Positions 1 through 64,000 of a stretch of 64,000 nt of DNA are shown here, piece by piece (position 1 is the stretch's first letter; each line of letters opens with the position of its first letter). The translations under genes were made by a program, and so were the position numbers. Below the pieces are notes generated by a model that made no database searches, had not been told where the DNA came from, and saw only the letters and a program-made list of their open reading frames with translations. This stretch comes from Albugo candida (lineage: Eukaryota): the NCBI GenBank assembly GCA_040437565.1, contig JBDOQK010000073.1, positions 62,001 to 126,000 of the forward strand, in the 5' to 3' direction.

Positions 1-272
1 TCCTATCATGCTCAAATTCCCATGACATATGGTGAGGACACAGTCGTGTTTGTACATCGACAAAGCTTCAAAAACAAAAACAGATTGACGCACATTTTTA
101 AGTGAGGCGATATAACGAGCTCGACATTTTGGTCTCTGAGGATTGTGTTTTAAGCGAGCTTGCTAATAGTTGATCGACATGACATTTTCTGAATCGATCT
201 GAGCATCAGAATTGGCCATTTTATCTGTTTCAACAGAATCAATATGGTTATAAACTACTAGTGATTGCCTTG

Positions 273-1721
273 GTACACAACATTGCGTTCGATACTACGC
301 GTTAGATGCATGCTGCATGGAGATCGTCTTGGTGGTCTGTTTCGAAGACATATGACGGGGACTGACGTCAAAAATTGATGCTCCATTTGTTTTTTAGCTT
401 GTATTTGATCACCTTATCGTAAAACGACCATCGTAGTGTGTAGTTATCACTTCTACAACAGCATTTTATGCGCACTTCGCATCAGGTGAGCTTGAATGTC
501 TGCTTATAGAGACTTGGGCCCAAATCTCCATCTGCAGGATCTGCTGTCTCTCATAACTGAGCCAAAGCGAGGACCTATAATGAAGACGGCGTGCAAGTGA
601 GTGTGTACAGCCCTTCGTCGTCACTTTTAAGATGGAATCTTGTACTTCATTGGCCGATTCTATCATCCTGAACAGTTTGCCATTAGAGTGGCGAGCATCT
701 TCATGTGTGCTTTGCCATACGCTTTCGTTGAAATTTCTAATGGATGTAATGTAAACTTAAAGAGCAAGAATCAAGCGCTCAAGTCGTTGAATTGTACGTT
801 GGAGATCGTAAACCCTCCGTTCTTCACAGATTCAGCCTTGAATCAGAGCCTTGCGGGTGAAATAATGGTCCGAATCCGTCAACATCAGGCTTGAACTCAA
901 GCAATAAGTGGTATTCCACCGCGAATTGGAATCCATTTTTGTCACTTCAAAAGGGGTCGATTGCTCGATATGATTATAAGATACCATAAGCATATCCATT
1001 TTGACCATGTCGGCACCGACGAACATGGTATTTAAGTGTGCTTTTTTGCTGTAGAGTCATCCAGATGTTCATAATTCAGGGCCTCCTCGAGAATCGATGC
1101 CTCGACGTTCCAATGCGGTCAAAAATATCAAGTAGGCGCTCTTTTGATAATTGGTATGGCCATATTACAGAGCAGGTGTATGTGCTCCTCGGCGCAGCAA
1201 CGGTTCACGAACGCTTAATTATTGACTTCCCTTTTCCGCGAATGCATGCACTTTGCATGTATGTCGATCAAACAAATCGATTGGTCGAGATTCGTTTGCA
1301 TGTACTGTGCTATTTTGTAAATGCCGATAAGAAGTTGCTCAACATGGAGAAGAAGTACTAGTAGCTCGACTATCGATGTAAAATGCTTCGATACTTCAGT
1401 TATATATGAAGTACGTATCACCTAAAATGACTCAAATCACAATAAACCAAGGCTAGTAGCGTATAACGTAAGATATATTACTAAAAGAGGGATACCTGTA
1501 AACATTACAGAATAGATAAGTACCGAAATAGCAAAATAACCTGCATTAATTACAATTAGGTACTGCAACTCGACCAAGAAGAGCTAAATACATGATGACG
1601 TAATTAAGGTCATCAAACATCCAGGACTTCGCAGTATCCATGATGACGTAATGAGGTCATCAAATCCAGCATCTTCGCATTGTACCTATAATGACGTAAT
1701 GAGTTCACGGACGAATGCGTC
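273..1721 (-). mobile_element. Degenerate hAT-like DNA transposon relic (copy 1)
   Basis: Minus-strand peptide PFEVTKMDSNSRWNTTY (ORF 832-1026) resembles the hAT transposase D-x-x-TRWNSTY motif and is followed in another frame by LLEFKPDV. Reading frames are broken. 273-822 and 1691-1721 recur, diverged and inverted, at 54559-55375. Confidence 0.5.
1591..1721 (+). repeat. 48-bp tandem repeat, about 2.7 diverged copies, core ATGACGTAAT
   Basis: Units start at 1591, 1639 and 1687 (catgatgacgtaatt / catgatgacgtaatg / tataatgacgtaatg). Also present in the artefactual duplicate at 2677-2807. Confidence 0.85.
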
Positions 1722-1924
1722 GAGTGCTTGCTTTCCAATTGCATGCGCTGTCCTGCTAGCTCTGCTGACTGTCGAGTTCTTTTTGCATCCGATCCAATTG
1801 CATTTGCAGTATGTGATTGTTGTANNNNNNNNNNNNNNNNNNNNNNNNNNNNNNNNNNNNNNNNNNNNNNNNNNNNNNNNNNNNNNNNNNNNNNNNNNNN
1901 NNNNNNNNNNNNNNNNNNNNNNNN

Positions 1925-2910
1925 TGAATCAGAGCCTTGCGGGTGAAATAATGGTCCGAATCCGTCAACATCAGGCTTGAACTCAAGCAATAAGTGGTAT
2001 TCCACCGCGAATTGGAATCCATTTTTGTCACTTCAAAAGGGGTCGATTGCTCGATATGATTATAAGATACCATAAGCATATCCATTTTGACCATGTCGGC
2101 ACCGACGAACATGGTATTTAAGTGTGCTTTTTTGCTGTAGAGTCATCCAGATGTTCATAATTCAGGGCCTCCTCGAGAATCGATGCCTCGACGTTCCAAT
2201 GCGGTCAAAAATATCAAGTAGGCGCTCTTTTGATAATTGGTATGGCCATATTACAGAGCAGGTGTATGTGCTCCTCGGCGCAGCAACGGTTCACGAACGC
2301 TTAATTATTGACTTCCCTTTTCCGCGAATGCATGCACTTTGCATGTATGTCGATCAAACAAATCGATTGGTCGAGATTCGTTTGCATGTACTGTGCTATT
2401 TTGTAAATGCCGATAAGAAGTTGCTCAACATGGAGAAGAAGTACTAGTAGCTCGACTATCGATGTAAAATGCTTCGATACTTCAGTTATATATGAAGTAC
2501 GTATCACCTAAAATGACTCAAATCACAATAAACCAAGGCTAGTAGCGTATAACGTAAGATATATTACTAAAAGAGGGATACCTGTAAACATTACAGAATA
2601 GATAAGTACCGAAATAGCAAAATAACCTGCATTAATTACAATTAGGTACTGCAACTCGACCAAGAAGAGCTAAATACATGATGACGTAATTAAGGTCATC
2701 AAACATCCAGGACTTCGCAGTATCCATGATGACGTAATGAGGTCATCAAATCCAGCATCTTCGCATTGTACCTATAATGACGTAATGAGTTCACGGACGA
2801 ATGCGTCGAGTGCTTGCTTTCCAATTGCATGCGCTGTCCTGCTAGCTCTGCTGACTGTCGAGTTCTTTTTGCATCCGATCCAATTGCATTTGCAGTATGT
2901 GATTGTTGTA
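1925..2910 (+). repeat. Gap-flank duplicate of 839-1824 (assembly overlap)
   Basis: Apparently identical sequence at offset 1086, starting right after the 100-N gap 1825-1924. Confidence 0.9.
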
Positions 2911-3747
2911 TTCGCTGTTCTTGAGCTTCAATTCAACCATGTATATACGCATCTTTGATGAAGAAATGAGATCATTTTCATAGTGCAGTTGATGCCCGTA
3001 GACTGTCTCTCCTTGAGCGCAATTGGTATATCCATCTTTTTCAAATTCCATTAAATACATCATTCTTTTATTAATATCCGTTTTGATACTTCCCAGCTAA
3101 TTGATCTTTTTTTTCTTAAACGCTATAAAAACTTCAGGAATTACACGTGACTCCACGACCACCTCTTTAAGCTACAAATTAGCTTGCTCTAGTTGCTTGA
3201 TATATGACCCAACGCGTTGGTGTTGCTTTCGGTACAGAAGCTCCGTCGGAATACGCTTTTTTTCCGCACGATCCCTTCGTTCATCCGTCAGTTCTGGATT
3301 CTTTAGATCCCTTCCTTCTTGAGCTCGATAAGTTGCCTTTGCTGCTGCTCTCTGAGAATTTCAAACTCCTCCAGCATCGCCTTGGATCTTGACAACTCTT
3401 CCTTGAGTATTGTGCGTCCTTCCACTATCTCCTTCAGCTTGTGACCATCCTCTTTGTCTGTCTTTTCAAAGCAAAATCGAGCTTGCGTTGACAAGTGGTA
3501 TTGCTTTTTACGGATAACTTCCAGCTGCTTTTTGAGTTCTTGAGCATCCGTTTTGATTATACCGATTTGTTGTCTAGCGCTTTCGAGTTGATTCGTCTTA
3601 GCCTCCAGGGATCGCGATAACGGAACATTCTCTTTCTTGAGTTGCGCCAACTCCCTCAGTCGTGGTTATATAAAGGAACGATACAGACACAAATTGACCG
3701 GACCACCTTAGTCTTTTAGCATGATTCTGTATGCTGATTGTATACAT
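2842..3747 (-). pseudogene. Coiled-coil protein gene, apparently disrupted
   Basis: ATG at 3747 plus a GT-AG intron (about 3657-3706) joins in frame to ORF 3303-3650 (E/K/Q/L-rich heptads). The continuation needs a frameshift near 3310 and meets a TAG near 3180. The last segment is ORF 2842-3063. Confidence 0.4.
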
Positions 3748-4258
3748 TGGGTTTGGAAAAAGGCCGCGCTTGCAACGAATTAGAGCCGAAATCGGAAAGC
3801 GGAACCAGCGGATGAGATGTAATCAATATATATATCTCATTTTGTGTGTCTATTGCAATTAGAAAATTGATGCAAGGACACACAAAATGGGATGTACGCA
3901 CTAATTACATGCGATTCCCGCAATGGAATGGCTATTTTCTAGAATCGGCGGCAAGGTGTACCCTGAGATCCAAAAATAGCGGTAGCGTGGATATGGTGGA
4001 TATCGGTGATATGGCACTCATATCAGAGGTCGGTCCTAGATTGGTGCTGTATATTCAGGGGAAGATAACCTACATGTTATAGAAGCGATATGAAAGTTAA
4101 CAAACATGGTTACAAAGGTAGTGAGAAATATATGCATGATGTATATTGAGTGATGTAATCGTGGTCTAAATAAAAACGGCCCTACTTCACGACACTAGTT
4201 GCGATATCACGTGCAGAGCTCGTCTTATATTCCGGAGGTGATGAAGCATGTATGACTT

Positions 4259-5400
4259 TTATTTCGTTTGGGTGAGCGGGATCATGAATTGATGCTGCTT
4301 CGTGCACATCAACAAATCTTTCACTTGATTTACGCTGCAATCATCAATGAGACCTCTGCGCCATGTAGGCTTCTCTTTGATCACACCATGATTATCGCTG
4401 AATGTAATTTCACTAAAATTGAGGTAGGATGTTCTCACCGTGATAATTGTCCGGATTACACTTTGCATCTGACGATGGGCTCGCTGCTTAGTAACAACAC
4501 CATCTCCACCTTCGGAAGTTCGATCAGGTCGCTTTGCATACGGCTTTTTGCTACTGAAAAACATCTAATCCTCACCTGTCAAAACGTTATATTCATCAAC
4601 GTGATTTCATATAATCCGCGACTGAGTGGCTTTCACAGTCAGCTGGTAGTAGCGGCATGAAAGTGAGATCCTCCGTTGCCTATCAGTTCCTGTGATGGAG
4701 ATGCTCATACGTTGGTCATCACAAACGGATTTCAAGAATGATCGCTCTGTGTCTGATAGACGATGTGAGTTTGATAGTGGTTATGGAATTTGCTCAAGAG
4801 TCCTCAATATGTCCACCTGCGTACTGCTTGAACTATCTGTTCCGCTTGAGGGAGTACTTCGACACATTCGAATACCTCTTGGGAATTTTGTAGCGTGTTC
4901 TCCTTGTGCTATTTTCCTCTATGCTAGAAATGAAAGGTGCGCATAATAAGACATTTTTGCTCCCAAAGATATGAGAAGTTTTCATTCTTCGAATCTCTAT
5001 CCACCTTTGAGGTTTTTCTCTGTGGTTTGTGACTGCGCTTTACTTCGTTCTTGAATTTGCGCCACTCACGATCATGTTGCTTTGCTGACTCAATTCTATG
5101 TAATATAGCGATCGGATCAAATGGATGCACCGAAGCATCAATTCATTTGAATGTGTCTTACTAGAATTAGACTAACTGACTTCTCAAGGTGCCTAGGCTA
5201 TCTAAATATCAAGTATACATATAAAAAACGTTTCATGAAAATACCTGTGAGAGATGATAATATGTCGGCTCGTTGATATTCCTTCAGTTGAGTAGCCTCA
5301 GCCACCTTAATACGAGACTGTGCCCAGCTTGTAAATGCTGAAAAGCTGTGAAGCTGTGAAAATGGTCCAAAAGTTACGTATTTTTCAAATGGATGTGCGC
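4259..5400 (-). pseudogene. Fragmented hypothetical gene or pseudogene
   Basis: Protein-like minus-strand ORFs 4924-5130 and 4259-4564 and a splice-donor-like site near 5245. No coherent model or domain identified. Confidence 0.2.
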
Positions 5401-6166
5401 CACACTAGGCTGAACATAGCCATCCAACTAGAACTAGGATCTGAGTTGCACTTGCATTTCCACTTGCCTGTGTCGTACCCGCAGCAATGATCTTCTGAAA
5501 AATGCACCAAATGATCCTAGCGTTGCGAGTTAATAAAACACCTTGAAAAGCAGAATGCGTTCGTCTTGGTCGTCGAAGCATCAATTTGAGTGAAGGAGAG
5601 GTACAGTAATCGGCTGCTACAAAAAATAGACACAATCTTGCCGTGCTAGAGCGCTAGCGAAAACACATTTGCTCCAAAACACAACAACGAGTTTTTCAGA
5701 GAGAAAATTGTGATACCAATCGCCAAATTAACCTGTTTTCATTCTATCGCTATGATGTGCAGCTCCGCAGTTTTACTTTGGTATTCCATGAGTGATAAAT
5801 GGACAAATAAGCCCCACTTCCAAAAATGGTTCCATCCATGTGAAAACCACAAAGTTGCGGAATGGTATGCAAGCATATAAATGCTGGGCAAGTGGGCGCA
5901 CATTAGGCAGAATCAAAGTGTGCACCACTTACAGAGCTGAGCACACTTATCATTATTGAAAGCGAATCAAGTTCGATTTTGTTAATTCTTTTAGTGCCGT
6001 TTTTCTATTTGGACAGGGTCTAACGCAGCAGAATTTTGGTGGTGATGCTCTGAACGAGTTTTACTCNNNNNNNNNNNNNNNNNNNNNNNNNNNNNNNNNN
6101 NNNNNNNNNNNNNNNNNNNNNNNNNNNNNNNNNNNNNNNNNNNNNNNNNNNNNNNNNNNNNNNNNN

Positions 6167-6492
6167 ATTCTATCGCTATGATGTGCAGCTCCGCAGTTTT
6201 ACTTTGGTATTCCATGAGTGATAAATGGACAAATAAGCCCCACTTCCAAAAATGGTTCCATCCATGTGAAAACCACAAAGTTGCGGAATGGTATGCAAGC
6301 ATATAAATGCTGGGCAAGTGGGCGCACATTAGGCAGAATCAAAGTGTGCACCACTTACAGAGCTGAGCACACTTATCATTATTGAAAGCGAATCAAGTTC
6401 GATTTTGTTAATTCTTTTAGTGCCGTTTTTCTATTTGGACAGGGTCTAACGCAGCAGAATTTTGGTGGTGATGCTCTGAACGAGTTTTACTC
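6167..6492 (+). repeat. Gap-flank duplicate of 5741-6066 (assembly overlap)
   Basis: Apparently identical, offset 426, adjacent to gap 6067-6166. Confidence 0.9.
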
Positions 6493-8772
6493 GCAATTTT
6501 GTTACTGAAAAATTGTGTATATGGTAGATTCCAAAATATATGTTGATTCTAGAGGCAACCCCGGTATATCCACGACGTGACACCAAGACGTGCTAATCTC
6601 CCCTACCCGACATCATTCCGCTGATAACCAAATTGCTACTTGTGCGGCGAACTTGACGACAAACTGACATGTTTGATTGATCACTGTGCAAATGTCACAT
6701 ATAAGGTGGTCAAGCGTGTTGGAAGACTCTCTGAGTTGGGCGGTGACTGCCAACGACTATGACTTCGTCTAGACCGACGTGTGATCTTCGCGCTTTTGAA
6801 GGTGAAAAGAAATTGGCTAGGATAAACGTCATTTTTGGGCTCAACTGTTTTTATTTCCGTTCGGTCACGCTGGTGGGGTGATACGCTGAAAACCCCAGCT
6901 TGTCTATCACAGCAAAAGGGATCAAAACCCGTCAAATTTCCGAATAACGAAATCACTTTGATTCGCTGAAGCCGCCTATGTTTGCACTATTTGCATTGCA
7001 CGCAATACACAAAGATATAAAAGTCAGATTTGAAGGCCAGAAATGGTCGAGACGTCATCCTCTAACCCCGGTGCGTGATGAAGTAGTCTAGCTTGAAACT
7101 ATATGCTTTGAGCATACCACAGAAGCACTCATTTTTTTCTATTGAGGTCCGGTGAAACGTTGAGATGGCTGGCATTCACGTCAGTGGCATGGAGGGTGAA
7201 AATGTACACTTCAAATACGTGCTGAGCTGGGAGCTTATATCGACGGGTGGCTGAAAGGTGTGATAGACAAAAGTGTTGATACTTCAAATATTTGGTGCAG
7301 TGGATTCTTCAGCGGAAATGGCTTGGATATAATCGCGTGTTGGTCCCGCTGTGGTGAAGCTCATTTGTATATATCGCAACGGAGGATGGACGCTTGCAAA
7401 CAACTTATTGAATTGGACGATTATAACACCATGCGAAAGCCCTGATATGACCTATACGTGCGTATTGAATCAAGCAACAAGATGCTTGCGATCACAAAGT
7501 AAAGTAGCAGACACAGTCCATGTCACAGGCTTGGATAACTCGTTTTTCAGACGCTTTTGCATAGCCGGAAGTACTTTACGGTTGTATAGTCAGAAACTTC
7601 AATGCGGTATAAAGTTTGTCGAAATGTCTACTGGAATTTGCGGTAGTCGATGGACTAGGTTTTAAGGAGCAATAAAAGTATCTGTGATGCTGATGTTCCC
7701 AGTGGAAAAATAAGTATCGATCCGAAGCACTCATTGAAGTCGCCCTCAATGTTCAATGACCAAACTCTATTACTAAAATTGCCGGGTATCCTTGCCTTTT
7801 GATTCGGTCAGGAGCATAGCGACAATGTGTGTTTTCTCCTCCCTTCCATGTCTGAGTGATCTGTTACATTATCGCCACCACTTTGAGATAGCCCGAAAAA
7901 TATGCTACTCTAGACCAGCGTTTAGAATTTGCTATAAACGTACTGAAAGTTCTTGTGGAAAGTTTAGCTAGCTGGAATGCGCAAGCGTATCGAGCATGCG
8001 TCTTACCCTCTACTGTAGCAAGCTTAAGCGCCTTGTATTCCTCGTAGGGTGAAGAAATCACCTGCGTCCACGTCCGTTGCCACGAAGGAATTCCGTAAGC
8101 ACATGGAGACATGCTGGTAAGATCAATTGTATCTGTAGTGCAGTTGATGGACGGTACTCGGTAGCTGTCCCAGGTAGTAGCAGCATAGTATGGCCGATAC
8201 CCTACGGGTTGAAAGAAATATAGCATCATATTACGTTTGGTTGACGTGTGTCTCAAGGTATACTGAGCTATTGTACCGAACTAGTCATCTGTTTCAACCA
8301 CTTTATGGCGTGCGCTCTCGATCAAATCAATACTGCGCATCTTATTAGTATCAATATAAAAGTCGACACAGTTTATGTGTATAAAGTAAACCCACGCGAG
8401 ACATTACATATTTGCTTGACAAGCTTACCCTCTTAGCCAGGGGATTGATTTTTCAGTCACCTGTTTGCTATCAGATTGATTTTGTTGACTCGGTGCGGCT
8501 ATTTGTACTGATCGGACGCGTATGATTTCCCTTCAGTGACTCTGCCACAACCCAAGGACCGGTCACTGCGAATATAGAAAGGTACCCATCTGAACGAAGC
8601 GTTGACCGTTCCAACAGCTTGAGGCTTTTAACAGATACGGATCTTGGCTAATGCTACACTTCAATTTTCGTGTTGATTCTGGAGCTGGCGACCCAGGCTG
8701 CACTTATAAAGGATCTACACAACAAGGAAACGTCTACATTTGGGATCACTGAAAACAATATCTTCAGTCCTC

Positions 8773-9662
8773 TTATTCTAGTGCATACATTTTGACCGGA
8801 AACAATTCTGCAGGAAATTCCATCTGCCGTTGCTCGAATAGAAGCCGTAGACCTGCTTGTTTGAATATACTTTTGTAATAAGCGTCGCATCGTGTCAAGC
8901 TCAAATCGCTTTTATCGAGTACAAATGGTTGCTCTTTGTCCAATATTACATTCTCCTTCACACAAATCCAGCCATGAGGTTTTAAGGCACTTTGACATCG
9001 TTGTAAAAAATTTACAAGATCTATATCCGTCAAGTAAAGCAGTACCCATTGAATCCATATTACATCGTATGAATTTTGAGTTGGCTGAAAGTCTTGTAAT
9101 GCAACACAAAATGAAGTGCCTATTCGCTCTGTTTCAGTTTCGCCAATATATCGTGGCACATGCTCAAGAAGTCGGACACTTTGCTCGACCAAATCTACTT
9201 TCTCAAAGTTTGGTAGTAATAGGTATTTAGTGACGCGACCAATTCCAGCACCGCAATCGACGGCAACTTTTGAACCACACTGAGGGCGTAAATTTTCTTT
9301 AACATATTTCAAAAACTGGGTTGAGTCGAAGATGTCAGCCTCTGAAACTTCCGCATAACCACCTAATACTCCATTCTCGTTCAATGAGCATGTGCTTTCA
9401 TCATCCCAAAATTGTTTCGCGCAAGAGTACCATGTATCCGATTTAGTACCGTCGGAAAGCATGTGCTTCCATAGGTCGATTATGCTCCTGATATATCAAG
9501 TATTTTCATTCAATGAAACTGGTAGGATATAAGGACTTACACGAATTCATCCGACCGATGGATACAGGCAATGTCGAGATCGTTCTGTATTTGTATGGCA
9601 ATTTTCTCCAACTTTTTCCATCCAGACGCAATTGTATCTTCCACTGGGACGTTTGGCGCCAT
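8773..9662 (-). CDS. NTMT1: Alpha N-terminal protein methyltransferase 1 (2 exons; intron 9488-9540)
   Basis: Motifs VLGGY, VDCGAGIGRVTK (SAM-binding), YDVIWIQWV, VKEN and FPAELFPVKMYAL. Exon 1 (ATG 9662) splices in frame through GTAAGT...TCAG. Confidence 0.93.
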
Positions 9663-10137
9663 GTGACTCTAAATTAGGCGCAGAGAACAAAGTATACTTT
9701 TTTCAATAAACTATGTGACTTCCAGAAATATGTATAATGGCAGATGGACAGATAAATTTTTAGTACTGCGGAATTTACTTGCATCTGATCATAATTTTCT
9801 ATAAAATGACAATAAGCTAGCGTTCTTTACGCTACTTGATCGAACACTTTGCATGATTCTAAGCGGTCTACTTACAAGTGGGAAGTAACCGAGGCTTATC
9901 TTTGCAGGATACTAATACTTTTTAAATTCATTTTGTGATGGGTTGCCACCACAGCATGCTTCAATTAAACTTTCCGGGAACATTTTTTTCTTCACCGATA
10001 AGTGCTGAGATTCCGATTCCATCATTTGGTGTCACGTGTATTTCGTGAAATAACGTAAGTACACAAAAGAAAACCAATATTAGATAATATAGACAGTGAG
10101 CTTTCTCAGCCAAACAAATTTTCGGGGCCCAATTGTG

Positions 10138-11949
10138 ATGGGATCGTATGAAGTGCCACGCGTTGATGTAAATAAAACGGGATGGGGACCAACGCAACTT
10201 CCGGAACAATACATGGACATTCCTTATGCACCCTTCAATAGAAATGACAAACTTGGTAAAGTAGCGGACTTTGTATCAACGTACAACAATCGCTCGGGTC
10301 GATATGTCCGTGATCCAAGCGGTGTCAACGCAGATTTCCAATACAGGCACGACACCGTTGAAGATGCATCATTTCAACTTGTCGATACTGCCAAAACGAC
10401 TCGCCATCGGACTATTGATCGTATCCGACCGACTTGGAATCAGCAGCGATTTGGAGCGCGGTACTCTCAAAATCATCGTGGAAGAGGTGCACCTCCCGCT
10501 GAAGTTCGTGGGACGCATCAGACTGGCCAACTTCAAATGAAGGGGCAACAAAAACACAACAAGCGCTGGGATCGTTTCAATAATGCGCGAAGGGCATACA
10601 CGAGTCGTCGTAGAGACGATGTCAAAACTGATCGCCTCGCTACTGTAAGAATTCAAGCTGATTGGAGATTAGTGGATGAATTTGAACTGCAACAACTCAC
10701 GAAATTACAAGCCAATATTCCAACGGCTGAAGACATTCGGTTTTGTGGTAGCCTGCTAGAGTACGATACAAATTTTGATCGAATGACGAGCAAATCAAGC
10801 AAGCGCCTCAGCCGTTATGACGATCGTGAGTTTTTCTATGTCACAACCAATGCAGACCCTGTCATAGAAGAGTTGGCTATGGAGAAAGAAGCTACGGTAT
10901 TTGCAACCGATGCGATCCTCGCTCACTTGATGGCATGCACTCGATCTGTTCTTCCGTGGGACATCGTGGTGCATAAAGTGAATAATATGATCTTTTTCGA
11001 TAAACGCGACCAATCTACATTCGACTTTTTGACCGTTAATGAAAACGCAGCGGAACCACCGTCGTCAGACGACAGAGATTCGATTAATCACCCAGACCGA
11101 TTGTCTCTGGAAGCAACCATGATCAACCAAAATTTTTCTCAAAGTTTGATGAAGACAGATTCTTCATTTGTCAAAACTTTCGAGCACCCGAATCCGTTTG
11201 CTGACGAAGAAACAAAACCTGCAGCCATTGCTTACAGATACCGAAAGCTCGATTTAGGCACCGAAACCCTTATTGTTCGTTGTGAGATCAATGGGGTTTC
11301 CAGGAAGAAAGGAAAAGAAGAGTACATCTCGACGTACGCACTCAACGAATGGGATCCTAAAGTGAGCGGAAATGTCGAATGGCGTACAAAGATCGATACT
11401 CAGGTGCGTCATAGTGTGGCAACGCATTTTCTGAGCTTGATGATGTTCCAAAACATATACGCTATTCTGAAAGCGGTGCAATTGCACGCTACTGAAGCGA
11501 TTTGATTTACCGCTGAAAGCTTGACCTTTTCTTACGATGTGATAGCTAACTATGATTTACCTTTTTGTCTTTAGCGTGGTGCAATTCTCGCAACCGAGTT
11601 GAAAAACAACTTTTGCAAACTATACAAATGGACCGCACAGGCTTTGCTGAGTGGTGTCGATGAGATGAAATTAGGATTTATCTCGCGGGTCAACTACAAG
11701 GATCCTTTAGCGCACGTGATATTAGGTATTCAATCGTATCGTCCTGATATATTTGCCACACAAATTGCACTGAGTCAGAACAACATGTGGGGAATCATCA
11801 AAATGCTCATCCAAGTTTTTTCAGAAGAGCCTGAAGGAAAGTATGTGATCATGAAAGACCCAAATCGGCCTGTTCTTAGGATTTATGCAGTCCCGTTTGA
11901 GACTTTTGAGGATGATCCAGATGATAACGACGAAGACAGTGATATGTAA
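10138..11949 (+). CDS. EIF3D: Eukaryotic translation initiation factor 3 subunit D (intron 11404-11574)
   Basis: [53 protein letters not shown]. Splicing restores [14 protein letters not shown]. Branch point GCTAAC. Confidence 0.96.
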
Positions 11950-12684
11950 GAGGAGACATTGCGTGATGCAGTATGTAATTGTCTTGGAAGCAATTGTGCC
12001 GAATTCTTGTTACCCATCTTCCATCTCCTATACCAGACAAATAGCTAGATTATGACAGCATGTGTGGGAGATGCTTGCACTCTGATATACTTTTGCACTC
12101 ATAGGAAATGCCTCGGCGTGTGCTCATACAGCTTCTGTGCACATTGCCTACGATAATTGGCGTGAGTCGAGTAACGCCGCTCAGCGTTCACTAAAATCCA
12201 TGCCCAGCACATCGTTTCAGCTATTCCGCATACAAGTGATGCGAACAGCTCGCGCTACGTCGCATATCGTCAGGTTTAGTCGGCTTGATGGCGTGCAAGT
12301 GAACTATACGTTGAGCTTTCAAACGTCGACTATACTCGAATGACGCAAACGAAATGACCAATCCTTTCCTCAAGCTGGCAGCTTGTCAAAATGTGTAAAC
12401 ACAATCGTTACTTGAGGTATGGGTTTGTTGCGTGCATAGGCTGCCGCACTGGTGCCATGTGTTAGCTGTACTCCCTATAAGCCGCTTGCGTTGTCTCATG
12501 GAGCTGGCAAACCGCCCGATTTGAATGTTACTTTCTTGGAAACACATGTTTAGATACAGAGCCAATAACGTGCTTCTCTCATATGCTCTTGATGCATCAC
12601 AAATAGAAAGCACAATTTCAATTGGCACGTCGATTCTACGCAAGCCAGAATATTGTGCGGCGATTACATACATCTTTTACGATT

Positions 12685-14034
12685 ATGGTACCGGAAGTAA
12701 GTGCGTCTTTTCCTGAGAATTCTTACTCTAGCAAAAGAAGAGATGATATCAAAAGCGAACAACCGATTCCGAAAATTATAAGGCCGATTAAGAATCAAAA
12801 GTCGACAAATACAAGTTCGTCCGTCAGTACGCGAAATTTGGCTGAAGTTTTGAAGAAAGCCGCCCATGAAACCGAGGAAAGACACAATGTCAGTGCAGTC
12901 TTATCGACTCAACAGAAACAAGGTTGCATTCAATATATTCAGAGTCGCCAATCTATCGCAACCAGCTTTGCCTCTCGTATCATCCAACCCGACACAGTGG
13001 CAAAGAAGTATATCTTCAAAGCGAACAATCTCTCCCGTAAAGGACGTTCTTGCTCTGCGCGGCTGGAAGAGCATTTGTGTGAAAGTGATTCACGTAACAT
13101 GAGCGTGAATTCCAATTGGGAATTTGTCAAAGTCAAGGCAGGTATTGAAGTTTATAAATCCATCAGAAGTCGATGTGAAATTCGTGGGGTCACATATGCG
13201 AATGCCTCCTTGCAGAACGTTATGAAGCTCCTCGCGCCGGGTGATTCTCGTAAAGAATTCGAAAATGCACAAAAAATTCTCGTCGGACCCAAGCAATATA
13301 TTGACTCAAATGTCATCATGACATGTTCCGAGACTCAGGGTCATTGTCACGTTGGACTCAAGTATCTAGCGATCAAGAATCCCTTCGGCGTGGCATCTTT
13401 AGATTTTGTTTTCCTTGATTATACCACAACCGAGCAACTTCCACAGACTGGCTTACAGACAGGTTACCGAATTGTGGAATCTATCCGTGTTCCAGATGTA
13501 CGAAGCAGCTGCAATCATGTTCGAGCTTCTTTACGCTGTGAAGTGTATATTGTTCGAGAAACTGAAACGAAAGGGCTGGTACAAATAATTTTTGCCTCTC
13601 ATCTTGATCCAAAAACAAGGTATCGAAACTCGAAAAAATCAGCATGGTTGGATCAAGTCGTGGTACGGCTGAGTAATTTACGCAAGTTTGCTGAACAAGC
13701 CTCCATTTCGAGCGAATATTGTGCAGGGCATGTGAATGGCACCAATCCTTGTGTGAAACAATCAAAATGCTTTTTGTGCATGTCATCGTTTAACCTTCTC
13801 CGAAGGCGGTATCATTGTCAAATGTGCGGTAGCTTTATCTGCGGCCGTTGTTGTCGTCAACAGTCCATTTTCAAAGAATCGGATTGCATTCACATTCGAG
13901 TGTGTTTGTCATGTATCATACATTCCCGAGCAAAGCAACTTGTCCCTGAGGCAGCTTCACATAATCAAATGCCAATGCTCTCACCGCCACGGAGTCGTGC
14001 ACAAAACGTAACATGGATCATCAAGGAGGATTGA
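12685..14034 (+). CDS. START-like plus FYVE zinc-finger protein
   Basis: C-terminal CFLC..F.LLRRRYHCQMCG..IC..C...RVC..C. Central START-like region (WEFVKVKAGIEVY...LDFVFLDY). This architecture is common in oomycetes. Confidence 0.85.
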   Translation: MVPEVSASFPENSYSSKRRDDIKSEQPIPKIIRPIKNQKSTNTSSSVSTRNLAEVLKKAAHETEERHNVSAVLSTQQKQGCIQYIQSRQSIATSFASRIIQPDTVAKKYIFKANNLSRKGRSCSARLEEHLCESDSRNMSVNSNWEFVKVKAGIEVYKSIRSRCEIRGVTYANASLQNVMKLLAPGDSRKEFENAQKILVGPKQYIDSNVIMTCSETQGHCHVGLKYLAIKNPFGVASLDFVFLDYTTTEQLPQTGLQTGYRIVESIRVPDVRSSCNHVRASLRCEVYIVRETETKGLVQIIFASHLDPKTRYRNSKKSAWLDQVVVRLSNLRKFAEQASISSEYCAGHVNGTNPCVKQSKCFLCMSSFNLLRRRYHCQMCGSFICGRCCRQQSIFKESDCIHIRVCLSCIIHSRAKQLVPEAASHNQMPMLSPPRSRAQNVTWIIKED

Positions 14035-14422
14035 TATGGACAAATGTCGGATCTGAAAAGCTGTTTGATGGTTGTCGGGTGTTTTGGATGGGTATAGATG
14101 TCATAGTGAAAATATGCAACAAGTCACAAGTAGATCGCAATACACAGAAAGTAAAGTACAATTGATATTTTAGCACGTATATCCAATGAATATTACTTCA
14201 AATCGGGTTGATTGTGAGCATCCATGCTAACCAACTCGCACAACAGCCTCATCCAACTCGGGTACATATCGATATTTGGTGTCAAGCTGTTGGCAGATCG
14301 CCCGTGAGGCTTCACCCATCATNNNNNNNNNNNNNNNNNNNNNNNNNNNNNNNNNNNNNNNNNNNNNNNNNNNNNNNNNNNNNNNNNNNNNNNNNNNNNN
14401 NNNNNNNNNNNNNNNNNNNNNN

Positions 14423-15076
14423 CTGAGTAATTTACGCAAGTTTGCTGAACAAGCCTCCATTTCGAGCGAATATTGTGCAGGGCATGTGAATGGCACCAAT
14501 CCTTGTGTGAAACAATCAAAATGCTTTTTGTGCATGTCATCGTTTAACCTTCTCCGAAGGCGGTATCATTGTCAAATGTGCGGTAGCTTTATCTGCGGCC
14601 GTTGTTGTCGTCAACAGTCCATTTTCAAAGAATCGGATTGCATTCACATTCGAGTGTGTTTGTCATGTATCATACATTCCCGAGCAAAGCAACTTGTCCC
14701 TGAGGCAGCTTCACATAATCAAATGCCAATGCTCTCACCGCCACGGAGTCGTGCACAAAACGTAACATGGATCATCAAGGAGGATTGATATGGACAAATG
14801 TCGGATCTGAAAAGCTGTTTGATGGTTGTCGGGTGTTTTGGATGGGTATAGATGTCATAGTGAAAATATGCAACAAGTCACAAGTAGATCGCAATACACA
14901 GAAAGTAAAGTACAATTGATATTTTAGCACGTATATCCAATGAATATTACTTCAAATCGGGTTGATTGTGAGCATCCATGCTAACCAACTCGCACAACAG
15001 CCTCATCCAACTCGGGTACATATCGATATTTGGTGTCAAGCTGTTGGCAGATCGCCCGTGAGGCTTCACCCATCAT
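14423..15076 (+). repeat. Gap-flank duplicate of 13669-14322 (assembly overlap)
   Basis: Apparently identical, offset 754, adjacent to gap 14323-14422. Confidence 0.9.
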
Positions 15077-16430
15077 GAACGTGCACTCATTTTTCAAAGC
15101 GTCACTCAAATCCAATGACTGAACAGAATCAATCAAGTGATACCTTACAAGTGTATACCGTCTTGAAAGTAGAAAAGGCTCCTTCGTTTTGGTATTAAAG
15201 TGCGCGGAAATGATGAGGCTACAAAATAAGTAAGCAGTAAGTTCCTGACAACAAAATATCAGGGTTTAGCTACATACCCGCTTGAGTAATCTTTTCGTAT
15301 TGCTTCCGTGGTTTGATATGGTATGAGCTCATCCTCATCGACATAATCATGAACAATGACTTTTTGAGTCTGAGAATAATCAGTGAAACACAGCGAGTTC
15401 GACTCAATGCGGTAAACTTTATCGTTTGAAGGTATCTTGAGGCGGTTCAAAATTCTTTGGTACACATACTTGGACGGCTTGCATTCCAACGTCTAAAAGA
15501 GAGGATTTTTATCTTCAAATTCGCAATCAGCGTGGAGACTTACCTGCCGTACTGGTTTCTGCCCGATGTTTTCCATTATTTTCTTATCTTGTTCCAATGT
15601 AACATTGAGGTAAATTCGGAGTGCTTCTTCCAATGTTTTACCGTGGATTCGCACCGAGACGAAACGTGTGATGTAGACTTTTCCAAAACGCTCAAACGAA
15701 TCAGTGAAAAAGTGTGGTTTCTTCAAATCGAGCCCATTGGTTTTCTGATCCAAGAATTTTATTGCCATCATCAATTTCTCCTTCCGGATTGATTCAATCG
15801 TGAAACGACGTCTTTCCCAGTCTTTTTCCAAATATACAAAGGACTCTAATGGCGTCATAAGTGCAAGCCGCTACAAGAATGAAAAAGCCGATCACAAGGA
15901 ATCTTAAAGGTAGTCGTTACTGCACTTACGACGTCACTAACTGGTGCAAATGCCACCAACGATCTCATTGTATCAAGATAGCGCTGCTGCTCAGTGAGAA
16001 GACGATGCAATTCTTCACGATAGTTATTTGCTCGTGATAACGCTTCTCTTTCTTCTAGCGCTTTCTTTCGGCTCTTTTGCAATGAGTGTACTGTTTTTGC
16101 ATGCTGCTGCATTCGAAGGTATATAGACAAAGGTTGAGTATTTCTGTTTTGATTCTGGTCACCACACATTCGTAAAAGATGACCAATTTCATCGGTCAAT
16201 TGAACGATTTCATTGCTCAGTTCTTCTATCTCGCGTTCTTCTAAAGCCTCTACACTCTCGACGCATAGTGATCGATTGGATAAATATAGAGGCGATCTAG
16301 TGTCACAAGAGCTACGGTGAGCTCCATGGTAAGACAGTGATTCTCTATCTAATTGTGCAGCTACGACTACATCAATCAGTGCATCCACTTCCTTGGATGG
16401 GAGTTGTCGACCTTTCATTTTAAACGCCAT
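14981..16430 (-). CDS. Multi-exon hypothetical protein with coiled-coil N-terminus (oomycete M96-like family possible)
   Basis: ATG at 16430. Consecutive minus ORFs 15855-16430, 15493-15858 and 15259-15489, then a last segment ending ...ELDEAVVRVG* at 14981, separated by GT-AG intron-sized segments. Confidence 0.6.
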
Positions 16431-18603
16431 TTTGACGAGAAATTATAGGAACACTACTGTCCTTGATTTACAAGTTTATAGGTAGCGGGAAAAAGTACTG
16501 TGCGATCAATCGATTGCTTCCTTTTATCTGGAATGTTGCGTACCATTACTCTCGTTACTGTAGATGCGAGAGTCGAGCATACTTTAGCACAGTTGTTACA
16601 TATATTTAACCATATCAGATTAGCAAAAGACGATAGTTAGGGCCACCTGTTGATGCCAGTGATGCTAGTACACCATTAATTATCTGCCCCCAAACACAAG
16701 CCAATTCTCGAGCGTGTAGATACTACTATGTAGTTTGGAAGGATCTTTCCAGGCCCTGGTGAATGCGAATACTTTTCCAGATTGGACCGTCACGGTTGTG
16801 GTTATGGCAATAAGGTTCTTTCCGTGACAAACCATGTCTAATGTTCCAATATAAGACTATCTGTGAAATCAATAGGTGTCGGGTAGAGCAGTACCGAGAT
16901 GGAGGAAAAAAGAAAAAGCCTGTGTTCAGCATTGAATTGTTTCTTGATGCTACCTAAACCTGGATGTGCTCCCGATTATGCTTTGTGTACAGGATAGATC
17001 CAATGGATTCGACAGGTGACACCGTAAATCACCGCGCACATAACATCATAATGTTGATCGCGATGATTTATGCGAGAATCATCCACGAAATACGCTTGTC
17101 GAGGTGTGAATTCTCGTACTCAAGGAATTCACGGTAGTATGAATCAATAAACAAATTTTGCAGCTGTCATAATTGCACCAAGGAAAAGAAGCTTGCGTTT
17201 CTTCACCTCTGTTTATTGCTTAAACAATATGCTTTCAGACGGGTTGCGACTACGAGAGTAATGTGCATTAGGAAAGCACAAATAACGCTAAGTGGGTACT
17301 GACGCTTACGGAAATAGCTACTTTGCCTGAACCCGAGGAGACTTATCGCAAACCGTGTGGTCTGCCTTCTGTTATCTATTTCTGACGAAATGATTGAGCA
17401 ATCGAGTAGCTCCGCCACATGCTTGTGACTCAATTCGGACTCAATACACACAATACATACAAGCGACGAGCTAACGTCTACGGATGGCGAATCTAATCTC
17501 ACTCCCCGGCTAATGTGATCAGATCTCAATTTGCGCTTCGTAAGGCAGATCGGCAAAATCCAACGAACGGGATATTATTGAGTGTCTGTTCGGCCCTTCG
17601 AGACAGATGGTGGCATTCAGCGCATAATGGTTGTGCATATAAGAATCAATACCATTTATCGGGCCATTTTGATGATCAAAGGCTTAGCCATTTCCTCATG
17701 ATTCATCAGACTCACTTACTGTAGTCGCATGCAGATTTGAAATTGGAAATCATATCACCTCCACTCACGACAATCACTTCTGGGTGTGTCGAAATATTCA
17801 TATATATTCTCATAGAAACGTAAGAATTCTTACTTCCAAATTAGTCAGCTTCCAATTGTGGCGATGAGTGGCATTCAAGATATATTAAGGCGTTGTTTAG
17901 TCCATTTGTCAAATTCAAATGAGATGGACAATTTATTGAGCCGCCATGTTTGTCCCCTCGAATTCTATATGCTTTTCAAGCGGGGCATGGTGGGGAAGTA
18001 TAACAGATGCATTCACCAACACGGCAGTTCGGTTCGGAGTAGATCAGCTGGTGGCTTATTCCCTGATGTTTTGTTTGCCAGTGCATATTCTATGCTTGCA
18101 GATTGACTCAATCAGAACAAATTACATTCATGCAATATACTTCTTTCAAAAGAGATGCTCGAATAGATTAAGAATACATAGCATTCTTTGTTTGGGGAAC
18201 TATAAACGACTTGCACCGCTCTATCTAGAAGTGCCGAAAAATATGTTTCTTTGCCCAGATGTACCATTACAATATAAAGCTAGCCAAAAAAGTCTAATCA
18301 GACGGTGGGAATACGGCAGTCTCGGAAATTATCGTGTAGAGCTCGTCTTTCTTCGAATAATATGTCCGGCAAAGTCCAGTAGATAAAGGAAATGCAGCCT
18401 CGCGCTCTTTCTGTGATCTGAGACGCCATCATTATGGACCGTGTGTGTATCAATAACACAACATCATATCATATTAATACTCGCGACGCCCCTTTCAGTG
18501 TCAGTCCTCCTTTACGCAAACATAAGCGCGGGTGATAGAAATCTTTAGCGATTGCGGTGAACGAACCATACTTATAAGTCGCACTTAAAAAAACTGAGGC
18601 ATC

Positions 18604-20424
18604 ATGTCTTCATCGGATTGGCATGAGCGTGCTATATGTGTGATCTGTAAGCGCCTAAATTTCAGCCTAGGCTCAACTTGCGAAGATTGTAAACCTCCCA
18701 AACAAGGAAGTGATTATCGTTTGGGTGATAAGGTGCATGACCATCAGCAATGTATAATAGAAGCGTCGGAACTTTTTACTGCGAAAGTGGCGAGATCACC
18801 CGGCCACATAGAAAAACACAAACATTCAGATTTTACTCGGGAGTGTCACCTTCCACTTCCCAAACCAAATGAGATTATTGATCTTTTATCTTCAGAAGAT
18901 GAAGCACATACAGACGACTATAGTATGGTCGAACGTGAAGCAATTAGTGACCCACCCGAGTGTGATCGGATCACAGCAGCTCCAGATGGAATTATCGATG
19001 ATGTGGTTCGGTCTAAAATTGATCCAACAAAAAATTCTCAGATGATCAAGTTGAGCATACACGCAGTAGATGATACAGAAAATACACAACTGAAAGTAGT
19101 GCCATCAGTGAATATCAGTCAGAAAAATGCACTGGCGGATTTTAGAAATGAAGAGAACTTAAATACCTTGGAGTCACAAGATCCCGACATGGAATTAGTT
19201 CAATCAAAGCAGCGATCTTGTCAGAGGGAGAATGCTAAAATACAGGAAGGAATGATTGTTCCGATAAAGCCGAGCTCCACGATTGAGTATGACCGCAATC
19301 AGATTGAATGCGAACAAGAAAGCACTTCGCCGGACTTAATCCAATCTCGAATTTATGACACAGTTTTGTATTCTGAGGCGGACTTCCCGGGCTCTTCAAG
19401 ATCAATAAAAAATAAATCGAAGTCATGTAGAAAACTTGCGAAACTGAAATCTATGCAGGGACTCTTTAGTCCCGAAAGTTTTTTCTTGCGAGTACAACAT
19501 GACGAAGCTGATAAAATCGAGTCTGATGGAGTCGGAAGAAAGAAGGTCAAACTATTTCCAGAGCAAATACCGCAGTATGGTCTAACCATTGACTTGACAC
19601 ACCTTGACGAAATCGTCGACGAAAGTGACGATAAATGTTGTAGTATGAAGCCGGATGCCATTTTGAAACAAGAAAGTCGACCAGGTGGACTAGCTGCTTC
19701 CAGCGGAAGATCTCCCGGCCTCTCTCCAACTGCTTTCTGTGTCCTCTGCGAGCATCGTCGGTCGAGACGCGGAATGATAAGGTGTCCAGTGTGTACCAAG
19801 TATTATCATAAGCTTTGTGCTAGGACATACGGTGATGAGAAGATTTGCTGGAATTGCGAGCTCAATGATATGATTGATGACAGTGAATTGACAGAAACTA
19901 GTCGTTCTCTTGTGGTTGATATGATGCAAACATTACGAAATAGCCCCTCCAGTACAGATGTTACTTCAAAACCTATACAGCTCGTTCAACCGTTTGTTGG
20001 GAAAGAATCAAAAGCAATGGAACGATGGAAGCAATTTTTAGAAAAAAGCACCGCAGAATTCGATTCATCATTTCATGATATCACCGCTGAGATCACAGAC
20101 GAGCTGAAGAAGGAAGACAGGAATGAACGGTATTCGTATGGATTTACCGATCCCAAAGATTTTCAGAATCAAATTTTCGCAGTACTAGACAAGTATGCAT
20201 CAAAACAAGACCAACTTGAGAAGCAAGCTAAAGAGAGGCAATGTCAAAGGGCAGCTTCTTTTTCAGTCCCTACCCAAAGCACGATCAAACCTCAGAACCC
20301 CGAAGTGCTAAAGCCTTCATTGATAGAGACGACTACTGTATCTCATTCTACCTATATAGACATTGATGAGAACGAGTTATTACGATCAAGTTCAACGATC
20401 AATTTTCGAAATGTCAAAGTTTAA
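18604..20424 (+). CDS. RanBP2-type zinc finger plus PHD finger protein
   Basis: N-terminal W..CVIC-x3-N-x6-CEDC. Internal C4HC3 motif CVLC...CPVC...HKLC...CWNC. 606-aa uninterrupted ORF. Confidence 0.8.
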   Translation: MSSSDWHERAICVICKRLNFSLGSTCEDCKPPKQGSDYRLGDKVHDHQQCIIEASELFTAKVARSPGHIEKHKHSDFTRECHLPLPKPNEIIDLLSSEDEAHTDDYSMVEREAISDPPECDRITAAPDGIIDDVVRSKIDPTKNSQMIKLSIHAVDDTENTQLKVVPSVNISQKNALADFRNEENLNTLESQDPDMELVQSKQRSCQRENAKIQEGMIVPIKPSSTIEYDRNQIECEQESTSPDLIQSRIYDTVLYSEADFPGSSRSIKNKSKSCRKLAKLKSMQGLFSPESFFLRVQHDEADKIESDGVGRKKVKLFPEQIPQYGLTIDLTHLDEIVDESDDKCCSMKPDAILKQESRPGGLAASSGRSPGLSPTAFCVLCEHRRSRRGMIRCPVCTKYYHKLCARTYGDEKICWNCELNDMIDDSELTETSRSLVVDMMQTLRNSPSSTDVTSKPIQLVQPFVGKESKAMERWKQFLEKSTAEFDSSFHDITAEITDELKKEDRNERYSYGFTDPKDFQNQIFAVLDKYASKQDQLEKQAKERQCQRAASFSVPTQSTIKPQNPEVLKPSLIETTTVSHSTYIDIDENELLRSSSTINFRNVKV

Positions 20425-21321
20425 TACCGATTGTCTTACTCTTACACAAAACACTTGGCCTATAAGAGACGACAAGGCTACAAGTCAACATAAAAGTCGA
20501 TACAAAACATGCTGCAATTGCATCTCCGCACCACAAATATTGTGAAATACAGTAATAGGTCCGGATGCATGAATTACAGCGTGACAAATCTCTTCTTACA
20601 GCCATGTAGTCAAGCATAGCGGTGTTTCATATGTCAGAAAATAGCTTCGAAGTCTACATCTTAGGCTGAGGCACATAGCGAGAAGAAGCATTGATTGCCC
20701 CACTGAAAAATATACAGATTTGGATTAGACTAATTGAAGTAGTGACATTGAAGTAAGACTGCAGCGGTACGCGTCCCGTGATTCTACATGATGGTCAAGC
20801 AAATATCGTGTTTTCTATCATGTACTGTCGGTTGACTTTTATGTGGCTTTCTGTAGTGCTTCTTAAAATGATGGTATTTTTTTTCTCATAGGNNNNNNNN
20901 NNNNNNNNNNNNNNNNNNNNNNNNNNNNNNNNNNNNNNNNNNNNNNNNNNNNNNNNNNNNNNNNNNNNNNNNNNNNNNNNNNNNNNNNNNNNATTTTTTT
21001 TCTCATAGGTAGCTATAATGGAAGCAGTCAGTACCGCATTCCATGTGATCCGTCCCTTACTGCTTGGATGAGCAGAAAGTGGATACGAGTCTTTACACCC
21101 ATATGAAGTCCTATCCATGCTCTTTTTGGGCGGCATGGACCAGGTTAAGATTCAATCCAAAGTTGTGTATCGCTCAAACTCGTTATTGCTCCAATTCTGG
21201 ATTGTTTATGTGCAATCTTCTATATCCTCTACCTTTAGTTTTCTTTTGGAGGAAAAGGGAAGAAGCATTCAGCCTTTCTCTTTCTGTCATTTGCCCCCTT
21301 CATTAAGACTTCTTATACGAA

Positions 21322-22422
21322 ATGATCAGTAAGACGGTAACCTACTGGGACCATTACATACAAATGGAGGATCCTCTGCTGTGTTATAAGAAGAGCTGGC
21401 TACCGGACACACCCGGAAACGAGCATTCACAGTCGAGTCACTCGAAAGCTGAATCTGATCAAAATCGCTTCGAGACTCTGAGTTTAGACATTTTCCACAA
21501 ATCATTTTCACTTCCACTTGCGCTTCGGCGGCCATCGGTATGTTCTCCTTCGTCATCCAATTGGGATGGAGCCACAACACCTCGAGCGAGTATAACGAGC
21601 ACTTCCGGAATTGTTTATGAGAGCATTGTCGTTACTGGCCATACACATGGTACGGGAAATGTCGTTTATTATTTGTTAGAAGTTCGATCGATTCAGATGC
21701 CGCTGGAAGGATATGTGATTCGGAGACGATATAACGACTTCAAAAGGCTACATCATCAACTAGAACCGCTCATGGCTGTGCGCTCCAGCGTGGCAACGGA
21801 ACACCAAGCTCGCTTTGTCAAGGAAATGCCCATACCATTCAAATACCTTAGCTTCCCATCCGTCTCACTGTTTTGTGTCTCGGCTTGTTCCAATGAACCA
21901 TTAAGCATATCAAGTACACGCTTCAATAGACTGATGACCCCTAAGTCAGATGCTAGTCGAACGAATGTGTCAGAGAGTGTGACGTGCGATGAAGAAGACC
22001 ACTTTAACAACCTGAATGATGACAGAAGGCCTTGTAGAAATGCTCTTCTGAGCAATAGGAGTACCAATGAGAGACACGCAGGAAAGGAATCATTGTTCGA
22101 GAAGGTGGATTTCGACGCTAAAGGACGACCCTATCTGCCTCCACTTCCATCTGCCGGAATTCTCTCATATTTGACGACCCGGCCAACACTAGTTGCACAA
22201 CGCATCAAAAGATTTAATAACATCCTAGCAGCAATCATGTTGGACACCTCCCCGATCGTAACAGAAGTATTCATGAATTTCGTACAGGAAAATCCAGGCA
22301 CGCAACCAGCTTATGTCTCACTCTCAGATTACGAAGCTCCTCATATACCCTTATCTGTTGAGCGTTCAGCACGTCGTCGTGCAGCGCTAATCGTGCGAAA
22401 AGACACATTCGAGCGAGGGTAA
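21322..22422 (+). CDS. PX domain protein
   Basis: VVYYLLEV...IRRRYNDFKRLH...PPLPS...VAQRIKRFNNIL, with a long insertion inside the PX domain. Confidence 0.8.
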   Translation: MISKTVTYWDHYIQMEDPLLCYKKSWLPDTPGNEHSQSSHSKAESDQNRFETLSLDIFHKSFSLPLALRRPSVCSPSSSNWDGATTPRASITSTSGIVYESIVVTGHTHGTGNVVYYLLEVRSIQMPLEGYVIRRRYNDFKRLHHQLEPLMAVRSSVATEHQARFVKEMPIPFKYLSFPSVSLFCVSACSNEPLSISSTRFNRLMTPKSDASRTNVSESVTCDEEDHFNNLNDDRRPCRNALLSNRSTNERHAGKESLFEKVDFDAKGRPYLPPLPSAGILSYLTTRPTLVAQRIKRFNNILAAIMLDTSPIVTEVFMNFVQENPGTQPAYVSLSDYEAPHIPLSVERSARRRAALIVRKDTFERG

Positions 22423-22692
22423 TTGCAAAAGCTCAAGCGCGCTTATTTCGCCTGGATATGTGGATGAAATGGAACTGATTGGTCACACTAAGATGTTTCT
22501 CAGTCATCGTTACGAAGAGTCACAGCATTACAAGCTTTCATTCGCAATCACTGTACTGAGAATGAAAAGTTTCTAAGGCAACAGGCGCAAAAATTCAAGT
22601 CGTGAACGCTTTACACTTGCTCTAGATAGAACCCGAATTTCTGTACTATTTTTGACGGTGATTTAGCGACAACATTTGATCCCGCGTCTATT

Positions 22693-25208
22693 ATGAGTCA
22701 AGCCGATTCGCTTGAGATCATTCATCTTGGACGAGGTGGTCTGATTGTGCAAACATCCATTGGCCCGATTCAGTTTGGAATGCCACCGGAAACAATCAAA
22801 GACTCGATGAAGCTTGGCATTTCTGTCCCGCGGCATTACATCGTACCTTCAGAACCATTCACCAAAACAATAGGCGCAAATATGGGCGTAAATGTAGCTG
22901 AATTCGAGTTCCCAGCCTATTGCAATTTTTTCTTTAAAGGACAAAGTATCAATCTGATCGTCCCCTCCAAAGACGTGGAAGATCGCATCCGAACGGTATT
23001 TCAAGAAACTTTGTTTGGACCAGTGAAATTAGATCTCGAGCAGGATTTTCCTCCTTCAACGCCGAAAGAATTGTATCCTGACTTGCATAAAGAGCTAGAG
23101 TACTTTCGAAAGTTTGGTGACACGCTTATCACGCTCGATAAGCTGATACAGTTTACCACTTTCAATGACGCCGGCGAGGCTTGGATCACAAAAGATAATC
23201 TACAAGTTTGTATCGAGAGTAAAAATGGCTCGTTCTGTATCATCGACAAAGATAAGACAGCAGTATTCCCAGACAGGATGAATTTACCTCTTCCTTCTAT
23301 CCCGCAAGCAAGCTTGAAATCCTTCTATCCGCCACAATTTGGTGTCACGGTACTAGGCAATTCGCATGGATTTGATCCTGATGGGAAAACTTCTGGCTAC
23401 GTGCTGTGGATTAATCATCGTGGGATTATGATTGACCCACCACCTTGCTCTTCTTCCATTCTTCAAGTCAACAATATGCCTGCATTGATGATTGATGGTG
23501 TGATTCTAACACACTGCCACGCAGATCACGACGCAGGTACATTCCAGAAAATTTTACAGGAAGGAAGAGTGTCGCTCATCACAACGCCAACAATTTACCA
23601 GTCCTTTTTACGAAAGTATTTGGCTTTATCTGGCTTCAAAAAGGATTTTCTAAAACGAGTTTTGGACTTCAGACGTGTTCGCATCAATGATCCCATCACA
23701 ATTCGCGGCGCTGAATTTCGCTTCTTCTACACTTTACACTCTATTCCATGTGTCGGATTTGAAGTAAGGTATGGCAATAAACGAATTGTGTTTTCTGGAG
23801 ATCATCTAAATGACGTCGAGCGTATCAAGATGCTACATGACAATGATATTATCTCTGCATTGCGTTACCAGGAACTCGTCAATTTCCCGTGGCATTGTGA
23901 CTTGATCCTTCACGAAGCTGGGGTTCCTCCCATTCATACTCCGCTAAAGACGTTAATGAGTCTGGATCAAGACATTCGTGATCGTCTCTACGTCGTGCAT
24001 ACAGCTGGCAAAGACTTGTCAGCTAGTTGCGGTCTCCGAGCTGCACCTGAAGGTGTGGAAAATACGATTGTGGTCGAAACAAATGCTCCAGAACATGCGG
24101 GTGCACTTGAAATTCTTGATCTTGTGCGGAAAATCGATCTTTTCAACGAATTGAGTTTTGGTCACGCGTACGAGATTCTTCAAATGGCAAAGAGAAAGAC
24201 GTACGAAAAAGACGTTTGTATCAAACAAGAAGGAGATATTGGGGATACATTTTATATAATTATTGTCGGAAATGCCCAAGTATTCTTTACGGAAAAAAAG
24301 AGCCGACCAATTGGACAAGGAAAGCACGATATTCCAATGCGTTCAGAGCAGCATGAAGCGGATTCTACAGATTATTCGCTAGCTAGTACGGCTGCAACTC
24401 CTCTTGCGCCATTCTCGAAGACATTCCGACCTGGCGAGTACTTTGACCTACAGACACTCTTGACTCCCGGCTGGATTTTGCCGTATCGTGCCATCGCGAA
24501 ATATAAAGTTTCCATGCTGGAATTCAATGCCGCAGAATTCAATTGGTTCCTGCAAAAAACTGCGGCCTTTGGACGCATGAAAAAACTCATACAAGCGAGG
24601 GCGCATTCCTCGTATACTTTATTGCAATCAAATCGAGTCTTTTGCAAATTCACAGCTACACAGCGTACCAGATTCGAAATCTTATTGGTTCAAAAAGAAG
24701 TTGGTAAAGATCAAGTACTTTGGAATGCGGGAGATATATGCACCTGCGCTTATATCATTGACAAGGGGCAATTCCGATTGAGAATGATGCCAACGCATAC
24801 GAATGAAACGGTGCTTGCTCGATCGCATACGCGGCGAACGTCTTGCTTCGCTTCAAGCGAGAACAGTTTGCATAAAAGTGGCGATTTTCTTGCATGCAAA
24901 AATGAAAGGAGAAATAGCGCTTCAAATGGGGTACGTGCATTTGGTCTGTTCATTCCAGCTGCATCTAACATGTATTGATATAGAGCGCATATGACTCAGC
25001 AGAAAGCGGAGAGAAGATTCTGACGCACGGCAATTTTGTCGGTGACGTGGATAAAATCATGTCGACAGTCATCACGTTCCAAACCAGTGAGCTCACAGCA
25101 GAGTCAAAAGGGACAGTCTTTACTATCCAGAAAGATGACTTGATAACTTTTTTGACGGAAAATCCAGGGATTCTCATGCGTCTGAGTGGTACGATACTAG
25201 TGACGTAA
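22693..25208 (+). CDS. Metallo-beta-lactamase-fold plus two cNMP-binding domains; putative cyclic nucleotide phosphodiesterase (intron 24931-24983)
   Basis: THCHADHDAG (HxHxDH), HSIPCVGF, FSGDH, HEAG and VVH motifs. Two cNMP domains (EGDIGDTFYIIIVG; AGDICTCAYIIDKG). Exon 2 (24984-25208) is 75 codons in frame, with branch point CTAAC. Confidence 0.85.
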
Positions 25209-25583
25209 GCAAAAGGTATGTTGACGATATTGAATACAAAAACGTGGTTTGAATTGTGAATGACTGACTATATAAAGTAAAGATGAAATCTAAAATGTAT
25301 ACTATGTGCAATACATTGCGCCTTTTTCACCTACCCGACACGTCATTGAGATTTTACACCAATCTCAGGGGGTATAGCCTTGATGGGATTGGCTATAATT
25401 CCAAATTTCAACTTTCTTGCACGTAATCGAGCAGAGTATTAACAAAAATAGGGAGGACGTGTATGGTACCAACTCATTATGCTGGTCGCAAGAAACACCT
25501 TACGTGTAGTCAGTCTCCAAAACGCTTAAAACACGACACAAGTCCATAATCTCTTCTTTGTCCAATTTTTTGTAATACTATAA

Positions 25584-26870
25584 ATGAACTCGATACGATT
25601 GACTACGAACGACACAAACGATCGAGTGTTACTAGATACATTTTGGATCACCCATATACTTGATTTGATAGTAAGAGGGGATACTATTAAGCTTCATTAT
25701 GTACTCGAACTGGTTGGAAGTGACCTAGATGTTACCAAAATATCGACAGAATGCGGTTTATTTGGACTCTACATTGCAGCATCACAAGGACACAATCAAA
25801 TTATGCAATTGCTACTAGATTACGGTGCTGATGTGAATCAGAGAACAATAGATGGATACACTGCTTTGCATGCCACTTCCCAGCGTGACCATTATAAATC
25901 CTTAAGGGTACTTTTGGACAGCCACGCAAATGTGAATGCTGCTGGACCAAATAATGCTCATGCAATCCACTTTGCCACACAAAACGGAAACCATGAACTC
26001 GTCGAGCTACTCATTCAGTATGGTGCCGATTTGAATGTGAAGATAGAAGACACCGGACTCACCCCTTTGATGATTGCCTCGCAGCTTGGATTGGTCAAAA
26101 TAGTAACAATACTTGTGCTTTCTGGAGTAGATCTTGATGCAGAAGATGCCGTTGGAAACACAGCTTTGCACTTTGCCGCGCGAGAAGGGAATCACAATAT
26201 CGCATATATATTGTTAGCCGCTGGAGCGGACTCTTACATCACAAATATGGAAGATGATAACCCAATTGACTTGGCAATTTATCATGGGCATACGAATGTT
26301 GTTTGCATCTTGGAGGAGATTTTCGAGCCGATGTCGAATGATAAGAACTTACCAAGTACGAAAACGTATTATCGCAATCAGATAATAGCAAAGAATCGTC
26401 GTAAATATGCCAGATTTCATGCGCTGGATAGTATTCTTGAAGAAAACCCGANNNNNNNNNNNNNNNNNNNNNNNNNNNNNNNNNNNNNNNNNNNNNNNNN
26501 NNNNNNNNNNNNNNNNNNNNNNNNNNNNNNNNNNNNNNNNNNNNNNNNNNNGCACTTTGCCGCGCGAGAAGGGAATCACAATATCGCATATATATTGTTA
26601 GCCGCTGGAGCGGACTCTTACATCACAAATATGGAAGATGATAACCCAATTGACTTGGCAATTTATCATGGGCATACGAATGTTGTTTGCATCTTGGAGG
26701 AGATTTTCGAGCCGATGTCGAATGATAAGAACTTACCAAGTACGAAAACGTATTATCGCAATCAGATAATAGCAAAGAATCGTCGTAAATATGCCAGATT
26801 TCATGCGCTGGATAGTATTCTTGAAGAAAACCCGAGCTTTCGAGATCGAGCACTTGTCGAGATTTTCTGA
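25584..26870 (+). CDS. Ankyrin repeat protein (about 300 aa once the gap overlap is collapsed)
   Basis: About 6 ankyrin repeats (GYTALH, GLTPLM, GNTALHFAA). 26552-26835 duplicates 26168-26451 across the gap. Confidence 0.9.
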   Translation: MNSIRLTTNDTNDRVLLDTFWITHILDLIVRGDTIKLHYVLELVGSDLDVTKISTECGLFGLYIAASQGHNQIMQLLLDYGADVNQRTIDGYTALHATSQRDHYKSLRVLLDSHANVNAAGPNNAHAIHFATQNGNHELVELLIQYGADLNVKIEDTGLTPLMIASQLGLVKIVTILVLSGVDLDAEDAVGNTALHFAAREGNHNIAYILLAAGADSYITNMEDDNPIDLAIYHGHTNVVCILEEIFEPMSNDKNLPSTKTYYRNQIIAKNRRKYARFHALDSILEENPXXXXXXXXXXXXXXXXXXXXXXXXXXXXXXXXXXHFAAREGNHNIAYILLAAGADSYITNMEDDNPIDLAIYHGHTNVVCILEEIFEPMSNDKNLPSTKTYYRNQIIAKNRRKYARFHALDSILEENPSFRDRALVEIF

Positions 26871-26983
26871 GTCTGAGATTCGATGTAGTGGCGACTGTAA
26901 AAGCTGATTCTATAAAACTGTACGAGTGATTACATTATTAGAGGCAATACTCGCAATACATTATATCGTGTCGCTCGACCACA

Positions 26984-29729
26984 ATGAGCGATCCGTTTTA
27001 TTTGGCCGATATTTTGTTAGGACGTGTCGGTGTCTTACGCTCAACTACTGAGAGTCTTTTGCTGGAACTATGTAAACCACCGTCTTCCTTGGATAACTGT
27101 ATTCCTTCGACCAAAGAATGTGGCGCACCAGCATCCAATGAGACCGCCAGTACCGCGTCAATATCCGATGGAGAAACGGTTCGTGCTTCCATCAAAAACA
27201 AATTGGAGCGAATACAAACAAATCTTAAGTTACTGAAAAGACTTGGACCTGAATTTGGTGAGTTTTCACTCATTTCAGCTGCCAATATATAAAATGACTT
27301 CCAATTTGAATGAGCAGTGGCGCTGGAAAAAAAGCTTAAAGGCACCGAGGAGGTCACGCCGGCTCATCGGTACGTAATACCGCTGTTAGAGTATGTGTCG
27401 GCTGTACCCAACAGATGAAAAACGATAGTAATCTCTCATTGGAATACCATTGGAAACACCACGTGCAGGAAATGGGCGAAAAAGCGCACAATGTTTTTCT
27501 CGAGTTTCTCAGTAAAGCTTTTCCTCGCTTGGAAATGCTGGGTGATGAGCGCTGCCCTCCACCTCTAATTCCTTATTTTATTCCGAAGTCGCACAAACGA
27601 TTGCGCCTGGTCGATTTTGGAGGTCGCAAAATACCCGCGTACGTATCAAGCTCCACATACAAGTTTAATTGTGACACTTTGTCGTAGCACGCTGCCAGAA
27701 ATGATGGATTTCATGATGTCGAAAAACTCAAAGTTGGTTTTTTACAAGCAAATTGAAACAACTCGAGGCGGTCGTCGTGTCATTCGATCCATTCGATGCG
27801 ATATCAATAACGAATTTGCAGTGTGGATTTCATTCTGCCCATTGATTCCTGAAGAAGGACCAAATGGAGAGATCGGCGTAAACGCGAGCCCGATGACACC
27901 TTCCACACCGACATCTCCTGCTACACTTGGAGGACGAAATGTGCGACACAAAGCAAAGCAACGTCAACAAAAACAGCTCATTTTGAAAAAGCGAAAGAAT
28001 GATATGCTTGCACGTGCGAAATTAGCAGCAGAAGAAGCAACCAAAATTGAAGTGGAAGAGCTTAAAATACGTATTACACAAGCTCGAGAAGAANNNNNNN
28101 NNNNNNNNNNNNNNNNNNNNNNNNNNNNNNNNNNNNNNNNNNNNNNNNNNNNNNNNNNNNNNNNNNNNNNNNNNNNNNNNNNNNNNNNNNNNNCGTTTTA
28201 TTTGGCCGATATTTTGTTAGGACGTGTCGGTGTCTTACGCTCAACTACTGAGAGTCTTTTGCTGGAACTATGTAAACCACCGTCTTCCTTGGATAACTGT
28301 ATTCCTTCGACCAAAGAATGTGGCGCACCAGCATCCAATGAGACCGCCAGTACCGCGTCAATATCCGATGGAGAAACGGTTCGTGCTTCCATCAAAAACA
28401 AATTGGAGCGAATACAAACAAATCTTAAGTTACTGAAAAGACTTGGACCTGAATTTGGTGAGTTTTCACTCATTTCAGCTGCCAATATATAAAATGACTT
28501 CCAATTTGAATGAGCAGTGGCGCTGGAAAAAAAGCTTAAAGGCACCGAGGAGGTCACGCCGGCTCATCGGTACGTAATACCGCTGTTAGAGTATGTGTCG
28601 GCTGTACCCAACAGATGAAAAACGATAGTAATCTCTCATTGGAATACCATTGGAAACACCACGTGCAGGAAATGGGCGAAAAAGCGCACAATGTTTTTCT
28701 CGAGTTTCTCAGTAAAGCTTTTCCTCGCTTGGAAATGCTGGGTGATGAGCGCTGCCCTCCACCTCTAATTCCTTATTTTATTCCGAAGTCGCACAAACGA
28801 TTGCGCCTGGTCGATTTTGGAGGTCGCAAAATACCCGCGTACGTATCAAGCTCCACATACAAGTTTAATTGTGACACTTTGTCGTAGCACGCTGCCAGAA
28901 ATGATGGATTTCATGATGTCGAAAAACTCAAAGTTGGTTTTTTACAAGCAAATTGAAACAACTCGAGGCGGTCGTCGTGTCATTCGATCCATTCGATGCG
29001 ATATCAATAACGAATTTGCAGTGTGGATTTCATTCTGCCCATTGATTCCTGAAGAAGGACCAAATGGAGAGATCGGCGTAAACGCGAGCCCGATGACACC
29101 TTCCACACCGACATCTCCTGCTACACTTGGAGGACGAAATGTGCGACACAAAGCAAAGCAACGTCAACAAAAACAGCTCATTTTGAAAAAGCGAAAGAAT
29201 GATATGCTTGCACGTGCGAAATTAGCAGCAGAAGAAGCAACCAAAATTGAAGTGGAAGAGCTTAAAATACGTATTACACAAGCTCGAGAAGAAAATAGAG
29301 AACTTCAATTATCTAATGCGGCTAGCATACAAGTAACAAGCTACATCCAACGGCTCTCCGTCTTCCCTTTGCACGAGAAAGTCGATCCGTGTATGGGCGC
29401 CTGGGCCGAATCCCGGCACCAATTGTTTCAATTGATCACGTTGCATGCGCGCAAGGCATTACGACATTTCAAAGCGTATCATCCGAAAACGTGTTTCTAT
29501 CATCTTTTTGTACGTGTTTGCCAGCAGGAACGAAAGGACTTATCGCTCACTTTGCTATTGATAGACATGGTTTGGATATTATGAGAAATTGTATCAGACG
29601 CCTTGCACTATTTGTAAGCGAGTTTTGATCAAGGAAAATGAAGAATGGGCATACATGCCGCCATCCTTCAGGGATTATGGATCAGGTATCGCATACCATA
29701 CCAAGTGCCTAGCCACTACTCAGGCCTAA
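26984..29729 (+). CDS. MED27: Mediator complex subunit 27 (multi-exon; 28194-29293 is an artefactual duplicate of 26994-28093)
   Basis: Splicing out intron 29510-29564 gives WFGYYEKLYQTPCTICKRVL...MPPSFRDYGSGIAYHTKC*, matching the Med27 C-terminal zinc motif (W..Y.KLF..PC..C...LPP..RD......H..C). Upstream WAESRHQLFQLITLHA also fits. Confidence 0.8.
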
Positions 29730-30710
29730 TAATCGCTGGTGAGCTGTTATGAGAGCCGAATTGGTAAGGGTTTCCCAAAGCTAACTTCTGGTCGTAAGGA
29801 TATGCTACCAGACGTTTGTACTTGAGCGTATTTGTCTCGAAGAGCCAAGTTGGCCCAGTTGGATGGTGTGATGGCGCATTTATCTGCCAAAGGGACCGGG
29901 TCCGCCAGATCCATTGCCTCATATGATTCTAGAAGAAATGCTTTTGCAGGATCAATAGATTGTGNNNNNNNNNNNNNNNNNNNNNNNNNNNNNNNNNNNN
30001 NNNNNNNNNNNNNNNNNNNNNNNNNNNNNNNNNNNNNNNNNNNNNNNNNNNNNNNNNNNNNNNNTAAAAAGTTAAAACGTACTCGCTGCAGGTGAAATCG
30101 GTGTATCGTTGCTGATTGGAAGATTCAACGATCGCGTGAACAATGAGAACCACGTTATTCGAGGTCCCGCTTCCGATCGCTTACGCACCCATGCATCTGC
30201 TTTTTTCTCAAATGCTGCATTTCGTTCCAATTGAGCCGGTATGACAATGATTTCACGGTCATTGCAGGTCAGAATACGCGTTGAATATAACGATTTGCAC
30301 AGTCCGTCGTTCGTTTCTTCCATGACTGATTTTTGGCCGATTTGATTCACAACGATACATCCGCAGTGATCGAATCGCTGGTCCTTACGTATTTGACGGA
30401 GTAGAAACGCTTTCAGTGCTGGGAATGGTTGCATCGAAATGAGATTCTGAGAGAATAAAATAAGATCGCCAGTCTGAAGCGTGTCCATAATCATATCGTC
30501 CATGGATCCAGTGACGAAATGGAACTCTGATGTATAGTTGGATTCCACCGCACTCTGTCGATTCACGATGTCTGTGTTGTAAGAGGAGATTGCGTACGCT
30601 TTTTCTATGCGATCACGTTGTATCCGAGAAGCGTTGAGGCTCCATACTGCCGGTATGATCGCAGGAAGCGCTACTAAAGTTTTCCCAGCGAACGAGAACT
30701 TTTGACGCAT
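29716..30710 (-). CDS. Hypothetical protein, permuted papain-like (NlpC/P60, YiiX/YaeF-type) fold possible; 3' part interrupted by a gap
   Basis: LQTGDLILFS...FDHCGCIVV matches the N-terminal GD and His signature of this fold. Continuation across gap 29965-30064 into ORF 29716-29922 is inferred. Confidence 0.5.
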
Positions 30711-30769
30711 ACTCGATTCCTAATTAAAAGTAATGCAAGGATTTTGTGATATATTAGTGTACGCATACA

Positions 30770-32770
30770 TCAATCAACCCACGATGTCATCAGTTTAGCT
30801 ACTTGTCCCGCTTCTTGTTCAGCTGAGAGTGCGGATAGCTGGTAGCAAACTTGGAGGAAATGAAGCTTCAAGTGGATTTGACCCTTACGCTTCAATAAAA
30901 TTCCCAAATCTCTTTCGATTTCGATCGGATCTTCCAAACTCAGCGCTTCCTCTCTCCATCTAGCGCCCGAACGGTTCCAGCTCTTCGCTTTCTTTGACAA
31001 TATTGATGAGAATCGCAAGGAAACCACCCAATCATTCCAATTGAATTCAAAGCAATAATAATGGAAGAATTCCATCAACAGAATCAGAGTTTCTTTCCGG
31101 CTGTTATTGTTTCTCCAACGAAATGCGTTGTGCGCTCCAGCTTGTATGTCAATATTCTCGTGAATAGATTCAAAATCGACACTGAGTGGATTTGAAGCAA
31201 ATGCAGTTTCCTGCTGCTGATATTGCTCATGCAAATCGATCTTGGGTACACTTCCTGGATACTTTTGTTGGAAGAAGAACAGTATGAGTAATTGTAAGCC
31301 GTACGAGCTCAGCTCTGAGATGAATGCGTTCTTTCTCCGTTTGAGTTGCTTCATCCAGCAGCGAACCCATAATGAAACTATGTAAACGTAATTTTCGGCA
31401 ATAAGTGAATGCTCTTCTCCTTGACCGATCCAATAAGATATGAGTTTTGTGTTCCATAATGCTGCGATGTTATTGATACAGATATCAATCTGTTGGTTCC
31501 GATCGTCGTACTCAATGCAAAGACGAGCTATTGGAATTCGAGCATTTGTAATGACAGAAAACCTGACTGATTTCGACTTAGAAAAGAGGCTCTGTGTCGA
31601 TACAATCGACTCCAAGTGATCCTTGAGCTTGTGCACAAGGCTTGCTGAGGCTTTGCGAAATACGGTCGATTGGGACGATAGAATCACAACCAAATCCAGG
31701 TCGGTTGTCTCGCTTTCTATTATTAATTTGGTTGCAGCTGAGCCAAAAAGATAAACCGATGCATCAGACCACAATAGCTGAATGCTTCGCTCGACCTCCC
31801 GTCGAATTTTTTCGTTTTGTATCTCATTTTGACATGCGCCTTGCAGGATTCTCTCACTAGCGTCATTGAAAGAGGTCTCCACGGTCTGGTCCTCACGTAC
31901 AGCTTGCATTTTTTGACTCATCTGACTTTGTATGCCGCTTTTTCTGTATCCATTGAGCAGAACTGGGAATTTCGATAGCTCTGTGGGCTGGAGATAGTAT
32001 GCAAAAGAGCATCGTTGCAGCTCGACGCTCGCGTTCCAAAGGAGACGACACGCAGTTTCCATCTCGGGGACCTTCTCCTTACGTTTCCTAGCGCCATCTT
32101 CATTGCCATATAAATGATATAACCAGTACCGTATGATTCTTTGAAAGCACAATTCAGGAGTCAGGAGCTCGTGTATATTATATTCAAGTATAAATTTCGC
32201 AATACAAAGCGGCTTCACAATTAATAATGCATCATCCGACCCATGTTCGTTATCTGATTCGGATAGTACAGGTGATAACGCGACTTTTAGAAATTCATCG
32301 CCTGTTAGATGCAATCGTTTGGCGTAATGTGCGGCCGCTTTCGGGTTTCTATTTTTTACACCTTTCTCCTTCAATAAAATTTCTCGGATCATTACTATTT
32401 TTGCAGTCGAATCGTTCAAGCGCTTTGTAATTGTTTGCGCGATATCCCACGCATTACTCGTTTCCAAAGACGCAGTCTGAAGAAAATGCTTGAATGAATC
32501 GATGGTTCTTATATCATCAGGCGATAATTCGTTCCCATCTTTATCTCGCACAATGGATGAGGAACATGCAAGCGCTTTTCGTTCAGACTTTGTTTTTCGT
32601 CTTCCTTTGGAATGTGTTCGCTTTCGTTTAGAGCTGCTTCCTAATGCCATTTGTGTGGTATCCACCATTGGCAATTCTATGTGGTACACGTCGACTTCTG
32701 CTTGAAGTCCCGCAGTTCGAAGTTGGGCGCTTGGTTTTATCAGATGCGAATTGAAACGATATGCATTCAT
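30770..32770 (-). CDS. Non-canonical poly(A) polymerase / terminal uridylyltransferase (Cid1/Trf4/GLD-2-like)
   Basis: Pol-beta NTase motif LFGS...TDLDLVV, ARIPI, IDICINN, NTKLI, LSSYGLQLL and PAP-associated FFHYY..EFNW, LEDPIE. The first ATG is at 32770; the real start could be further downstream. Confidence 0.88.
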   Translation of the reverse strand: MNAYRFNSHLIKPSAQLRTAGLQAEVDVYHIELPMVDTTQMALGSSSKRKRTHSKGRRKTKSERKALACSSSIVRDKDGNELSPDDIRTIDSFKHFLQTASLETSNAWDIAQTITKRLNDSTAKIVMIREILLKEKGVKNRNPKAAAHYAKRLHLTGDEFLKVALSPVLSESDNEHGSDDALLIVKPLCIAKFILEYNIHELLTPELCFQRIIRYWLYHLYGNEDGARKRKEKVPEMETACRLLWNASVELQRCSFAYYLQPTELSKFPVLLNGYRKSGIQSQMSQKMQAVREDQTVETSFNDASERILQGACQNEIQNEKIRREVERSIQLLWSDASVYLFGSAATKLIIESETTDLDLVVILSSQSTVFRKASASLVHKLKDHLESIVSTQSLFSKSKSVRFSVITNARIPIARLCIEYDDRNQQIDICINNIAALWNTKLISYWIGQGEEHSLIAENYVYIVSLWVRCWMKQLKRRKNAFISELSSYGLQLLILFFFQQKYPGSVPKIDLHEQYQQQETAFASNPLSVDFESIHENIDIQAGAHNAFRWRNNNSRKETLILLMEFFHYYCFEFNWNDWVVSLRFSSILSKKAKSWNRSGARWREEALSLEDPIEIERDLGILLKRKGQIHLKLHFLQVCYQLSALSAEQEAGQVAKLMTSWVD

Positions 32771-35433
32771 TCCGTCAGGGTGCGGGATTGACAATCAGCT
32801 TCTTCGTCTCGGTAAATCGATTCATCTCCCATCAAATGCTGCGCAACGAATAAACTCGCATCGCGATTTGTCCAATAAATGACATGCGCTGTTAATGCGA
32901 ATAGATACTCATTGGTGATTTCGATTTCATTTTCCTGCAACGTGTAATCGATAGGAAGACCATCTGAGAGGCGTCCATATACGCTGATTGGCGATTTCTT
33001 CCGACAAGAATCTGACTTTACTGCGTTGTCTGCGACATTATCGAATAGACCACCACCGTTACCTACACTATATGCATTATTACACGTTTCCGAACCGGAA
33101 TGCGTTCGAGACTGAAATTCGCCCAATTCATTCTGTTCCACAAGACCGACATTCTGCACAATGTCTTCGACCTGAGCCTCAAAAGTTCGTTTCCACTGTC
33201 GTAATTTCTGATAAATTTTCCGCAGTGTTTTCCGAATTTGATACTGAAACCGGAGTTTACCTTCAAACGTATGAATGATGGTCGCTTTGGATTGAGCTTG
33301 AGATGACGTAATGATCGGTTCTAGACGATACGCCACCGGATCGTATGGATGGAAAATATTAAATACGCGACGACAAGTTGGAAGCTGAAAGTCCAAACCG
33401 AGCCGGAGACCACGGACGTTCAGGAAAAGACCGATAGGAGATCCAAGGCAGAACAAATGGTCCACTTTGAATAAGAGTTGCACAACAGGAGTGTTTGTAG
33501 TGGTAATTGAAGCTTTGGATGGTGCTAATTTGCAAGAAGGAACGGATCGCGTGCGTATGAGGCGGTTGGCAATGGCTGACTGGAATCGATCTAGCTGGAA
33601 TGGAGCAAAGCTCTCATTCCGACCGATTGGCTTGGCTGAAGTACGTGCTTCAATATCGACCGGCTGTGGATTTTGATAAGATAACAGATCAAATGAGATC
33701 ACAGCGCCAAGAGAATGTGCATAAATTGAGACTTTTCTTGTCCGACAGGGTGCATCCAGTTTTCTACGATTTCTTGCTTGGAATAACTGATAAACCCGAT
33801 TCATTTCATTGGCCACATGTTCTAATATCGTCTGATGGAAAACTGGAGACATGAAGAAAAGAACGTCTAAAATGGTATCATTCGCCAGCTCTCTCAAGCG
33901 TGGAATGGCTGGTAGCGTGACATCACGTATACTCTGGTCGAGCTGATCAATATGCAATTTAGAGTGCCACTCGATTGGAAGAAATTCCACATGTGTTTGC
34001 GTCTTATTCGAATCAAAATGAGTAGACCGTAACGCTTCTCGATGGAGAAAACGTAAGCTCGTGGCACAATCGACAATACTGCGCAAAGTGACAACGTTCA
34101 TCAGATCAATTGTCTTAAGAGCATCACCGATACCATGAATGATGAATACGAGATGGTCAACCTCGTGCTCAATATCAGCATCATCCTCATGGATCTGTCG
34201 TACATCCATCGACATAGCAGATCGCCATTTACGTAGCAGCACTGGGTCCATCTTAGTTCGTGGATCACCTCGATAAACACGCCGCTTGCTCGTGAATGGT
34301 GTCGTTCCCGCTAGCCGACGCTTATACTGAAAAATGTCATTCGGAGTTTTGAATTCCACCAAATGATTTTCAATTGGAACCTTCAGGTGACATTGTGTAT
34401 TTTTTATTGCCCTCCTTCCCTCATGTCGTGTTTTGATTTTTTCTTGTTCGTAGTTGGTGAGATAGAATAGAAACGCATTTTCCAGTGTGTTCGAAGCAGT
34501 TTTGTAGTAAGGAGCAATGCCGGCACTTCTTCTTGTGTACATCCAAAATGCTCGATGGACAGTAATCTTTTCAAGTGAATCCCAGTAGACAGATCTCATC
34601 GTCATTGTATCAAGACAGACTTCGAATCGACCTTCATCAACGGCGACGTACCGGGAAGGCGAAGGAAGGACCCCGAGCATATCATGTTGATGGAATTGAC
34701 GATAATGGCGTTCCAGTCTGCGATTTTCGTGAGGCATGAACTCGATCCAGTCAATGCATTCGGTCTGCAGCTCAATACTGGTTCCGTTCATTGGTAATTT
34801 GCAGTAAAACCAGCATGGAATATCATCAGCGTTGGGCTTCAACGGGCAATCTTTTGCTTCAAGCACGACGTCTGCTAAATGTACATGGGATTGCAATAAA
34901 TCCATATATAATGTCTCATTTTGTAATTTGATAGAAAGTAGAAACTCATATAACTTATATGGTGAGTGCTGCAAGTGCTGACATCTTTTATAAATGCTTT
35001 TCAGCACTTCATGGCGTCGATCTTCTGATAAGGATGCATACGGCCCTCTTCCTAGAATGTTCCATTGTACCATACTCCAGTGATGATCCAGTACTTGGGT
35101 CGCCGAGTAGAAATACTCCAAAATCGCTCGTATTTGCGTGGTACTCATATCCAACAGGACATCGGTCCTACTTTCAATTTCTTCGCGTGATGGGAAAACA
35201 CATAAAGTAGGACCAATCACAGCAAAGTGTAGAATCCCTTCCATGGCTCCAAGCGGTGGCCCAATCAGCTTTTTTAAGATCCAATGACGCAGCAACTGGT
35301 TTTTGGCAACAAAATATATTTCGGGTAATTCGTCACTTGCTATGAATTGTGCAACTCCTTCGATAGTATTGAGCAGAGGAAGTGCCACATGCGTGCGAAG
35401 TGGTGATATTGCCGTTGGTATCGGCGCAGTTTC
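32450..35433. repeat. Gap-flank duplicate of 35534-38517 (assembly overlap; produces a second DDHD copy at 32767-35433)
   Basis: Apparently identical, offset 3084, adjacent to gap 35434-35533. Confidence 0.9.
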
Positions 35434-35850
35434 NNNNNNNNNNNNNNNNNNNNNNNNNNNNNNNNNNNNNNNNNNNNNNNNNNNNNNNNNNNNNNNNNNN
35501 NNNNNNNNNNNNNNNNNNNNNNNNNNNNNNNNNCGCATTACTCGTTTCCAAAGACGCAGTCTGAAGAAAATGCTTGAATGAATCGATGGTTCTTATATCA
35601 TCAGGCGATAATTCGTTCCCATCTTTATCTCGCACAATGGATGAGGAACATGCAAGCGCTTTTCGTTCAGACTTTGTTTTTCGTCTTCCTTTGGAATGTG
35701 TTCGCTTTCGTTTAGAGCTGCTTCCTAATGCCATTTGTGTGGTATCCACCATTGGCAATTCTATGTGGTACACGTCGACTTCTGCTTGAAGTCCCGCAGT
35801 TCGAAGTTGGGCGCTTGGTTTTATCAGATGCGAATTGAAACGATATGCAT

Positions 35851-38811
35851 TCATTCCGTCAGGGTGCGGGATTGACAATCAGCTTCTTCGTCTCGGTAAA
35901 TCGATTCATCTCCCATCAAATGCTGCGCAACGAATAAACTCGCATCGCGATTTGTCCAATAAATGACATGCGCTGTTAATGCGAATAGATACTCATTGGT
36001 GATTTCGATTTCATTTTCCTGCAACGTGTAATCGATAGGAAGACCATCTGAGAGGCGTCCATATACGCTGATTGGCGATTTCTTCCGACAAGAATCTGAC
36101 TTTACTGCGTTGTCTGCGACATTATCGAATAGACCACCACCGTTACCTACACTATATGCATTATTACACGTTTCCGAACCGGAATGCGTTCGAGACTGAA
36201 ATTCGCCCAATTCATTCTGTTCCACAAGACCGACATTCTGCACAATGTCTTCGACCTGAGCCTCAAAAGTTCGTTTCCACTGTCGTAATTTCTGATAAAT
36301 TTTCCGCAGTGTTTTCCGAATTTGATACTGAAACCGGAGTTTACCTTCAAACGTATGAATGATGGTCGCTTTGGATTGAGCTTGAGATGACGTAATGATC
36401 GGTTCTAGACGATACGCCACCGGATCGTATGGATGGAAAATATTAAATACGCGACGACAAGTTGGAAGCTGAAAGTCCAAACCGAGCCGGAGACCACGGA
36501 CGTTCAGGAAAAGACCGATAGGAGATCCAAGGCAGAACAAATGGTCCACTTTGAATAAGAGTTGCACAACAGGAGTGTTTGTAGTGGTAATTGAAGCTTT
36601 GGATGGTGCTAATTTGCAAGAAGGAACGGATCGCGTGCGTATGAGGCGGTTGGCAATGGCTGACTGGAATCGATCTAGCTGGAATGGAGCAAAGCTCTCA
36701 TTCCGACCGATTGGCTTGGCTGAAGTACGTGCTTCAATATCGACCGGCTGTGGATTTTGATAAGATAACAGATCAAATGAGATCACAGCGCCAAGAGAAT
36801 GTGCATAAATTGAGACTTTTCTTGTCCGACAGGGTGCATCCAGTTTTCTACGATTTCTTGCTTGGAATAACTGATAAACCCGATTCATTTCATTGGCCAC
36901 ATGTTCTAATATCGTCTGATGGAAAACTGGAGACATGAAGAAAAGAACGTCTAAAATGGTATCATTCGCCAGCTCTCTCAAGCGTGGAATGGCTGGTAGC
37001 GTGACATCACGTATACTCTGGTCGAGCTGATCAATATGCAATTTAGAGTGCCACTCGATTGGAAGAAATTCCACATGTGTTTGCGTCTTATTCGAATCAA
37101 AATGAGTAGACCGTAACGCTTCTCGATGGAGAAAACGTAAGCTCGTGGCACAATCGACAATACTGCGCAAAGTGACAACGTTCATCAGATCAATTGTCTT
37201 AAGAGCATCACCGATACCATGAATGATGAATACGAGATGGTCAACCTCGTGCTCAATATCAGCATCATCCTCATGGATCTGTCGTACATCCATCGACATA
37301 GCAGATCGCCATTTACGTAGCAGCACTGGGTCCATCTTAGTTCGTGGATCACCTCGATAAACACGCCGCTTGCTCGTGAATGGTGTCGTTCCCGCTAGCC
37401 GACGCTTATACTGAAAAATGTCATTCGGAGTTTTGAATTCCACCAAATGATTTTCAATTGGAACCTTCAGGTGACATTGTGTATTTTTTATTGCCCTCCT
37501 TCCCTCATGTCGTGTTTTGATTTTTTCTTGTTCGTAGTTGGTGAGATAGAATAGAAACGCATTTTCCAGTGTGTTCGAAGCAGTTTTGTAGTAAGGAGCA
37601 ATGCCGGCACTTCTTCTTGTGTACATCCAAAATGCTCGATGGACAGTAATCTTTTCAAGTGAATCCCAGTAGACAGATCTCATCGTCATTGTATCAAGAC
37701 AGACTTCGAATCGACCTTCATCAACGGCGACGTACCGGGAAGGCGAAGGAAGGACCCCGAGCATATCATGTTGATGGAATTGACGATAATGGCGTTCCAG
37801 TCTGCGATTTTCGTGAGGCATGAACTCGATCCAGTCAATGCATTCGGTCTGCAGCTCAATACTGGTTCCGTTCATTGGTAATTTGCAGTAAAACCAGCAT
37901 GGAATATCATCAGCGTTGGGCTTCAACGGGCAATCTTTTGCTTCAAGCACGACGTCTGCTAAATGTACATGGGATTGCAATAAATCCATATATAATGTCT
38001 CATTTTGTAATTTGATAGAAAGTAGAAACTCATATAACTTATATGGTGAGTGCTGCAAGTGCTGACATCTTTTATAAATGCTTTTCAGCACTTCATGGCG
38101 TCGATCTTCTGATAAGGATGCATACGGCCCTCTTCCTAGAATGTTCCATTGTACCATACTCCAGTGATGATCCAGTACTTGGGTCGCCGAGTAGAAATAC
38201 TCCAAAATCGCTCGTATTTGCGTGGTACTCATATCCAACAGGACATCGGTCCTACTTTCAATTTCTTCGCGTGATGGGAAAACACATAAAGTAGGACCAA
38301 TCACAGCAAAGTGTAGAATCCCTTCCATGGCTCCAAGCGGTGGCCCAATCAGCTTTTTTAAGATCCAATGACGCAGCAACTGGTTTTTGGCAACAAAATA
38401 TATTTCGGGTAATTCGTCACTTGCTATGAATTGTGCAACTCCTTCGATAGTATTGAGCAGAGGAAGTGCCACATGCGTGCGAAGTGGTGATATTGCCGTT
38501 GGTATCGGCGCAGTTTCAACCTCCTTTTTAAGCACACAAAATGTCCTCTGACCAGTTTTCACTATGCATATACGATACTGGTACACTTTAATTTGTGTGG
38601 AAATAGCGACTTCTGCGAGTTGATCACGCGTATCAATGATAAGTCGTTTCAATACATCGGGAGCTTTTCTTTGCATGGTTTTGACGATCTGACCACTCAG
38701 CGCATACAGAAATGGGAAGGGGGTATAGATCGACAACGTCGTACCGCCCTTGCTATAACGCTCATGCATATCATGCTGAGCATCTCGAATAATCTCCGCG
38801 ACATGATACAT
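35851..38811 (-). CDS. DDHD-domain intracellular phospholipase A1 (PA-PLA1/SEC23IP family)
   Basis: HLVFIIHGIG, VEFLPIEWH, lipase motif AHSLG, LGSPIGLFL, NIFHPYDPVAYRLEP and AHVIYW. WWE-like region upstream. Confidence 0.92.
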   Translation of the reverse strand: MYHVAEIIRDAQHDMHERYSKGGTTLSIYTPFPFLYALSGQIVKTMQRKAPDVLKRLIIDTRDQLAEVAISTQIKVYQYRICIVKTGQRTFCVLKKEVETAPIPTAISPLRTHVALPLLNTIEGVAQFIASDELPEIYFVAKNQLLRHWILKKLIGPPLGAMEGILHFAVIGPTLCVFPSREEIESRTDVLLDMSTTQIRAILEYFYSATQVLDHHWSMVQWNILGRGPYASLSEDRRHEVLKSIYKRCQHLQHSPYKLYEFLLSIKLQNETLYMDLLQSHVHLADVVLEAKDCPLKPNADDIPCWFYCKLPMNGTSIELQTECIDWIEFMPHENRRLERHYRQFHQHDMLGVLPSPSRYVAVDEGRFEVCLDTMTMRSVYWDSLEKITVHRAFWMYTRRSAGIAPYYKTASNTLENAFLFYLTNYEQEKIKTRHEGRRAIKNTQCHLKVPIENHLVEFKTPNDIFQYKRRLAGTTPFTSKRRVYRGDPRTKMDPVLLRKWRSAMSMDVRQIHEDDADIEHEVDHLVFIIHGIGDALKTIDLMNVVTLRSIVDCATSLRFLHREALRSTHFDSNKTQTHVEFLPIEWHSKLHIDQLDQSIRDVTLPAIPRLRELANDTILDVLFFMSPVFHQTILEHVANEMNRVYQLFQARNRRKLDAPCRTRKVSIYAHSLGAVISFDLLSYQNPQPVDIEARTSAKPIGRNESFAPFQLDRFQSAIANRLIRTRSVPSCKLAPSKASITTTNTPVVQLLFKVDHLFCLGSPIGLFLNVRGLRLGLDFQLPTCRRVFNIFHPYDPVAYRLEPIITSSQAQSKATIIHTFEGKLRFQYQIRKTLRKIYQKLRQWKRTFEAQVEDIVQNVGLVEQNELGEFQSRTHSGSETCNNAYSVGNGGGLFDNVADNAVKSDSCRKKSPISVYGRLSDGLPIDYTLQENEIEITNEYLFALTAHVIYWTNRDASLFVAQHLMGDESIYRDEEADCQSRTLTE

Positions 38812-38832
38812 CGGACTTGTTGCGGTTAGCTA

Positions 38833-38886
38833 GACATATTGTTAGAAACATTTAAGCCAGACATATTAATTGAAACATTTAAGCCA
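38833..38886 (+). repeat. 27-bp direct repeat, 2 copies, in the divergent DDHD/PX promoter
   Basis: agacatattgttagaaacatttaagcc / agacatattaattgaaacatttaagcc. CCAAT and ATTGG boxes follow at 38885-38963. Confidence 0.7.
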
Positions 38887-39348
38887 ATTGGATGTAACGT
38901 GTGATGCATTCATCATCCCTGGAATGCGCAAGTGCGAGTCACCAATCATAATTCGCTGATTGGATGGTCCCCTCAGTAGTCGTAATGAAGCTGGCTGAAA
39001 TGATTGTCGTCGATAGATTTCATAGCGAGAAGACGTTTTTTTACCCAGCCAACGTGACCGTATGATTTGATATATTGAGTTGAAGATTCATCTTATGTGT
39101 AAGTCTCTGTTACCGTTGCAAGGTTGTGCTATACGGATAATGCGATACAAAATTTTCGATTTTTTATCATTTTCTTGAGAAAATTTTGAGATTTTTTGAT
39201 TTTAAAATATGTGATGACTGAAAAGCTAGTTTGAATGAATTTCTGTCTCTTTGACCGACACTGTAAGTCATTTTCTGTCTAAATCATCGACATAGTCACC
39301 TAGAGGATTCGTCAATTTACTCAAGCGACAGTACAGCTCGTTTCGTCA

Positions 39349-40092
39349 ATGTTATCTTTTCAGTCACGCGATTTAAGACTCAGCGGTGTTACCAAGCATG
39401 AAGCAACGTGGCATTATCACATTGAAACTCTTGATACACGGTACATAGAGAGGCACGTACAAACACAGAGTTGCTTGGATTTCAGCAGCTATGAGAAGAA
39501 GTCGTCATCGAGTTCTGTGATAACGACGTCGTCCTCGTCCTCTTCTATAGCCACACTTTCTGAATCATCTCCTTCCAAACGACAACCGATGGTTCGGTAT
39601 TCGGTCATGCGAAGATTTAATGATTTTCGCGCACTTTACAGGCAAATTGTCAGACGGTTCGGGATCGATTTTGCATCCGAATTACCCAAATTACCAGACG
39701 CAAGCTGGGTGACATATATGCGCGCAAATGATCCATCCTTTTTGCGATATCGTCAGCAAGAGCTCGAGACATTTATTCGAGCCTTGGATAGTCGAATAGA
39801 GACAAGAAACTGTGACTTAATTGAGCGATTTCTAGCGCCTGATCATGAAGATTTCTATAGATCAAATACATCGCGACAGAAACGCAATATCGCGGAGAAT
39901 TGCTCATCCGGGAGAGAACCATCGTATATTTCCTTATCACAGGTACAATCTCCGCAAATACGATTCCAAACTAAACGGCAAAAGTGGAATGAAAACTCCG
40001 TAAATAAGTGCAAAAGCTTTTTTGGTTTGAAGGAATTTGATTTTGCAGCGTTATTTCTAAAATTTGGTATTTGTGAACGTAGAATAATGTAA
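39349..40092 (+). CDS. PX domain protein
   Basis: YSVMRRFNDFRALY...LPKLP...RQQELETFI...IERFL. Confidence 0.85.
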   Translation: MLSFQSRDLRLSGVTKHEATWHYHIETLDTRYIERHVQTQSCLDFSSYEKKSSSSSVITTSSSSSSIATLSESSPSKRQPMVRYSVMRRFNDFRALYRQIVRRFGIDFASELPKLPDASWVTYMRANDPSFLRYRQQELETFIRALDSRIETRNCDLIERFLAPDHEDFYRSNTSRQKRNIAENCSSGREPSYISLSQVQSPQIRFQTKRQKWNENSVNKCKSFFGLKEFDFAALFLKFGICERRIM

Positions 40093-40125
40093 TTTTGTAA
40101 TGTATGCATCGTATACCACTATACG

Positions 40126-41927
40126 ATGACCAAGCGTTCGGTTGCTCGATTATCAATCGCTCCGATGGTAGATGATCTAAAGCTACTGCACGCCTCCTTT
40201 TTTCTAGCTCTTTCTTTTCTTGTATGCCTAGATGGACTGGACAGATCGCCATTACCGATATTTAATGCGACTTATCACACGCCATACACAACTGTATACT
40301 GAAATGTTGGTGGATCAAACGGTGTGTGATGCACTCTGTTACTATGTGAATACGTGTCGAATTAAACCAATGTAGTTGCTTCATCAAAAAGATAACTTGA
40401 GCTATTTCTTGGGACACGATGCCATCGAGTCGCCGTTAGCGGTGCAGTTGGGTGGCAATTCGATCGATGCTTTAGCAGGTACATTTCGAACATTCCATAT
40501 TGAAGTATCAAAGCTGAATTACGGATTCAGCGGCGGCACAATTATGCCGAGAATATGGTGGTTTTAATGAGATAAATCTGAATTGTGGCTGTCCAAGTCC
40601 AAAAGTTTCCAAGCAGTGCTTTGGCGCCCAATTAATGCTCCACCCCGAACGCGTTCGAGATATTTGCGCTGGGATGATTGGTTTAAATCCGACCTGTATA
40701 GATCCAGAAATCACTGTCAAGTGCCGAATTGGAGTTGACGATTGTGATTCATATGAAGAATTAAAAAACTTCATCTCGATTGTTTGCACTAGTGGAGTTC
40801 AGCATTTCATCGTCCATGCGCGAAAGTGCTGGCTGAGTGGGCTGAATCCGCATGAAAATCGAACGATTCCAGTCCTAAACTACGATTTTTTATACCAATT
40901 AAAACAGGATTTCCCGAGCTTGGCGTTCACACTCAATGGCGGCGTGGCAAATATTGAGGAAGCACATCGATTATTAGAGACAACAAATATGGATGGTATC
41001 ATGATCGGCAGAGCAGCGTACCAGTATCCGTGGAACTTGCGTAATGCGGACAGACTGCTATATGGAGCAGAGCGTAACCCCAATCTTTCACGACGCNNNN
41101 NNNNNNNNNNNNNNNNNNNNNNNNNNNNNNNNNNNNNNNNNNNNNNNNNNNNNNNNNNNNNNNNNNNNNNNNNNNNNNNNNNNNNNNNNNNNNNNNTATA
41201 GATCCAGAAATCACTGTCAAGTGCCGAATTGGAGTTGACGATTGTGATTCATATGAAGAATTAAAAAACTTCATCTCGATTGTTTGCACTAGTGGAGTTC
41301 AGCATTTCATCGTCCATGCGCGAAAGTGCTGGCTGAGTGGGCTGAATCCGCATGAAAATCGAACGATTCCAGTCCTAAACTACGATTTTTTATACCAATT
41401 AAAACAGGATTTCCCGAGCTTGGCGTTCACACTCAATGGCGGCGTGGCAAATATTGAGGAAGCACATCGATTATTAGAGACAACAAATATGGATGGTATC
41501 ATGATCGGCAGAGCAGCGTACCAGTATCCGTGGAACTTGCGTAATGCGGACAGACTGCTATATGGAGCAGAGCGTAACCCCAATCTTTCACGACGCGAAA
41601 TCATTGAGCGATACATAGACTACGCAGAAGATCTACAAGATAAGTGGGGTGGCGAAAAATCACTGGACAAAAAGTATGCAATGCGTACAACGACTTTGGT
41701 GAAACCTCTTTTATCACTATTCAAGTATGTGATCTTGTGTCATGAAGTTTGTATCTAATGTCTTTTACGAACGTAGCGGAGAACATGGTGGCAAAGCATT
41801 CAAACGAAAAATCGGAGAGTTTTGGTGTCTCAATATAGATGACCGTCCAGGATTGAGAGAGATTATCGAATCTGCTGTCAAGGTCTTGCCAGACTCGATG
41901 CTTGACGCACGCCAAGATCAAGACTAG
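40126..41927 (+). CDS. dusA: tRNA-dihydrouridine(20/20a) synthase, DusA-type (4 introns; 41197-41596 duplicates 40697-41096)
   Basis: Introns 40168-40231, 40322-40375, 40479-40530 and 41725-41776 give [63 protein letters not shown] and MIGRAAY. Confidence 0.92.
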
Positions 41928-42298
41928 CGAATCGAAATCAGAATCAGAACCACACAACATTAGACACTCCTTGTCAGCGCTTCCGCCGATGAGAATGATC
42001 GTAGTATCACAATTAATTCGATAAGAGCGCCACAAAAGTTGTGAAACGTGTGGATAGGCAAATACATAATTCCGCAGAGGTAGAAACAGCTTAGAAATAC
42101 TTTTACCACTCGCAACGCGGCAAAACCGCATGTGACTGCGCACGATTCTACCTTTCCAAATGGTTTTCATGCATAAATCGATTCAAAATTAATTCGATCG
42201 AATTGAAAAGGTTATATGAATTGAGAGAAGCTGCCGGGTACACTGGTTATTTGCAAGTAAAATATCAGGTCGGAAATCGATAGGAATAGGAGGACCGC

Positions 42299-44400
42299 AT
42301 GGGGCGTTACGTATGTCATGCAACCTTTTATTAAAGTGATTCATACGACTTAATAGATTTTGCTTTTTAGAGTCTCATTTATGAGAAGTCACCTCCTCCG
42401 TTCGTCTTCCAGTATGAGTCTTTCCCACTGGCTATCGGTCTGACTAGTGCAATGCACGGGACTCATCCGTATTCGGTCCAATTACAAGTGATCCTGCGAT
42501 ACTGGGACACCAAAGAAATTGTCACGGATCCGTTGTCACTTGTACGTCGTTTCTTGGTAACCAATGATCCGATATATATTGATCTTTGTATAGGAAGTTG
42601 TCCCACTCGACCAAAATGAGCTTGTTTTGAGTCGTGAGGTGAAAATATGCCAACTGATTTGTCATTTGGGTCGATTACCAGAAGGCCAAAGTACGTATTT
42701 GGAAGTTATGGCTCATAACGCAGGTAGGCAGTAATATTACGCTGTATTTGTATACTGAGCATCAATATCAATTTGCAGATTTCGAGTCGGCGATTTCCCC
42801 TCCAATTTGTGTCGTAAAAGAAAAATTGGTCATCTCACACGAACCCCCTGAACTCTGGTTCAAAGATGAAGGAGGTCGCGAAAAGTGTATGCAAATCAAA
42901 ATCAAGCTACAAGCTGCACCAGGGAGAAAATGCGAAAACCGCATCGTAAGAGGACGTGGATGCGAGGAAGCTGTGTACTAAGTTCGTTTCTAGATTCCAT
43001 TGGATATCCAGCTTTATTACGAGTCTGGAGAACGAGTGAGTTCCCAAAGGATTCTTCGTTTATTTCCAGATTTACAGCCAAATATGGTCAGCGGATCGAC
43101 AGTCATCTCGTTTCGTATCGATGATGTGTCAAAGAATCATCAAGGACAATCGTTTATGCTGCTAATTGGGCCGGATGTCAATGATCATCCCAATATGTTT
43201 CGAGACATTGCTCCTGTGAAAAGCACCCCCATCGCTATTCGCTCGAAACGGAATAAGAGAAGGCTCCTTACACAGGCAAATGGCGCAGTTAAAAATCTTT
43301 CTGCAAGATTTCACCCACGATCTCAAAAATCGCTCATCATGATTCAGAAAAGTATGCCGTACAACACATCGTTTCCCCAGAATCGTCCTGAATCGGATGA
43401 GCATCTCAATCATCGACCCAAGGAAGCTCAACCGGCCCGATTGAGCAAAAATGCGGCTTTTTCAAGCGTGGATGCGAATCCTCATCAACAAAATTCGAGC
43501 GACTCTAGCGTGGAGTGGAGTATCATTGGATATCAAGTGTATCCGAATGGAAATATGAATCGCGAACGACCGATTTATCGATGTAATCATTGTCATCGTT
43601 TGATTGACTCGGATCGACGCAAGGCACAAGCGCTTGCCGACCCAGCTATCCACGAGAAGGATTGTCTCCTTGTTAAGGCGGCAGAGGTGTTTCCGTCATC
43701 AATCGATCGGAATGGAAATAAATCTTGCGAGATAAATGGCTTTCGACCATATTCAGACGCAGTGGACAGCTCGTTTCGGATAATGCAAGAAAGAGAATTT
43801 TCAGCTCAAATGACACATTCGACTACGACAGTCTCGCCAAGTAACCCAGTCAAGCGATTCATCAACTCTGTTCAGAACAATAGCGTGTCTGATGCTATCG
43901 ATTCAACACAGAGATGGTACGGAATCCATGAGCCCATTGTGCATACACCATCCAAAATCACAAAAATGGAGACACAATTGCAATGGAAACAGAATAGTGA
44001 AGCTCAAGAGAGTGAAGATTTGGTGTATTATATCCTCGCCCAAATGTATTGCAATGTGGTACAACAAAGCATTGGCTTTCCGTCATTCGATTCAGACCAA
44101 CAATTGGTAATTCGGTCCCTCCTTTTTGATCGATTATTTTCTCACTTGTGTTTGCAGATTGGCTTCTACCAGGAAACCCATGTTGATTGCATGACTCAAG
44201 TTATTTTTTATCCATTAGCCCAAGTTTGTATCACGGAAGAGGAGAGAATATATTTGCTGCAATTATTCCAGCAAGCGTATCAAGTCAATGCGCCATCCCT
44301 CCACAAATTATCCAATTACGAGTACAATCTGGTACTCTTACGAGAGAATGCGTTGATGTATTACTGGAGTCTATCAGTCTCTTCGCTTTTGGTTACGTGA
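42299..44400 (+). CDS. Multi-exon hypothetical protein with a putative Ig-fold (CudA/STAT-like) DNA-binding domain
   Basis: ATG 42299 and several GT-AG introns. Conserved-looking blocks PPELWFKDEGGR and FRIDDVSKNHQGQSF...STPIAIRSKRNKRR. In-frame 51-nt intron at 44107-44157. Confidence 0.65.
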
Positions 44401-45674
44401 TTGGGGTCTCGAATGCCAATCAACTCGACTCGGAATACAAGTTGAGCATTAGGTGGGATGCGTGGAGGCTTTCCATCCGCTCCATATGCCAGTTCCGGAG
44501 AAATTGTTATCAAGGACGTCTCACCAAGACTCATCATTCTGATTCCACGATCAAACCCCACAATTAAATGGCCCGCTCCGACACGAAATTCCAAAGACTT
44601 GTCACGCGAATAGGTCGACTCAATGATCTCTGTAGCATATTTACACGAGTAATGTATACAAACGAATTGGCCGACTTTGGGGAAATGTACTGCATCACCG
44701 GGAAAAATCGTTCTCAGCTGAAGTTTATCGCCAGTTGCATTTTGGAATCGCGAATATAATTGCTCCATTGAGATGAATTGTGATAAAGAGAGATGTTGCG
44801 GCGTTTTCGATTCCGTGTCTCCAGAGCTACCGGGACTCGATACGGGTAATGCTGGTGCGTTACTCGTGTCAGGCATCATCGAAATCCATTGAGAGGTTGA
44901 TTCCAGTATTTCGACGATCGAAAGCGCGGCATGGGTCGAATGTTGACTTAGTTGCAATATTGTCTCCAATAAGTATAGAAACCCGTTCAAGTCAATTGCA
45001 TTATGTTGATTGGCTATTGACATGGTCGGATATCCTGATTTGAGGAATCGAGGCAAGGATCGGTACCAATTTGTGATATAATTCGGGTCAAGTCGCTCAT
45101 ATTCCATTTGCAGGCTACTAATTAAGTCCAATCCAAATGTTGCAATGTGATACATCGAAATTGCATGAGGACTGTACGGTTTTTGCGCTTGCACAACCCG
45201 CAGGTATACCTCAAAGTTTATGCCATCCCACTCGTTTACGAGATGCGGTGCTACCTGCTGTATTAGTCGACATACGTGTCCACGTGTTATCGTCGCGATG
45301 ACTCTTCTGAAAAGCTCGTAAACATCGCCTTCAATGAGCAGATCGTCATTGTCAGCCACACTCTGAAACTGCTGCTTGTAGAAATTAAGCTCTTTAATAG
45401 AGCACGCACTACTTCCATGATGGTTTGGAGCGTATTCCGATAATTTGATGTCACGATTTACTCCTAGCAGCTTCGGTTTGAACCATGTGCTCTGCCCGCT
45501 AATCTTATTATAATAATAAAAAGTCTGGTACTTTTCGTCATAATATTTTTCATACATTTCATCTATTAGTGTTTCAATGTAGCGATGGGCTTTGAATTTT
45601 CGGTAGCAGCACTGAATTCGTATCGCACTATACTGAAAACGAGCCGTACTATTTTCATAAATGCTGTCAACCAT
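44361..45674 (-). CDS. IQ plus WW plus FKBP-type peptidyl-prolyl isomerase
   Basis: IQ motif AIRIQCCYRKFKAHR. WW-like FYYYNKISGQSTWFKP. FKBP domain GDAVHFPKVGQ..CIHY...SPELAYG...IPPNAQLVFRVELI. Confidence 0.88.
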   Translation of the reverse strand: MVDSIYENSTARFQYSAIRIQCCYRKFKAHRYIETLIDEMYEKYYDEKYQTFYYYNKISGQSTWFKPKLLGVNRDIKLSEYAPNHHGSSACSIKELNFYKQQFQSVADNDDLLIEGDVYELFRRVIATITRGHVCRLIQQVAPHLVNEWDGINFEVYLRVVQAQKPYSPHAISMYHIATFGLDLISSLQMEYERLDPNYITNWYRSLPRFLKSGYPTMSIANQHNAIDLNGFLYLLETILQLSQHSTHAALSIVEILESTSQWISMMPDTSNAPALPVSSPGSSGDTESKTPQHLSLSQFISMEQLYSRFQNATGDKLQLRTIFPGDAVHFPKVGQFVCIHYSCKYATEIIESTYSRDKSLEFRVGAGHLIVGFDRGIRMMSLGETSLITISPELAYGADGKPPRIPPNAQLVFRVELIGIRDPNHVTKSEETDRLQ

Positions 45675-45912
45675 TTGGTCTCATAGCAGCGCGGCGAGCA
45701 GAGTCAATTTTGGTGTAACGGACACAGAATTCGTCATCGATCAAATTATGTATCACATCACTCTAGTGTCAAACGTTTTCGTCCAATCGACGGTGTGAAT
45801 TCGATACAAACCGGTCTTTCTCCACCATCCAAACTGAGTTGAACCGAACCAATTGATTGAATCGCAATATCTTGATCGAAACAAAGAGAAAAAGCGAAAA
45901 ACTTCCAGAACG

Positions 45913-46503
45913 ATGACCTCTTCCTCTTTATGTGCACCTGTTAAATGGGCTCAACGAAGCGATTCTCTCTATGTAACAATTGATTTATGTGATGTTAAAG
46001 ACGAGAAAGTTTCTCTGAACGATAAATCTCTATTTTTCGAGTATGTATTCTATGATCACAATCGATTTTATACTTCTTCGAATCGTATCAATTCGTAATA
46101 TTAAATATCAATTCATTGCAGGGGAACCAGCAACGATCAAAAGTATTCTGTTAAGCTCGATTTTTTCAAAGAAGTTAACGCGGAAGCAAAGGAAAGTATA
46201 TGGGTAAAAACGGACCGTAATCTGCAATTCCATATTTTGAAGAAAAACACAGGAGAAGAATTCTGGCCTCGTTTGCTAGAAGACAAACACTTGGAGAAGA
46301 CCAATGTTACGGTGGATTGGAGTCTTTACATGGATGAAGACGATACCAAAGAAGAGGAAAAGTTCGACATGAACGCATTGGGCGGCGGGGACGGCTTCGA
46401 TTTCAACCAAATGATGTCAGCCCAAAACGCAAATATGATGGAAGACGACGAAAGCGACAGCGACGACGAAACAATGCCAGAATTAGAAACAAAATCGGAT
46501 TAA
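45913..46503 (+). CDS. Hsp90 co-chaperone p23 (Sba1/PTGES3 family; intron 46041-46121)
   Basis: PVKWAQRSD, FWPRLL, VDWSLYMDEDD and an acidic tail (DSDDETMPELE). Confidence 0.92.
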
Positions 46504-46622
46504 ATGTCACAATTGTTTTGCAAAATGGCATTCAATTCGAATTTATTGATGTGAGAGCGAGTTGATTGGGAATTTTTGATACTGAAACATGAATCGGTGT
46601 GTACCGTGCAGCCAAACGCAAT

Positions 46623-47450
46623 TCAAAATGCGTATTCTGCTGGCGAGGGCGTCTGGGAGACCGCTGCGGGTGAAGTTTTGCCGCTATTTATTTCAGCAGC
46701 TCGCTTGATCGGCTTTCGAACGATCTCCACTTCTGTACATTTGTGTTCTGATCCATTCGTATCCTGTTTCTTCTCTTCAAGTTCCGCATCAAGCAATCTC
46801 TTTTCCCGCTCCAATCGCTCTTTCTCACGTGCTTCTCTCTTTTGTTGTCGCTGCATATCCAACAATGCTTCTTGTTGCTTTCGATCATCCGGAGCTGAAT
46901 GACATTCACTTTGTGCGGCAATACTGTGCCGCTTCATATCACTGCCTTTAGGTTCCGACTCTACGGTGTACCGAATGTCGCCCGTTGAACGGCGCCCATG
47001 AATATTGTGACTCGAGAAGTTTTGAAAATTTCGAATCACGGGCGGGCTGTTCTGGGAAAAGGTATCGGGCAACACTTGATCTAACGACATTCCACTATTG
47101 ATTCGAAAAGCTAATAGAAATTTATCCACCCAATTATTCATCTCCATTTCAGTGCTGGCAGCCACTAGAAGACGCCGTTCAGCAGCATTTATCGCAACGC
47201 GCCAAATAGTCGAAGCCGAACTTCCTGTTTTCATACTGTCCGCTGGCATAATTTCTAGTGCTGTCTCGTCACACGACGAAATATCCAGTTCACCTTTGAG
47301 TTCTCCATCTTCAAATGTGTAATAACTTAGCGTGTGTGGCCTCAAAACAAAATATCGTGGTTTCCAATTCTTCCTTCCAAATGGTCCATGTCCTGAACCT
47401 TTCTTGAATAACACTCCTTTGCGCAACACTTGATCCGTCGACGCTTTCAT
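46623..47450 (-). CDS. PH domain protein
   Basis: KGVLFKKGSG..FGRKNWKPRYFVL...EMNNWV, followed by a charged coiled-coil tail. Confidence 0.88.
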   Translation of the reverse strand: MKASTDQVLRKGVLFKKGSGHGPFGRKNWKPRYFVLRPHTLSYYTFEDGELKGELDISSCDETALEIMPADSMKTGSSASTIWRVAINAAERRLLVAASTEMEMNNWVDKFLLAFRINSGMSLDQVLPDTFSQNSPPVIRNFQNFSSHNIHGRRSTGDIRYTVESEPKGSDMKRHSIAAQSECHSAPDDRKQQEALLDMQRQQKREAREKERLEREKRLLDAELEEKKQDTNGSEHKCTEVEIVRKPIKRAAEINSGKTSPAAVSQTPSPAEYAF

Positions 47451-47588
47451 AAGTCTAAATTCTGTGGAATACTCTGATTTTCTATTCTTCGTTACTGTGA
47501 AACCTTTCTGAGATCAAATGTACCCGTACCTAACAAACGTACTTACTATACGCATATCGCCACGTATTGCCTCTTGAAGGATATCCAT

Positions 47589-49385
47589 TCATACAGTACC
47601 TGCAGCTAGCGGGTAACTGTCAACGTCGTCGGACAAATCGCCACGACGAAGTCTTCCCAGGCCGTTCAAAGCCGCAACACGATACGCTTCAGCAAGGGTC
47701 GGATAATTGAAGACGGCATCCCGAAAGTACGTTAATGTGGCACCCATAGCGATGGCAACTTGGCCAATATGAATAATTTCAGTGGCGCCTTCGCCGATCG
47801 CATGAACACCGAAGAGTTTTAGCGAATGAGGATCAAATAAGATTTTTAGCATTCCATCGGCACTGGCACCACTCATCTGACCTTTTGCCAGCTCTGAATA
47901 CTTAGCCACACCAATTTCATAATTGATCTGTTGAGATGTCAATTGTTTTTCTGTATGTCCCACCATTGAAATTTCCGGAATCGTATAAATTCCGTATGGA
48001 AAATTACCAGTTTTTAATTGTGACGGGATACTGTCATCGTTGGATTCATCCTCATTCCACATGTAACATGATGCTAAACGACCCTGCTCCATACTCGTAG
48101 AAGCTAATGAGGGCGCACCGATGCAGTCACCCACGGCAAAACTGGAAGCCCGTCAGTATATAATGGACAAATGCAGTGTCAACGTACATATGGGGCTTCT
48201 TGGTCTGATACTTTGTATTCACGCTCAAAAGGCCACGCGGATTACGCGATAAACCAGCCGCTTCCAAGTTCAGGCCGTCCGTATTAGCTTGACGTCCAAC
48301 AACATATAGAAGCGCGTCTCCATGAACTTTCTTACCGCTTTTTAAACCAACCAAAACGCCTCGAGATGATTTCTATAGTAAAAGTAAGTAAGTGTGAGTG
48401 GTAATCAATCAGAATCAATCGAGAAATCGAGATCTCTTACGTCGACAGATTCGATCGTTTCACCCAATAGGAATCGCGCACCGTGATTACGCATTTCGTG
48501 CGTAAGCGTACTAATGATTTCATCGTCGCAAAAGCTCAGAATCTAGATTCCAAATTGTTCGTGGGATATACTGGCAAATATCGACTCGAATAGACGGGTA
48601 CCTCTTCACGTCCATCAATCACTGTGACGGAATGTCCTCGTATCACATTCAGCATGGATGCATACTCCATTCCAATTACACCAGCACCTACTACAATAAG
48701 CGATCGTGGAAGTTGCCGGATATTCCAAGATAGTATTTGATCGCTGTCGAAAATCACTTTTCCATCGATTGGAATATTGGGATTGTGTGCAGGTCGTGTG
48801 CCACACGCAACGAGAAATTTTGAAGCGCGCAAACGTTTTGTTATTTTTTCGTGAGCGGGTCCATCAGCCTCAATAATAGAAACTTGGTGATCGTCTTCGA
48901 AGCGAGCGTGGCCAGATATATAGTCGACGCGAGCAGATTTGAATTGAACACGGAGGAGATCGACTTCGGATTGGATGACGCGGTTGACGCGATATAAAAT
49001 ATCATCGATAGTCACGTTTTTCATAGAGTATGACTTTCCATAGAAGCTAAGCGGGTATACAAAATCAGAATTTATGTGTAATAGAAAGAATTGTGATGCC
49101 TCCCTACCCGTGGTGGCGATACCCTGAAAGATGTAATACTGCTTCACGAAAGGTTTTGGATGGGATAGTACCTGTATGCACGCATACACCTCCAACAGAT
49201 GATTTTTTATCAATGATCGCGACGTGTTTTCCACGTTTTGCTGCGTCGAGGGCACAGTTCGTTGCGGACGGTCCACTACCGATGACAATTAGATCATAGG
49301 ATACTATACTGCTGCTATTTCGTTTAAGTAAATAATTGCGTTCAAAACGAAGAGCGGTATCGAAATTTCGTATGATTCGATGCAT
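47589..49385 (-). CDS. sthA: Soluble pyridine nucleotide transhydrogenase, bacterial SthA/UdhA type (4 introns)
   Basis: Introns 49047-49107, 48543-48601, 48373-48440 and 48142-48187 splice in frame. Motifs [23 protein letters not shown] (only one Cys, unlike the CxxxxC of disulfide reductases), [20 protein letters not shown] and [18 protein letters not shown]. Confidence 0.9.
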
Positions 49386-51283
49386 CGGTTCATACGAATT
49401 CGAAAACTCGTTTGGGGGTATTTGATTGGTTTAAATACTCTGCTTCCAACCGAACATGGTGTAACAACCCATCAAGTCAGGCTCAGATCTGGGTTCGCTG
49501 ATTCGTCGCAAAGACGCTTGAATAGCATCGCAATGATGAATCACAAGGAATTGGTTAGATACAAACACTTACTTGGCAGATTCAATATGACTGCTTTTTA
49601 TAAAATTTAACATTTCTGAATATATTTTCTCAAGCTCATTGTATTCGAATTTGAACTTGTGATTTTTTATCGTCAGAAGCTTATATTTCCCCCCCCCCGA
49701 TGTTTACATTCTATTTGTCATCTGAGTGAAGTTTTACCATAATGATAGCTTCCGATCCAGGTGACGCTCTCACCTTTTTTCAGGTAGGTCAATTTGACGC
49801 CACAATCCTGACGCGGTATTCTGTGTGCTGTAGGTGTTCCAGAGAGCGTTCAAGTGCAAAGAAGGCGAGTCTGAAGACTCGGTTTACCGACATTGCTGCC
49901 TGAATGAATTCATCATATGCCATTGCGCCTTAAAAGTACCAGTCCTGTCCGGATTTTTCAGCTCGTTCGTCTCCTAAATCTGGTTCGCTTGGCACAACGT
50001 TTCCATGCCACAACCTCAACGCCACCAACATCAGACCGGTATCAAACAAAAAGCACACTCAGCACCGGGCTGCATTTAAGAGTCGAAGAAAAAGTCCACT
50101 ACAAGGGCACAAGCATATTTGCATTTCTGGTCCGCCAAGGCATCGACAAATATGTCTACCTTTATCATTAGCGCCTCATATCGAGCGAACTAACGTCTTG
50201 GGAGCGGCCTCGATTTAGCAGGAGCAATCAAGTACACTCACGTTATTGGCAGCTTGAAGGAAGATATAGACACCGAGCTTTTTGGAGTTAGAGTACGATT
50301 ATATTTGGCAATATACATCATTCATATACATACTTAAGACATACATATCTTATTGCCGTGTACCCTTGTTTGTTAACTATCATGTTGCTTTAATCACATC
50401 CCATCGACACTATCAATCTATGAATATACACTGACTATGTATGACGGACCTCTAACAGGAACGCCATGCCATACCGCACGCGTACGCCCGCTACCGCTAT
50501 TTTTGGATTTCACGGTACACCTTACCGCTATATCTAATAATAGCGCTTCCACCGCGTGAGTTGCATGAAATCAATGCGTACGCCTCATTCTGTGTGTCCT
50601 TTGTAGCCATTTACAGGTTTGCTCCAAGCTTTGTCCACCTTGTTTTCAACGAATATAATCAGCTGCATCAATTGATGTTGACGCACGGTCTATGTATCAA
50701 GACTTTCGCCTGCTTGTGTGTGAGTCGTGAAAACTTGCATGAATTCAGATGTTCGGCTGGAAGGTTGAATTCTGGCGTAAAGTACGCCTTTGGCACATAC
50801 TCCTCCGCTCTTAGCCCGCGCTCGAACGTGATACGAGCACGTTCAATTATCGGGAATCGGTTATTATAAGCAAACCTTCAACAATGAGAAGTTTATCTGT
50901 GACGGTCGGCCACGAAAACTTAAATTACAAGTGTGTTTGAAATACAGAGTGCGTCTAAACAGTCGTACCCATACGGAACCACAGTAATATTCGAAACCAA
51001 GTTCATACGCTCGTCGTAGAAAACTCCGCTGACGAAAACCTATTTCAAACACTTCCTACGCTGATTCGCTAATGGAGTAAAATTACGTCGTAATTTTCCA
51101 ATTTGTGCGCAATAAACACGAAATTCGTTGATCTTTGAAATCTCCCGTATGAAACCATTCGCCATTGTGAATGCCTTCGGGGCNNNNNNNNNNNNNNNNN
51201 NNNNNNNNNNNNNNNNNNNNNNNNNNNNNNNNNNNNNNNNNNNNNNNNNNNNNNNNNNNNNNNNNNNNNNNNNNNNNNNNNNN

Positions 51284-51842
51284 CAAGCTTTGTCCACCTT
51301 GTTTTCAACGAATATAATCAGCTGCATCAATTGATGTTGACGCACGGTCTATGTATCAAGACTTTCGCCTGCTTGTGTGTGAGTCGTGAAAACTTGCATG
51401 AATTCAGATGTTCGGCTGGAAGGTTGAATTCTGGCGTAAAGTACGCCTTTGGCACATACTCCTCCGCTCTTAGCCCGCGCTCGAACGTGATACGAGCACG
51501 TTCAATTATCGGGAATCGGTTATTATAAGCAAACCTTCAACAATGAGAAGTTTATCTGTGACGGTCGGCCACGAAAACTTAAATTACAAGTGTGTTTGAA
51601 ATACAGAGTGCGTCTAAACAGTCGTACCCATACGGAACCACAGTAATATTCGAAACCAAGTTCATACGCTCGTCGTAGAAAACTCCGCTGACGAAAACCT
51701 ATTTCAAACACTTCCTACGCTGATTCGCTAATGGAGTAAAATTACGTCGTAATTTTCCAATTTGTGCGCAATAAACACGAAATTCGTTGATCTTTGAAAT
51801 CTCCCGTATGAAACCATTCGCCATTGTGAATGCCTTCGGGGC
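51284..51842 (+). repeat. Gap-flank duplicate of 50625-51183 (assembly overlap)
   Basis: Apparently identical, offset 659, adjacent to gap 51184-51283. Confidence 0.9.
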
Positions 51843-52541
51843 GAGCAACGGTCTAAAAGAATTGATTAGAATGTTGAGTTAGACACTGCTCAATGATCTT
51901 GTACAGTAAATTCACGTTGAATGAGAGAATCGCTAATCGATCTGTCTTGGACGACATTAGCGTCTGAAAGCCCAATGCCGCTTATTCTTGGTTGAAAGTA
52001 TCCTACCTTAGCTCCTTATCCAGAGCGCATATATTCATTTCATACAAGACTATTAGAAACCTAGGGAGCAGCATCAGATAGAACAGATAGCACCAAAGCA
52101 ATACACAAAAAGAAAAACGAAGAGATAAAAAATTGTAGATTATGTAGATTATTCGCCGTCGCAAAACTTCAAGAGAAAGTGGGCAAATCATAATTCCTTG
52201 GTGATGTGAAAGTAGATATCCTTTCCATGAGTATCATCCATTGCCCCAAATACTGTTAAGTGGCGGTTGGCAAATAAGGAGCTGATAACCCAGTTAGACC
52301 CGACCTCTGCGGTTTTTGCATTACTGGTTTTATGTTTGTTCGTTCGTCCATTGTGGCTAGTGGTTTTGTGGACCTTAATGCCACGTAGCACCTCGTTTCG
52401 GACTCTGGTCGAGCCGTGATATAATCACGTTGTTTTAATTGGAGTTCGCTCATCCAAAAAAAAGAGGACACTCGGTGTCCGCGATCGCATTCAAATTCAA
52501 CAGGTCGAGACATTCTTGAACTGATGAAACGCGCTGAATGG

Positions 52542-54558
52542 CTATGTCAGTGCTTCTCGGAACGTTGACGCTTCTGAGTGGATATCCATTTGCTCGCAGC
52601 ACCCCGTACTCCGCCGAATTGCCAGCACGGAAGCCGGGTACCCGTTGAGCATGATGTCGCCTTGTATTTTACCACCGGTTTTACGTCCAGCAATCACATC
52701 CATCAATGTACTTTTGCCAGCACCCGAGGATCCCATCAACGCGGTCATTGTACGGGGCATTGCGTATCCTGAAATACCCTGCAGTAATGTAAGATCCTGT
52801 TTTGGAGCATTCAGGTCGGGGACCGAGTCATATAAATTCTTGAAACAAAGTGTCACGGGTACAAATGCTGCATCCTCGTGGCCGATTGGCAAACGGACCT
52901 CTTCTTGATTGTCCATTGGTGTATTCAGCGTGGTATAGCTGTCTTTTCGAGATTCATGAGTAGTATCCTCGTCATCGATCTCTCCATCGGAGCAGACGAG
53001 TAATCGTGAACGTCGACGCGTTGATACTCGAGCACGAAAATACTCGCAATTGTAAGCAGCACATACATTGCGCATGAGTATACAAATCCATACAAACTCC
53101 ATTTCTCATCCGTGTACACGTCAAAAAGCTCCAAATAGTATTTTCCAAACGTCGTACCAAATCGCTCACAGTAATTGATCCCTTCATACACATAAATATC
53201 GAGTGTGCTGTTACGGTACAGGTTGATTCCAAGCATACGGATGCACCAGGAAATCGGATTATTCCAATAAATCCATAAAAGATAATTGGGAATTTGTGAC
53301 CGGACAACGATGAACCCCGCATACAATGCAAAGAATAAGATGGAAAGCATCGCAAATGGATGAGCAATGTGGATATCGGACGANNNNNNNNNNNNNNNNN
53401 NNNNNNNNNNNNNNNNNNNNNNNNNNNNNNNNNNNNNNNNNNNNNNNNNNNNNNNNNNNNNNNNNNNNNNNNNNNNNNNNNNNCAATCATCACGAGGATG
53501 AAGAGCGCGAATGACGAGAATGCAGGTACCAGATCACAAAACCAGTACGCCATAGTTCCAAATACAAGCCCACGCAACACGATGGGTGTCATTTGTAGAA
53601 GCGTATTGGCAAATACGAAGCAGCTCGTTCGATGTGAGTTGGCGTCACGTTGTTTGTAAAATATGTCACGAGCCTCAATTAATGTTGGAATCATAGCCAC
53701 TTTCCCTAGCGCGATAAATATAGTCGATGCGAAAAAGACTCCAAGCTTAACTTGAATATTTGTTGACTCGATTTGGTAGAAAATGGTGCCGTATAAGAGC
53801 CCAGATATTATTATCANNNNNNNNNNNNNNNNNNNNNNNNNNNNNNNNNNNNNNNNNNNNNNNNNNNNNNNNNNNNNNNNNNNNNNNNNNNNNNNNNNNN
53901 NNNNNNNNNNNNNNNNCTATCGAGCCCCGTACTGATTTCATCCATGAATGTGACATTACGAAACCCAATTTCCATCTCTCCGCTTGTGACACGTTTACGT
54001 TCCCCACCGGAAACGCCGCGAAGCATTCCACTTCCGATTTTTGTATCCTTGCAATCTTGAAGCCCGTATGACTCAATTACAATACCAGGGTAGTGCTGAA
54101 TCATCGCGTTAGCGAGTCGGAGCGCGTCGACCGCATTTTCAGATGCAAATTTCTGCGGTTTTCGAGCTAAAGGTTAAGAAAAATATCTCGCAATGAGAAT
54201 TCCACGCAAATTCGAGCGTCTCCTTCACAGTTGCAGCAGTCAACTGGTGGTTGGCGACACCGTTATATGAAACTTCGCCTCGTATACTCACGTTTTTCTT
54301 ATGGTAAAACCGACCGCTGAGATATTTCAAAAGTGTGGATTTACCCGAAGCTGGTTGCCCTAGGACGAGTGTCATGGATCCTGATCGTAACACTCCAAAC
54401 AAGTCTTCTAACTTTTTGCATGCGTTTCTCGATAATTCTGACAGCATTTTGAGTGACACGCATCGCCGCATTTCCAAATGTCGGTATTTTCCCAGACTCA
54501 TCCTTTCCTCGCTCCATCGTGGCGGTAATTGTTATATTCCGAGAACGAACTTCCATTT
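52542..54558 (-). pseudogene. PDR/ABCG-type ABC transporter pseudogene
   Basis: NBD1 Walker A GQPASGKSTLL, signature [11 protein letters not shown], Walker [13 protein letters not shown] fragments (IFYKQRD, WIYWNNPISW), NBD2 GSSGAGKSTLMD and CEQMDIH. Pieces lie in different frames with deletions, and the ORF stops right after TFREALT. Two gaps fall inside. Confidence 0.85.
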
Positions 54559-55375
54559 GACGCATTCGTCCATGACCTCATTACGTCATGAATGGAGGGT
54601 TTACGATCTCCAATGTACAATTCAACGAATGAGCGATTGATTCTTGCTCCTTAAATTTACATTAGAAAAATTTTTTTTTTTAACGAAAGCGTATGGCAAA
54701 GCGCACATGAAGATGCTCGCCACTCTATCGGCAAACTCTACAGATAGATAGATTCGGCTAATGAAATAGAAGATTCCGTCTCAAAAGTGATGACGCAGGG
54801 CTGTACACACCCACTTGCACTCCGTNNNNNNNNNNNNNNNNNNNNNNNNNNNNNNNNNNNNNNNNNNNNNNNNNNNNNNNNNNNNNNNNNNNNNNNNNNN
54901 NNNNNNNNNNNNNNNNNNNNNNNNNTTTTTAACGAAAGCGTATGGCAAAGCGCACATGAAGATGCTCGCCACTCTATCGGCAAACTCTACAGATAGATAG
55001 ATTCGGCTAATGAAATAGAAGATTCCGTCTCAAAAGTGATGACGCAGGGCTGTACACACCCACTTGCACTCCGTTTAACATAAAAAGGTCCTCGCTATGG
55101 CTCGATTATGAGAGACAGTAGACCCTGCAGGAAGAGATTTGGGCCCAAGTCTCTATAAGCAGACATTCAAGCTCAAAGCGCGCGTAAAATGCCGCCGTAG
55201 AAGTGATAGCTATACCGAACGATGGTCGTTTTACGATAAGGGGATCAAATACAAGCTAGAAACAACTGAAGCATCAATTTTTACCTCAGTCCCCGTCATA
55301 TGTCTTTAAGCACACCACCAGAACAACTCCAAGCAGCATGAATCTAACGCGTAGTATCAAACGCAATATTGTGAC
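54559..55375 (+). mobile_element. Internally deleted second copy of the hAT-like relic
   Basis: Diverged reverse complement of 1691-1721 joined directly to 822-273. 54926-55074 duplicates 54677-54825 across a gap. Confidence 0.6.
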
Positions 55376-55658
55376 AATTGTTACAGGCTACTTTACCATC
55401 CATGTTGCCACTAGAGCTACTACTACATGATTAGAAAATGGCAGATACTGCTGTCTAAATTGCCACGTTTTGATTCGTCAAATACACGATATCTTTATCC
55501 ATTGCTAATCAGTTATTTTCAATTCACATGCTCTCATTGGCTGGCTTCCTGCAAATGTATTAATAATTGAGAAGGCAGACAAAAGCTATAAATTGAACCC
55601 CTATGGTGACTCCAAAAGTAAGTTGATGACCATTCATAAAGATGTATCTCTAACACCA

Positions 55659-55936
55659 ATGACTCAATAGCACGGACAAAATGGCAACGTTCGCGTTTGT
55701 TGCCGACTAAGACCTTTCAACGCGAAAGAATTCAATCAAAACGAACGCAAATGTGTTCAAACAAGCGAGAATATTGTATACTATAAGGTGCGCTATTCAT
55801 GCGCGATCAGAATGTATTCAAATTTCTCATATTTTTCTGTAGAGAGAAGCGGTGTCTCATGAATTTCAGTTTGACCACGTGTTCACCGAACAAGACGACC
55901 AGTTAATCGTCTTTGATGCGGTAGCCCGACCCGCTG
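55659..55936 (+). pseudogene. Kinesin motor domain N-terminal fragment
   Basis: NVRVCCRLRPFN...(intron 55788-55842)...FQFDHVF...DQLIVFDAVARP, cut by gap 55937-56036. ATG 55659 is followed by an in-frame TAG at 55668. No kinesin sequence was recognised after the gap. Confidence 0.7.
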
Positions 55937-58900
55937 NNNNNNNNNNNNNNNNNNNNNNNNNNNNNNNNNNNNNNNNNNNNNNNNNNNNNNNNNNNNNNNN
56001 NNNNNNNNNNNNNNNNNNNNNNNNNNNNNNNNNNNNGCGTGAATTGTAGCGAACTTTTTCCGTGGGAGCATGGAGTTGTCTTTGATGAAGTGACGAGGCT
56101 GCGTCCCGATGGACCCGTGCCATAATCGAAGGAATACATCACGGAAAGAGGGGGGAAATCTCATGGAGAACAAAATGAGGGTGGCATTATTATAATCAGG
56201 ACACCTTTCTGCACTCATGTTGGTGCCAAATAGCATGGAATGGGATCCATAGTCGTATATATGCTGCGTGAATTCAATTTGGGATGCTCTACGAGCCTTT
56301 TCTCCTGTTGCAAACCAGCCACATGAGAATGAACGTCAGGATAACTTCATTGATTACACTTACATAACTTCCATCGTACCCGGCACGATGGCCTCAGAAA
56401 TCTGTCCAATTGGAAACGAGGGGCGCGGAGTATTTAGAAGCAGCGGCGGAGCGTTGAGGTAATTAATGATATGTATGCGCATCTCGCTACCGACAATGGA
56501 TGTCTTATCAGCATAACTTGGTGAGTCCTGATCAGCTGTGGTCCCGCATACAATTAGATCGGATTTTGTCAGCTTGGCTGTACTCGGTAATCATCTGTTC
56601 ATAATTGCTATATTGATTGCAAAACAATTCTTGGCTGTAGCTTGAAGGGCATCCTTATTTGGAATCGAAGTTCATCCGATCGCCAACTATTCCGCTTTCA
56701 TCCGAGCTAAGTGCACTGATTCTATAAAAATCTGAGCCTTTGGGCTTGTGATCCTCTATTCTATTGGTTGCGAGTCACGATAGACGAAACGATCATGCTT
56801 GTATTGTGGAACTGATCGGGGGACATCCGCTCGTTGTGAAATCGAATCGTTCTGATTTATTGGGGTATAAGTCTCATTTCAGCAAACTCAAAACCGAAGT
56901 CATGAAGGCGACCCTTTTGTCATCTATCAAACTTCTTTCGCTATTTTACTCACTTTTAACCAACTTTATGTAACATTGTCAGCAAACGATCATATGAATG
57001 GTGCATGGAGAAATCATCACAGAATTGCACGGACGACTACGTCATATGCATCAAGCGCATCAACTACGTTCTAGTCGCACCCAACTAAGTCGATTTTAAT
57101 CAAGACATTAATACACATTCAAATTTTAAGTTTGGCGACAACTATTCAAATGCTTCGGATAGAACGCGGCTTGAATGCAATGATGTTTAGGATTTCGAGT
57201 AGCTTTTGATTGTTTAAAATGGTTCTTGTCAGCACCAGATGGTTCAGATGCAAAGAGCTTTTGACCAAATCAGAGTCATGTAATTCGAAAATACAATGTA
57301 AGACTTTTACTCAAAGCATAAAAAAATGGTATTGAGTCATTGTGACTGTGTTGTAGGAACGCTTCAGAGGCGGAGCAATTGTATCCTATATTCAGCTTTC
57401 TTTAGATGGCTTGATATGGCGCATCATTCGGACTTTGGATAATCCGTCTATCTCGTGACTTGTAGTAGGAGCACACTGTGTGCATCAGACGCAACATTGA
57501 CTAGACTAACACGAATGAGGCTTGATCTCCTCATTGTCAGCGTGCTATAGTGTGCGATACAGCGGCCATATCTCGCCTAGTAATCACAGCGTCTCGTTCG
57601 TCCACTTTCGGGGTTCAGTGGAACATCTTCTGATACTGACTTCCACGTGAATGTATTTAATATATATTTTAGCTTGTCACGGAAGCGAGCGGCTGTACAG
57701 CAAATATCCTTGAATGGATAAAAGCAGACGTGTGTCACGAATCAGCGCGTATTTGCGTCAGCAACCACGTGCTGATTTTCCATGACTGGCAATAATGTAC
57801 AATCTCCATAGTCAACAAGCGGCAAGAATGGGAAACACATGACTGAAAAGTATTTTACACGTATCCTGCAGGAATTGTATTTTGTACCGCAAAGTCTCAT
57901 GACTACTGCTAAGGCGATGCGGCTAGCTTGCCTCGATAGCCAAAATTATGATCGCATGTGCTTCTCGATACATTAAATTCGATTCACATTTGAATAAGTG
58001 TGCAATACACAATATCAGTGAATTCCGAACATTATGCTGTGCCATTCGCACTTATCGATCACTATCATTTTTGTAACTGTACGCAAAAACGGAAAATGTT
58101 CACGTCGGAAACAAGGTCTATAATCTTTCGGAACTAAACTATGCTGGCTAAATGAGGTGTCTTTTCTGCGTTTCTGTACTTTAAATGATCTCCTTGCATC
58201 GATCCATGATGCATATAGACAAAGTACAGCGTGGAAGACTATAACAAAAGCATCCTAAACCTGGATTATTGGGACTCAACATGATCGCTGACACAGAAGC
58301 CGGGGCAGTACCAAGAGAATGTCCAACCAATCCTATGCAATATCCAGTGGCTTCAAGGCCATTTTATGCGTTAATATGCTTAGCCTTCTCAGGAGATGAA
58401 GCCGCTCAATTTCCAGATATTTGATGGCTTGCTGGTAAGAATCTCTTGTGGGCATGTATGTACTGAATTATCCTATCAAGATGGGACAATGCCTAGATTG
58501 GTAAAAGCTGTCGAATAGATGTTGTCGCTCTTGATCTTCTCCTAAACAGGAAGAGAATATGCAGCAATGCATCAACTGGACCTATTGCAGAGCTACAAGT
58601 AAATCTACGAATTGATAAAGCTTAATACCTTTTTCATTCCCTACACGGCTTCTTCATTGTTATTTTAAGAACTTCCATACCTTTCCAGACAAAGCTTTTT
58701 TGATTAGTCTACTACCTTTGTGTTTGTCATGCTATACGTATGTATTCGAATATAATTTGCTTGGAATGATTTTTATTACGTTATTCGTCTACTATTGTTC
58801 TTATCGAAATCTATAGGCGCTGCATCGTTCATGTCCAATAAATTGTCCTTGTCTTCAAATTCAAGAGAGGCTAGGCTATGGTAACAAGCGGTGCTGCGGC

Positions 58901-59096
58901 ATATATGCTTTCACAGTAGCTAGTATCCGCGCTTACCAGGCTGAATATGATTTTTGCCTAAGCAATGATGAGAAGCTTTAGTCAGATCGCGTTCGTTTGG
59001 TTGAAGCTGTCGCAGCTTATGCTCAACGCTCAACACACGCTTACAGTTACGTTGATGCTCACCTTGGAATGTTGGGAGGCTCAGGTTGGCGGAGTT

Positions 59097-59894
59097 CAAA
59101 TTGATATACCCTAAGCTGTCGAGTTACTACACGTTGGGGATTTGCACTGAATTTGGGCTTACCTGCCAAAGTCAGGAGCTTGAACCGATCCAAGTTCATT
59201 GGGTTGGATTGAAATTGATATACCCTAAGATATCATGTTACTACGCGCTAGGGATATGCACTGAAGTTGGGCTTACCTGCCAGAGTCAGGAGCTTGAACC
59301 GATCCAAGTTCATTGGGTTGGATTGAAATTGATATACCCTAAGATATCATGTTACTACGCGCTAGGGATATGCACTGAAGTTGGGCTTACCTGCCAGAGT
59401 CAGGAGCTTGAACCGATCCAAGTTCATTGGGTTGGATTGAAATTGATATACCCTAAGATATCATGTTACTACGCGCTAGGGATATGCACTGAAGTTGGGC
59501 TTACCTGCCAGAGTCAGGAGCTTGAACCGATCCAAGTTCATTGGGTTGGATTGAAATTGATATACCCTAAGATATCATGTTACTACGCGCTAGGGATATG
59601 CACTGAAGTTGGGCTTACCTGCCAGAGTCAGGAGCTTGAACCGATCCAAGTTCATTGGGTTGGATTGAAATTGATATACCCTAAGATATCATGTTACTAC
59701 GCGCTAGGGATATGCACTGAAGTTGGGCTTACCTGCCAGAGTCAGGAGCTTGAACCGATCCAAGTTCATTGGGTTGGATTGAAATTGATATACCCTAAGA
59801 TATCATGTTACTACGCGCTAGGGATATGCACTGAAGTTGGGCTTACCTGCCAGAGTCAGGAGCTTGAACCGATCCAAGTTCATTGGGTTGGATT
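59097..59894. repeat. 114-bp tandem array, at least 7 copies, running into a gap
   Basis: Period 114 (taccctaag at 59221, 59335 and onward). The leftmost copy is diverged; the others appear identical. Confidence 0.97.
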
Positions 59895-59994
59895 NNNNNN
59901 NNNNNNNNNNNNNNNNNNNNNNNNNNNNNNNNNNNNNNNNNNNNNNNNNNNNNNNNNNNNNNNNNNNNNNNNNNNNNNNNNNNNNNNNNNNNNN

Positions 59995-60137
59995 GCAATA
60001 TCGCGCAAAAGTTTACATGCGGAAATGCCCGAAACTATTCTTTGACACGGAAAATCAAGCAAAGAAAACGTGCTTGATTTTCCGTGTCAAAGAATAGTTT
60101 CGGGCATTTCCGCATGTAAACTTTTGCGCGATATTGC
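59995..60137. repeat. Perfect inverted repeat, 67-bp arms with a 9-nt loop, at a contig start
   Basis: 59995-60061 is the reverse complement of 60071-60137. Loop is aagaaaacg. Confidence 0.9.
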
Positions 60138-62049
60138 TGTAGAAGAGATGGTCGGTGCTGTTTGAGTCGGAGAGGACTCATTCTCTAAATCATTCGAAGC
60201 TTTTCCAGCATAAAGGCGCAGAGATACTTCTGGGTCGTGTACAACTGGAAACCCCCAACAAGAGTTTTATATGGTCTATTGATAGTCCTCATTTTCGACA
60301 CACCCATTTTGGATTGTCCCTGCTTTGCCGCTCGCTTTGCTGTAATTGAGCTTTTGTCTATCGGCAAATCCTTTTGTGCGCTAATTTCTCTAGATACTGG
60401 GTGAGCTTTGAAACTGATTGAAGTATGGCCTGAGTTGCGGTGCTCATGACTTCAAATTGTACACTATTGCGACGCAAGCTCGCAGACTCGCATGCTTCAA
60501 CTGTGTTTCTCACTCTGGTTTACGAAAGTCGTCTTTGCAAGGCGGTGGCATCGACAAACAATAAGTAGACACAGTACGCTAATGGATCCTGCGACCGAAC
60601 GATTGCACTGGCCTAATTAAGTAGTGAGTACACTTGAAAGCATTGGGATCATATACACCATCGAAGGCGTACTAATGAAGGTGACGCATGGTGGCAGTCG
60701 AAATCAAATCTAAAACTGCGGAAGGGGATGCTATTCAAATTATGCTTCCCTTTCAACGAGGTCATGCGGCACTAAAGTCGGTAAAGGCATGTTGGCTTCT
60801 GGGTGGAGTTATCTTGGTACGTATCGTTTCCCTGGTTTTATCTTGTAATTGTCCACTACATTCGGTTTGTGGGGCTCTTGAGCTAGACTAGAAAATCGAC
60901 CTCCTGGCGTATCAATTGAGTGTCTAAGGGACACCGTCAGGTAGGATGATGTTGTACGGCTGGAGTCGACTAACGGATTGAAAGAGGCAACCAGGAATCG
61001 GTAACATAATGCCAAGAAATTTCTTGTGCAACCAAAGTTTAATGGCGATATGTTCTTGTTATTGCGGAGAACGCTTTAAAAGAGGACAATAGTGAAGTGG
61101 GATAAGTAGATATTATTTTTTTATGTCAAACACTATTACCCTTCCTGTAGATAATCAGTAGCTTGTACATTTCGGAAACAGGGCTGTCTCCATTTTCCAC
61201 AAAATTCAATAGGAGCCATTTATGTGCACGTGTATTCCACTTCCTCCTTATTCTCGAGAAAGAAACCTATTCGTCGTAAGCTAAAAGCTAGACCATCACG
61301 TCCGAGTAGATCATTGGTCGTGAACGTTTTTTGCAGATTCAAATATCGTGTCAGAAGATTGCTTTGTGACAGACGGCCGAGAGCAATATCACTCAAATTG
61401 ATGAGAGCATGGAGCTAGCAGTTCATGTTCTTCGATTAAAGCATTTGTACAATAAAAGACAAGAAACCTTCTTGTATAGCGCAAGGATTACTCCTCAGGC
61501 CAGCAACCACGGCTACCAAATCCTGTTACAACGAGGTGTTTATATGGATGGACATCATCTGAAAGAAACAAGAATCAGAGCTTGACTTGATCTCAGTCGT
61601 CAATTTTGTCCAATTCTTTACTGATCTCATTTGAATGAAGAGGAGTGTGATATGGTCGAGTGGGTTTTTATAGGATGGTAGCAATTGAAGACCCTAGCGT
61701 TTCCTCTGTGGAAAAGAATCTCGAGTTGTATTACCTTGAGTAAAAAAAATAGTACAGAGCGAATGCTCCCTCTGTACTATTTTTTTTACTCAAGGTNNNN
61801 NNNNNNNNNNNNNNNNNNNNNNNNNNNNNNNNNNNNNNNNNNNNNNNNNNNNNNNNNNNNNNNNNNNNNNNNNNNNNNNNNNNNNNNNNNNNNNNNCAAT
61901 TGAAGACCCTAGCGTTTCCTCTGTGGAAAAGAATCTCGAGTTGTATTACCTTGAGTAAAAAAAATAGTACAGAGGGAGCATTCGCTCTGCTTTTTGGATT
62001 TAGACAGGAGGGCTGCGACTCTATGAATACATTCCTAAGATCGTGTCGT

Positions 62050-63400
62050 TATTTAAAAAATCATTGACGTACCACGTGTGGGTTCCATTGCACTACTGTG
62101 CAGACTGCATGACATTATAATTAATACTTTTCTGATTTCCAGCAGGACGCTTTATATCAGTCATCTTGACATCGTAAAAATGTCACCAAAATTTTTCACT
62201 ATTGTCTACTTACTGCGCTGTCCGACATTCATACAGACCAAAAGCTCGTATCTGCTCTTACTTGATAGAATCACTCTCTTACACAACATATTTTGTGGAA
62301 AAAATCACTCAGAGCAGCTCTAAAATATTTCGTCCAGCAGGATCACGCACAGAAAAATTATCCTCGGATCTCACTAACGCGATAGTAATTTCTTCTTGAA
62401 AATAGTAACAGGGGTATTGCTGCGTTCAGATTTCCTCTCCATGCGTGAAGGTCACATGTTTGTCGGTGTCGATAAGTACTAGAGAAGCATGCCTAGTAGG
62501 CTTTTGTCGCAGGATCCGCACTGAATGCTACATGCGGTTATGACGTCGCTATAAACCATTGAATGTTGCCGCTGTAATGCTCCGCCAGTCTGATGCTACA
62601 TTTTGAAAGCTTCTATCCGTACTAAAGATGCGGCCTATCATTGTAAAATTACGTCTATACCAATGCGGTTACTTGGTAAATATGATCATCGGCTCTTAAG
62701 TTCTAAAGCGGATGTGAAATATGTAGAAGTGATTGTCAACGCGTCGGTTGTGAACTGCGAAACCCATCACGTTCTTTGTGTCGATAGTTGCCCCACCAAA
62801 AAATATCCCAAGGCATATCTAAAACTTTTCTGATGATGTTGTTAAATCTACTATTTTTTTCTTGACACATATAATTGGCCAAAGATCGAAGTGCCACTTC
62901 TTCAAGTCTCTGAAGATGTCCACGTTTACATTGTAATGCCGTATATACGATCAGAAGAGTTAGTTCATCCACGTCGAAATCGTTCACATAACCCATTTTA
63001 AGAAACCGTATTCGCGAGGTGAGATAACCATAGTCTCTGGCTAGACGGAATCCACAAACTTTGGGATAGTGTCCGAGCTCAACGTGTTCAATTTGACACC
63101 GTTAGAAAAAGCGCAAATACAATTCCCTAAAGTTGTCCTTCGCACCAGATACGCCAAAAATATACTCGAACCAATTTGACCTGCGTCAAAGCTTTAGTCG
63201 GTGTTTTCGAAAGCAGAATTAGAACACTTTTGGAAAAGTGGTCCCTTTTGCAAAAGTGGTGTTAAAAATCAACATTCTATATTCTTCATAAAGGCGCGAT
63301 ATATACTTCCAGAGTTCGGTGGCCATCATAAAAAAAAATACTCAGAGAAACGGGCTGCTTTAATCTACATTATGATGCAGTAAACGGTTGAATACTGTTA
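62050..63400 (-). pseudogene. Decayed ORF of unknown family
   Basis: Protein-like minus-strand frames (MATELWKYISRLYEE...; GHYPKVCGFRLARDYGY...MGYVNDFDVDEL) interrupted by scattered stops. Confidence 0.25.
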
Positions 63401-64000
63401 ACAATCATCAATTATGCCATGTGCCGGTGTGCTAAGGTGAAATAAATTGATACAACTTTTATTAAGCCCAATACTTCCGAATCGCGAAATATGAGCGTCC
63501 AATCGATTCTGCCATAAGCTTTCTCAGAGACCAAGAAACAATAATGTGCTTCTTCACTATGATGGTCGGTGATGTGTGTTATGCGTATCTTTCATCGTAT
63601 CTAACGTAACTAGCCGATAAAAGATCTTAATACACGCCCTTGACATTTTTTGAATAGTAGGTCAGAGCAGACCCCAAGCAATAGTAGAAGGGGATCTGCT
63701 AGAAGCACAGAGGATATCAAAGTTAACTTTAGTTGAATACTTTAGTGCGAGTTGTTGAAGGTTTAGAAAATAGCATTTATAGTCGAAGCTAAAGTGGTGC
63801 CTCAAGTTGACGACATGAGCACCAACGAGAACATGTATGCGGAGCTGGATTTGGTAGCATCCAACTCCGAAGGAAGAAGCCAAAAATGGGCATTTCGAAA
63901 GTTAGATCCATCTGGACCCTTCATCGGAGAGCTGACGGAAGAGCAAGTTCGAAGGATAACGGGGGACTGTGAGATGATGGATGTTTCCTGAGAAGACCGA

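What the first reader, a model, noticed from the sequence alone, without database searches (positions are those of the whole stretch)
47589..49385. Bacterial-type soluble transhydrogenase (SthA) with four spliceosomal introns and a possible mitochondrial presequence
Seen: a complete SthA-like flavoprotein with the single-Cys [13 protein letters not shown] motif and C-terminal [10 protein letters not shown], split by four in-frame GT-AG introns, plus an Arg-rich extension of about 28 aa ([26 protein letters not shown]) before the FAD motif. Known: SthA/UdhA is characterised mainly in bacteria, while eukaryotes typically use membrane-bound NNT. Inference: a domesticated horizontally or endosymbiotically acquired gene providing energy-independent NADPH/NADH exchange, perhaps in mitochondria. 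The introns argue against bacterial contamination.
Basis: partly seen in the sequence, partly recalled or inferred. Interest (0 to 1): 0.7.

Follow-up and report, generated by a model that had tools for sequence, protein, structure and literature searches.

The report
Eukaryotic mitochondrial soluble transhydrogenase gene
This water-mould gene encodes a soluble NADPH/NADH-exchanging enzyme that is described in print as bacterial only. It belongs to an old eukaryotic family that probably works inside mitochondria, where it may stand in for the membrane transhydrogenase that this genome seems to lack.

Summary
The gene is real: 520 aa in five exons, and RNA-like contigs skip all four GT-AG introns. 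The near-identical Albugo proteins pass the SthA cut-off (575 against 465) and fail the dihydrolipoamide dehydrogenase cut-off. It has SthA's single Cys and Tyr-for-His. It is not a recent, lineage-specific transfer. It is one of two oomycete paralogues in a clade (100/99) that also holds ochrophytes, ichthyosporeans and Rhodelphis. A sister relation to Alphaproteobacteria is rejected (p-AU 0.004); the nearest bacteria are Acidobacteriota/Gemmatimonadota, with moderate support. Presequence-like extensions are conserved: 26 of 27 paralogue-A and 15 of 16 paralogue-B proteins pass a composition rule. In this draft genome I found no membrane transhydrogenase and only one isocitrate dehydrogenase, NADP-type, with an inferred presequence. 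Best reading: a matrix enzyme that passes surplus TCA-cycle NADPH to NAD+, as E. coli UdhA does. Activity, location and direction are inferred, not shown. Automatic database names already say transhydrogenase, but nine literature searches found no paper describing a eukaryotic one.

The parts
49108..49385 (-). Exon 1: start codon, N-terminal extension, FAD-binding motif, single-Cys motif
   Evidence: NF003585 best hit
49299..49385 (-). 29-residue Arg-rich extension, probable mitochondrial presequence (first 25 residues: 5 Arg, 1 Lys, 2 acidic)
   Evidence: residues 1-24 have pLDDT below 50 in the orthologue model; location inferred
49167..49184 (-). CxxxxT motif (Cys68..Thr73) where disulphide reductases have CxxxxC
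   Evidence: same pattern as annotated E. coli SthA, unlike the genome's own DLD
49047..49107 (-). Intron 1, 61 nt, GT-AG, phase 2
   Evidence: skipped in X1 and X4
48602..49046 (-). Exon 2: rest of FAD domain, start of pyridine-nucleotide domain
48635..48655 (-). Clade signature (Met224..Gly230): one extra residue relative to the bacterial SthA rows
48543..48601 (-). Intron 2, 59 nt, GT-AG, phase 0
   Evidence: skipped in X1 and X4
48441..48542 (-). Exon 3
48373..48440 (-). Intron 3, 68 nt, GT-AG, phase 0
   Evidence: skipped in X1, X4 and X6
48188..48372 (-). Exon 4
48142..48187 (-). Intron 4, 46 nt, GT-AG, phase 2; same alignment column and phase as intron 3 of paralogue B
47589..48141 (-). 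Exon 5: interface domain and stop codon
47682..47711 (-). [10 protein letters not shown] motif: Tyr where DLD has the catalytic His
46623..47513 (-). Downstream PH-domain ORF (first ATG at 47450). Fused to this gene in four A. candida gene models, most likely a separate gene

Best explanation
A spliced nuclear gene for a soluble, energy-independent FAD transhydrogenase (SthA/UdhA family). It is paralogue A of two oomycete copies in one old eukaryotic clade of bacterial, probably non-alphaproteobacterial, origin. Shown: gene structure, splicing, family, tree position. Inferred: (1) the Arg-rich extension imports it into the mitochondrial matrix; (2) lacking the redox disulphide and the catalytic His, it cannot act as a disulphide reductase and instead moves hydride between pyridine nucleotides through FAD (mechanism from established knowledge of the family); (3) because the only isocitrate dehydrogenase found is NADP-type and appears matrix-targeted, and no proton-pumping transhydrogenase was found, net flux is NADPH to NAD+, so that TCA-cycle NADPH can be respired.
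For: Family: NF003585 575 bits against a cut-off of 465 for P0123 and P0125; 31 of 31 proteins tested (29 eukaryote-type, 2 bacterial) pass it and none passes the DLD cut-off. Best PDB match by sequence and by fold of the A. laibachii orthologue model is the SthA filament 9N4Y. A true DLD lies elsewhere in the genome at 28% identity. Clade: 98 of 396 rows carry the insert and form one clade with no extra row (0.991); 100/99 in the careful tree. Presequence: 26 of 27 paralogue A, 15 of 16 paralogue B, 73 of 91 clade rows pass the rule; median extension 40 residues against 5 in 229 other rows; 56 of 465 internal windows pass the composition part of the rule. Metabolic context: no match to PNTB, PNTB_4TM or pntA; the only AlaDh_PNT_N match is a lysine-ketoglutarate reductase/saccharopine dehydrogenase. 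The Iso_dh family gives only LeuB and one NADP-IDH (709.8 against 397.15), whose inferred first exon reads as a presequence. Passages of PMC4518329 say bacteria need STH under NADPH excess. Table S1 of PMC7614955 lists no oomycete or ichthyosporean genus among holders of the membrane enzyme.
Against: No activity or location was measured. The presequence rule is my own crude filter, not TargetP or MitoFates, and this protein is among the more acidic members. The FAD loop reads GSGPSA, not the GxGxxG of the bacterial rows. Absences rest on one draft genome of 7,503 contigs searched exon by exon; I could not test other oomycete genomes, and absence from Table S1 may reflect sampling. Ectocarpus and Nannochloropsis appear in that table and also have an STH-labelled protein, so the two enzymes do not exclude each other. 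The IDH first exon has no RNA support here. PMC4518329 also reports cases where STH helps NADPH supply. The link to Acidobacteriota/Gemmatimonadota has only 90/66 support, and the bacterial sample leans towards these close hits. Many clade rows are unnamed; their eukaryotic origin is inferred, and the scan meant to check one of them returned only a weak 30% match.
Confidence: 0.6

Rival explanations
1. Same matrix transhydrogenase, but its main job is NADH to NADP+, giving NADPH for antioxidant defence in place of the missing NNT.
For: No NNT found. The reaction is near equilibrium, and STH overexpression can raise NADPH-dependent yields (PMC4518329 passages).
Against: An uncoupled enzyme cannot push NADPH above the NADH ratio (same review). 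The matrix already seems to have an NADP-IDH.
Confidence: 0.15
2. A flavoprotein descended from SthA that now acts as an NAD(P)H diaphorase or quinone reductase.
For: No eukaryotic member found assayed in my searches. The closest named bacterial relatives (53-54%) lie outside the Gammaproteobacteria that the review names as studied (42% to E. coli). Altered FAD loop.
Against: Equivalog cut-off passed by 110 bits; both diagnostic motifs kept.
Confidence: 0.12
3. Origin rival (independent of function): one later bacterial acquisition, spread by eukaryote-to-eukaryote transfers, not inherited from an early eukaryote with many losses.
For: Named holders are patchy; no animal, fungal, land-plant or alveolate name among the 120 rows listed in each. 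Rhodelphis groups loosely with ichthyosporeans (85/87). Paralogue A plus ichthyosporeans is not rejected (p-AU 0.058). Oomycete-ichthyosporean transfer is argued for nitrate genes (bioRxiv 10.1101/454272 passages).
Against: Paralogue B groups with ochrophytes (99/95), as vertical descent predicts. The paralogues share an intron position. An unnamed deep sister group (5 rows, 98/80) points to wider, older diversity.
Confidence: 0.4
4. The gene came with the mitochondrial endosymbiont.
For: Alphaproteobacteria have sthA and the eukaryotic proteins look mitochondrion-targeted.
Against: Eukaryotes plus the three alphaproteobacterial rows rejected, p-AU 0.0038; identity 43-44% to them against 51-54% to Acidobacteriota/Gemmatimonadota.
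Confidence: 0.07
5. The real product is an SthA-PH-domain fusion, as annotated in A. candida.
For: Four A. candida models are fused (P0001, P0122-P0124). A possible donor site overlaps the last codons. One X1 contig spans both genes.
Against: No joint between 47513 and 47600 in 4 of 4 runs laid; X1, X4 and X6 read into or through it unspliced; X4 has two contigs at depth 12 and 280. A. laibachii is annotated as two proteins, and named orthologues of other oomycetes are 423-531 aa without a PH domain.
Confidence: 0.07
6. Bacterial contamination or a recent Albugo-specific transfer.
For: The remaining 38 of the 120 rows, and most of those, are bacterial-length proteins.
Against: Spliced introns, eukaryotic neighbours, host-like GC3, 29 of the top 30 hits named as oomycetes.
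Confidence: 0.01

Closest known systems
Bacterial soluble pyridine nucleotide transhydrogenase SthA/UdhA (EC 1.6.1.1; NCBIfam NF003585; PDB 9N4Y)
   Same: Passes the family cut-off; same fold; CxxxxT and YPT..E motifs; 42% identical to annotated E. coli SthA and 51-54% to Acidobacteriota/Gemmatimonadota proteins.
   Different: Nuclear spliced gene; N-terminal presequence-like extension; one-residue insert in the nucleotide domain; GSGPSA FAD loop; two paralogues. Activity not tested; filament formation not tested.
Dihydrolipoamide dehydrogenase (TIGR01350)
   Same: Same fold class and domain order; 28% identical to the genome's own DLD.
   Different: No redox disulphide, no catalytic His, 323 bits against a cut-off of 408.8.
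Proton-translocating transhydrogenase NNT/PntAB
   Same: Same net hydride exchange; mitochondrial in many eukaryotes (PMC7614955).
   Different: Unrelated membrane protein, driven by the proton gradient towards NADPH; not found in this genome.

Membership tests
SthA/UdhA soluble transhydrogenase | Whole-protein score above the NF003585 cut-off (465) | tested here: met
   575.3 for P0123 (A. candida model of this gene with a fused tail) and 574.8 for P0125; the four exon-containing frames tested each hit NF003585 best
SthA/UdhA soluble transhydrogenase | Single Cys (CxxxxT) in place of the redox disulphide | tested here: met
   Matches the annotated E. coli SthA row, differs from the DLD row
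SthA/UdhA soluble transhydrogenase | Tyr in place of the interface-domain His (YPT..E) | tested here: met
SthA/UdhA soluble transhydrogenase | Nested among SthA proteins in a tree rooted on DLD | tested here: met
SthA/UdhA soluble transhydrogenase | Closest solved fold is SthA | tested here: met
   Ranks 1-10 are chains of 9N4Y (E 1e-52); a DLD follows closely at rank 11 (2e-49). Model is of the 96% identical orthologue P0125
SthA/UdhA soluble transhydrogenase | FAD-dependent hydride transfer between NADP(H) and NAD(H) | not testable with these tools
   needs an enzyme assay
SthA/UdhA soluble transhydrogenase | Higher-order oligomers or filaments | not tested
   no complex prediction was run
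Dihydrolipoamide dehydrogenase | CxxxxC redox disulphide | tested here: not met
Dihydrolipoamide dehydrogenase | Catalytic His in HPT..E | tested here: not met
Dihydrolipoamide dehydrogenase | TIGR01350 cut-off 408.8 | tested here: not met
   323.2 and 320.5
Mitochondrial matrix protein | Arg-rich, acid-poor N-terminal extension absent from bacterial relatives | tested here: met
   composition rule only; the genome's DLD passes the same rule as a positive control
Mitochondrial matrix protein | Cleavage and import, or a dedicated predictor call | not testable with these tools
   no TargetP/MitoFates or proteome available
Proton-translocating transhydrogenase (NNT/PntAB) | PNTB and membrane domains | tested here: not met
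   no such match anywhere in G000, this locus included

The most novel reading that the evidence does not exclude
Oomycete mitochondria run a redox design that is the reverse of the animal one: an NADP-only isocitrate dehydrogenase, no proton-pumping transhydrogenase, and two matrix soluble transhydrogenases that feed NADPH electrons to NAD+ and the respiratory chain. The enzyme family entered eukaryotes once, very early, from a non-alphaproteobacterial donor, and survives in stramenopiles, unicellular relatives of animals and Rhodelphis.
Probability: 0.35. Interest if true: 0.8.

Novelty: new variant of a known kind. Interest (0 to 1): 0.6.

Why it matters
[quoted passage not shown] A presequence-bearing eukaryotic clade across three supergroups contradicts that picture. 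It offers a testable answer to how mitochondria without NNT balance NADPH and NADH. Metabolic models of oomycetes would need it, and since no animal or land-plant member turned up in these capped searches, it could be a selective target for oomycete control. It also supplies natural, organelle-targeted transhydrogenases for redox engineering. The claim is tempered by the fact that automatic UniRef names already label many of these proteins as transhydrogenases.

Tried and rejected
Run search: no holder on record as RNA was listed; four runs guessed as RNA were laid. Metagenome scan with P0241 gave one weak locus and did not establish what the unnamed rows are. Literature searches: 0 papers; 1; 5; 15; 5; 2; 9; 5; 5,524 at three of six terms; the phrase 'soluble transhydrogenase' occurs in 0 of the 40 listed. 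None of the listings describes a eukaryotic STH. Passages of PMC3322482, PMC2718500, PMC9292941 and PMC7050145 were read; none describes one (the Ectocarpus paper has only a GO term for B-specific transhydrogenase). Earlier scan findings: nothing relevant. The careful tree of 85 rows did not finish, so one search is the quick tree; for I dropped 41 of the 85 rows (long branches, near-duplicates and the DLD outgroup) and rooted on E. coli SthA. For one search, 378 of 431 held proteins passed an 85% coverage filter; with 20 added rows, 396 remained after a length filter. Rejected: DLD identity; monophyly of oomycete A+B (p-AU 0.0028); eukaryotes plus Alphaproteobacteria; SthA-PH fusion as the main product; strict mutual exclusion of STH and NNT. 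The three AU groupings were named after I had seen trees of these data, so their p-values should be read with that in mind. No complex was predicted.

Full report
Observation. The minus strand from 49385 to 47589 holds five exons and four GT-AG introns of 61, 59, 68 and 46 nt, giving a 520-residue protein. Contigs of two runs from one study skip exactly these four introns, and a run from a second study skips intron 3. Low-depth contigs of the fourth run read through introns 3 and 4 unspliced. The RNA label of all four runs is a guess, but the joints match the predicted splice sites to the base. Neighbours are eukaryotic: PH, FKBP, eIF3, DDHD, PX, ankyrin. GC3 is 0.39 against 0.41-0.43 for four other ORFs. 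The last exon is 99% identical to an Albugo candida protein, and 29 of the top 30 hits are named oomycetes. The feature is real, spliced and resident.

Identity. The four exon-containing frames tested hit NF003585 best. The near-identical Albugo proteins score 575 against a cut-off of 465, and 320-323 against the DLD cut-off of 408.8; 31 of 31 proteins tested pass the first and none the second. The protein has CxxxxT and YPT..E like annotated E. coli SthA, where the genome's own DLD has CxxxxC and HPT..E. The best PDB match is the SthA filament 9N4Y, by sequence and by the fold of the A. laibachii orthologue, with DLDs close behind. Many oomycete orthologues already carry an automatic UniRef name for this enzyme.

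A second copy. G000 contig C5 holds a paralogue of 560 aa, 55.5% identical, with three introns, one of them GC-AG (no RNA laid on it). Its last intron falls in the same alignment column and phase as intron 4 here. Both copies occur across Peronosporales, Pythiales and Saprolegniales.

Distribution and tree. Named relatives outside oomycetes are Chromosphaera and Amoebidium, a protein tagged Clim (read as Creolimax from recall), Rhodelphis marinus, Ectocarpus, Ascophyllum, Chrysoparadoxa, Heterosigma (partial, not in the trees) and two MMETSP transcripts. A profile of 16 eukaryote-type proteins ranks 82 such proteins above the first bacterial-length one, which is partly circular. A one-residue insert marks 98 of 396 rows, and these form one clade with no other row. 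The clade has SH-aLRT 99 in the quick 85-row tree and 100/99 in the careful 44-row tree; an inner clade with all named members has 100/99. Paralogue B groups with ochrophytes (99/95), and A+B monophyly is rejected (p-AU 0.0028), so the two copies are older than the oomycete radiation or arrived separately. The sister group is rich in Acidobacteriota and Gemmatimonadota (90/66, not firm). Eukaryotes plus three Alphaproteobacteria is rejected (p-AU 0.0038). Paralogue A plus ichthyosporeans is not rejected (0.058), and transfer between those groups is argued for nitrate genes (bioRxiv 10.1101/454272, 12 of 31 passages seen). So there was one bacterial acquisition, old; whether inheritance with loss or serial transfer spread it stays open. 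Against over-reading: many clade rows are unnamed, my one attempt to check them failed, the three word-seeded searches scored only 8,000 candidates and listed 120 each, and a Dermamoeba protein with a presequence-like start falls outside the clade on a long branch.

Location. By a simple rule (extension of at least 18 residues; in the first 25 at least 2 Arg, net charge +2 or more, at most 2 acidic), 26 of 27 paralogue-A, 15 of 16 paralogue-B and 73 of 91 clade proteins look mitochondrion-targeted. The genome's DLD passes; 56 of 465 internal windows pass the composition part; 10 of 229 other rows have an extension that long. The extension is not conserved in sequence and has low confidence in the model, as a presequence would. 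This is inference; no predictor or experiment was available.

How it most likely works. Without the disulphide and the His, FAD can only exchange hydride with pyridine nucleotides or small acceptors (family knowledge). The review PMC4518329 (passages) gives the reaction as near equilibrium and the accepted role as removing excess NADPH, with reported exceptions. In this genome I found no PNTB, PNTB_4TM or pntA match (the controls ring in E. coli and others), and the one AlaDh_PNT_N match is a saccharopine-pathway enzyme. The Iso_dh family yields only LeuB and one NADP-type IDH; no NAD-IDH and no monomeric IDH. A 62-nt GT-AG intron joins that IDH to an upstream exon that reads as an Arg-rich presequence (inferred). 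Together these suggest a TCA cycle that makes NADPH in the matrix and two soluble transhydrogenases that hand it to NAD+. Table S1 of PMC7614955 (read whole, isoform marks not visible; also part 1 of 4 of the text and passages) lists no oomycete or ichthyosporean among holders of the membrane enzyme. It does list Ectocarpus and Nannochloropsis, which also have an STH-labelled protein (one table row of PMC7554720). The absences come from one fragmented draft.

The annotated fusion. Four A. candida models join this gene to the downstream PH ORF; A. laibachii splits them. None of 4 runs shows a joint there, and one has separate contigs at depth 12 and 280. A minor fused isoform is not excluded.

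Novelty and verdict. [quoted passage not shown] Nine searches of the held library showed no paper describing a eukaryotic one; subscription journals and preprint supplements were not searchable. This is a new variant of a known enzyme: not a peculiarity of one genome but an apparently undescribed eukaryotic, probably mitochondrial, clade, with a specific and testable role. Interest 0.6.

Noticed in passing
window 46623-47600: Four A. candida gene models fuse the transhydrogenase to the downstream PH-domain ORF; no laid run shows that splice, so it is probably an annotation artefact.
   Followed up: yes
L002:207-2052 (G000:C5): Paralogue B, 560 aa, three introns including a GC-AG one; shares one intron position with the window gene.
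   Followed up: yes
L110:1343-2715 (G000:C6): The only IDH found is NADP-type; an inferred upstream exon adds a presequence, and the Met after the intron could start a cytosolic form.
   Followed up: partly
P0316 (Dermamoeba algensis) and P0337: Divergent SthA-like proteins, P0316 with a presequence-like start, outside the main eukaryotic clade; possibly a second acquisition or long-branch members.
   Followed up: partly
P0338, P0342, P0364, P0365: Large unnamed proteins with two tandem Pyr_redox modules; three have EF-hands and two also a histidine-phosphatase domain. They branch far from the main clade.
   Followed up: partly
P0139, P0152: Two oomycete paralogue-B models carry a long C-terminal tail (EF-hand domains in P0139); likely gene-model fusions, though Ca2+ regulation of bacterial STH is reported. 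No such tail follows paralogue B in G000 by ORF listing.
   Followed up: partly
window 32767-38829: Two tandem ORFs of 941 and 992 aa, each ending in a DDHD domain.
   Followed up: no
window 50456-51900: Near-identical ORF translations recur on both sides of an N gap (50668-50877 and 51327-51536 and neighbours): assembly duplication or tandem repeat.
   Followed up: no
window 52542-53916: Fragmented, gap-ridden sequence that reads like a PDR-type ABC transporter (Walker A motif in the translation; family recalled, no Pfam hit at 1e-8 for the one frame scanned).
   Followed up: no
window 49376-49402: Runs X1 and X4 differ from the window at seven positions around the start codon, one changing residue 4 as in P0123; the ATG is kept.
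   Followed up: partly
window 22630-24978: ORF combining a metallo-beta-lactamase-fold domain and cyclic-nucleotide-binding domain.
   Followed up: no
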